Source: Erysipelotrichaceae bacterium OH741_COT-311
GTDB taxonomy: Bacteria > Bacillota_I > Bacilli_A > Erysipelotrichales > Erysipelotrichaceae
Direction of reading: 5' to 3'
Assembly (NCBI GenBank): GCA_003858585.1
Contig: RQZE01000003.1
Span: 1 to 32,000, forward strand
Length of the DNA stretch: 32,000 nt
The position numbers and the translations under genes were made by a program. The notes under the pieces were generated by a model that was given only the letters and a program-made list of their open reading frames with translations, had not been told where the DNA came from and did no database searches. Positions 1-32,000 of the stretch are shown piece by piece (the stretch's first letter is position 1; each line of letters starts with the position of its first letter).

Positions 1-60
1 AAGCTGGCAGGCGATAAAAGCACACGTGTGTGCAGCCAGTGATAGTAGGGCTAAGCCCGA

Positions 61-89
61 AAATGAAAAACCACCCGCTAGGCGGGTGG
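61..89 (-). terminator. Rho-independent terminator downstream of the alcohol dehydrogenase gene
   Basis: Perfect 8-bp hairpin CCACCCGC-TAG-GCGGGTGG (71-89). On the minus strand it is followed by TTTTTCATTT, and it lies 5 nt beyond the stop at 94-96. Confidence 0.7.
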
Positions 90-93
90 ATAT

Positions 94-1239
94 TTATTTT
101 GCCATCTTCAATACTTCATAGATTTCTTCATAACTCAATGGATAAACACTACCAACGGTATGTTTATACGCTAGTTTTGCAATCTTACTAATGTTTGTAA
201 TATCTACTTCCTTAAGAGTGGTAATGGCACCAATTTCTTTAAAATAAGCTTGCAGTTTATCACAACCCATCATAGCAAGGTCATAATCATTGAAAGAAGT
301 ATCGTTTAGTTCAAATATATGTACCATGAGTTGCTTTATTCGTTTGGTATTCTTTTTGGCGTGTAACTTTAAAAAGTTAGGCATTACAATCGATAAACCA
401 ACACCATGGGCAATATCATGAATAGCACTAATCGCATGTTCAATGTCATGTCCTCCCCAGTCGTTCTTTGTTCCCCATGATAAAGAATGATTTAACGCTA
501 TTGTAGAAGCTAACATTAGGACACTACGAGCTTCATAATTTTTAGGGTTTTTTAATACTTTATGACTATACTGCATAACCGTTTTAATAATTCCTTCAAT
601 CCTAACATCATTTAATGGGTTATGTTCTTGATTGATGTATTGTTCGATTAAATGACTAATCGTATCGACAATACCGTTAATGGTTTGCCCTTTTGAAACA
701 CTGTAGGTATAACAAGGGTCTAGGATAGAAAATTGAGGATAGACCAAAGAACTTCCCCAAGCCAGTTTTTCTTGTGTTTTTTCATTGGTAATCACACTAC
801 CACAATTCATTTCACTACCCGTAGCACTTAACGTTAGTACCGTTCCAAATGGTAATGCATTACTAGGCTCTACTTTTTTCGTTACAATATCCCATGGGTT
901 TCCATCGTAATAAACTCCAGCACTAATCAGTTTTACACAATCAATGACACTACCACCACCAACAGCTAAGATAAAATCAATATCATTTTCTTTGATTATT
1001 TGAATTGCTTCTTTTGCACTTTGAACTCTTGGATTAGGTTGAATACCGGCATATTCCATCACTTCTTTGCCTTTTAATTGTTTCATGACATCATCATAAA
1101 CACCATTTTGTTTAATGCTTCCACCACCATATACAAGTAAAATACGTTTGTAAGGTTGTACTAAGTTTTTTAATTGCTTAATCTGTTGTTTGCCAAAAAT
1201 TAACTTTGTTGGATTTTGTTGTATAAAATTTGCAATCAT
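94..1239 (-). CDS. Iron-containing (group III) alcohol dehydrogenase, butanol dehydrogenase/YqhD-like
   Basis: 381-aa ORF with the GGGSVIDCVK nucleotide-binding motif and a His-rich metal site (HDIEHAISAIHDIAHG). GAAGGA RBS lies upstream of the ATG at 1239. Confidence 0.9.
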   Translation of the reverse strand: MIANFIQQNPTKLIFGKQQIKQLKNLVQPYKRILLVYGGGSIKQNGVYDDVMKQLKGKEVMEYAGIQPNPRVQSAKEAIQIIKENDIDFILAVGGGSVIDCVKLISAGVYYDGNPWDIVTKKVEPSNALPFGTVLTLSATGSEMNCGSVITNEKTQEKLAWGSSLVYPQFSILDPCYTYSVSKGQTINGIVDTISHLIEQYINQEHNPLNDVRIEGIIKTVMQYSHKVLKNPKNYEARSVLMLASTIALNHSLSWGTKNDWGGHDIEHAISAIHDIAHGVGLSIVMPNFLKLHAKKNTKRIKQLMVHIFELNDTSFNDYDLAMMGCDKLQAYFKEIGAITTLKEVDITNISKIAKLAYKHTVGSVYPLSYEEIYEVLKMAK

Positions 1240-1290
1240 AACATTCCTTCTTTCTTATTAAAATTATATAATGAATATGGTGATTTGATA

Positions 1291-1752
1291 ATGAAAACAA
1301 ATGTAATGCGTATTTTAGATTCACAAAAAATATCGTATGATATCTTAGAATATGACTGGGAAAGTGATGATTTAAGTAATCATAAACAGCTTGTAGAAGG
1401 TGCTATTTTTAAGACACTAGTCATACAAGGAGCAAGTAAACAGTATTATGTATTTTGCATTCCTATTTTAAAAGAATTGGATTTAAAGAAAGCAGCAAAG
1501 ATTGTTAATGAAAAAAATATTGCATTGATCAAAGTACAAGATTTATTAAACGTTACTGGCTATATCCGTGGTGGATGTAGTCCTATTGGTATGAAGAAAG
1601 TATTTCCGGTTTATTTGGATGAATCTGCACTAAATTATGATAAGATAGGAGTTAGTGCAGGCAAAAGAGGATTACAAGTCATTGTAGATCCTAATGCCTT
1701 GGCAAAGGTTACACAAGCTATCTTTGCACATCTAACAAAGGAGTCTTTATGA
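1291..1752 (+). CDS. ybaK: Cys-tRNA(Pro)/Cys-tRNA(Cys) deacylase, YbaK/EbsC family
   Basis: 153 aa starting MKTNVMRILD; YbaK-like KTL, TGYIRGGCSPIG and VSAGKRG motifs. The track start at 1216 overlaps the divergent adh gene, so I moved it to the ATG at 1291. Confidence 0.82.
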   Translation: MKTNVMRILDSQKISYDILEYDWESDDLSNHKQLVEGAIFKTLVIQGASKQYYVFCIPILKELDLKKAAKIVNEKNIALIKVQDLLNVTGYIRGGCSPIGMKKVFPVYLDESALNYDKIGVSAGKRGLQVIVDPNALAKVTQAIFAHLTKESL

Positions 1753-2549
1753 TACATCAGTTAAATCCTAAAATATATCATAACGAATTTAAAATGCTAG
1801 AACCAAGACCAAATGATTACGCATTGTGCTTTTTGGGTAGAAATGTCCTTGTAGATGGTAATGATAACTTATTTCGAATAAAAGATAGTAAAGGCAATGC
1901 ACAATTTTTGTTTGAAATTGATGAAGAACGTTTCTTTTTAGTAGATGAAATTGTTGTTGAATACATTGAGAAAGATATTACGTACTTTCGATATTATCAA
2001 CCACAACACTTAGCTTTTGCAGTTCTTACAGGTAGTAGTTTATATGAATTTTATCGTAATAACACATATTGTGGTCGATGTGGGATGCCAATGCAAAACC
2101 ATGAAAAAGAACGTAGTAAGTTCTGCATGTGTGGACATATTGTCTATCCTAAAATTGCCCCAGCTGTTATTGTAGGTATCTTGGATGAGCAACATCGCTT
2201 GCTATGTACAAAGTATCGCATACCAAGAAGTAAGTATCATAATTATTCTCTTGTAGCCGGTTATAATGAAATAGGAGAAACATTAGAAGATACCGTGCGT
2301 CGAGAAGTTTATGAGGAAGTTGGTTTGAGGGTGAAAGATATTCAGTATTTTGATTGTCAGCCTTGGCCAATTACAAGCTCTTTAGTGATTGGTTTTTTCT
2401 GTAAAGTGGATGGTAGTACAACCATTAGACTTGATCAAAATGAATTGTGTGAAGCAACTTGGTTTACACAAGAAGATTTATTTCCTTCTCAAGATGAAAC
2501 TACATTGACACATTTTATGATTGATTATTTTCGACAAGGTAAAATATAA
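1749..2549 (+). CDS. nudC: NAD+ diphosphatase / NADH pyrophosphatase (Nudix), NudC-like
   Basis: Zinc-ribbon CGRCG...CMCGH; Nudix box GYNEIGETLEDTVRREVYEEVGL; NudC signature CQPWPITSS. ATGA overlap with the ybaK stop. Confidence 0.85.
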   Translation: MIHQLNPKIYHNEFKMLEPRPNDYALCFLGRNVLVDGNDNLFRIKDSKGNAQFLFEIDEERFFLVDEIVVEYIEKDITYFRYYQPQHLAFAVLTGSSLYEFYRNNTYCGRCGMPMQNHEKERSKFCMCGHIVYPKIAPAVIVGILDEQHRLLCTKYRIPRSKYHNYSLVAGYNEIGETLEDTVRREVYEEVGLRVKDIQYFDCQPWPITSSLVIGFFCKVDGSTTIRLDQNELCEATWFTQEDLFPSQDETTLTHFMIDYFRQGKI

Positions 2550-2560
2550 GTTGATGTTTA

Positions 2561-2589
2561 TTGCATTTTAAAGGAAAATACCTTATAAT
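2561..2589 (+). promoter_or_regulatory. Candidate sigma-A promoter for secG-rnr-smpB
   Basis: TTGCAT (2561-2566), 17-nt spacer, TATAAT (2584-2589), about 27 nt upstream of the secG ATG. Confidence 0.5.
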
Positions 2590-2615
2590 AGGATAGCGTT
2601 AGGAAGGAGTTATAT

Positions 2616-2840
2616 ATGCTAGATATTTTATTAATGGTTGTCTCTGCAATATTAATACTTCTTTCTCTATTACAAAGTGGTAAGTCAGATGGAATTAGTG
2701 GTGCTTTTACTGGTAGTGGTGGATTAAACTTATTTCAAAGTGTAAAAGAGAGAGGTTCAGAAAAGTTTATTTCTAATTTAACAATGGTTGTAGGTATTAC
2801 ATTCTTTGTATTAGTAATAATTATTCGTGTACTAGGTTAA
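2616..2840 (+). CDS. secG: Preprotein translocase subunit SecG
   Basis: 74 aa with two TM helices flanking a Gly-rich loop (LLQSGKSDGISGAFTGSGG). AGGAAGGAG RBS. Position upstream of rnr-smpB matches the Bacillus arrangement. Confidence 0.85.
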   Translation: MLDILLMVVSAILILLSLLQSGKSDGISGAFTGSGGLNLFQSVKERGSEKFISNLTMVVGITFFVLVIIIRVLG

Positions 2841-2844
2841 TATA

Positions 2845-2868
2845 AGGGCAATGGCCCTTTTATTTTTG
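2845..2868 (+). terminator. Hairpin plus T-run between secG and rnr (partial terminator or attenuator)
   Basis: AAGGGC-AATG-GCCCTT followed by TTATTTTT. The rnr ATG lies only 9 nt beyond, so read-through is expected. Confidence 0.45.
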
Positions 2869-2876
2869 GTGATATT

Positions 2877-4967
2877 ATGGAAAAAGAACAAATATTAAAA
2901 GTTATTAAAGAAAATAAAAAAGAAGCTTATGATATTAAAGATTTAGCGTTGCTTTTAAATATGACAACGACAAGTGAATTTGTAAAGTTAAATAAACTTT
3001 TAAATCAATTGGTAGACGAATGTCTTATTTTTCAGACTGCGAAAAATAAGTTTGTGCCTGCTGAAACAGTAAAAATCGCAAAGGGTATCATTCGTATCAA
3101 CGCAAGAGGGGTAGGGTATGTAGATCTTAGTGAGGATGAATCGATTGTCTTTGATCCAAAGGATTTACATGGTGCCATGCATCTGGATGAAGTTTCTTAT
3201 CGCTATGATGATAGCCATCATGGAAAAGTAGTTAAGATTATTCATCGTAATTATAAATATGTTATAGGGACATTTTCAGCGAATCGTAAAGGTACACTTT
3301 TTTTCGATGCGGATGATAGAAAGATTCTTTCAAGATTTAAGATTTTGAATCAAAAGAAGTATCATTTAGTGGATGGATTGAAGGCTCAAGTAGAAATTGT
3401 AAGTTATGGGGATATGATACAGGCAAATATTGTATCGATTATAGGTCATAAAAATGATCCGGGTGTGGATATTAAAAGTATCTTGATGAGTTTTGATGTG
3501 GACTATGAATTTTCACAAGAGGTTTTACAGGAAGCCAATGCGATTAATCAAGTTGTGTCAGAACAAGAATATCAAGGACGAAGAGATTTAAGAGATATTT
3601 ATACATGTACCATTGATGGTGATGATGCGAAAGATTTTGATGATGCCATTAGTATTAGTAAAAGTGAATCCGGTTATAATCTAAAGGTTAGTATTGCGGA
3701 TGTTTCACATTATGTGAAAGAACATAGTCTCATGGATAAGGAAGCGTTTAAAAGAGGAAATAGTACGTATGTATTAGATCGTGTGGTTCCAATGCTTCCG
3801 CATGTGTTAAGTAATGGTATCTGTTCCTTAAATCCAAATGTAGATCGCTTAGCGATTACCTGTGATATGGATCTTGATGAACAGGGAAATGTTACAAATT
3901 ATCAATTATATCCATCGGTTATTAATTCCAATCATCGCATGACTTATCATCAAGTAAACCAGTTGTTAGATGGAATAGAAATTCAAGAGTATGAAGATAG
4001 TAAACATCATTTTATCTTAATGCAGGAATTAGCTTCTATTATTCAAAGGGTTCGTAAAAATGAAGGTGCGATTGACTTTGATAAGCAAGAAGCTGAGATT
4101 GTTCTGGATAATAAAGGAAAAGTCCTTGATGTCCATTTACGTATACGCAAGGGTGCGGAGCGTATGATTGAAAGTTTTATGATTTTAGCCAATGAAACGG
4201 TTGCGACACATTTACGTTGGTTAGAATATCCATGTCTATATCGTGTGCATGAACTTCCAAAGGAAGCTAAATTACGTCAATTTGTAAGTTTTGTTAATAT
4301 TTTAGGATATAAATTTAAAGGACATATTACAAATATTGATTCGGTCAGTTTACAACAATGTTTAGAGTTTTTTAAAGAAAAAGAAGAGTATCCGGTTGTT
4401 TCAACGTTAATGTTGCGCTCTATGACAAAGGCTCGTTATGATGCTTTACCTTTAGGGCATTATGGACTAGGTTTAGAAAACTATTGTCACTTTACTTCAC
4501 CAATACGTCGTTATGCCGATTTAATTGTACATCGTAGTTTAAGAAAGTATTGTTTTACGCAAGATTTTCATGATTTAGAAGCATTTCGTTTAAAGATGGA
4601 AGAGTATGGTCAACAAACAAGTAGTTGTGAGCGTAAAAGTGCAGATGCCGAATTTGCTGTGGTGGATTTAAAGAAATGTGAGTATATGAAACAACATTTA
4701 GGACAAGTCTTTAAAGGGGTTATCAGTTCGATTACTAAATTTGGTATGTATGTAGAACTTCCAAATACCATTGAGGGTCTTGTTCATGTAAAGGATTTAA
4801 ATGATGATCACTATAGTTATGTAGAGTCTTCCTTGATGCTTATTGGTCAAAGAACCAATAAAACTTATAAATTAGGTCAGCAAGTCATGGTAAAATGTGT
4901 AAGTGCAAACTTGGAAACTAGAACCATTGATTTTGTATTAGTAGAAAAACGTAGAGGTAATAAATGA
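2877..4967 (+). CDS. rnr: Ribonuclease R (3'-5' exoribonuclease)
   Basis: 696 aa; RNB catalytic motif DGDDAKDFDDAIS; HFTSPIRRYADLIVHR; C-terminal S1 domain (GVISSITKFGMYVELPNTIEGLVHV). Confidence 0.92.
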   Translation: MEKEQILKVIKENKKEAYDIKDLALLLNMTTTSEFVKLNKLLNQLVDECLIFQTAKNKFVPAETVKIAKGIIRINARGVGYVDLSEDESIVFDPKDLHGAMHLDEVSYRYDDSHHGKVVKIIHRNYKYVIGTFSANRKGTLFFDADDRKILSRFKILNQKKYHLVDGLKAQVEIVSYGDMIQANIVSIIGHKNDPGVDIKSILMSFDVDYEFSQEVLQEANAINQVVSEQEYQGRRDLRDIYTCTIDGDDAKDFDDAISISKSESGYNLKVSIADVSHYVKEHSLMDKEAFKRGNSTYVLDRVVPMLPHVLSNGICSLNPNVDRLAITCDMDLDEQGNVTNYQLYPSVINSNHRMTYHQVNQLLDGIEIQEYEDSKHHFILMQELASIIQRVRKNEGAIDFDKQEAEIVLDNKGKVLDVHLRIRKGAERMIESFMILANETVATHLRWLEYPCLYRVHELPKEAKLRQFVSFVNILGYKFKGHITNIDSVSLQQCLEFFKEKEEYPVVSTLMLRSMTKARYDALPLGHYGLGLENYCHFTSPIRRYADLIVHRSLRKYCFTQDFHDLEAFRLKMEEYGQQTSSCERKSADAEFAVVDLKKCEYMKQHLGQVFKGVISSITKFGMYVELPNTIEGLVHVKDLNDDHYSYVESSLMLIGQRTNKTYKLGQQVMVKCVSANLETRTIDFVLVEKRRGNK

Positions 4968-5416
4968 AAGAAAAAGTAATTGCCTTAAATCGTAAGGCTA
5001 GTCATGATTATTTTTTAGAAGATCGTTATGAAGCAGGTCTTGTTTTGGTGGGTACAGAAATAAAATCTGTGCGTTTGGGTAAGGTTCAATTTAAGGATAG
5101 TTATATTTCTTTTGTAAACAATGAAGCGTTTATTAAGGAAATGCATATTGCACAGTATGATTATGGTAATCAATTTAACCATGATGAAACAAGAATACGT
5201 AAGTTATTACTAAATAAAAGTGAATTGCGTAAACTGCAAAACAAAGTGAAATTAAAAGGTTATACGATTGTCCCAACGAAACTCTATCTTAAAAATGGTC
5301 GAGCGAAGATGGAGATTGCTTTGGCAAAAGGGAAAGCGTTATATGATAAACGTGAAGTTAGTAAGCAAAGAGATATTCAAAGACAATTGAATCGTGTTAT
5401 GAAAAATCACTTTTAA
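4964..5416 (+). CDS. smpB: SsrA-binding protein SmpB
   Basis: 150 aa; NRKASHDYFLEDRYEAGLVLVGTEIKS is a typical SmpB N-terminus. ATGA overlap with rnr. Confidence 0.93.
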   Translation: MKEKVIALNRKASHDYFLEDRYEAGLVLVGTEIKSVRLGKVQFKDSYISFVNNEAFIKEMHIAQYDYGNQFNHDETRIRKLLLNKSELRKLQNKVKLKGYTIVPTKLYLKNGRAKMEIALAKGKALYDKREVSKQRDIQRQLNRVMKNHF

Positions 5417-5429
5417 GAGTGATTTTTTA
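5402..5429 (+). terminator. Rho-independent terminator of smpB
   Basis: AAAAATCACT-TTTAAG-AGTGATTTTT hairpin spanning the smpB stop codon, followed by a T-run. Confidence 0.6.
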
Positions 5430-5523
5430 AATTGTGAATTATTATGGTTTTCATAACAAATAGAAGTGCGTTATAATTAGAATGACAATTTGTATTTTTT
5501 ATATAAATAAGGAGGATAGATTT

Positions 5524-8500
5524 ATGAAAAAGCTAAAGCTTACAAAAATCTTACTTACAATACTTTCAATGTTGTTGATGATTCCATATCAACTTACTTA
5601 TGCAAACAATGAATTGGAGGCTGTTGAAGTCATAACTTCAAAGGTTGTAAGTGATGATTTACTAGAAGCAACGATACATGTGGAAATCCGTCATGATGAT
5701 ACGGTTACCATACAATCAATTGAAAAGCCAAATGCAGAAGTAGAGGCTTACAATCAACAAGAAGTAACCTATCTTGTTAACGAAAATGGGGCATATACAT
5801 TTAAGGTTCATTATGTAAAAAATGATGCGTTAGATGTGATATTAACAAAAGAAGTTACGGTTGAAGTAAATGAAATTGAAGATATATCGTTTACAAATAT
5901 GTTTCCGGCTAATGTTGAAAATGGTAAAGGGATTCAAGTGAGTTTTAAAACACCAAAGGTAACGGAAGAGTTTGCCAATAATAACTTTGTAAATGCGATT
6001 GTTATTGATGGGGCAAATTTAGTACAAGATACTGCTGAAGATTTAACATTAGAAGTGAGCATTCCTGCATTATTATTTAAATATCCACAAAGTAATTTGG
6101 ATTCACAACATTTTATTGATCATTTTGCAGTTGTTACAGGAAATGTTGGGAAAGTGTTAGAAACAGTTGAAGATCTTGCTACAAACACAACTACCATTCG
6201 TGTGAAATTAAACCGTGTAACTAGAACAACAAGAATTGAAATGCCATTTAATTTTAGTTTTACTGATCGTATTACACCACTTGATTTGCGCCTTGCACCA
6301 TCTGTTAAAGTGGTAAATGCAGATAATGCAGTGTTATCAAATGCAACGGATGTTGAATATCAAGTGAAGTATGAAGAACGTACAGCGATTAAAAAGATAT
6401 ATGGTTCGAAAGAAAATGGTGCTTTAGTACCGGCAGGGACTGCCTTGGCAGGAAATCCTAATTATGTAGATCCAGATAATGCAGAATATGTCATGTTTAC
6501 TTATGATTATGAATATGGTAAAGGTGCTCAGCCTCCTGCTCGTTTAGATGAAAAGGTAGTGATTACCGATCGTTTACCGGAGTATGTAAACCATGAAGGA
6601 CAAACAGTGAAGGCTCACTTTAACCCTGCATTAAATCCCGGATGGACAAAGAAGCCAGATGGTAGTGTAGAATATACAGTGAATTTAGATAAATCATTGT
6701 ATGTTGGAGATATACGAAAAATTGATATTCGTGAACAAATCAGTCAAGTTACATTATTCTTATCATTTCCTGGTGCTCCAGTGAAGGAAGGTGGAGCTCT
6801 TAAAAACTATGTTAACAATGTAAGTATGAGTGTTACAGGGATTAATGGGGCAACAGAAACACCAAAAGTGTTAACAGATGATATTACGTTTAACTTAGAA
6901 GCAAAGCCAAATGGTGGAAAAGGAATGTTTTCAAAGTATAATATCTTTGATCGTATTCCATATGATCCCTATAGTTTATATGCAGAAGTATTACGTTTCG
7001 GTATGCATGCTACGAATAACTTAACTTCTGATTTAACAGATTTCAAAATAGTAGAAGATGCGACAAAATTTGATTCACGTTTATATTTTTCAAAAGTAGT
7101 GAATGTCAAAGAAGGTGAACGTGATGTTTCAAATGAGTATCAAGTAAAAGCTTATAGAACAGATGGTACTTTTACAATCTTTGAAATTGGTAGTGAGTTA
7201 AATGGTGCAACGCAAGCCAAAATTAATGATTATGCAAATCAAGTAAACAATGGTAGCTTGGTGATTGCTGATGTGCCAAATGATGCTGTAGTAGAGTATG
7301 TTAAGTTTGAAATTGGACGTAAAGACAATGCGCCATTAAAATCAGGGGCTACAGTGATACAAACAGAAGTAGAAATGCGCTTTAAAAATCCATTTCATGT
7401 TCAAGGAACTTTAAATTCAAGAGATATTCGTAATGAAGCAAGCTTAGTTGGAAACTATAAAGATGTTTCGAATACAGTAAAATCAATAAAAGTAGATTCT
7501 TATGCTGCAAAATTGTTTATACCAGTAGATGAAAAAGTAGTATTAATAAAATCTACAAATCAAGGAAATGCAACTAAAATTAATGATACAATTAATATCT
7601 TTAATATCTCGTTAGATTTGAGAGACTTAAGTAAGAACCGATTGATTAAAGATGGTACATTTATTGATTTATTACCGGCAGGGTTATCTACGATTGGTAC
7701 AACATATGTAATGCCACTGAATAATAGTAATCCTTATTTTAAAGGATATGAAATTATTAAAGATTATAAAGGTACAGGAAGAGATGCCATTAAGATTAAT
7801 CTAAATACATTTAGAATGAAAGATCTTAAAACAACAAACGGAAGGACACCTTATGCGTTAGATTTTGCGATTCGAAACATTAAAATCAATGATAAGATCA
7901 TTCCAACTTCAGCAGAAACACCCACAAACAACAATGATAACCATGTGTATTTCTTTGAAGGAAATGGACAAAGTTTCCCGGATAGCATTGGTTCACAACA
8001 AAAAGTAGTTGATACATTGGACATCAATGATAATGGTAAAACAGATGATTTTATTTTAGAAGCGACTTCAAAAGTTGTGGCACAAGTTCCAAGTCTAGTA
8101 CGTAGTAATAAGTATATTCGTTCTATAGAAGGGTCAACAATCAATGATTCGGTGGATGAAACTCGTCCTTGGACAGATCGTATTATGACAAATTATGATA
8201 GTGGAGTAAGTGGTGGACGCTTCCAATATAAATTAGAAGTGAAAAATTATACAGCAACTCCAACAGAAGGCATAGTGCTTTATGATGTTATTCCAAATGT
8301 AAATGATAAGAAGAGTGATGGTACTCCTAGAAATAGTGCGTTTAGAAATCGTTTAGTTGCACCATTAAGAATTGAAATAGATGGTATTGATGTATCAGCA
8401 GATTATGATATTTTCTATACAATAGATGCACCGGCTTATGATGCAACAACAGGTGTTCCAACTTCAAATTGGCAATTGGCAGTCGCTAATTATGAAGATG

Positions 8501-9138
8501 TTAAAGCGATAAAAGTTGTATTAAAACCGGGTAAATCATTGCCAGCCTTTAAGATTTTAAATGTCATTATGGATATGAAGGCACCTAAGTATGAAAATAC
8601 CTCTTTAGCAAATACAGAAGCAATTGGTAGTTTTCAAGTTATCTATGATGGCTCTGTAGCTTATGCGGAAGCAGACATGGTTTACAATGCGCTTCCGGAC
8701 ATTAGAAATATAACTGTAAAAAAAGAGTGGATTAACGCTACTGCACAAAAGATTATAGTGGATTTGTTACAAAATAATGTTGTAATCGCTACAAAAGAAT
8801 TATTAGAAACAGAAACAACATTAGTCTTTGAACATTTACCGATTAATGATCCAACAGGTATTCCATTTGCCTATCGTGTTGTTGAAAGATCTCTTCCTGG
8901 GTTTAAAACAACGTATGAAGGGGATATTGAAACAGGTATTGTTATCAAAAATGAAAAGGCAAAACCTGTAAATCCTAATGTACATCCAAATCCTCCGATA
9001 GCTACACCAAAGAAACAAGTAAGGATTAAGATACCAAAAACACAAGATAACAGTGTACCATATTTTTATGGTATGATGGCAATGCTTTCAATGGTAGTAT
9101 TGCTTGTAATGAAAAAAACATTAAAAAATCATAAATAA
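5524..9138 (+). CDS. Large cell-surface protein (adhesin-like) with signal peptide, C-terminal CnaB-type domain and a sortase-type anchoring signal
   Basis: - AAGGAGG RBS lies 8 nt before the ATG at 5524.
- Signal peptide MKKLKLTKILLTILSMLLMIPYQLTYA.
- About 1100 aa of beta-rich sequence.
- CnaB-like segment ITVKKEWINA...FAYRVVERSLPGFKTTYEG...IVIKNEK (about 8707-8960).
- Pro-rich stalk, then IPKTQD + hydrophobic stretch + KKTLKNHK tail. Confidence 0.85.
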   Translation: MKKLKLTKILLTILSMLLMIPYQLTYANNELEAVEVITSKVVSDDLLEATIHVEIRHDDTVTIQSIEKPNAEVEAYNQQEVTYLVNENGAYTFKVHYVKNDALDVILTKEVTVEVNEIEDISFTNMFPANVENGKGIQVSFKTPKVTEEFANNNFVNAIVIDGANLVQDTAEDLTLEVSIPALLFKYPQSNLDSQHFIDHFAVVTGNVGKVLETVEDLATNTTTIRVKLNRVTRTTRIEMPFNFSFTDRITPLDLRLAPSVKVVNADNAVLSNATDVEYQVKYEERTAIKKIYGSKENGALVPAGTALAGNPNYVDPDNAEYVMFTYDYEYGKGAQPPARLDEKVVITDRLPEYVNHEGQTVKAHFNPALNPGWTKKPDGSVEYTVNLDKSLYVGDIRKIDIREQISQVTLFLSFPGAPVKEGGALKNYVNNVSMSVTGINGATETPKVLTDDITFNLEAKPNGGKGMFSKYNIFDRIPYDPYSLYAEVLRFGMHATNNLTSDLTDFKIVEDATKFDSRLYFSKVVNVKEGERDVSNEYQVKAYRTDGTFTIFEIGSELNGATQAKINDYANQVNNGSLVIADVPNDAVVEYVKFEIGRKDNAPLKSGATVIQTEVEMRFKNPFHVQGTLNSRDIRNEASLVGNYKDVSNTVKSIKVDSYAAKLFIPVDEKVVLIKSTNQGNATKINDTINIFNISLDLRDLSKNRLIKDGTFIDLLPAGLSTIGTTYVMPLNNSNPYFKGYEIIKDYKGTGRDAIKINLNTFRMKDLKTTNGRTPYALDFAIRNIKINDKIIPTSAETPTNNNDNHVYFFEGNGQSFPDSIGSQQKVVDTLDINDNGKTDDFILEATSKVVAQVPSLVRSNKYIRSIEGSTINDSVDETRPWTDRIMTNYDSGVSGGRFQYKLEVKNYTATPTEGIVLYDVIPNVNDKKSDGTPRNSAFRNRLVAPLRIEIDGIDVSADYDIFYTIDAPAYDATTGVPTSNWQLAVANYEDVKAIKVVLKPGKSLPAFKILNVIMDMKAPKYENTSLANTEAIGSFQVIYDGSVAYAEADMVYNALPDIRNITVKKEWINATAQKIIVDLLQNNVVIATKELLETETTLVFEHLPINDPTGIPFAYRVVERSLPGFKTTYEGDIETGIVIKNEKAKPVNPNVHPNPPIATPKKQVRIKIPKTQDNSVPYFYGMMAMLSMVVLLVMKKTLKNHK

Positions 9139-9164
9139 AAAATCCCTTTTTTAAGGGATTTTTT
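9138..9164 (+). terminator. Rho-independent terminator of the surface-protein gene
   Basis: AAAAATCCCTT-TTTT-AAGGGATTTTT, symmetric with an A-run and a T-run, so potentially bidirectional. Confidence 0.65.
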
Positions 9165-9219
9165 AGAACCTAAATAGAACCTAAATAGAACCTAAATAGA
9201 ACCTAAATAGAACCTAAAA
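9165..9219. repeat. 11-bp tandem repeat AGAACCTAAAT x5 (four perfect copies; the fifth ends in A)
   Basis: Read directly: five head-to-tail units at 9165, 9176, 9187, 9198 and 9209. They are followed by TGGTTC, an inverted match to the GAACC core. Confidence 0.95.
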
Positions 9220-9230
9220 TGGTTCGAGCA

Positions 9231-9256
9231 TTAAAAAAGCCTTTACATAAAGGCTT
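9231..9256 (-). terminator. Rho-independent terminator of ssrA
   Basis: On the minus strand, 11 nt after the tmRNA CCA end: AAGCCTTT-ATGT-AAAGGCTT followed by TTTTTAAT. Confidence 0.65.
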
Positions 9257-9267
9257 AATAAGTATCT

Positions 9268-9612
9268 TGGTGGAGATGAGGGGTATCGAACCCCTGTCCA
9301 AGAATAGTCCCACACTTAGACGTCTACAGTTTAGCTTTTCGTTAAGTAAGACAATAGAATGGTCAAAAGCCAACCGCTATTGAATTTGTCTATGATATTT
9401 TCGTGTCACTAACTAGACAATTAGTTTTCCTTATCCTATATAAATGTACACCTTACCTTTTGTATAGGCACAATCGGTTTGGGGGCTGCAAGCCTCTATT
9501 GGCTAATTAAGCAGCGAAACTTAATCTGTTTCCAGTTATTTTTATTTGGTTTTAGGTGACCAACCACTGCAATCTAAGTCAAACATAAACCTGTCGAATC
9601 CAAGACATCCCC
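9268..9612 (-). ncRNA. ssrA: tmRNA (SsrA), one-piece, about 345 nt
   Basis: - The minus strand reads 5'-GGGGATGTCTTGGATTCGACAGG ... GGACAGGGGTTCGATACCCCTCATCTCCACCA-3'.
- Acceptor stem GGGGATG/CATCTCC contains the G3:U alanine identity pair.
- It has a T-arm and an encoded CCA.
- Internal tag frame: GGA AAC AGA TTA AGT TTC GCT GCT TAA. Confidence 0.93.
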
Positions 9613-9621
9613 AGGGGGTAA

Positions 9622-9650
9622 ATAATATCGTTATTTACTTAAATTGTCAA
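9622..9650 (-). promoter_or_regulatory. Candidate sigma-A promoter of ssrA
   Basis: Minus strand: TTGACA (9650-9645), 17-nt spacer, TATTAT (9627-9622), 9 nt upstream of the mature GGGG 5' end. A short leader removed by RNase P would be expected. Confidence 0.6.
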
Positions 9651-9651
9651 C

Positions 9652-10053
9652 TTATTTTTCTACAACAAATCCTACCGCATGATTCAATTTTAAATTGAAA
9701 TCTTTTAATTTGGAATCAATTTCACTAAAGTCTTTAATTGGAATGTAGTCAATATTCTTCCAACTCAATGTTTCGTTAAAGCTCACTAGAAAATCATCTA
9801 TCGCAACTTCTAAGTTTGATTCCGGTACAATGACTGTTGTAAATGAAGATTCATCTAAATGATTCCACGCACTTAAGAAATCTTTTGAAGTATCCAGTTT
9901 ATCCTTATATAAGAACAATAGATATTCACTACCATCACGACCATCATAGAAGAATGTATGTCCCATTTGAAGTGTTCCATCTAGGTTTTTATATACAAGT
10001 ACAATTCTTTGAAAATTTTCTAAGTTGTTGTTAAAACGAATTACATTTGTCAT
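9652..10053 (-). CDS. Hypothetical acidic protein, 133 aa, no recognisable family
   Basis: AGAGGG RBS lies 8 nt before the ATG at 10053 (MTNVIRFNNN...). No TM segment or signal peptide and no motif I can name. The track start at 10095 lacks an RBS. Confidence 0.55.
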   Translation of the reverse strand: MTNVIRFNNNLENFQRIVLVYKNLDGTLQMGHTFFYDGRDGSEYLLFLYKDKLDTSKDFLSAWNHLDESSFTTVIVPESNLEVAIDDFLVSFNETLSWKNIDYIPIKDFSEIDSKLKDFNLKLNHAVGFVVEK

Positions 10054-10146
10054 AATATTCCCTCTTTTCCTCATTATTATATAACAATCAAGCAAGAAAT
10101 TAATATTAAATTATAAATTTAGTGTAAAATGTATATAGGTGATAAA

Positions 10147-10815
10147 ATGAATAGAATTTTATTAGTGGAAGATGATCCGCTTATTAGTACAAAATTAACA
10201 GAATTTTTAGAGAATGAGCACTTTCTTATAACGCAAGCTAGGAATAAAAAAGAAGCCTTAGATAAGGTGTTTAAAGATGAATATGACCTAGTTCTATTAG
10301 ATATATCTTTGCCAGATGGTAGTGGTTATGATATTTGTAAAGAAATCAAAAGTAAAATGAATGTACCAATTATCTTTGTTACAGCTTCTAATGATGAACC
10401 AAGTGTAATACTGGGCTTAGATATTGGTGCAGATGATTATATTGCAAAACCATATCGACCAAAAGAGTTGTTATCACGTATTCGTTCGGTGTTAAGACGT
10501 ACCGGAAAGACTTCTTCAATTTTTGAGTTGCATGGTATTAAAGTAGATACAATTAAGGGCTTGGTGACAAGAGATGGGAAGGAAATCTTTTTAAGTAGTT
10601 TAGAGTATCGAATTTTATTAGTGTTCTTATCTAATCGTGGAATTGTACTTTCACGTGCAAAGCTTGTAGAAGAAATTTGGGATATTGCAGGTGATTACTT
10701 AAGTGATAATACCCTTACTGTGTATATCAAGCGATTACGTCAAAAGATTGAAGAGGATATTGATGATCCGAAAATTATTAAAACCGTTCGAGGTATAGGG
10801 TATATTTCAGAATAA
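10147..10815 (+). CDS. OmpR/PhoB-family response regulator
   Basis: MNRILLVEDD, phospho-acceptor context LVLLDISLPDG, KPY, and a C-terminal winged helix ending TVRGIGY. Confidence 0.9.
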   Translation: MNRILLVEDDPLISTKLTEFLENEHFLITQARNKKEALDKVFKDEYDLVLLDISLPDGSGYDICKEIKSKMNVPIIFVTASNDEPSVILGLDIGADDYIAKPYRPKELLSRIRSVLRRTGKTSSIFELHGIKVDTIKGLVTRDGKEIFLSSLEYRILLVFLSNRGIVLSRAKLVEEIWDIAGDYLSDNTLTVYIKRLRQKIEEDIDDPKIIKTVRGIGYISE

Positions 10816-10816
10816 T

Positions 10817-11824
10817 ATGAAGTATTTACGTGATGCCAATATTCAAAAACAAATCTATGTAAGTGTCGCTGTGTTGGCTCTTTTTATAGCGCTTGCTTAT
10901 GTGTTAAAGCCAAGTGTAATGCCTTGGGTTTTTCTTGTTGGATGTAGTTTTATAGTGCTTCATACTGTATTTCAAATTCAGAGAATGAAAGAGGTTGAAG
11001 TGATTAATGATGCGATTCGTTTTGTTTTACATGGTGAAAAAGAGTTAAAGCTTATAGAGTATCGTGAAGGACAACTGTCTATTTTAAAGAATGAACTTAG
11101 TAAGTTAGTATCAATGTTAAATAATCAAAATACATTATTACAAAAGGATAAAGAGTTATTAACGGATAGTATTGCTGATATTTCACATCAATTAAAGACA
11201 CCATTAACGTCTATGAATTTAATCTTACCATTTTTAAGAAAGAAGGATTTGTCTTATCAAAAGCGTTTAGAGCTCGTACAGGATTTAAAACGTTTATTAA
11301 CACGTTTAGACTGGTTGATTTCAGCTTTATTAAAGATGAGTAAGATTGATGCTCAAACAGCTCGTTTTCAAGAAAAAGAAGTACGTGTTTCCGATTTAAT
11401 AGAAGATTCTTGTGAAATGATATCTATTCCTATGGAGTTGAAAAATCAAAATTTAGTTATCCATCAACAAGGGGATGAAGTATTTATCGGAGATTACAAT
11501 TGGACAAAAGAAGCAATCAGCAATATCTTAAAGAATTGTATGGAGCATACTCCTAATGATGGAACGATTACCATTTTAGTGAGCCAAAATCCGATTTATA
11601 CAGAGATTATTATTAAAGATAATGGTCCAGGTATCCATGAAAAAGATATTCATAATATCTTTAAGCGTTTTTATAAAGGTGAAAATTCTAATGAGCAATC
11701 AGTTGGAATTGGTTTAGCTTTGGCTCGTATGATTATAGTTCAACAAAATGGAACGATTAAAGTGGAAAATAATCCGGATGCAGGTTGCCGTTTTATTATT
11801 CGTTTTTATGCAATGGTGGTGTAG
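10817..11824 (+). CDS. Sensor histidine kinase, intramembrane-sensing type
   Basis: Two N-terminal TM helices are separated by only about 6 residues (KPSVMP). H-box ISHQLKTPLTS; N box NILKNCMEHT; G boxes DNGPGI and GIGLALA. Starts 1 nt after the regulator stop. Confidence 0.9.
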   Translation: MKYLRDANIQKQIYVSVAVLALFIALAYVLKPSVMPWVFLVGCSFIVLHTVFQIQRMKEVEVINDAIRFVLHGEKELKLIEYREGQLSILKNELSKLVSMLNNQNTLLQKDKELLTDSIADISHQLKTPLTSMNLILPFLRKKDLSYQKRLELVQDLKRLLTRLDWLISALLKMSKIDAQTARFQEKEVRVSDLIEDSCEMISIPMELKNQNLVIHQQGDEVFIGDYNWTKEAISNILKNCMEHTPNDGTITILVSQNPIYTEIIIKDNGPGIHEKDIHNIFKRFYKGENSNEQSVGIGLALARMIIVQQNGTIKVENNPDAGCRFIIRFYAMVV

Positions 11825-11828
11825 TTAT

Positions 11829-12512
11829 ATGGATATGATTAAGGTTGAACATTTAAATAAATTCTATGGTACAAGTGATAACATCATTAAAGCCTTGGAT
11901 GATGTTTCTCTTACAATTGCTAAGGGACAATTTGTAGCGATTGTAGGACCAAGCGGTAGTGGAAAATCATCGTTGTTGCATATTATTGGTGGAGTCGACC
12001 AGGCAACAAGCGGGAAAGTGTTTATTAATGAATTGGATATTACAAAACTAAATAGCGAAGAATTGGCGATTTTAAGACGTCGAGACTTAGGGATTATCTA
12101 TCAGTTTTTTAATTTGATTCCGGTTTTGACAGTAGAAGAAAACATTCAATTACCAACACTGCTTGATCATCAAAAGATAGATGAAACTTATTTTGAAGAA
12201 TTGATTTCTTTAATTGGATTAAAACCACGTTTAAAAAGTCTACCTTATCAATTAAGTGGTGGACAACAGCAACGTGTAGCAATTGCTCGGGCATTGATGA
12301 ATAAGCCTAATATTTTACTTTGTGATGAGCCAACCGGAAATTTGGATTCAGCCAATAGTGTGGAAATTATCCAATATTTGAAAAAAACCAATGTCTTGTA
12401 TCAACAAACCATTGTTTTAGTTACCCATGATGAAGACATTGCATTAATGGCAGATCGTATCATTCATTTAAAAGATGGTAAAATCGTTAAAGATGAGGTA
12501 TTACGTAGATGA
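11829..12512 (+). CDS. ABC transporter ATP-binding protein (MacB/LolD-like)
   Basis: Walker A GPSGSGKSS, signature LSGGQQQR, Walker B ILLCDEPTGNLD, H-loop VTHD. Start moved to the ATG at 11829, just after the kinase stop at 11824. Confidence 0.9.
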   Translation: MDMIKVEHLNKFYGTSDNIIKALDDVSLTIAKGQFVAIVGPSGSGKSSLLHIIGGVDQATSGKVFINELDITKLNSEELAILRRRDLGIIYQFFNLIPVLTVEENIQLPTLLDHQKIDETYFEELISLIGLKPRLKSLPYQLSGGQQQRVAIARALMNKPNILLCDEPTGNLDSANSVEIIQYLKKTNVLYQQTIVLVTHDEDIALMADRIIHLKDGKIVKDEVLRR

Positions 12513-14920
12513 GTATCTTAAAACGATTTACAATCGGTAGTATTAAAAAAAATTATCCTCTAGCATTTATTTGCATTTCAGGAATTATACTTTCAACGAT
12601 TTTAGTTAGTACAATTGTCATTTTGGTATCAACCCTAAGACAATATAGCATGCAGTATACCTATGATGTTCATGGTAAATACGATGCGATTATTTATAAT
12701 ACAAATCTGCAACAAGTGGATTTAGATGCAAGTAGTCGTATTGTAAAGGTTAATAATTTTGGTTATGCCTCTTATAAGCAAGAAGAATTGATGTATATTA
12801 ATGTCATCGGAGTTAAAAATGATTATTATGATATGGCATCCATTGATTTAGTCAAGGGTCGTTTGCCGGAAAATGACCAAGAGTTGCTATTGCCAATGAA
12901 TTTAATTACAAATAGTAATGAGTTTCATTTGTATTCAACGGTGGAATTAAATTTAGGCTATCGTGCGATCAGTAATCAATTGCTTACACCTTTAAATGAT
13001 GTTTTTGAACATGAATATTTAATCGATGAACAAAAACGTACTTTTAAGATTGTAGGTTTTTATAAAAGTAGTGATTTTGATCAAGGTAGTGTACATACAG
13101 CTATTACAAGTTCTTATGATTATGAAAACAGTGGCTATTTATTAGTAGCTTTTGATAAGAATATCAATGTGGAACGATATCTTCATAAACAATATCCGTT
13201 GCATCATTTTTATATTAATCAACCTTTACAGAATATGAAAAATTTAGTGATTAATGATCGTGATGTGCAAATTGTATTGATTTTAATTGTGATTTCGTTG
13301 TTTGTTGTATTGATTGCTTCCAGTGCCTTAATTTATAACATTGTAGCAATTAGTTATTCTTATCGTTTTCGTCAATATGGTATTTTAAAAAGTATTGGAA
13401 CGACCTCAAAACAGTTACTAGAATCTATTTTTATTGAAATGACGTTATATTCTATGATTGGTATAGCGATTGGTTTAATTTTAGGTATCTTTATTACCAG
13501 AGAAATGTTGTATCTTACAACTAATTTATTTAAATCAATTTTACATGGATATTTTTTAGTTTCAGGAAAACTAAAAATCTTTGTTAGTGTTAAAAGTATC
13601 ATATTTATTGTTGTAGTAATGTTGATTGTAATTGTTATTTCGAGTTACATTCCATATCTTAAATTAAAGCGAAGTAAGCCTATGGATTTAATACGTAATC
13701 AAAAACCAATTAAAATTGGTCATCTAAAAGATCAAGGCTTTCTATCAGAACACTTAGGTATTGAATATGTATTGGCGAAACGCAATCGTAAAATAGATAC
13801 GCATAAGTATCAAATTGCAGCGATTTCTTTAATTATATCTATTGTGTTATTTATCACTTCTACAAGTTTAATCTCACATATTCAAAAAGTAAATACACGT
13901 CTTAGTGAGTATTATACTTATGATTTATTATTTATGTCGGATAATCAAAATCTAGAGGATTTAAATAAGATTTATCAGCAGTTTATCTTGATCGAGGACA
14001 TTGAAGAGGCAAGTTATATTACCTTTAGCTTTGATAAGGCTACTGTTTTAACCGAAGCGAATAAGGAGATTTATGTCTATATTGCATATGTTGATGATAT
14101 TACGTATCAAAAAAGTATTGTTGCCAATGGTATTAAAAAAGGAGATGGTGAACTTTATTATGACTTAGCTGAAAGTTATGATGCAAGTAGTAAAAAGTAT
14201 ATGCGTATGAATATGTTGAAAGAGCGAAGTGTAATGTGGATTTCCAATCGTCAAGAAACACTGCATTTGAATTATCGTCTTGAAAAGCCTCCGCTTGGTA
14301 TTGATAAATTTGTTGCCGATGTGGTCATTATACGTCCGTATTCAAGCTACGTTAAACATAAAAATACGGAAGATATTATGCAGTTTTTCTTCCGTAGCAG
14401 TAATCATAATTATGTATATCATCGTATGCAGGATATTGCACTAGATTTAGAAATGAACGATGTGATTATTTTAGATTATGGTGAAAACTTAGATGGAGAG
14501 CATGCTCGTTTAAATATCATGCGTGTTTTTAGTTTTGTTTTTGTCTTCATTTTTAGTTTGTTGGCAATGGTCAGTATTTTTGCAACGGTTCGAACAAATA
14601 TTTTACAACGTAAACGACAGATTGCGATGTTGAATTCGATTGGAATTAGTCGTTTTAGTTTACATCGTATGTTGGTCTATGAATCCATTGGGTTAGTTTT
14701 TTATGCTTTTATCATAGGTTTAGTAATTTCAGTTGCATTATCTTATGGTATCTATAAGTATGTTTATCCATTTGGTGTATTGCCATTTCGTATTTCATTA
14801 AGTAGCATTATCCTTAGTTTTATTGTATCGCTATTCATTGTTGTTATTACGATTTATTATTCTTTACGAGAGATGGATAAAGTAAATATTATTGAAATCA
14901 TTAAACATGACCTAATGTAA
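12509..14920 (+). CDS. ABC transporter permease, tandem FtsX/MacB-type (two TM-ectodomain-3TM units)
   Basis: 803 aa. My reading of hydrophobic segments gives TM1 (about aa 16-43), a roughly 210-aa loop and 3 TM, then TM5 (about aa 434-455), a roughly 210-aa loop and 3 TM. FtsX motifs follow TM2 and TM6: RQYGILKSIGTT and RQIAMLNSIGIS. ATGA overlap with the ATPase gene. Confidence 0.85.
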   Translation: MSILKRFTIGSIKKNYPLAFICISGIILSTILVSTIVILVSTLRQYSMQYTYDVHGKYDAIIYNTNLQQVDLDASSRIVKVNNFGYASYKQEELMYINVIGVKNDYYDMASIDLVKGRLPENDQELLLPMNLITNSNEFHLYSTVELNLGYRAISNQLLTPLNDVFEHEYLIDEQKRTFKIVGFYKSSDFDQGSVHTAITSSYDYENSGYLLVAFDKNINVERYLHKQYPLHHFYINQPLQNMKNLVINDRDVQIVLILIVISLFVVLIASSALIYNIVAISYSYRFRQYGILKSIGTTSKQLLESIFIEMTLYSMIGIAIGLILGIFITREMLYLTTNLFKSILHGYFLVSGKLKIFVSVKSIIFIVVVMLIVIVISSYIPYLKLKRSKPMDLIRNQKPIKIGHLKDQGFLSEHLGIEYVLAKRNRKIDTHKYQIAAISLIISIVLFITSTSLISHIQKVNTRLSEYYTYDLLFMSDNQNLEDLNKIYQQFILIEDIEEASYITFSFDKATVLTEANKEIYVYIAYVDDITYQKSIVANGIKKGDGELYYDLAESYDASSKKYMRMNMLKERSVMWISNRQETLHLNYRLEKPPLGIDKFVADVVIIRPYSSYVKHKNTEDIMQFFFRSSNHNYVYHRMQDIALDLEMNDVIILDYGENLDGEHARLNIMRVFSFVFVFIFSLLAMVSIFATVRTNILQRKRQIAMLNSIGISRFSLHRMLVYESIGLVFYAFIIGLVISVALSYGIYKYVYPFGVLPFRISLSSIILSFIVSLFIVVITIYYSLREMDKVNIIEIIKHDLM

Positions 14921-14924
14921 AAAA

Positions 14925-14944
14925 ATAAACCCTAACGGGTTTAT
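14925..14944. terminator. Bidirectional terminator between the permease gene and glgP
   Basis: ATAAACCC-TAAC-GGGTTTAT hairpin flanked by an A-run (left) and a T-run (right). It overlaps the glgP stop codon. Confidence 0.6.
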
Positions 14945-17199
14945 TTTAATTTCCAAATATCTTGGTTGTAATCATTGATGGTACGATCACTTGAGAAGAA
15001 TCCAGCCTTAGCAGTATTCACTAATGACATACGTTTCCATTTTTCAGTGTTTTCATATTCATCAAAGACATGTTCTTTTGTTTCGATGTAGTTTTTTACA
15101 TCTAACAGTGTCATAAACCAATCTTTATTGATTAATTCATTATGTAAAGCTTGTAGGTGTTCTTTGCTTCCAAGTTGAAGTAACTCATCACTTACAATGA
15201 AATCTACTAATTTTTTAATCAATTCATCTTGTTGATAAAGAGTTTTTGAGCTGTAGTCATGATGGTTGTAGTGATCAATGACTTGTTGACTACTTTCTCC
15301 AAAGGTATAGATATTGTCATTTCCAACTAATTGAGCAATTTCAACATTAGCACCATCCATAGTTCCAAGTGTGATTGCTCCATTTAACATGAATTTCATA
15401 TTTCCTGTTCCTGAAGCTTCTTTTGAAGCTAAAGAAATTTGTTCTGAAATATCACATGCCGGAATTAGTTGTTCAGCATAAGTTACATTGTAGTTTTCAA
15501 CCATTACGACTTTTAGGTACTTACTTACTACAGGATCGTTATTGATTAATTTTGATAATGTAATAATTAAGTGAATAATGTCTTTTGCAATGTAGTAAGC
15601 CGGAGCAGCTTTTCCTCCAAATAAAATGGTAATTGGACGTTTTGGTAAGTTACCATTTTTAATTTCTAAGTACTTATAAATGATATATAAAGCATTCATT
15701 TGTTGACGCTTATATTCATGAATACGTTTAATTTGAATGCAGAAGATACTGTTTGGATCCAGTTCAATATTTTCATGTTTTTGAATATAGCTTGCTAATT
15801 TACGTTTATTGTTTTGTTTGATGTCATATAAGTGATCTAGAACTTCTTGATTATCATAATATGCAAGTAGTTTTTCCAGTTCGTTGGCATCTTTTTTCCA
15901 TCCTTCTCCAATTAAAGAAGTAATGTAATTTGCAAGCTCAGGGTTACAGTGCATTAACCATCTTCTAAATGTAATACCATTTGTCTTGTTGTTGAATTTA
16001 TCCGGATAAATATCATAGAACGGCTTTAATTCAGAATTTTTTAGGATATCTGTATGTAATGCAGCAACTCCGTTAATAGAATATCCATAGTGCATATCAA
16101 TACGAGCCATGTGTACACGATCTTGTTCATCAATGATTTGTACATCAGGATTTGAAAAGATATAAGCGACTAAGCTATCTAATGCTTCAATGATTGGCAT
16201 TAAATGTGGAACTACTTTTTGTAAGTAACTACGTGGCCATTTTTCTAAGGCTTCTGATAGAATCGTATGATTTGTATAGCATGTTGTATTTGATACAATG
16301 TCAATAGCTTCCTTCATACGAATTCCTTCTTGCATTAATAAACGTATCAATTCAGGAATGACTAAAGAAGGGTGTGTATCATTAATTTGTACTACAACAT
16401 GTTTATGTAAATCACGTAAGTTATGTCCTTTTTCTTTTTCTTCTTTGATGATTAATTGTGCAGCACTTGATACCATAAAATATTGTTGATAAATACGTAG
16501 TAAGTGGCCTGCTTCATCACTATCATCTGGATATAAGAATAACGTTAAGTTTTTTTCAAAGTTTTCTTTATCAAAAGAGATTGATTGATCATGAACTAAT
16601 GTTTCATCTACATTCGCTAAATCAAATAAATGTAATTTATTTACTCCATTGTCATAACCAATAACATCAATGTCATACATATTCGCTGTTACAACTTTAT
16701 CTGCAAGTTGTACTTGGAAACTAACATCTGTTTTGTTTAACCATGACTTTGGTGTCATCCATTCATTTTTTATTTCATGTTGTAAACCTTGTTTAAATTG
16801 TTGTTTAAATAATCCGAAGTGGTAGTTAAGTCCAACACCATCACCATTTAAGCCAAGGGTTGCAATAGAATCAATAAAGCAACTTGCAAGACGTCCAAGT
16901 CCACCATTTCCCAAACTTGGTTCTTGTTCCAACTCTTCAATTTCAGTAATATTTTTGTTGTTGGATTGTAATACTGTTTTTAGTTCATCATAAATTCCTA
17001 AGTTAATTAAATTGTTTGATAACAACTTACCAATTAGAAATTCTGCTGAGATGTAGTAAAGTTTGCGATTACCTTCAATAGGTTTTTTATTGAGCGTATA
17101 TTCTTTCACTAAATTTAATGTAGCATCATAAAGCTCTTGATTACTAGCTTCGCTAATAGGCTTGTTTAAATGCTTTAATAAGTTTGTTTCTAAGTTCAT
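14941..17199 (-). CDS. glgP: Alpha-glucan (glycogen/maltodextrin) phosphorylase, GT35
   Basis: 752 aa; pyridoxal-phosphate site [15 protein letters not shown]; [13 protein letters not shown] motif. AGGAG RBS lies 8 nt before the ATG at 17199; the track's GTG at 17208 falls within the RBS region. Confidence 0.92.
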
Positions 17200-17231
17200 A
17201 AACCACACTCCTAGGATAATAGATTACCACA

Positions 17232-17245
17232 GGAAAACGTTTTCC
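17232..17245. promoter_or_regulatory. Perfect 14-bp palindrome GGAAAACGTTTTCC, a candidate LacI-family (MalR-like) operator
   Basis: Central-CG palindrome in the divergent glgP / sortase intergenic region. A near-identical copy lies at 20850-20863, upstream of the binding-protein gene. Confidence 0.5.
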
Positions 17246-17299
17246 GCAAGTATTGGACATTTGTGCTATAGTATAGTAATAGTAAGTAAGGAAGTAGAT

Positions 17300-17986
17300 A
17301 TGAAAAAATTAACTGTTGTAATAATCGTAATGGTAATTTTTGTGACCAGTATGATTTTAAAGAAGCCTAAGAAACAGTATGGAGTGGCATTTCATCCAAC
17401 CATACCTATCATTGATTTTATAGAAATGTATAAACCAAGCGAACTGTTTGAAAAAAGTTCAAGCATTAATCAGGATTTTTATGGTGTAATACGTATTGAA
17501 GGTGTTATTGAAGAGGCAGTAGTGTTAAGTAAAGATAATGAAGAATACTTACATATAGATATTCATGGTCATTCGGATATCATGGGAACGGTCTTTATGG
17601 ATTATCGAGTTGAGTACGGAGATCAAAATGTTATTTTATATGGACATACCTATCCAGGTAAAAAAGATATGGTCTTTTCGAATCTAAATGATTATAAAGA
17701 CTATGCTTTTTATCAAATGCATCCAACCTTTACTTTTGAAACAAAACAGGGGATTGATACGTATGATATTTTCAGTGTCTATGTATGGGATCCTAGTGTC
17801 TATCCATATTTCTTTGATGTCTCATTTCATTCAGAGATATTTAAGGAACATATAGAGCATATGAAAAAAAGCTCAATGTATCCCATTGAACTTGAAGTAA
17901 ATGAAGAAAGTCAATTACTAACTCTTGTTACATGTAATAGTGACAATATCGATCAAAGAGTTATTTTAGTTGGAGTTAAAAGATAA
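17300..17986 (+). CDS. srtB: Class B sortase
   Basis: - 228 aa with an N-terminal TM anchor.
- Class B-like block DNEEYLHIDIHGHSDIMGTVFMDYR.
- Catalytic His in NVILYGH, Cys in LLTLVTCNS, Arg in QRVILVG.
- AAGGAAG RBS before the ATG at 17300. Confidence 0.8.
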   Translation: MKKLTVVIIVMVIFVTSMILKKPKKQYGVAFHPTIPIIDFIEMYKPSELFEKSSSINQDFYGVIRIEGVIEEAVVLSKDNEEYLHIDIHGHSDIMGTVFMDYRVEYGDQNVILYGHTYPGKKDMVFSNLNDYKDYAFYQMHPTFTFETKQGIDTYDIFSVYVWDPSVYPYFFDVSFHSEIFKEHIEHMKKSSMYPIELEVNEESQLLTLVTCNSDNIDQRVILVGVKR

Positions 17987-18968
17987 CATCTTCATACTTG
18001 ACAGAAGCAATTTCATAAGGAAGAATTACTTTTCTACCGCTGTATCCATTCATTAGACGTTTTATTTCCATGATGGCTGTTTTAGAAATGGCATAGAAGT
18101 CTTGTTTACAAGTTAATATGTTTTTTCCAACATAGCCTAATAGAGTAATGCCATCAAACCCGCAACAGCGACGGAAGATATTCATAGAGATTAAGGCATT
18201 TAATGCTCCAATTGCCATTAAGTCACTAGCACAAACAACGGTATCTGCATTTGTTGCTTTGCGCATTGTGATTTCGTAGGCTTTTTTTTCTGAGAAGTCA
18301 GCATACTCAATATCTAGCTGAAAGCCATATTCTTGACTTAAACGTTGTATGCCAAGCAAACGTTCATCGGTCACATATCCATTGCGTTTACCGGCAAGGT
18401 ATAACACATTATGACAATATTCTTTTTCAATCACTGCTTTTGCAACGTCATATTGTCCATCTTCGTGGTTAATGCTTACACTTGAAGTATTTTCATTGAC
18501 AATTGGGGCATCTACGGTAACCACTTTAAAAAGATTGCGATTAATAATTTCATGAATGATTTTATCTTCTTTATTTAATCCGTAAACAACAATGCCACTA
18601 ATCCCTTGAGATATAAAGTAATGAATGATTTCATCAATACCTAAATTACGTATTGAATCATTAAATATAGTTGTTACATTCAAACCGATTTCAGCGGAAG
18701 CAATAAAAGCACCTTGTAAATATTGCATATTAATTTCATCAATCGCTTGTCGTTTATCGTTGATATAAATATATAAAGCAACTTTATCATAAGTCTTACT
18801 TGATAAGGCACTTGCCATGGTGTTAGGTATGTAATTTAATTCTTTTACCGCCTTTAAAACACGATCTTTCGTTTCCTTTGAAACACTTGCATAATTTTTT
18901 AAAACCTTAGAAACAGTCGAATTAGCGACTTTTGCTTTTTTAGCTACATCATTTATTGTTACAACCAT
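17976..18968 (-). CDS. LacI-family transcriptional regulator (probable maltodextrin regulon repressor)
   Basis: N-terminal HTH VTINDVAKKAKVANSTVSKVLKN followed by a periplasmic-binding-protein-like sugar domain. Sits within the mal locus. Its 3' end overlaps the sortase gene by 11 bp (convergent). Confidence 0.88.
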   Translation of the reverse strand: MVVTINDVAKKAKVANSTVSKVLKNYASVSKETKDRVLKAVKELNYIPNTMASALSSKTYDKVALYIYINDKRQAIDEINMQYLQGAFIASAEIGLNVTTIFNDSIRNLGIDEIIHYFISQGISGIVVYGLNKEDKIIHEIINRNLFKVVTVDAPIVNENTSSVSINHEDGQYDVAKAVIEKEYCHNVLYLAGKRNGYVTDERLLGIQRLSQEYGFQLDIEYADFSEKKAYEITMRKATNADTVVCASDLMAIGALNALISMNIFRRCCGFDGITLLGYVGKNILTCKQDFYAISKTAIMEIKRLMNGYSGRKVILPYEIASVKYEDVIF

Positions 18969-19053
18969 AGTGTTATCTCCATTGTTACTATTATAACATT
19001 TTATAGATTGAATTTATGTATAATGTGCGTTATATTCTTATGGAGGTGTTTTT

Positions 19054-20745
19054 ATGAATAAGTGGTGGAAATATGCTGTAGGGTATCAAATATATCCGCG
19101 CAGTTTTAAAGATAGTAATCAAGATGGTATTGGAGATTTAAGGGGTATTATTGAAAAAATACCTTATTTATATGATTTAGGAGTTACCTTAATTTGGATT
19201 TGTCCGTTTTATCGTTCACCTATGGATGATAATGGATATGATGTCAGTGATTATAGAGATGTAGATCCAAGTTTTGGTACGTTAGAAGATTTTAAAGAAT
19301 TAATAAAAATAGCTCATAGATATCAAATTAAAGTTATTTTAGACTTGGTGCTAAATCATACATCAGATGAACATCAATGGTTTCAAAAGGCAATTTCAAG
19401 TAAAGATCATCCATATCAAAAGTATTATATTTTTAAAGAGGGTAAGATGATTGATGGAAAGAAATGTCCGCCGAATAACTGGAAAGGTTTTTTTAGTGAA
19501 AGTGCTTGGAGTTATGTCGAATCTATTGATAAGTATTATTTAAGAATCTTTTCAAAGAAGATGCCGGATTTGAATTGGAGTCATCCGGAATTAAGACAAG
19601 AGCTTTATCAAGTGGCACGTTTTTGGTTGGATTTAGGTTGTGATGGATTTCGCTTAGATGCCATTGCACACTTAGCAAAAGATTTAAGTTTTAAAGATTC
19701 TACCATTAACATTGATCATAATGGTTTAGCATTTGATCCTTCTAAATTTTCAAATCGTCCTGAAATCTTTGAGTACTTAAAAGAATTCAAAGAAGAAGTT
19801 TTGGATCATTATGATTGTATGACAGTTGGTGAAGTTGGGGGAGGAGCTAATGTCTTAGAGGGTTTAAAGTATGCAAATTATCAAAATGGATACTTAAATA
19901 TGGTTTTTAATTTTGATACTTGTTGGAGTAACGGAGCCTATGGTTCTATTGATAAAAAAGATGATGAAATTGTTACGGATGTTGTTAACTTAAAAGAAAA
20001 CTTTAAACGTTGGTATGATGGATTACATAAAAAAGCGTGGTTACCAATTTATTGGTTAAATCATGATCATCCTCGTGTCTTATCACAATACGGAAATGTA
20101 AACTATCGCTATCCATCAGGATCGATGTTAGGACTTATTTTATTATTCCTGTATGGAACTCCGTTTATTTATCAAGGGGAAGAAATTGGTATGAGTAATG
20201 TGGATTATACAAGACTTAGTCAATTTAAAGATGTTGGAGCTCAAAATTATTTTCAAGAACATAAAGAGTTTTATGAGGAAGAAACGATTCTACACACATT
20301 ACGAAGAACAAGTCGTTGCAACGCTCGTAGTCCAATGCAATGGGATGCCAGTGCGTATGCAGGATTTAGTGAAGTAAGAAGTGAAATGGATGTAAATGGG
20401 AATTACAAAGAAGTAAATGTACAGCGTCAACAACATGAAAAAGATTCCGTGCTTGCTAGTTATAAACAGTTGATTAAATTAAGAAAACAATACAGTAAGG
20501 ATGTTGTAGATGGTAGTTTAACATTTATTGATTTAAAAGATCCAAATACCTTTAGCTTCTTAAAGAATAATCGTTTATTAATCATTACGAATTTTAAAGA
20601 GGAAGCAATAAAGTTTACCTATCCTTTAAATGAGTGGCAAATATTGTTTAATAATTATAAAGAGGTAGAGTATCAAGATGGTATCTTTACGTTGAAACCA
20701 TATCAAGCATTATTGATTGAGCTTTTAAAAGAAAACAATTCATAA
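19054..20745 (+). CDS. Cytoplasmic GH13 alpha-glucosidase (oligo-1,6-glucosidase-like)
   Basis: 563 aa, no signal peptide. GH13 regions DLVLNHTSDEH, GFRLDAIAH, VGEVGG and LNHDHPR. Confidence 0.87.
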   Translation: MNKWWKYAVGYQIYPRSFKDSNQDGIGDLRGIIEKIPYLYDLGVTLIWICPFYRSPMDDNGYDVSDYRDVDPSFGTLEDFKELIKIAHRYQIKVILDLVLNHTSDEHQWFQKAISSKDHPYQKYYIFKEGKMIDGKKCPPNNWKGFFSESAWSYVESIDKYYLRIFSKKMPDLNWSHPELRQELYQVARFWLDLGCDGFRLDAIAHLAKDLSFKDSTINIDHNGLAFDPSKFSNRPEIFEYLKEFKEEVLDHYDCMTVGEVGGGANVLEGLKYANYQNGYLNMVFNFDTCWSNGAYGSIDKKDDEIVTDVVNLKENFKRWYDGLHKKAWLPIYWLNHDHPRVLSQYGNVNYRYPSGSMLGLILLFLYGTPFIYQGEEIGMSNVDYTRLSQFKDVGAQNYFQEHKEFYEEETILHTLRRTSRCNARSPMQWDASAYAGFSEVRSEMDVNGNYKEVNVQRQQHEKDSVLASYKQLIKLRKQYSKDVVDGSLTFIDLKDPNTFSFLKNNRLLIITNFKEEAIKFTYPLNEWQILFNNYKEVEYQDGIFTLKPYQALLIELLKENNS

Positions 20746-20750
20746 ATAAG

Positions 20751-20770
20751 GCACACATTGTGTGCTTTTT
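20751..20770 (+). terminator. Rho-independent terminator after the GH13 glucosidase gene
   Basis: GCACACA / TGTGTGC hairpin followed by TTTTT, 6 nt after the stop. Confidence 0.55.
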
Positions 20771-20807
20771 CATTTTAAAAATATTTTTGTAAGCGTTATA
20801 TTTTTTC

Positions 20808-20836
20808 TTTACAAAAAATGATTTTCGTTGTATCAT
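20808..20836 (+). promoter_or_regulatory. Candidate promoter of the malE-type transporter operon
   Basis: TTTACA (20808-20813), 17-nt spacer, TATCAT (20831-20836). The palindromic operator lies just downstream. Confidence 0.4.
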
Positions 20837-20849
20837 AGAAGACAGGAAA

Positions 20850-20863
20850 GGAAAACGTTTTCT
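20850..20863. promoter_or_regulatory. Second copy of the candidate MalR-like operator (GGAAAACGTTTTCT)
   Basis: 13 of 14 identical to the 17232-17245 palindrome. It sits between the candidate -10 element and the binding-protein start codon. Confidence 0.5.
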
Positions 20864-20902
20864 GTAAGCGATTATAATACAGAGAACTGGAAAGAAATTA
20901 TT

Positions 20903-22126
20903 ATGAAGAAATTATTAGCTGTTCTTCTTGCATCTATGATGATGTTAACTGCTTGTACTAAGAAAAATGATTCTAAGCCGGCAGATGATATGGGTCAAGA
21001 TGCAAATACAAAAGTTACATTAAAAGTTTGGGCTTCTCAAGATGACCAAGAGATGACTCAAAAAATGGTTGATGCATTTATCGAAGCTCATCCTGAAAAG
21101 CAATGGGATATCACTTTAGCAGTAGTTGGTGAACCTGATGCAAAAACAAAATATCTAGAAGATCCTGCGGTTGCAGCTGACGTGTTTGCATTTGCAAATG
21201 ACCAATTAAATGATTTAGTAAGTGCCGGAGCACTTTATAAAGTAACAAGAAATGCTGATGATATAAAAGCTCGTAACTCAGCTGGTTCAGTTGGAGCTGC
21301 TAGCAAAGATGATCAATTATATGCATATCCTATGACTGCAGATAATGGTTATTTCATGTTCTATGACAAATCAGTGTTTACGGAAGAAGATGTATTATCA
21401 TTAGATGTTATGCTTGAAAAAGCTGCTGCATCAAATAAAAAAGTATTAATGGATTTATCAAATGGTTGGTACATTGCATCATTCTTCTTAGGAAATGGTG
21501 GTAAATTATCAATTAGTCCTGAAAACACACAAGCTTGTGATTTCAACAATGAAAAAGGTGTTCAAGCTGGGGAAGCAATTAAAAACTTTGCAGCTCATAG
21601 TGCATTTACAACTGGTGATGACTCAGTATTAGTAGCTGGTTTTGAAAATGGTGAAATCGCTGCTGCAGTAACTGGTACTTGGAATGCTGAAAAGATTCAA
21701 ACTGCATTAAAAGATAATTATGCTGCTACAAAACTTCCTTCATACACTACAACAGATGGTTTAGTTCAATTATCTTCATTTGCTGGATACAAACAACTTG
21801 GTATTAACTCTCAAACTAAGTTCCCGGTAGAAGCAATGGATTTAGCTGATTGGTTAACAAACGAACAAAATCAAGTGTTACGTTTTGAAACAAAAGGGTA
21901 TGGACCAAGTAACTTAAATGCTTCTCAATCTGACGCGGTTCAAGCTAACGTTGCATTAGCTGCATTAGCATTACAATCTCAATTTGCAGTATCTCAAAAT
22001 GATGTGTTAGGATCATATTGGGGGCCAGCTGAAGCATTCGGTGCTGCAATGGAAGCAAAAGACTACAGCAAGACAGTACAAGAATTATTAGATGAAATGG
22101 TTGCTCAAATTACAGCAGCGAAATAA
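20903..22126 (+). CDS. malE: Maltodextrin/maltose ABC transporter substrate-binding lipoprotein
   Basis: Lipoprotein signal MKKLLAVLLASMMMLTAC; family-1 SBP with MalE-like blocks (KVTLKVWASQDD, YPMTADNGYFMFYDK, GPSNL). The track's TTG start at 20828 overlaps the promoter/operator, so I moved it to the ATG at 20903. Confidence 0.85.
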   Translation: MKKLLAVLLASMMMLTACTKKNDSKPADDMGQDANTKVTLKVWASQDDQEMTQKMVDAFIEAHPEKQWDITLAVVGEPDAKTKYLEDPAVAADVFAFANDQLNDLVSAGALYKVTRNADDIKARNSAGSVGAASKDDQLYAYPMTADNGYFMFYDKSVFTEEDVLSLDVMLEKAAASNKKVLMDLSNGWYIASFFLGNGGKLSISPENTQACDFNNEKGVQAGEAIKNFAAHSAFTTGDDSVLVAGFENGEIAAAVTGTWNAEKIQTALKDNYAATKLPSYTTTDGLVQLSSFAGYKQLGINSQTKFPVEAMDLADWLTNEQNQVLRFETKGYGPSNLNASQSDAVQANVALAALALQSQFAVSQNDVLGSYWGPAEAFGAAMEAKDYSKTVQELLDEMVAQITAAK

Positions 22127-22154
22127 TTGAAATAATTAATTATGCAAACTGATA

Positions 22155-22177
22155 GGGGCAAAGAATTACTTTGTCCC
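22155..22177 (+). other. Intra-operon stem-loop after the binding-protein gene (mRNA stabiliser or partial terminator)
   Basis: GGGGCAAAG-AATTA-CTTTGTCCC, 9 bp including one G:U pair, with only a weak T-tract after it. Confidence 0.4.
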
Positions 22178-22204
22178 TATTTCTGAATATTAAGGAGAAC
22201 ATAT

Positions 22205-23605
22205 ATGAAATTACAAAGTTTCTTCAAAAAATTATCAGATGCAGTAAGCGGTTTCTTTGCTGCATGTGCTAATTATTTTGTTCATTTTAAAAAGGGAGAC
22301 ATCATAACTAAAATTTCATACTTCATTATGGGTTTTGGCTGTTTTTGCCGTAAACAAGTAGTAAAGGGTTTGGCATATCTTGCAATCCAACTTGGATATA
22401 TCTATTTCATGATTACAAGTGGTGTGTACTATATTTCAATGCTTTCTACCTTAGGTACTATGCAGCAAGGTGAAGTTTGGGATGAGGCTTTACAAATCTA
22501 TCGTATCCAAACGGGACATAATTCAATGTTATTGTTATTGTTTGGGGTATTTTCCATCTTCTTAACAATTTTATTTATCGCTTTTTATTTTATGAGTGTA
22601 TCTCGTGCTTATAAAAATCAATTGTTAATGGAGCAAGGGAAACATATTAATTCATTTAAGGATGATGTTCGTGATTTATTAGATAGTAAATATCACATTA
22701 CTGTATTATCAATTCCTGTTATTTTAACAGTGGCATTTACAATTTTGCCATTAATTTTCATGATTTTAATGGCATTTACAAACTTTGATCAAACGCATCA
22801 ACCTCCAGGTAATTTATTTACATGGATTGGGACTAGTAACTTCTCAAAAATTTTATATCAAAATCCAAGATGGAGTTCGACGTTCTTTAAATTGTTGTTC
22901 TGGACAATTATATGGGCATTCTTTGCGACATTCTTAAACTATATTTTAGGAATTATGTTAGCGATCATGATTAATAAGAAAGGGATTCGTATTAAGTCAT
23001 TCTGGCGTACAATTTTTGTAACAACGATTGCGATTCCTCAGTTTGTTTCATTACTATTAATGTCTCGTATGTTATTGGATAATGGGGCTTTAAATAATCT
23101 ATTATTAAATTTAGGTATTATTAAAGAAGCCATTCCATTTTTAACAAATCCTAATGTTGCCAAAGTTACAGTTATCATCGTTAACTTATGGGTAGGTATT
23201 CCTTATACTATGTTGATTACAAGTGGTATTTTAATGAATATTCCGGAAGATTTATATGAAGCAAGTCGCATTGATGGGGCAACACCGGTAAAACAATTCT
23301 TTGCGATTACCTTACCTTACATGTTACATGTAACAACACCGTATTTAATTACACAATTTGTTGGTAATATTAATAACTTTAACGTTATCTTCTTATTAAC
23401 AGGTGGTGGACCACAATCATTAAACTTATATCAAGCAGGGGAAACAGATCTATTGGTTACATGGTTATATAAGCTTACAACACAAGAGCAAAACTATGCT
23501 TTAGCTAGTACGATTGGTATTGTAATCTTTATGTTACTATCATCTATTTCATTAATTACTTACAATATGACAAGTGCAGTAAAAGAGGAGGATACATTCT
23601 CATGA
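22205..23605 (+). CDS. malF: Maltodextrin ABC transporter permease, MalF-type
   Basis: 466 aa, multi-TM, EAA loop EASRIDGATPVKQFFAITLP. Confidence 0.85.
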   Translation: MKLQSFFKKLSDAVSGFFAACANYFVHFKKGDIITKISYFIMGFGCFCRKQVVKGLAYLAIQLGYIYFMITSGVYYISMLSTLGTMQQGEVWDEALQIYRIQTGHNSMLLLLFGVFSIFLTILFIAFYFMSVSRAYKNQLLMEQGKHINSFKDDVRDLLDSKYHITVLSIPVILTVAFTILPLIFMILMAFTNFDQTHQPPGNLFTWIGTSNFSKILYQNPRWSSTFFKLLFWTIIWAFFATFLNYILGIMLAIMINKKGIRIKSFWRTIFVTTIAIPQFVSLLLMSRMLLDNGALNNLLLNLGIIKEAIPFLTNPNVAKVTVIIVNLWVGIPYTMLITSGILMNIPEDLYEASRIDGATPVKQFFAITLPYMLHVTTPYLITQFVGNINNFNVIFLLTGGGPQSLNLYQAGETDLLVTWLYKLTTQEQNYALASTIGIVIFMLLSSISLITYNMTSAVKEEDTFS

Positions 23606-24456
23606 TAAAAAGTATGAAAGCAAAGCGTACGATTGGTAATGCGTTTATTTATGTAATTTTAACGTTATTAAGCATCGTTTGGGTATTTCCGGTTGCTTGG
23701 TTAGTAATGCAATCATTCCGTAAGGAAGGAAGTGCGTTTACACCTTATTTTATTCCAAAGCAATGGACATTTGATAACTACATTAATTTACTTACAGATA
23801 CATCGAAATTTAATTTCCCGCGTTGGTTTGGGAATACGTTAGTTGTAGCGATTGCCTCTTGTATCTTAACGACTGTTTTAGTATTATTAACAGCTTATGC
23901 ATTCTCTCGTCTAAGATTTAAAATGCGTCGTCCAATGATGAATGTAATCTTGATTCTTGGTATGTTTCCGGGTTTCATGTCAATGATTGCGATTTATCAT
24001 ATCTTAAAAGCTATCAATCTAACACAAAGTTTAGTTTCTCTTGTTTTAGTATATTCAGGTGGGGCAGCAATGGGATACTACATTGCCAAGGGGTTCTTTG
24101 ATACCATTCCATATGCCATCGATGAAGCTGCAATGATTGATGGTGCTACAAAGAATCAAGTATTCTGGAAAATTATTTTACCGATGTCAAAACCAATTGT
24201 TATTTATACAATTTTAACTTCGTTTTTAACACCTTGGGTAGATTTTATCTTTGTATCGGTTATCATGAAAGATAATTATGATAAATATACGGTTGCGTTA
24301 GGTTTATTCCAAATGATTAGTCGTGAAAACGTTCAAAAATACTTTACACAATTCTGTGCAGGGGCTGTGTTAATCGCCATACCTATTACATTATTATTTA
24401 TTAAGATGCAGAAGTACTATGTAAGTGGTGTTACTGCAGGTGGTGCAAAAGGATAA
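23602..24456 (+). CDS. malG: Maltodextrin ABC transporter permease, MalG-type
   Basis: 284 aa, 6 TM, EAA loop DEAAMIDGATKNQVFWKIILP. ATGA overlap with the preceding gene. Confidence 0.88.
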   Translation: MIKSMKAKRTIGNAFIYVILTLLSIVWVFPVAWLVMQSFRKEGSAFTPYFIPKQWTFDNYINLLTDTSKFNFPRWFGNTLVVAIASCILTTVLVLLTAYAFSRLRFKMRRPMMNVILILGMFPGFMSMIAIYHILKAINLTQSLVSLVLVYSGGAAMGYYIAKGFFDTIPYAIDEAAMIDGATKNQVFWKIILPMSKPIVIYTILTSFLTPWVDFIFVSVIMKDNYDKYTVALGLFQMISRENVQKYFTQFCAGAVLIAIPITLLFIKMQKYYVSGVTAGGAKG

Positions 24457-25943
24457 TGAAAAAGATTCTCATTCTGTTTTTGCTTGTCAGCTTGTTGTTT
24501 GGCTGCGCTCCAAAGAAAGAAGCAACGAACAACAATGGAAGTGTATACTATGAAATTTTTGTGGCATCATTTCATGATTCGGATGGAGATGGTGTTGGTG
24601 ATTTAAATGGAATTATTGAAAAATTGGACTATCTTCAAGATTTAGGGATTAGTGGAATTTGGTTAATGCCAATTCATCCAAGTAATACTTATCATAAATA
24701 TGATGTCTTAGATTATATGGCAATTGATGAAAGTTATGGAACAATTGAGGATTTCAAAGTCTTAGTCCAAGAAGCAAAAAAACATAACATTGATATCATT
24801 ATTGATTTAGTGCTGAATCATACAAGTAGTAAACATCCATGGTTTAAAGAAGCTAAGGATGCTGTTATGAATGATACGTGTGATACAACCAATAAGTGTG
24901 AGTATTATCATTTCAGTGAGTCTATAAAAAAGGGATATACACGTATCCATGATCAATTGTTTTATGAAGCTGTCTTTTGGAGTGAGATGCCGGATTTAAA
25001 TCTTGCAAATCAAGATGTTCGTAAAGAAATTGAATCCATTGTTGACTTTTGGCTAGACTTAGGAGTAAAAGGCTTTCGTTTGGATGCTCCATATCATTAC
25101 TTTGATCATAATACAGGTTTGAATAATGAGTTTTTGGCATGGTTAACGACGTATGTAAAGTCAAAACGTGAAGATGCATTTATGGTAGGTGAAGTTTGGG
25201 CAGATCAGCAGACCGTATTGAATCACTTTGAAAGTGGCTTGGATTCTTTCTTTGATTTTGCAAGTAGTAATACAGATGGTCGTATTGTTTCCGCTTTGCG
25301 TAGTAAAAACGGACATGTACTATCACAGTATTTAGCGGATTATTACAATGCCATTAAAAATATGAATGAAGAAGCTATCAGTAGTATCTTTTTATCAAAT
25401 CATGATCAAGGAAGAAGTGCTGCCTTTTTCTTAGATGAGCAACAAAGAAAACTTGCAGCAAGTATTTATCTTTTAGCTCCTGCAATGCCTTTTGTATATT
25501 ATGGTGAAGAAATTGGTATGCTTGGTAGTGGAAGAGATGAAAACAAGCGTCTTGCGATGGTTTGGGGAGAAGGTAAAGATGCTAAATCTCCTAAAGATGC
25601 GGATTATACTGAGGAATTTAATAGTAGTGTAAAAGAGCAACTCAAAGATAAAAATTCTCTTTTAAATCATTACAAAAAGGTAATACACTTAAGAAACCAA
25701 TATTTAGATATACAGAATGTCAAGATTCAGGCATATCTATTTAAGAATAAACATTTATGTGCAATTGAATATATTCATGAAAATAAAACAGTTATGGTTG
25801 TTCACAATTTAAGTGGTGAAACAATTGTGGATGAATTAGCAGGATATAAAATTGTTGATCAAGTGGTATTGAGTGAAAAGGCTACAATCCAACAAGATCA
25901 ACTAACAATTGCACCATACTCAACAGTCATTTTAAATAAGTAG
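24456..25943 (+). CDS. Surface-tethered lipoprotein GH13 alpha-amylase
   Basis: Lipobox MKKILILFLLVSLLFGC; GH13 regions DLVLNHTSSKH, GFRLDAPYH, VGEVWAD and LSNHDQGR. 1-nt overlap (TAATG) with malG. Confidence 0.85.
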   Translation: MKKILILFLLVSLLFGCAPKKEATNNNGSVYYEIFVASFHDSDGDGVGDLNGIIEKLDYLQDLGISGIWLMPIHPSNTYHKYDVLDYMAIDESYGTIEDFKVLVQEAKKHNIDIIIDLVLNHTSSKHPWFKEAKDAVMNDTCDTTNKCEYYHFSESIKKGYTRIHDQLFYEAVFWSEMPDLNLANQDVRKEIESIVDFWLDLGVKGFRLDAPYHYFDHNTGLNNEFLAWLTTYVKSKREDAFMVGEVWADQQTVLNHFESGLDSFFDFASSNTDGRIVSALRSKNGHVLSQYLADYYNAIKNMNEEAISSIFLSNHDQGRSAAFFLDEQQRKLAASIYLLAPAMPFVYYGEEIGMLGSGRDENKRLAMVWGEGKDAKSPKDADYTEEFNSSVKEQLKDKNSLLNHYKKVIHLRNQYLDIQNVKIQAYLFKNKHLCAIEYIHENKTVMVVHNLSGETIVDELAGYKIVDQVVLSEKATIQQDQLTIAPYSTVILNK

Positions 25944-25955
25944 GAGGATATTTAT

Positions 25956-27395
25956 ATGAGAAAAGCTGGGATTTTGATGCCGGTTGCATCTCTTCCGTCT
26001 AAACATGGAATTGGTGATTTTGGTTATACTAGCTATACATTTATAAGTTTATTAAAGAAAAGTGGCATGAAAATATGGCAAATCCTCCCATTAAATCCAC
26101 TTGGATATGGAAATTCACCTTATCAACCATATTCAAGTCATGCAATGGATGAATTGTACATTTCATTAGATTTATTAAAAGAAGAGAAGTTAATTAAAAA
26201 TGTAGCTGACTTTAATAGGGATGCTGAAATCATTGATTATGATGCTGTAAGAAGCTTTAAGCGTTCATACTTAAAAGAAGCGTTTGATAACTTTAAACCA
26301 AATTCAGAGTATCAAGAATTTATACAAATGGATTGGGTTTACAAATATGCAGTGTTTTTAACCTTAAAGAAAGCCAATGAGTTAAAGTGTTGGGTTGATT
26401 GGGATCATAGTTTCAAAGATTGGATTAAGGGGAATGATTTAGATTTAGCACCATATCAAAAAGACATTGAATATGAAATGTTTATCCAATATGTGTTATA
26501 TGCTCAATGGTTAAAAGTAAAAGCATTTGCAAATCAGCAAGGGATAGAAGTGATGGGGGATATTCCAATTTATGTTGGAATTGACAGTGATGATGTCTGG
26601 ACAAATCAAAAGAATTTTTTACTAGATGATGATGGACGTCCAACATTTATTGCAGGTGTTCCGCCGGATTACTTTAGTGCTACAGGGCAAAGATGGGGAA
26701 ATCCATTATATAATTGGGAAGTTTTAAAAGAAGATGGTTTTGCGTTTTGGCTCGAACGATTAAGTTATAATAATAAATTGTTTAATATCATTCGTATTGA
26801 TCATTTTAGAGCGTTTGATACGTATTGGAAGATTCCATCAAGTTGTGAAACGGCCATAGAAGGGCAATGGGTGGAAGCGCCAGGATATGCATTGTTTGAT
26901 GAAGTGTTTAAACACTATCCAAACATGCAGATTGTTGCTGAAGATTTAGGGGATTTAAGGCAAGAAGTACTGGTATTAAGAGACCATTACCAATTTAAAG
27001 GAATGCGTATCGTACAATTTTCATTTAATCCAACCTACATGGAAGAAGATCGTGAAAATCTTGTTATTTATACAGGTACTCATGATAATCAAACCATTAA
27101 TGGTTGGTATCAAACCTTCAAACCGGAACAAAAGAAACAAGCTAAAGCCTATTTTAAAAAACATGGTTTTAAAAAGCCATCTGTTATTGATAATTTTATT
27201 GACTATACATTAGCAAGTAAGGCTTCTTTAGCTATCATACCATTGTTTGATGTATTAAAGTTAAATGATCAAGCAAGATTAAATACTCCAGGAACGGTTG
27301 GTAATCCAAACTGGCAATGGAAGATTAAGGATTATGTAGGCTTTAAAAAAGCTGTAAAGAAATTACATAAAGCAGTTTTAAAATATAATCGATAA
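25956..27395 (+). CDS. malQ: 4-alpha-glucanotransferase (amylomaltase, GH77)
   Basis: 479 aa; MRKAGILMPVASLPS, NPLGYGNSPYQPYS, IRIDHFRAF, AEDLG and GTHDN motifs typical of MalQ. Confidence 0.92.
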   Translation: MRKAGILMPVASLPSKHGIGDFGYTSYTFISLLKKSGMKIWQILPLNPLGYGNSPYQPYSSHAMDELYISLDLLKEEKLIKNVADFNRDAEIIDYDAVRSFKRSYLKEAFDNFKPNSEYQEFIQMDWVYKYAVFLTLKKANELKCWVDWDHSFKDWIKGNDLDLAPYQKDIEYEMFIQYVLYAQWLKVKAFANQQGIEVMGDIPIYVGIDSDDVWTNQKNFLLDDDGRPTFIAGVPPDYFSATGQRWGNPLYNWEVLKEDGFAFWLERLSYNNKLFNIIRIDHFRAFDTYWKIPSSCETAIEGQWVEAPGYALFDEVFKHYPNMQIVAEDLGDLRQEVLVLRDHYQFKGMRIVQFSFNPTYMEEDRENLVIYTGTHDNQTINGWYQTFKPEQKKQAKAYFKKHGFKKPSVIDNFIDYTLASKASLAIIPLFDVLKLNDQARLNTPGTVGNPNWQWKIKDYVGFKKAVKKLHKAVLKYNR

Positions 27396-27421
27396 GATGT
27401 AAGCTAATTACATCTTTTTTC
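27395..27421 (+). terminator. Rho-independent terminator of the mal operon
   Basis: AGATGTAA-GCTAA-TTACATCT followed by TTTTT, starting at the malQ stop codon. Confidence 0.7.
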
Positions 27422-27455
27422 ATGAAGAATCAAAACAAAAGCATTATTTTTTTAT

Positions 27456-27477
27456 ATCAAAATTATTGATGTATAAT
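27456..27477 (+). promoter_or_regulatory. Candidate promoter -10 (TATAAT, 27472-27477) preceded by a 7-1-7 inverted repeat ATCAAAA-T-TATTGAT (27456-27470)
   Basis: The inverted repeat matches at 6 of 7 positions per arm and has Fur-family box geometry. It sits directly upstream of the COG0523 gene. AT-rich context makes a chance match plausible. Confidence 0.3.
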
Positions 27478-27502
27478 AGTAGTATTGAAAAGAGGGAAAA
27501 GT

Positions 27503-28699
27503 ATGAAAGTAAGTATTATTTCAGGATTTTTGGGTGCTGGGAAAACAACGTTAATTTCAAAGTTGATTTCCGAGCAACTTTATAAAGAAAAGGTTGTATT
27601 AATTGAGAATGAATTTGGTGAAATTGGTATTGATGGAGGTTTCTTGAAAGAAGCTGGGATTGATATTAAAGAAATGAATTCCGGTTGTATTTGTTGTAGT
27701 TTACAAGGAGATTTTAAAGAAGCCTTGCAAAAAGTGATTGATACCTATCATCCAGAACACATCATTATTGAACCAAGTGGAGTTGGTAAATTAAGTGATG
27801 TTGCAAAGGCTGTAAAAGAAATAGAAGATTTAAAAGTAAATACATTAACAACCGTGATAGATTGTAAAAAAGCAGTTGTGTATTCAAAAAACTTTAAAGA
27901 GTTTTATGATGATCAAATTATACATGCAAGTTGTATTATTTTGAGTCGTAGTCAAGATGTTACACAAGAAAAGTTGGAAGAGGTTATTGCATTACTTAGA
28001 AGTAAAAATGCACACGCACCAATTATTACAACAAATTGGGAAGAATTAAGTGCAAATGATATTTTAAGTGTAATGGATCAAACTTATACTCTAAAAGTTA
28101 AAACATCTAAAGATTATGATACATGTGAGGGAGAAGAATGCTGTTGCCATCATGAACATGATCACAAGCATGGAGAATGCTGTTGCCATCATGAACATGA
28201 TTACGAGCATGAAGAATGCTGTTGCCATCATGAACATGATCACAAGCATGAAGAGTGTTGTTGCCATCATGAACATGATCACAAGCATGAAGAATGCTGT
28301 TGCCATCATGAACATGATCACGAGCATGAAGAATGCTGTTGCCACCATGGACATGATCACGATCATGAAGAATGCTGTTGCCACCATGAACATGATCACA
28401 AGCATGAAGAGTGTTGTTGTCACCACCATCATGCAGAAGATGTCTTTAAGAGTGTTGGTTTTGAAACTGTAAATAAGTATGATAAGTTTCAATTAAATGC
28501 AATTTTATCAAATCTTGATGATTCTATCTTAAGATGTAAGGGAATTGTTTCTGGTGTTGATGGTAATTGGTGGCATTTTGATTATGTACCTGATGAGTTT
28601 GAAATTCGTAAAGGCTCTTCAAATTATACGGGTTTAATTACAGTTATCGGAAAAGATTTTGATGAAAAGAAAGTGAAAGAAATCTTTGGGGTCAAATAA
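27503..28699 (+). CDS. COG0523-family G3E GTPase (CobW/ZigA/YciC-like metallochaperone) with a giant Cys/His repeat insert
   Basis: - AGAGGG RBS before the ATG at 27503.
- Walker A GFLGAGKTT.
- Diagnostic CxCC motif GCICCS (27685-27696).
- IIIEPSG Walker B.
- 103-aa Cys/His-rich insert.
- CobW_C-like C-terminus (LRCKGIVSG...LITVIGKDF). Confidence 0.88.
   Translation: MKVSIISGFLGAGKTTLISKLISEQLYKEKVVLIENEFGEIGIDGGFLKEAGIDIKEMNSGCICCSLQGDFKEALQKVIDTYHPEHIIIEPSGVGKLSDVAKAVKEIEDLKVNTLTTVIDCKKAVVYSKNFKEFYDDQIIHASCIILSRSQDVTQEKLEEVIALLRSKNAHAPIITTNWEELSANDILSVMDQTYTLKVKTSKDYDTCEGEECCCHHEHDHKHGECCCHHEHDYEHEECCCHHEHDHKHEECCCHHEHDHKHEECCCHHEHDHEHEECCCHHGHDHDHEECCCHHEHDHKHEECCCHHHHAEDVFKSVGFETVNKYDKFQLNAILSNLDDSILRCKGIVSGVDGNWWHFDYVPDEFEIRKGSSNYTGLITVIGKDFDEKKVKEIFGVK
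28133..28432 (+). repeat. 39-bp in-frame tandem repeat, about 7.7 copies, encoding EECCCHHEHDHKH units
   Basis: Units start at 28133, 28172, 28211, 28250, 28289, 28328, 28367 and 28406. Copies 1 and 3 are identical; the others differ by 1-5 substitutions, several of them synonymous. Confidence 0.95.
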
Positions 28700-29634
28700 T
28701 GCCGGTTTTAGTGTATTTAGTAACGGGATTTTTAGATAGTGGAAAGACCAGTTTGATTAAAGAGACTTTAATGGATAAAGAGTTTAATCATGGTGAAAAA
28801 AACTTAATCATTAGTTTTGAACAAGGAGAAGTAGAATACGAAGAAGCATTTTTAAAACAAACCAATAGTGAAGTTGTTTATGTCGATGATGTAGAACTTT
28901 TTACAGAGGAATTAATGCATGAATATGATACAGTATATCAACCTAAAACAGTTATTATTGAGTTTAATGGGTTAAGTAATGTGACAGAATTTGTTCAACG
29001 TAAGATGATTCCGGGATGGATGATTGTACAGGTTTTAACGACTATTGATGCAAGTACATTTAATGTGTATATTGCAAATATGAAGTCTATTATTTATGAA
29101 CAAATACGTTATTCAGATTTAATTATTTGTAATCGTTGTAATGAAGATACCGATTTGGATTATATGCGTCGTAATCTAAAGGCTTGTAATATGGCTTGTC
29201 AGATTGTTTATGAAGATGAGCAGAACAACATTATTCCGTTTAATCCAAGTAAGCTTGTTTTTAAAGAAGAAGATGGTATGATTCATGTTAAGGATGAAGA
29301 TTTTGGTTTATGGTATATGGATGCCCTAGATCATCCTGAACATTATGAAAATAAACGTATACGTATTAAAGGGATGTATGCTTCAAAGATTGACGGTTAT
29401 AAAAAATCGTTTGTCTTGGGACGTTATGCTATGGTATGTTGTGCTGATGATACGGCTTTAATTGGACTTACAGTAACAGGAGTTAAATTAGATGAATTAA
29501 CTTTGCATCAATGGGTTAGTGTAGAAGGTGTGATTCATTTGGTAGATGCTGAACATGGTAAGGTTTGTGTGTTATATGCTGAAAAGATTTACCATGATCA
29601 CCCAATAGAAAATCCATTTGTGTATTTTAGTTAA
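28699..29634 (+). CDS. Degenerate G3E-like P-loop protein lacking CxCC, fused to a C-terminal CC-A-D-D domain (DUF1980/YcgQ-like by recollection)
   Basis: - TAATG overlap with the upstream gene.
- Walker A-like GFLDSGKTS and VIIEFNG.
- No CxCC at the aligned position (EQGEVEYEE).
- C-terminal FVLGRYAMVCCADDTALIGLTV...WVSVEGV...ENPFVYFS. Confidence 0.65.
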   Translation: MPVLVYLVTGFLDSGKTSLIKETLMDKEFNHGEKNLIISFEQGEVEYEEAFLKQTNSEVVYVDDVELFTEELMHEYDTVYQPKTVIIEFNGLSNVTEFVQRKMIPGWMIVQVLTTIDASTFNVYIANMKSIIYEQIRYSDLIICNRCNEDTDLDYMRRNLKACNMACQIVYEDEQNNIIPFNPSKLVFKEEDGMIHVKDEDFGLWYMDALDHPEHYENKRIRIKGMYASKIDGYKKSFVLGRYAMVCCADDTALIGLTVTGVKLDELTLHQWVSVEGVIHLVDAEHGKVCVLYAEKIYHDHPIENPFVYFS

Positions 29635-29635
29635 T

Positions 29636-30127
29636 ATGAAGAGTTGTTTTTATTACCGTAGTGACCTTGGTCTTATTGGTATTATGGAATATGATGGTAA
29701 GATTGCAGGTGTGACAGTAGATGAATCGTTTGATGATGAGATTGAAGTGGTTGAAACTTCATTAATACGAGATTGTTATCTACAAATTGTAGAATATTTA
29801 GATGGTAAGCGTACTACCTTTGAGTTACCTTTGTATTTAAAAGGAAGTGAGTTGCAGTTGAGTGTTTATCATAGTTTATTGAATATTGCATATGGTCATA
29901 CATGTAGCTATAAAGAGGTAGCACAGAATTATAAAAAGGATTATAAGGGGTATCAAGCAGTTGCACAGATTATATCAAAAAATCCAATTCCGATTATTGT
30001 TCCATGTCACAGAGTGATTTATAGTGATCAAACATTGGGAGGTTATGCCTATGGGCAAGATATAAAGCGTTACTTATTGATGCTAGAGGAAAGAGTGAGT
30101 AAGGAAGGATCATTATGTACATTTTAG
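29636..30127 (+). CDS. ogt: Methylated-DNA--protein-cysteine methyltransferase
   Basis: 163 aa; active site IPIIVPCHRVI; the upstream YGHTCSYKEVA block is typical of Ogt/MGMT. Starts 2 nt after the preceding stop. Confidence 0.88.
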   Translation: MKSCFYYRSDLGLIGIMEYDGKIAGVTVDESFDDEIEVVETSLIRDCYLQIVEYLDGKRTTFELPLYLKGSELQLSVYHSLLNIAYGHTCSYKEVAQNYKKDYKGYQAVAQIISKNPIPIIVPCHRVIYSDQTLGGYAYGQDIKRYLLMLEERVSKEGSLCTF

Positions 30128-30951
30128 AGTTAATTAAAGTCATTGTTTTAGGGATTGTTCAAGGGATTACAGAGTGGTTACCAATTAGTAGTACAGGGCA
30201 TTTAATCTTATTAAATAATCTGTTATCGTTAAAGATTTATAGCGATCCAATGATGAATAAAGAATTCATAGATATGTTTACAGTAGTCATACAATTAGGT
30301 TCTATTTTAGCCGTTTTATTGTTGTATTTTCATAAACTTAATCCATTCTCTCGTTTTAAAAACACAGCACAGAAGAAAGATACCATCTTATTATGGGTTC
30401 ATGTCGTGATTGCCGCATTGCCGGCAGCGATTGTTGGGTTATTGTTTGATGATTTTATTGATGGTGTATTATATAATTCATTAACAGTTTCCATTACTTT
30501 AATCGTATATGGTGTTTTATTTATCGTTGTAGAGCAGATGAATAAAAAATCCACAATTACGACTTTAAAGACGATGTCTTTTCAAGTAGCATTTATCATC
30601 GGTTTATGTCAAATGTTAGCGTTAATACCTGGTACTTCTCGTAGTGGAGCTACCATTATCGGAGCTATTTTAATTGGTTGTTCACGTAGTGTGGCAGCAG
30701 AGTTTTCCTTCTTTTTAGCTATACCGATGATGTTTGGCGCTAGCTTATTAAAGTTGGTTAAAATGAAAGTTGCCTTAACGCTAGCTAGTGGATTTGCTTT
30801 AATGTTAGGAACGTTTGTGGCTTTTATTGTTTCTGTCTTTGCGATTCGTTTCTTAATGAAGTTTATTAAGAAGTATGATTTCAAGCCGTTTGGTTACTAT
30901 CGTATTGTATTGGGGGTTATTGTGCTTATTTCATATTTTTTAGGAGGTTAG
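30115..30951 (+). CDS. uppP: Undecaprenyl-diphosphate phosphatase (BacA/UppP)
   Basis: 278 aa polytopic membrane protein; GITEWLPISSTGHL and PGTSRSGATIIGA motifs. Overlaps ogt by 13 bp. Confidence 0.92.
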   Translation: MYILELIKVIVLGIVQGITEWLPISSTGHLILLNNLLSLKIYSDPMMNKEFIDMFTVVIQLGSILAVLLLYFHKLNPFSRFKNTAQKKDTILLWVHVVIAALPAAIVGLLFDDFIDGVLYNSLTVSITLIVYGVLFIVVEQMNKKSTITTLKTMSFQVAFIIGLCQMLALIPGTSRSGATIIGAILIGCSRSVAAEFSFFLAIPMMFGASLLKLVKMKVALTLASGFALMLGTFVAFIVSVFAIRFLMKFIKKYDFKPFGYYRIVLGVIVLISYFLGG

Positions 30952-30955
30952 TTGT

Positions 30956-32000
30956 TTGGATATTTTTACAAATTCAAATTATGTTATTTTATTTTTTCAA
31001 GGAATTTTATCGTTTTTCTCACCATGTGTGTTGCCTTTGATACCGGTATATGTTACATATTTAACTACAGATGCTAGTTATAAGGGAGAAGATGGAACGA
31101 TTCAATATAAGCAAGGGAAAGTACTATTAACAACTGTATTCTTTATCTTAGGGATTAGTAGTATTTTCTTTATTATGGCATTATCAGCATATGCCTTAAG
31201 AGAGTTTTTTAAATATAATCAACTATTGATTAGTATTTTTAGTGGGGTTGTATTGATTCTTTTTGGATTGATGCATCTAGGGATATTAAATATATCATTT
31301 TTGAATAAACAGTATAAGTTACATGCAAAAGTGGGGAAAATGTCGTTGTTAAAGGCTTTTTTACTGGGGTTTGCGTTTAGTTTTGGGTGGACACCATGTA
31401 TTGGACCTGCTTTATCGGCAGCGATTTTAACAGCTTCAAATACAAGTAGTGCGTTCGTTGGTAATTTATATATTTTAAGTTATGTATTAGGTTTTATTAT
31501 TCCATTTTTATGTTTAGGTATCTTTACAAAGACCATTTTAGGTATGATTCAAAAGCATAAACATATTATGAGCTATGCAACGAAATTAGGTGGATTTATT
31601 ATTATCTTCTTAGGAGTTTCAATGATTTATACAGCTGCGATAAAATATCAAGGAAAACAAGTTGTTATTGATACTGTTGCTCAAAGTGCTTCACAAGAAC
31701 AAACACAAAAAAAAGAAGAGAAAAAAGTCTATGCGTTGGATTTCGAGTTAGAAGATCAATTAGGTAATCTTCATAAGCAAAGTGATTATAAAGGAAAGAT
31801 TGTATTGTTACAGTTTTATGCTACATGGTGTCATTATTGTAATCAGGAAGTTCCGGTTTTAACGAAATGGGCTGAGAATCAAGAAGATGTTCAAGTCTTG
31901 TTGGTTGCAAATCCTGGCTTAGGCAATGAAGTAAACAAAGAAGAAATGATTAAGATTTTAAAAGAACGTGATATTACATTACCGGTACTGATGGATGTAG
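30956..32000 (+). CDS. CcdA/DsbD-family thiol-disulfide transporter fused to an extracytoplasmic thioredoxin-like (TlpA/ResA-like) domain; 3' end outside the window
   Basis: - Not in the ORF track because it is open-ended.
- AGGAGG RBS lies 8 nt before a TTG at 30956, and the frame stays open to the window end.
- My translation shows the CcdA Cys motifs FSPCVLPLIP and FGWTPCIGPAL across about 6 TM.
- A Lys/Glu/Gln linker follows, then the thioredoxin fold with ATWCHYC. Confidence 0.8.
   Translation, partial: MDIFTNSNYVILFFQGILSFFSPCVLPLIPVYVTYLTTDASYKGEDGTIQYKQGKVLLTTVFFILGISSIFFIMALSAYALREFFKYNQLLISIFSGVVLILFGLMHLGILNISFLNKQYKLHAKVGKMSLLKAFLLGFAFSFGWTPCIGPALSAAILTASNTSSAFVGNLYILSYVLGFIIPFLCLGIFTKTILGMIQKHKHIMSYATKLGGFIIIFLGVSMIYTAAIKYQGKQVVIDTVAQSASQEQTQKKEEKKVYALDFELEDQLGNLHKQSDYKGKIVLLQFYATWCHYCNQEVPVLTKWAENQEDVQVLLVANPGLGNEVNKEEMIKILKERDITLPVLMDV

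Follow-up and report, generated by a model that had tools for sequence, protein, structure and literature searches.

The gene at the center of this analysis (gene 1) encodes a COG0523-type G3E protein that carries a tandem Cys/His array between its nucleotide-binding domain and its CobW_C domain. Among metallochaperones, COG0523 proteins are the least understood. We consider it reasonably probable that the array is disordered and provides a chaperone GTPase with a multivalent thiolate/imidazole reservoir or gate for metal, and that it evolves by slippage or unequal recombination and acts together with a partner protein. Throughout, the window refers to the whole 32,000-nucleotide stretch of DNA that was analyzed.

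The array and the protein that carries it

The gene, its domains, and the repeat have the following coordinates in the window.

27503-28699, plus strand: gene 1, COG0523-family G3E P-loop NTPase of 398 amino acids (ORF, Pfam, family alignment)
27509-28027, plus strand: nucleotide-binding (G) domain, residues 3-175 (Pfam PF02492 cobW, 2e-38)
27686-27697, plus strand: CxCC motif, C62-I-C64-C65 (C62, C64, and C65 invariant in alignment A1)
28124-28432, plus strand: Cys/His-rich interdomain linker, residues 208-310, 103 amino acids (composition count)
28133-28419, plus strand: 39-bp in-frame tandem repeat (Tandem Repeats Finder and unit table; the truncated unit 8 extends to 28432)
28445-28687, plus strand: CobW_C domain, residues 315-395 (Pfam PF07683, 4e-06, 27 bits versus a cutoff of 22)
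28091-28492, minus strand: spurious ORF of 133 amino acids, periodic, beginning MATAFF (ORF list; wholly within gene 1, antisense reading of the array)
28116-28472, plus strand: spurious ORF of 118 amino acids, periodic, NAVAIMNMITSM (ORF list; wholly within gene 1, other frame of the repeat)

The start of gene 1 was taken as ATG 27503, since a GAGGG ribosome-binding site precedes it and the resulting N-terminus, MKVSIISGFLGAGKT, aligns with the family. Motifs were called invariant on the basis of alignment A1, which comprises 25 family sequences. By this measure, Walker A (GFLGAGKTT, residues 8 to 16) and Walker B (IIIEPSG) are invariant, as are R344, K346, and G347 of the RxKG motif (R344-C-K346-G347, 28532-28543), and a boundary motif, HHHH-A-[DE]-[DE]-V-F, is conserved. 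The nearest solved structure is that of YjiA (1nij, E value of 1e-18), with whose GCICC the residues G61-C62-I63-C64-C65 align; the CxCC motif among these residues is the high-affinity metal site that COG0523 proteins conserve. Gene 1 combines the PF02492 domain and Walker A with GCxCC and a CobW_C domain bearing RxKG, the features by which COG0523 proteins are recognized. At the G4 position, the guanine motif [NT]KxD was not found in gene 1, where SRSQ lies opposite the TKTD of YjiA; A1 shows S[RK][ST][QDEGA] at the corresponding site across the clade. Guanine specificity is uncertain because of this replacement, but COG0523 membership does not depend on the G4 motif alone.

In the AlphaFold2 model, pLDDT values were 80 to 95 for the G domain, except in the switch loops, and 83 to 91 for the CobW_C domain. 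Flanked by these two confident domains, residues 194 to 312 formed the only long low-confidence stretch, with pLDDT values under 50 and lacking secondary structure; the interdomain linker is predicted to be disordered.

To place gene 1 among known subfamilies, its NCBIfam scores were compared with the model cutoffs. It reached 78.6 bits for the ZigA equivalog (cutoff of 600), 76.4 bits for PRK11537 (361), 83 bits for CobW TIGR02475 (332), and 19.6 bits for HypB TIGR00073 (121). As these scores lie far under the ZigA, CobW, and HypB cutoffs, there is no characterized subfamily from which a function could be borrowed. Several specific assignments were rejected: a CobW of cobalamin biosynthesis (subcutoff score, no cob genes or B12 riboswitch nearby), a nickel GTPase of the HypB/UreG type (subcutoff score, no hyp or ure genes in any locus examined), and an equivalog of a Zur-regulated subfamily such as ZigA, YciC-ZagA, or YeiR (scores far below the cutoffs). 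A metallothionein was rejected as well, as the Cys-rich segment sits inside a 398-amino-acid NTPase and is not a small freestanding protein.

Tandem Repeats Finder reported the repeat at 28133-28419 with a period of 39 bp, 7.4 copies, 92% matches, 0% indels, a score of 483, and the consensus GAAGAATGCTGTTGCCATCATGAACATGATCACAAGCAT. Each of units 1 to 7 differs from this consensus at 0 to 4 bases, units 1 and 3 are identical in sequence (register from 28133), and the inter-unit DNA identity is ∼93%; a 287-bp run of 39-bp units this much alike is far beyond chance. The array is in frame with the ORF (27485/27503-28699), and its product consists of EECCCHHEHDHKH units, with Tyr replacing one His in unit 2. 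A sequence-only reading had described eight CCC-HH-x-H-x-H-x-H units. Eight Cys3 clusters are indeed present, and four or five His come after each of them, amid acidic residues, but since unit 8 (28406-28432) retains EECCCHHHH only, the array comprises seven full units and a truncated eighth. In total, 25 Cys and 38 His make up 61% of the 103 linker residues (24% for Cys), as counted on a 107-residue stretch including DYDT, which contains neither residue; the remainder is Glu, Asp, Lys, and Gly. Other elements of the earlier description were borne out: the near-perfect 39-bp in-frame repeat in a COG0523 gene was recovered by Tandem Repeats Finder, its position between the GTPase and CobW_C domains by Pfam, the 103-residue insert with ∼60% Cys and His by recount, and the identity of copies 1 and 3 by the unit table. 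Both long ORFs that it had dismissed as spurious are present as periodic readings of the repeat.

Allelic variation and the wider clade

Two alleles closely related to that of the window, at loci L001 and L002, carry 6 and 3 CCC units, respectively, versus 8 in the window, as read from assemblies of unspecified read type; their flanks are 94 to 99% identical. Whole 39-bp units separate the three near-identical alleles, gene order is the same in the relatives, and the reading frame and the first and last array contexts are kept in all three. With units this similar and alleles separated by whole-unit steps, the sequence comparisons support a recent expansion of an array that appears to be both maintained and turning over. 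This agrees with the proposal, made from the window alone, that the expansion was recent and that copy number might vary between strains. A contingency (phase-variable) locus was rejected because every unit number and period keeps the frame, 39 bp being a multiple of three and the 8-, 6-, and 3-unit alleles all being in frame.

Such copy numbers could also reflect assemblers and not biology, the array or its length being an assembly artifact. Of the closest relatives, one is a Logan contig derived from short reads and the other a metagenome-assembled genome (MAG), a look-up of the exact 8-unit protein returned no record, and at locus L023, a run of unknown bases falls exactly in the linker, which indicates that arrays of this kind do break assemblies. 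However, the longest exact internal repeat of the window array is 40 bp and nearly every unit has its own substitutions, so that reads of 100 to 150 bp or k-mers above 41 can order the units. Assembly errors would also have had to preserve frame and end contexts in three alleles, and such arrays occur in hundreds of independent assemblies, including the complete isolate genomes of Bengtsoniella intestinalis, Alloiococcus sp., and Sporofaciens musculi. On balance, an artifact appears quite unlikely.

The substitution pattern was determined for 14 full units from the three alleles. Cys/His positions were altered in 2 of 112 cells compared to 13 of 70 cells for spacer positions, and the ratio of synonymous to nonsynonymous changes was 15:2 at Cys/His codons versus 3:13 at spacer codons; Fisher tests on this pattern are descriptive, because the units share ancestry and are not independent samples. 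If the linker were a neutral low-complexity spacer, i.e., slippage-prone DNA tolerated without any metal function, its predicted disorder and the enormous variation in length and sequence between lineages would be readily accommodated. The opposite biases at Cys/His and spacer codons speak against such a spacer, as do the retained HHHH-A-[DE]-[DE]-V-F boundary, a composition that across the clade is always His plus Cys plus Asp/Glu, and the fact that characterized relatives bind metal with such regions (PMC11340326, PMC2770081). We regard a neutral spacer as highly improbable.

Beyond the three alleles, sequence comparison indicated that a large clade spanning Clostridia and Erysipelotrichales typically has periodic Cys/His linkers, the unit being particular to each linker. 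All 120 of 120 database relatives had a His-rich linker that contained Cys, built from a wide variety of periodic units, and among 80 genome loci, all complete genes had a linker that contained Cys or, in a few, was pure His. An in-frame DNA tandem repeat of its own was detected in 71 of 83 genes, with 26 different periods between 18 and 126 bp, all of them multiples of three, as other periods had been screened out. The two folded domains are 55 to 65% identical across the clade, while unit length, copy number, and linker chemistry vary, the latter spanning His only to Cys3-His5; nowhere was the linker made of, e.g., Ser, Gly, or Pro. Judging from these comparisons, turnover affects the sequence of the repeat, whereas linker composition is conserved. 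In one clade member, cobW and CobW_C are joined to a metalloregulator domain (FUR::cobW::CobW_C).

Within this range, the window linker represents the Cys-rich extreme. Of the best 150 representatives in a public protein library, just one besides the window copy had a linker with at least 15 Cys, and a single cluster had at least three CCC. To look for the module beyond COG0523, the 103-amino-acid array peptide was compared with a database of 5.8 billion proteins; this yielded 877 word-sharing candidates, none of which scored, presumably owing to composition correction. A plasmid collection yielded no match. The clade offers a natural series for a direct test of linker function, in terms of both metal stoichiometry and NTPase activity.

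The partner gene and its neighborhood

Gene 1 is followed immediately by a second gene, which the sequence-only reading did not mention, and is preceded by a candidate regulatory element.

28699-29634, plus strand: gene 2, 311 amino acids, G3E-like P-loop domain plus DUF1980_C (residues 191-309) (Pfam, homologues)
27456-27470, no strand: 7-1-7 imperfect palindrome ATCAAAATTATTGAT, candidate operator/promoter of the two-gene module, just upstream of TATAAT at 27472-27477

Gene 2 starts with an ATG that shares bases with the gene 1 stop codon (TAATG). Its product matched Pfam cobW (8e-15) and DUF1980_C (PF21537, 2e-17); the P-loop reads GFLDSGKT, CxCC is missing, and an MVCCADD motif (CC..D, 29431-29451) is invariant in alignment A2. 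The AlphaFold2 model (pLDDT of 85) combines an N-terminal domain like YjiA, HypB, and UreG with an OB-fold-like C-terminal domain. We found 529 homologues, and all of the top 120 share the same two domains. A DUF1980_C-like gene lies directly 3' of the gene 1 homologue in 76 of 82 loci; with strict detection, a partner ORF was present in 55 of 85 loci. Culturable carriers of the module include Bengtsoniella intestinalis BP47G, Sporofaciens musculi, Gemmiger formicilis, Butyricicoccus pullicaecorum, Ruminococcus flavefaciens, and an isolate of Bulleidia or Amedibacillus. The gene 1 protein probably works together with this partner.

Some gene 2 homologues are named after the DUF1980/YcgQ/TIGR03943 "putative permease subunit" proteins, with which gene 2 has the C-terminal PF21537 domain and its CC..D motif in common. 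The N-terminal part of gene 2, in contrast, is a soluble G3E-like P-loop domain, and against TIGR03943 (NCBIfam), gene 2 scored 71.9 with a cutoff of 88.8, over its C-terminal half only. "Permease subunit" is probably a misnomer for the G3E-DUF1980_C architecture, and the conserved partner gives DUF1980_C a context that suggests metal handling instead. A literature search on cobW plus DUF1980 and on TIGR03943/YcgQ returned nothing relevant.

The host of gene 1 is Erysipelotrichaceae-like, a low-GC anaerobe and gut-type Firmicute. The palindrome upstream of the module occurs once in the window, with looser matches at chance level. As the sole candidate for a Zur box, it is lineage specific: L001 and L002 have an identical copy, but it is absent 5' of the module in other lineages. 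No operator shared across lineages emerged from a 7-1-7 palindrome scan of the upstream regions of 80 loci, and none was shared by six Erysipelotrichales loci when several repeat geometries were tried. A promoter and terminator scan found no more sites than in shuffled sequence. Rfam gave nothing near gene 1, its sole match in the window being a tmRNA. The surroundings of the module in the window lacked a Zur-type box, a riboswitch, a metal transporter, and any Fur-family gene; zinc genes were absent from the window and five other loci, and only L075 has a Fur-family neighbor within its flanks. In five lineages, the two-gene module is the only thing that the neighborhoods have in common. As each lineage examined has flanking genes of its own, neither the metal nor a client can be read from the context.

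In one lineage, the module adjoins a CopA-type ATPase and a CsoR-family repressor. This arrangement, together with a linker that is one-quarter Cys and Cys triplets that recall metallothioneins, would suit a metallothionein-like detoxification sink for thiophilic ions (Cd, Cu(I), Hg, or excess Zn) or a redox/Fe-S element, in place of a chaperone supply arm. The CopA/CsoR neighborhood is not conserved, however, and in the window, the module has no linked genes for efflux or resistance. Many relatives, moreover, have few or no linker Cys, and the array always lies within an NTPase that keeps its own CxCC and GAP-like domain. A sink or redox/Fe-S element of this kind seems very unlikely.

Proposed role and comparison with known systems

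From the composition of the array and by analogy, we infer that it binds metal; Zn(II) is, by the same analogy, the most likely metal, with Ni(II) or Co(II) possible. A storage or gating role and physical contact with the partner belong to the conditional account that follows. In the preferred reading, in-frame amplification of the 39-bp unit to seven and a half copies produced a Cys/His arm of ∼100 residues, which would capture and hold several divalent metal ions beside the CxCC site of the G domain and act as a local reservoir or buffer. Its capacity would scale with unit number, at a rough 8 to 16 ions if estimated purely from ligand counts. Metal load may also gate nucleotide hydrolysis via the arm, because the arm tethers CobW_C, the bearer of the RxKG finger. 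Unit number would shift as units slip during replication or recombine unequally with one another, while selection would retain the Cys/His positions and the reading frame. The two-gene operon would coproduce the gene 1 protein and the G3E-like/DUF1980_C protein with its CC..D motif.

Alternatively, the array might be mainly a sensor or gate, in which metal folds the linker and controls access of the CobW_C arginine finger, unit number tuning the threshold. The invariance of RxKG in A1 is consistent with this, as RxKG is reported to be an arginine-finger "self-GAP" motif in ZigA and MigC (PMC13001444). The ZigA linker folds over CxCC and gates Zn-stimulated GTP hydrolysis (PMC13001444), and CobW2 is reported to switch between a closed state (∼0.5 Zn) and an open one (∼7 Zn) (PMC11340326). 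A gate, however, should have no need of 63 potential ligands, nor should it tolerate a spread of 3 to 8 units among close relatives. We consider a mainly gating array unlikely, while noting that the store and gate roles are mutually compatible.

The reservoir-or-gate reading can be extended, if only tentatively and with some doubt, to an undescribed two-protein metal-handling system specific to anaerobic Firmicutes, in which a metallothionein-like store was built into a chaperone by tandem duplication and unit number would serve as a fast, strain-level capacity dial in the gut. Should capacity track copy number, repeat variation at the strain level would give gut anaerobes a simple genetic means of adapting to the metal supply or to withholding of metal by the host.

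Several known systems resemble parts of this arrangement. The bacterial metallothioneins SmtA and BmtA are small, freestanding proteins that fold around a single cluster, in which dense Cys and His hold several Zn ions. Dense Cys and His are found in the window feature too, but as a periodic insert within an NTPase. The tail of Escherichia coli SlyD, which is C-terminal to a prolyl isomerase, is also a short acidic Cys/His stretch (GCCGG and GCGCH). Helicobacter pylori Hpn likewise has a short acidic stretch in which CC precedes His (EEGCCHGHHE) (PMC10221980, PMC5312948), and CC followed by His in this type is a strong Zn/Ni anchor (PMC10221980). The arms of Hpn and SlyD provide multi-ion Ni/Zn binding and storage and are attached to or serve G3E-type maturation systems. 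Hpn, however, is a free 60-amino-acid protein, unlike the window insert inside a GTPase, and neither Hpn nor SlyD is a long, near-perfect Cys-triplet tandem array within a GTPase.

Closer in architecture are ZigA, ZagA, and ZNG1, which have the two COG0523 domains, CxCC, and the C-terminal RxKG in common with gene 1. The ZigA linker carries a conserved PETEEY motif, whereas that of gene 1 carries the array, and neither a Zur box nor a known client was found for gene 1. CobW2 of Cupriavidus metallidurans, another COG0523 protein, has a large His-rich region within its chain; this region is predicted to form a random coil, binds ∼6 to 7 Zn per chain with low affinity, and has been read as a zinc store or buffer (PMC11340326). 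CobW2 belongs to an aerobic betaproteobacterium and is Zur regulated, whereas the search for a Zur site at the window gene found none; also unlike the window gene, CobW2 has His ligands only, no reported tandem DNA repeat, and no G3E-DUF1980_C partner.

Repetitive His-rich inserts at the same position have been described since 2009 to 2012 in COG0523, a family termed "segmentally variable" (PMC2770081, PMC3323870). They contain HHX/HXH motifs, reach ∼70 amino acids and 29 His, and were proposed as a metallochaperone hallmark (Haas et al. 2009, PMC2770081; cyanobacterial survey, PMC3323870). His stretches occur in ∼40% of COG0523 proteins, and that of HypB binds 18 Ni per dimer (PMC2770081). 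A literature search on Cys-rich COG0523 linkers returned nothing relevant. The window linker is alike in its repetitive character. The published inserts, however, are described as His-rich only, whereas the window linker has 25 Cys arranged as eight triplets, DNA units that are ∼93% identical, and a unit number that differs between near-identical alleles. The sequence-only reading had not recognized a periodic Cys3-His5 module as described. This holds for the Cys3 density, which looks undescribed, but not for the periodicity, as periodic Cys/His linkers are the rule in the clade and His-rich inserts have been published; the array is an extreme, thiol-rich form of the known His-rich linkers.

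A 39-bp repeat array inside a COG0523 gene

The array lies between the two domains of gene 1, which codes for a COG0523-family G3E NTPase. The start of gene 1 was placed at the ATG at 27503, because a GAGGG ribosome-binding site precedes it and the resulting N terminus, MKVSIISGFLGAGKT, aligns with all relatives.

Features of gene 1
27503-28699, plus strand: gene 1, 398 amino acids
residues 3-175: CobW/HypB/UreG nucleotide-binding domain (Pfam, 2e-38)
residues 315-395: CobW_C domain (Pfam, 27 bits; cutoff, 22)
28091-28492, minus strand: listed ORF
28116-28472, plus strand: listed ORF

Tandem Repeats Finder returned a single dominant array, which spans 28133-28419 with a period of 39, 7.4 copies, 92% matches, a score of 483, and no indels. 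It lies in the frame of the ORF ending at 28699; the tandem repeat noticed by a sequence-only reading is thus real. When cut in register from 28133, units 1 to 7 were each 0 to 4 bases off the consensus GAAGAATGCTGTTGCCATCATGAACATGATCACAAGCAT and differed pairwise by ∼2.8 of 39 bases on average; units 1 and 3 were identical, as that reading had stated. Its eight CCC-HH units resolved into seven full ones, with Tyr replacing one His in unit 2, and a truncated eighth (first 27 bases only, encoding EECCCHHHH). Its residue counts were reproduced: the 103-residue linker (residues 208 to 310) contains 25 Cys and 38 His (61%), the remainder being Glu, Asp, Lys, and Gly. The two listed ORFs, which it had called spurious products of the repeat, lie wholly within gene 1 and translate into periodic nonsense.

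In the two closest public relatives, L001 (a Logan contig) and L002 (Erysipelotrichaceae MAG GCA_030532865.1), gene 1 is found in the same order as in the window (malQ, gene 1, partner, ogt, uppP). Outside the array, their coding sequences were 94% identical to that of the window in the N-terminal part and 97 to 99% in the C-terminal part. The arrays differed by whole 39-bp units, with 8 CCC units (copies encoding the Cys triplet) in the window, 6 in L001, and 3 in L002, and the final truncated unit was identical in all three. These differences, together with the near identity of the units, support the earlier proposals of recent expansion by slippage or recombination and of copy number differing between strains. 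That units were miscounted during assembly is quite unlikely: exact repeats within the window array reach at most 40 bp, so that ordinary reads can order the units. On the other side, all three alleles come from assemblies, and a further MAG locus (L023) has unknown or masked bases exactly at the linker repeat of its gene 1 relative, which shows that arrays of this kind are liable to breakage or masking in assemblies.

Among 14 full units pooled from the three alleles, changes affected 2 of 112 cells at Cys/His positions versus 13 of 70 in the spacer. Cys/His codons carried 15 synonymous and 2 nonsynonymous changes, and spacer codons 3 and 13, respectively (Fisher values of ∼1e-4, which are descriptive only, since the units share ancestry). 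As far as these units can be read, this is the pattern expected from purifying selection on the ligand residues and not from a neutral low-complexity tract; that the linker is a neutral spacer is highly improbable.

Conserved domains and variable linkers across the family

An alignment of 25 relatives of gene 1 (54 to 64% identical) showed invariant Walker A (GFLGAGKTT), ENEFGE, metal-binding GCICC, and Walker B (IIIEPSG) motifs, as well as the RxKG of the C-terminal domain (R344, K346, G347). In ZigA and MigC, RxKG was recently reported to be an arginine finger through which the C-terminal domain activates GTP hydrolysis (PMC13001444). Among solved structures, E. coli YjiA (1nij; E, 1e-18) is the closest, but the G4 motif (27944-27955, residues 148 to 151) reads SRSQ versus TKTD in YjiA. 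Across the clade this position is S[RK][ST][QDEGA], and the guanine-recognizing Asp is often absent. The nucleotide preference is therefore uncertain, and the enzyme may not be GTP specific. Gene 1 fell into no characterized subfamily, scoring far under the NCBIfam cutoffs for CobW, ZigA, PRK11537, and HypB. One 472-residue relative (P0015; alignment columns 101 to 200) carries a tandem duplication of ∼100 G-domain residues from the CxCC motif to Walker B, which is either genuine or the product of misassembly.

When modeled with AlphaFold2 from the family alignment, the G and C-terminal domains were confident (pLDDT 80 to 95) and residues 194 to 312 structureless (pLDDT <50), which predicts that the array forms a disordered tether, at least when no metal is present. 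The linker end (28421-28450, residues 307 to 316) always reads as a run of His and then A-[DE]-[DE]-V-F-x-S-x-G-x-E-T, with A311, F315, S317, G319, and T322 invariant, although all sequence ahead of this boundary varies. Like the ZigA motif PETEEY, to which it may be analogous, the boundary may contact the G domain.

The main revision of the earlier picture is that the array is not unique: linkers were Cys/His rich in 120/120 database relatives listed, and many were periodic, with differing units.

Periodic linker units in relatives
CCCHHEHHDHDDEE: 3 to 6 copies between near-identical sequences
CCCGHDHHHEHDEE: 7 copies
CCHHEHHHDEE: 8 copies
CECGHHHHEHEEE
ECHHDHDHEH
ECGCGHDHDHEHHHHEHDHE

When one genome per species was scanned, 80 loci emerged, in Clostridia (Lachnospiraceae, Oscillospiraceae, Ruminococcus, Faecalibacterium, Gemmiger, and others) and Erysipelotrichales (Traorella, Catenibacterium, Solobacterium). 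In each complete gene, the linker was rich in His and usually contained CxC, CC, or CCC motifs. The linker DNA contained an in-frame tandem repeat in 71 of 83 genes, with 26 periods of 18 to 126 bp and matches of up to 97%; composition is thus conserved and the repeat reinvented lineage by lineage. Copy number differences, for which an orthologue survey had been suggested, were found (3 to 6 CCCHHEHHDHDDEE copies; 8, 6, and 3 CCC units). A search of all 1.84 billion cluster representatives yielded 17,105 relatives at E <1e-3 and 793 at <1e-30. Among the best 150 of the 17,105, only one linker besides that of the window had at least 15 Cys (20 Cys, ∼10 copies of HHHHEHEGECCG), and only the cluster representing the window's own group had at least 3 CCC. 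By these counts, the window allele (25 Cys, 8 CCC) is at the Cys-rich extreme of a continuum.

The partner gene and its surroundings

Features of the partner gene
28699-29634, plus strand: partner, 311 amino acids, beginning on the gene 1 stop codon (TAATG)
second cobW-type P-loop domain (Pfam, 8e-15)
DUF1980_C domain (Pfam, 2e-17)

The partner has the P-loop GFLDSGKT and lacks CxCC; M-V-C-C-x-x-D is invariant in the C-terminal domain of its homologues. The two-domain architecture was kept in 120/120 of the best 120 of 529 homologues, which are named "GTP-binding protein," "hypothetical protein," or "TIGR03943 family putative permease subunit"; the last looks like a misnomer for a soluble G3E-like P-loop plus DUF1980_C architecture. 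In the AlphaFold2 model (pLDDT 85), the N-domain matched YjiA, HypB, UreG, and SRP GTPases, and the best solved matches of the C-terminal beta-barrel were OB folds (PriB; E, 1e-4). In 76 of 82 loci, the gene immediately following the COG0523 gene was DUF1980_C-like. A strict search (P-loop ORF of 308 to 336 amino acids with a CC..D motif, 40 bases before to 150 after the gene 1 stop) was positive in 55 of 85, the ORF often overlapping the stop. Because the flanking genes differed in every lineage examined, the gene pair (the module) is, judged from gene order, the conserved unit across Clostridia and Erysipelotrichales. From this coupling and co-conservation, we infer that the two proteins interact.

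The window is ordinary Firmicute chromosome (32% GC), in which no metal transporter, Fur-family gene, or riboswitch was found.

Gene order in the window
(1) Fe-ADH, YbaK-like editing protein, NUDIX
(2) RNase R, SmpB, Cna_B surface protein, tmRNA
(3) two-component system and ABC/FtsX transporter
(4) glycogen phosphorylase, LacI, amylases, maltodextrin ABC transporter, MalQ
(5) the module, Ogt, UppP

Trans-translation cluster (2877-9612)
2877-4967: RNase R
4964-5416: SmpB
5482-9138: Cna_B-domain surface protein, 1218 amino acids, between SmpB and tmRNA
9268-9612, minus strand: tmRNA (124 bits)

Upstream of the module, a 7-1-7 palindrome with one mismatch, ATCAAAATTATTGAT (27456-27470), abuts a TATAAT (27472-27477). 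The identical palindrome precedes the module in L001 and L002 and was found in front of it in no other lineage; it is possibly an operator restricted to this lineage. In Oscillospiraceae and Ruminococcus, the −35 region of the module promoter is covered at many loci (L013, L025, L029, L031, L036, L052, L065, L066, L067) by a TTGCATTTT(T)CG(G)AAAAA-like palindrome, which may be an operator common to that branch for a putative regulator. In P0372, a distant clade member of 481 residues, a complete FUR domain precedes cobW and CobW_C (Pfam). Whether this is a genuine fusion or two genes merged in annotation, a metalloregulator sits immediately upstream of a clade member, a hint and nothing more of a tie to Fur-family regulators. 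At L083 (10158-12918), of Erysipelotrichaceae lineage, the module adjoins a CopA-type P-type ATPase and a CsoR-family (Trns_repr_metal) repressor on the opposite strand, an arrangement not seen in the other lineages examined.

Proposed role and comparison with known linkers

We consider it probable that the array serves as a disordered arm with multivalent thiolate/imidazole binding that would hold several metal ions beside the CxCC site as a reservoir and possibly also gate the tethered GAP-like domain according to metal load, with unit number setting its capacity. With 63 Cys and His ligands offered by eight units at four-coordinate sites, we would guess 8 to 16 ions. Zinc is most likely by family precedent; nickel or cobalt would suit the Hpn/SlyD-like chemistry equally well. 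That the array is mainly a gate or sensor, which would not exclude a reservoir, appears rather unlikely, and a detoxification sink or a redox/Fe-S element very improbable.

A repetitive metal-ligand insert between two COG0523 domains is of a kind already known. A literature search found no published description of periodic Cys3-His5 modules with about one-quarter Cys in such a linker, in line with the earlier impression, and none of near-identical DNA units, copy number differences between close relatives, or a conserved G3E-DUF1980_C partner of COG0523 linker arrays. The clade with such linkers, with hundreds of unannotated sequences in public databases, offers a clean natural experiment on the function of COG0523 linkers, although we do not expect it to astonish a specialist.

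His stretches occur in ∼40% of COG0523 proteins and are taken as a sign of chaperone or storage activity; that of HypB binds 18 Ni per dimer (PMC2770081). Among cyanobacterial COG0523 proteins, 77% have repetitive HHX/HXH inserts of up to 70 residues (PMC3323870). In Cupriavidus CobW2, a His-rich internal coil binds ∼6 to 7 Zn and is regarded as a zinc store (PMC11340326); in ZigA, hydrolysis stimulated by Zn is gated by the linker, which folds over the CxCC site (PMC13001444). A Cys pair with His after it, as in EEGCCHGHHE of Hpn, is a stronger Zn and Ni anchor than His alone (PMC10221980). Heavy Cys use may, we suggest, characterize strict anaerobes, whose anoxic cytoplasm would make thiols safe as ligands, in contrast to the His-only linkers described so far in aerobes.

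Follow-up and report, generated by a model that had tools for sequence, protein, structure and literature searches.

A soluble G3E NTPase-DUF1980_C fusion protein is encoded next to a COG0523 protein in gut Bacillota

COG0523 proteins are ubiquitous and, to our knowledge, most of them still lack both an assigned client and an established mechanism. The family includes YjiA, ZigA, MigC, ZagA/YciC, CobW and ZNG1 and is defined by a CxCC motif (PMC2770081), and its members carry a C-terminal CobW_C domain with an invariant RxKG motif (PMC2770081, PMC13001444), which functions as a GAP finger (PMC13001444). The members known so far are reported to act alone (PMC11672702). COG0523-like proteins of the Rv0106 type, relatives in which the CxCC motif is not intact, have also been described (PMC2770081). 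In the nickel systems UreE-UreG and HypA/SlyD-HypB, a G3E NTPase works with a dedicated metal donor or acceptor domain and a His-rich reservoir. DUF1980 proteins, also referred to as TIGR03943, YcgQ, ScfB or SMU.747, are accessory proteins of YcgR/ScfA ArsP_1-type permeases; acid-stress and virulence phenotypes are all that has been described for them (PMC5584981). Here, we describe a protein in which an NTPase domain of the COG0523 type is physically linked to the C-terminal domain of the DUF1980 family (DUF1980_C), and which is obligately co-encoded with a canonical COG0523 protein. A search of the literature on DUF1980, YcgQ, TIGR03943, COG3689 and COG0701 returned no study of this fusion.

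The locus was found in Erysipelotrichaceae bacterium OH741_COT-311, in a stretch of 32,000 nucleotides (contig RQZE01000003.1, positions 1 to 32,000), hereafter referred to as the window. The two genes and the repeat within the first of them are located as follows:

27503 to 28699, forward strand: partner gene, encoding a canonical COG0523 protein (Pfam cobW E 2e-38, CobW_C E 4e-6)
28133 to 28419, forward strand: 39-bp tandem repeat, 7.4 copies with 92% identity, encoding the (EECCCHHEHDHKH)n linker of the partner
28699 to 29634, forward strand: fusion ORF of 311 aa, encoding a soluble CxCC-less G3E NTPase domain and a DUF1980_C domain with a predicted OB fold

For the partner gene, the ATG at 27503 was chosen over a TTG at 27485 because of the Shine-Dalgarno spacing. 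The partner possesses a P-loop (GFLGAGKT), a switch-I motif (NEFGE), GCICCS, a Walker B motif (IIIEPSG), a Cys/His/acidic linker and a CobW_C domain with RCKG, and hence all of the P-loop, CxCC and RxKG features expected of a COG0523 protein. Its G4 motif, SRSQ, is of an atypical SR(S/T)Q type, meaning that the partner also lacks NKxD, a point missed in the initial annotation of this DNA. CxCC, RxKG and His/Cys linkers were present in 70/70 partner orthologues examined, and the linker varies widely between them, with a length of 33-157 aa and a Cys content of 0-24. Tracts rich in His and Cys are also found in nickel and cobalt chaperones. As the initial annotation had read from the sequence, the ATG of the fusion gene shares its A with the TAA stop codon of the partner gene (TAATG). 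A Shine-Dalgarno-like GGGG run is located 7 nt 5' of this ATG, within the last codons of the partner gene (sequence ...GGGGTCAAATAATGCC).

The arrangement is conserved beyond the window. A genome scan yielded at least 584 confirmed relatives among the 600 matched stretches listed, and the family comprises 840 clusters at 50% identity (E ≤ 1e-10). Conservation over the full length extends down to 35-40% identity. In view of the size of the family, any function would be relevant to a large part of the anaerobic Bacillota of the gut. We kept 80 loci as a neighbourhood sample, 74 of them with sufficient upstream sequence, and each of these 74 has the gene for a COG0523 partner immediately upstream in the same orientation; these pairs cover Erysipelotrichales, Lachnospiraceae and Oscillospiraceae. 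The distance between the partner stop and the fusion start lies between -8 and +4 nt in 56 of 72 loci, and 19 loci of this set have the same one-base stop/start overlap as the window. The expectation that the two genes are kept as neighbours was therefore borne out, usually together with translational coupling, and the conserved pairing and the tight spacing argue for a stoichiometric co-production of both proteins. When the flanking ORFs of the 80 loci were clustered, no third gene was found in more than 12 loci. Unusual architectures among the long and short representative matches could be traced to chimeric or truncated gene predictions in metagenomes, all within this family. Based on gene order and spacing, the fusion gene is predicted to code for the second subunit, here called subunit B, of a conserved two-gene, co-translated module, in which the COG0523 partner is subunit A. 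The pair is also encoded in the cultured strains Holdemania filiformis DSM 12042, Dielma fastidiosa and Merdibacter massiliensis and, with two small genes, soluble products and cultured carriers, it is well suited to experiment.

The N-terminal part of subunit B (residues 5-168) matches Pfam cobW PF02492 (E 7.6e-15; 55 bits, cut-off 20.7) and is similar to YjiA, HypB and UreG by sequence and by fold, with YjiA being the best match in both respects. Residue conservation was counted over 177 full-length members of the fusion family, and the motifs of the domain are:

28726 to 28749, forward strand: P-loop (G1) GFLDSGKT, residues 10-17; Gly10, Gly15 and Lys16 99% conserved
28819 to 28830, forward strand: switch-I (G2) equivalent EQGE, residues 41-44; Glu41 98% and Gly43 99% conserved
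28957 to 28971, forward strand: Walker B (G3) of the G3E type, IEFNG, residues 87-91; Glu88 99%, Asn90 98% and Gly91 94% conserved
29131 to 29142, forward strand: G4 equivalent NRCN in place of NKxD, residues 145-148, aligned with TKTD of YjiA

The P-loop GFLDSGKT and the Walker B stretch VIIEFNG (residues 85-91), both pointed out in the initial annotation, are present and, together with the acidic switch-I residue, give the domain the Walker A motif, the ExxG-type Walker B Glu and the E-x-G switch I that COG0523 chaperones and other G3E P-loop NTPases (PF02492) possess. Subunit B differs from the COG0523 chaperones in its motifs and domains. CxCC was found neither anywhere in the fusion protein nor in the 177 full-length family members, which have no Cys at the equivalent positions; the protein has no match to PF07683, and thus no CobW_C domain with an RxKG finger, its C-terminal domain being PF21537 instead; and NKxD or TKxD is replaced by NRCN. 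Asn145 and Arg146 of the latter motif are 99% and Cys147 is 88% conserved, and the fourth position, which holds the Asp for guanine specificity, is Asp in only 37% of the members, consistent with the earlier view of ICNRCNED as a degenerate G4. As NKxD is absent from both subunits (NRCx in B, SR(S/T)Q in A), the nucleotide may not be strictly GTP.

Alignment of the N-terminal domains of subunit B and its partner by BLASTP (30% identity, E 2e-14) and a profile alignment to YjiA both identify EQGE as the counterpart of the switch-I motif NEFGE and place the partner CICC opposite the β-strand VVYV (residues 59-62). The initial annotation, which had set EQGEVEYEE against GCICCS, was in the wrong register at this point. 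The domain resembles its own partner lineage (E ~1e-13) more closely than it does COG0523 proteins of zinc islands (E 1e-5 to 1e-6). Pfam, the YjiA profile alignment and BLASTP thus agree with the earlier proposal of a G3E paralogue without CxCC; that metal binding was lost with it holds for the CxCC site and is too strong for the protein as a whole, as a conserved Cys-Cys-x-x-Asp motif was gained in the fused domain. Judged by its motifs, subunit B is a G3E paralogue that keeps all phosphate- and Mg-handling residues. The catalytic NTPase residues are at least 98% conserved among the 177 members, indicating that subunit B is under selection as a nucleotide-binding or -hydrolysing protein, whereas Rv0106 lacks the GTPase motifs. 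The loss of CxCC, of the NKxD Asp and of CobW_C could also be taken as the marks of a decaying duplicate, a pseudo-NTPase retained by its linkage to the partner alone. This explanation is effectively refuted by the pattern of conservation: the family consists of 840 clusters, its full length is kept at low identity, the catalytic and Cys-Cys residues are near-invariant (98-100%, 177 members) and the translational coupling itself is conserved.

The C-terminal part of subunit B contains the following features:

29269 to 29625, forward strand: DUF1980_C domain, residues 191-309, Pfam PF21537; predicted OB fold after a short helix
29422 to 29451, forward strand: RYAMVCCADD, an Arg…Cys-Cys-x-x-Asp motif and candidate metal site, residues 242-251, in the β2-β3 loop

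In the Pfam search, these residues matched DUF1980_C (E 2e-17; 64 bits, cut-off 25.9) and not CobW_C. NCBIfam TIGR03943 is matched only by the C-terminal half of the protein (model positions 108-220 of 221) with 71.9 bits, which is below the cut-off of 88.8 because the N-terminal membrane half is absent. Reciprocal phmmer searches gave E-values down to 5e-13, and the C-terminal 120 aa share the motifs GK-x-[IV], R-x-x-x-x-[C/H]-C-x-x-D, W-[VI]-x-[VI] and P-[YF]-V-Y with the membrane-anchored DUF1980 proteins. In an alignment with five canonical TIGR03943 proteins, Arg242, Cys248, Asp251, Trp272 and Val308 are invariant, and an R…CC..D…W motif is common to both forms. Within the fusion family, Arg242 is 100% and Cys247, Cys248 and Asp251 are each 99% conserved (177 members); the two Cys codons lie at 29437-29442, as noted previously. 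The initial annotation, which had pointed out the likeness to DUF1980/YcgQ and the CC-A-x-D motif, named two outcomes that would speak against it, namely a C-terminal half without relation to DUF1980 and without a conserved CC motif, or a pair not kept as neighbours. What we found is DUF1980 homology, a conserved CC motif and strict pairing. From the domain matches, the OB domain of subunit B seems to stand where CobW_C would be expected and to have been taken from the DUF1980/YcgQ family. RIKG (residues 222-225) was considered as a COG0523-like RxKG finger and rejected because its Arg position varies between R, I and Q in the family. Arg242 and Lys219 are also conserved in membrane DUF1980 proteins, so that their conservation does not point specifically to a GAP-like role.

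An AlphaFold2 model of the C-terminal domain alone (pLDDT 90.5) consists of β1-β5 and a short helix and has the predicted five-stranded β-barrel of an OB fold with an α-helix between β3 and β4. In the model of the whole fusion (pLDDT 87.3), the Cys-Cys loop has a low pLDDT. The Cys-Cys-Asp loop corresponds, in these models, to the canonical ligand-binding loop of the OB fold. Foldseek returned only OB folds, namely Ten1/Stn1, PriB, SSB and the anticodon-binding N-domain of AsnRS. Since these best structural neighbours bind nucleic acids, one might speculate that the domain binds a nucleic acid or another non-metal ligand, that the pair is for instance a ribosome- or RNA-associated GTPase system, and that the Cys-Cys pair is structural or redox-active as a vicinal disulfide. 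We consider this very improbable: the matches are at the level of the fold (E down to 6e-5, TM 0.45-0.53, 12-21% identity), the fusion protein is acidic with a pI of 4.7, the proteins homologous to it in sequence are anchored in the membrane and accompany permeases in metal islands, and one canonical DUF1980 paralogue carries His-Cys in place of Cys-Cys, which fits a metal site and not a disulfide. An exchange of Cys for His is typical of metal ligands. A sequence-profile search of the PDB for a solved structure of the domain gave just chance matches to WW domains (E > 0.1).

Canonical DUF1980 genes adjoin genes for ZnuABC, ZinT and COG0523 proteins in zinc islands, or P-type ATPase/HMA genes. 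In Priestia p-LAD2, a COG0523 gene, znuCBA, two permease/TIGR03943 pairs and ZinT occur together, a second locus (L085) likewise combines canonical DUF1980, permease and COG0523 genes in a zinc context, and CEC/CxCGH motifs are present in the canonical DUF1980 loops and the partner permeases. In B. anthracis, a DUF1980-associated permease operon is bound by Zur (PMC6336718). The association of DUF1980 with permeases and COG0523 genes in zinc loci, stated in the initial annotation, thus applies to the membrane forms; the pair described here has no such zinc context. Phmmer searches with three canonical permeases across about 6 kb around the pair, and searches for ZnuA and ZinT, identified none of these in the 80 loci, and no PF03773 permease is encoded in the 32-kb window, adjacent to the pair or elsewhere. 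The fusion also differs from the canonical proteins in lacking the N-terminal transmembrane region and the CxCGH loop and in being cytoplasmic and joined to an NTPase: its maximum Kyte-Doolittle hydropathy in a 19-residue window is 1.43, compared with 1.87 and 2.01 in two canonical proteins, and no transmembrane segment was predicted. The canonical DUF1980_C domain is probably extracytoplasmic, judging by the positive-inside rule and a Ser/Thr/Pro linker, and its biochemical role may not transfer to the cytoplasm.

DUF1980_C is otherwise known only as a partner of PF03773 permeases (PMC5584981), and canonical permease/DUF1980 pairs often adjoin COG0523 genes (PMC6336718), so that the fusion could be a Rosetta-stone link between them. 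Accordingly, a permease of the YcgR/ScfA type (ArsP_1, PF03773) encoded elsewhere in the genome could have the fusion as its accessory or gating subunit in the cytoplasm, with the fusion replacing the membrane protein YcgQ and coupling metal transport to NTP hydrolysis and to the COG0523 partner. Some fusion-family members are indeed named "TIGR03943 family putative permease subunit" at NCBI; we regard this label as an annotation error on soluble members. A permease subunit of this kind seems quite unlikely to us, as homologues of the canonical permeases were found neither near the 80 loci nor in the window, the membrane half is missing and the canonical C-terminal domain probably resides on the opposite side of the membrane from the G-domain.

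Upstream of the pair, two features were identified:

27395 to 27420, forward strand: hairpin and T-run after a malQ-like gene, AGATGTAA-gctaa-TTACATCT followed by TTTTTT, read directly
27472 to 27496, forward strand: likely -10 box TATAAT (27472-27477) and Shine-Dalgarno sequence GAGGG (27492-27496) of the partner gene

The hairpin, passed over by the terminator scan because its stem is AT-rich, probably ends a maltodextrin operon, in which case the two genes would be transcribed from a promoter of their own. Across 60 loci, the region upstream of the pair was enriched in two motifs only, namely a TATAAT(A) element and a Shine-Dalgarno sequence of the GAAAGAAGG type. Searches of 70 upstream regions with the B. 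subtilis Zur-core and Fur 7-1-7 consensus sequences (≤3 mismatches each) gave no Zur match and no Fur box, and inverted repeats were no more frequent than in shuffled controls (149 vs 123 ± 18). Zur, Fur and AdcR operators were therefore rejected, the enriched k-mers being -10 box and Shine-Dalgarno only. The window contains a palindrome, ATCAAAATTATTGAT, which is not conserved at other loci. By these sequence criteria, expression of the pair appears constitutive and not Zur-controlled. Neither a Zur nor a Fur box (70 loci) nor a nearby metal transporter (80 loci) was found that would point to a particular metal.

We tentatively favour, at somewhat less than even chances, a model in which the pair is a heteromeric G3E metallochaperone, with the OB Cys-Cys-Asp loop handling metal together with the partner. 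The two G-domains would form a nucleotide-dependent heterodimer in the manner of the HypB and UreG homodimers; the Cys-Cys-Asp loop would bind a thiophilic metal, most likely Zn(II), and exchange it with the CxCC site and linker of subunit A, and NTP hydrolysis would gate the direction in which the metal is transferred, or its release to clients. The metal-site reading draws on the 99% conservation of the Cys-Cys pair, its place in the OB ligand loop, the likeness to membrane DUF1980, the His-Cys paralogue, the zinc/HMA loci and the CEC/CxCGH motifs; DUF1980_C is probably a Cys-Cys-Asp metal-binding OB domain, and heteromeric action is probable for at least one subfamily of COG0523. The resemblance to UreE-UreG and HypA/SlyD-HypB is one of analogy only: the fusion is not homologous to UreE, HypA or SlyD, no genes for client enzymes are located nearby, and the domain that is the candidate donor or acceptor is part of one polypeptide with a second G3E subunit that lacks CxCC. 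Evidence against a heterodimer comes from the current view that COG0523 proteins are monomeric, their C-terminal domain sterically disfavouring HypB-like dimers (PMC11672702). The RxKG-bearing C-terminal domain is present in the partner and not in subunit B, and such a domain is able to activate a G-domain in trans (PMC13001444). Together with the seemingly constitutive promoters and the highly variable linkers, which look suited to metal storage, this would also fit a metal buffer or store with a regulatory partner, in which subunit B senses the metal load through its Cys-Cys-Asp loop and modulates the partner GTPase in trans, or is activated by the partner RxKG domain without passing on metal. 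Such a regulator appears unlikely to us; the sequence data fit the metal hand-off model equally, and the strictly conserved catalytic residues suggest that subunit B hydrolyses nucleotide itself.

Going further than a heteromeric chaperone, one might speculate, with considerable reservation, that the two proteins form an obligate heterodimer and thus a so far undescribed type of G3E machine. In it, a COG0523 protein would be joined by a CxCC-less paralogue in which an OB domain that binds metal, derived from the extracytoplasmic capture domain of a permease accessory protein, has taken the place of the GAP-type C-terminal domain, and the ATP-driven or nucleotide-promiscuous complex would act as a constitutive intracellular relay or buffer for thiophilic metals in gut anaerobes. 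If this were true, DUF1980_C would represent a new type of OB module that binds metal through Cys-Cys-Asp, and a biochemical function could be assigned to YcgQ/ScfB, the proteins linked to virulence and acid stress in streptococci and bacilli.

Two further genes follow the pair:

29636 to 30951, forward strand: ogt-like methyltransferase (probable ATG 29636, end 30127) and uppP/BacA (30115-30951), identified with Pfam

No terminator was detected between the pair and these genes, which may be co-transcribed with it and lie outside of the conserved module, uppP following the pair in only 9/80 loci and ogt in 2/80.

The open reading frame downstream of the COG0523 gene in the window encodes a G3E-superfamily NTPase joined to a DUF1980_C domain (the fusion, or subunit B), and forms with that gene (the partner, or subunit A) a conserved and co-translated two-gene module.

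27503-28699, forward strand: partner, COG0523 gene
28699..29634, forward strand: fusion, 311 aa

Over the gathering cut-offs, Pfam placed PF02492 (CobW/HypB/UreG) on fusion residues 5-168 (E 7.6e-15) and PF21537 (DUF1980_C) on residues 191-309 (E 2e-17), with no match to CobW_C; both domains are thus already recognised, and a literature search found no paper on the fusion. The NCBIfam model TIGR03943 aligned over positions 108-220 of 221 only, its C-terminal half, and bears out the kinship with DUF1980/TIGR03943 that the initial annotation had proposed for this half of the protein. The score, 71.9 bits, is under the cut-off of 88.8, and as the fusion also has neither the membrane half nor an adjoining permease, it fails full TIGR03943 membership. 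Nor is it a COG0523 member, since it is without the required CxCC (PMC2770081) and the required C-terminal domain with RxKG (PMC13001444). The fusion is acidic (pI 4.7) and lacks any segment hydrophobic enough to span the membrane, its 19-residue hydropathy maximum being 1.43 versus 1.87 and 2.01 in two canonical, membrane-anchored DUF1980 proteins. NCBI names its members "GTP-binding protein" or "TIGR03943 family putative permease subunit"; in public records, soluble fusions such as P0057, P0059 and P0043 bear the latter label or "uncharacterized membrane protein YcgQ", names transferred in error, as there is no transmembrane segment. NF041053, "CobW-related selenoprotein", matched both subunits below threshold (E 1e-22 for the partner, 1e-10 for the fusion), which hints that short selenoproteins consisting of the G-domain only are the closest named kin of this COG0523 lineage.

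The N-terminal domains of fusion and partner share 30% identity (BLASTP, E 2e-14), and a family-profile alignment of the fusion to E. coli YjiA gave the same motif register. The initial annotation had set EQGEVEYEE opposite GCICCS of the partner; in both alignments EQGE (residues 41-44) instead matches switch-I NEFGE, and the β-strand VVYV lies opposite CICC. ICNRCNED was correctly read as the G4 position, where it aligns with YjiA TKTD. Residue conservation was scored in 177 full-length fusion members.

Residue conservation in 177 full-length fusion members
P-loop: Gly10, Gly15 and Lys16, 99%
Switch I: Glu41, 98%; Gly43, 99%
Walker B: Glu88, 99%; Asn90, 98%
G4: Asn145 and Arg146, 99%
C-domain: Asp208, 99%; Tyr216 and Arg242, 100%; Cys247, Cys248 and Asp251, 99%

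Judged by this conservation, the nucleotide-handling residues of the fusion are under purifying selection, and CxCC and the NKxD Asp are lost, the guanine-specificity position being Asp in only 37% of members. The fusion is thus a predicted NTPase-competent, CxCC-less paralogue with a conserved Cys-Cys-x-x-Asp loop on its C-domain; that it is a decaying paralogue is extremely improbable. The two residues ahead of the switch-I Glu (positions 39-40) are Cys in 40-49% of members, for example Vescimonas LLICCEEGEEEYD, and may be a relocated Cys pair beside switch I; the source protein has Ser-Phe there (window 28813-28818).

A search of 5.8 billion proteins returned 529 clusters for the fusion, and the 120 matches listed share its two-domain architecture without exception, at lengths of 311-316 aa. 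A C-domain profile, searched exhaustively, gave 2603 clusters (50% identity) at E ≤ 1e-3, of which 840 reached E ≤ 1e-10; the 150 best all seem to be members of the fusion family. Thirteen C-domain matches of odd length, inspected as possible new architectures, were chimeric or truncated gene calls.

A scan with one genome per species confirmed at least 584 relatives among at least 600 matched stretches, and 80 loci were kept, mainly from Erysipelotrichaceae (Solobacterium, Bulleidia, Holdemania, Dielma, Merdibacter) with some from Lachnospiraceae and others; the same pair is found on a Vescimonas (Oscillospiraceae) replicon. Wherever there was sufficient upstream sequence (74/74 loci), a COG0523 gene lies directly upstream on the same strand. 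Partner stop and fusion start are -8 to +4 nt apart in 56/72 loci, and 19 of those 72 have a one-base, TAATG-like overlap. As initially described, this is the junction in the window, where the fusion ATG shares its A with the TAA of the partner; a GGGG run precedes this ATG by 7 nt, within the last codons of the partner.

By Pfam (cobW E 2e-38, CobW_C E 4e-6), by its GFLGAGKT, NEFGE and GCICCS motifs and by the RCKG in its C-terminal domain, the window partner is a textbook COG0523 protein; RxKG is present in both partners checked for it (window and Vescimonas). Among 70 orthologues, every partner examined has GFLG[AS]GKT, C[IV]CC and a linker of 33-157 aa rich in His, Cys, Asp and Glu, and all but one have NE[FY]G[ED] at switch I. 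At G4, where NKxD is expected, the partners of the 70 loci have SR(S/T)Q (window 27935-27946, residues about 145-148), whereas zinc-island COG0523 proteins encoded by plasmids of Priestia and Pseudalkalibacillus read NKVD and NKMD there. With the NRCx-type G4 of the fusion, both subunits therefore have Arg for the G4 Lys and no specificity Asp, and nucleotide specificity is not to be assumed. The fusion N-domain matches partners at E about 1e-13 versus 1e-5 to 1e-6 for zinc-island COG0523 proteins, consistent with an origin from a duplicated partner. The window linker, (EECCCHHEHDHKH)n, is encoded by a 39-bp tandem repeat (28133-28419; 7.4 copies, 92% identity); this repeat also gives rise to spurious ORFs, antisense and frame-shifted, at 28091-28492 and 28116-28472. 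Linkers of the 70 orthologues contain 0 to 24 Cys and range from pure His/Asp/Glu to Cys-rich; the tract looks like a fast-evolving, repeat-driven, putative metal-binding one.

Canonical DUF1980 proteins, taken from annotated plasmid records (tblastn), combine three hydrophobic segments with a CxCGH loop (between segments 2 and 3 in L081, L083 and L086) and with C-terminal motifs as in the fusion, reading ARFGISCCAADA…W.H.KG…PYVY versus GRYAMVCCADDT…WVSVEG…PFVYF. Arg242, Cys248, Asp251, Trp272 and Val308 are invariant over both groups, and a canonical phmmer query recovered fusions in 65 loci (E down to 5e-13). The wider contexts of the canonical genes are metal-related, and the C-domain family of the fusion is thereby tied to metal loci: Priestia p-LAD2 carries a COG0523 gene (GCICC, NKVD, RAKG), znuCBA, two permease/TIGR03943 pairs and ZinT, another plasmid a COG0523, a permease and a TIGR03943 gene, and other canonical genes adjoin P-type ATPase and HMA genes. 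Zur binds both yciC and the permease operon divergent from it in B. anthracis (PMC6336718); apart from this, only phenotypes are known for the family, as for ScfAB of group A Streptococcus and SMU.746/747 of S. mutans (PMC5584981). A second canonical TIGR03943 paralogue, within the ZnuABC/ZinT/COG0523 island of Priestia aryabhattai p-LAD2 (L086:7734-8585), has a DHDHDHNGDCSCGHSH loop past the second hydrophobic segment and His-Cys (FGIIHCVAD) in place of Cys-Cys, a swap that would be expected for a metal site. The canonical C-domain is probably extracytoplasmic, as judged from the positive-inside rule and from a linker rich in Ser, Thr and Pro. A permease gene always precedes the canonical genes, and one such permease (L083:2519-3358) has an intramembrane PVCECAIVP; taken together, this motif, the C-x-C-G-H loop and the C-terminal Cys-Cys resemble a cysteine-pair relay across the membrane. 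The pair itself is not in a zinc island: none of the 80 loci has a permease, ZnuA or ZinT homologue, and upstream of the pair a -10 box and a Shine-Dalgarno sequence alone are conserved in 70 loci, with no detectable Zur- or Fur-like operator. That the fusion is the soluble subunit of a distant YcgR-type permease is quite unlikely.

The AF2 model of the full-length fusion (pLDDT 87.3, pTM 0.73) falls below pLDDT 50 only in the CCAD loop (residues 247-250). Modelled alone (pLDDT 90.5), the C-domain is predicted to be an OB fold: a helix with DxDYGxWYMD leads into strands β1-β5, a short helix links β3 to β4, and Cys-Cys lies in the β2-β3 loop. Foldseek returned generic OB folds only (Ten1, PriB, SSB, AsnRS N-domain; E about 1e-4, TM about 0.5), and no solved homologue was detectable by sequence; binding of a non-metal ligand by this domain is very unlikely.

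Among G3E relatives, HypB and UreG form GTP-dependent dimers that have metal at the interface. We propose that subunits A and B may likewise assemble as a heteromeric complex, in which the OB loop would be metal donor, acceptor or sensor for CxCC and linker of the partner, and nucleotide hydrolysis would gate the exchange; as a whole, this explanation is tentative, its chances falling slightly short of even. The COG0523 C-terminal domain is a self-GAP through RxKG and can act in trans (PMC13001444); subunit B, without this finger, must depend on dimerisation or on the partner's C-terminal domain. A regulatory or buffer role for the fusion is unlikely.

The most plausible partner start is the ATG at 27503, preceded by a TATAAT box and the Shine-Dalgarno sequence GAGGG, both after the hairpin and T-run closing the malQ-like gene. 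The remainder of the window contains no metal-related genes: a maltodextrin utilisation operon (LacI-type regulator, amylases, ABC sugar transporter, MalQ) lies upstream and an ogt-like methyltransferase gene and uppP downstream. In window 29618-30951, the probable start of the ogt-like gene is the ATG at 29636, 1 nt past the fusion stop, and the gene overlaps uppP by 13 nt. As no terminator was detected between the fusion and 30421 and spacing is tight, the pair may be co-transcribed with ogt and uppP in the source genome. A 1218-aa protein with a C-terminal Cna_B domain (window 5482-9138) and a sortase gene (17162-17986) appear to be surface-adhesin machinery, with no relation to the pair. 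Across the 80 loci, no other neighbour family recurs in more than 12: uppP follows the pair in 9, within about 10 nt of the fusion end, and a 134-aa gene, presumably PPC/DUF296-like, precedes it in 11 (L048, L057, L059-L066, L071; e.g. L071:4613-5017), abutting the partner start, which suggests a four-gene arrangement in one sub-lineage. An MntP-like gene lies about 1.7 kb downstream in 8 loci.
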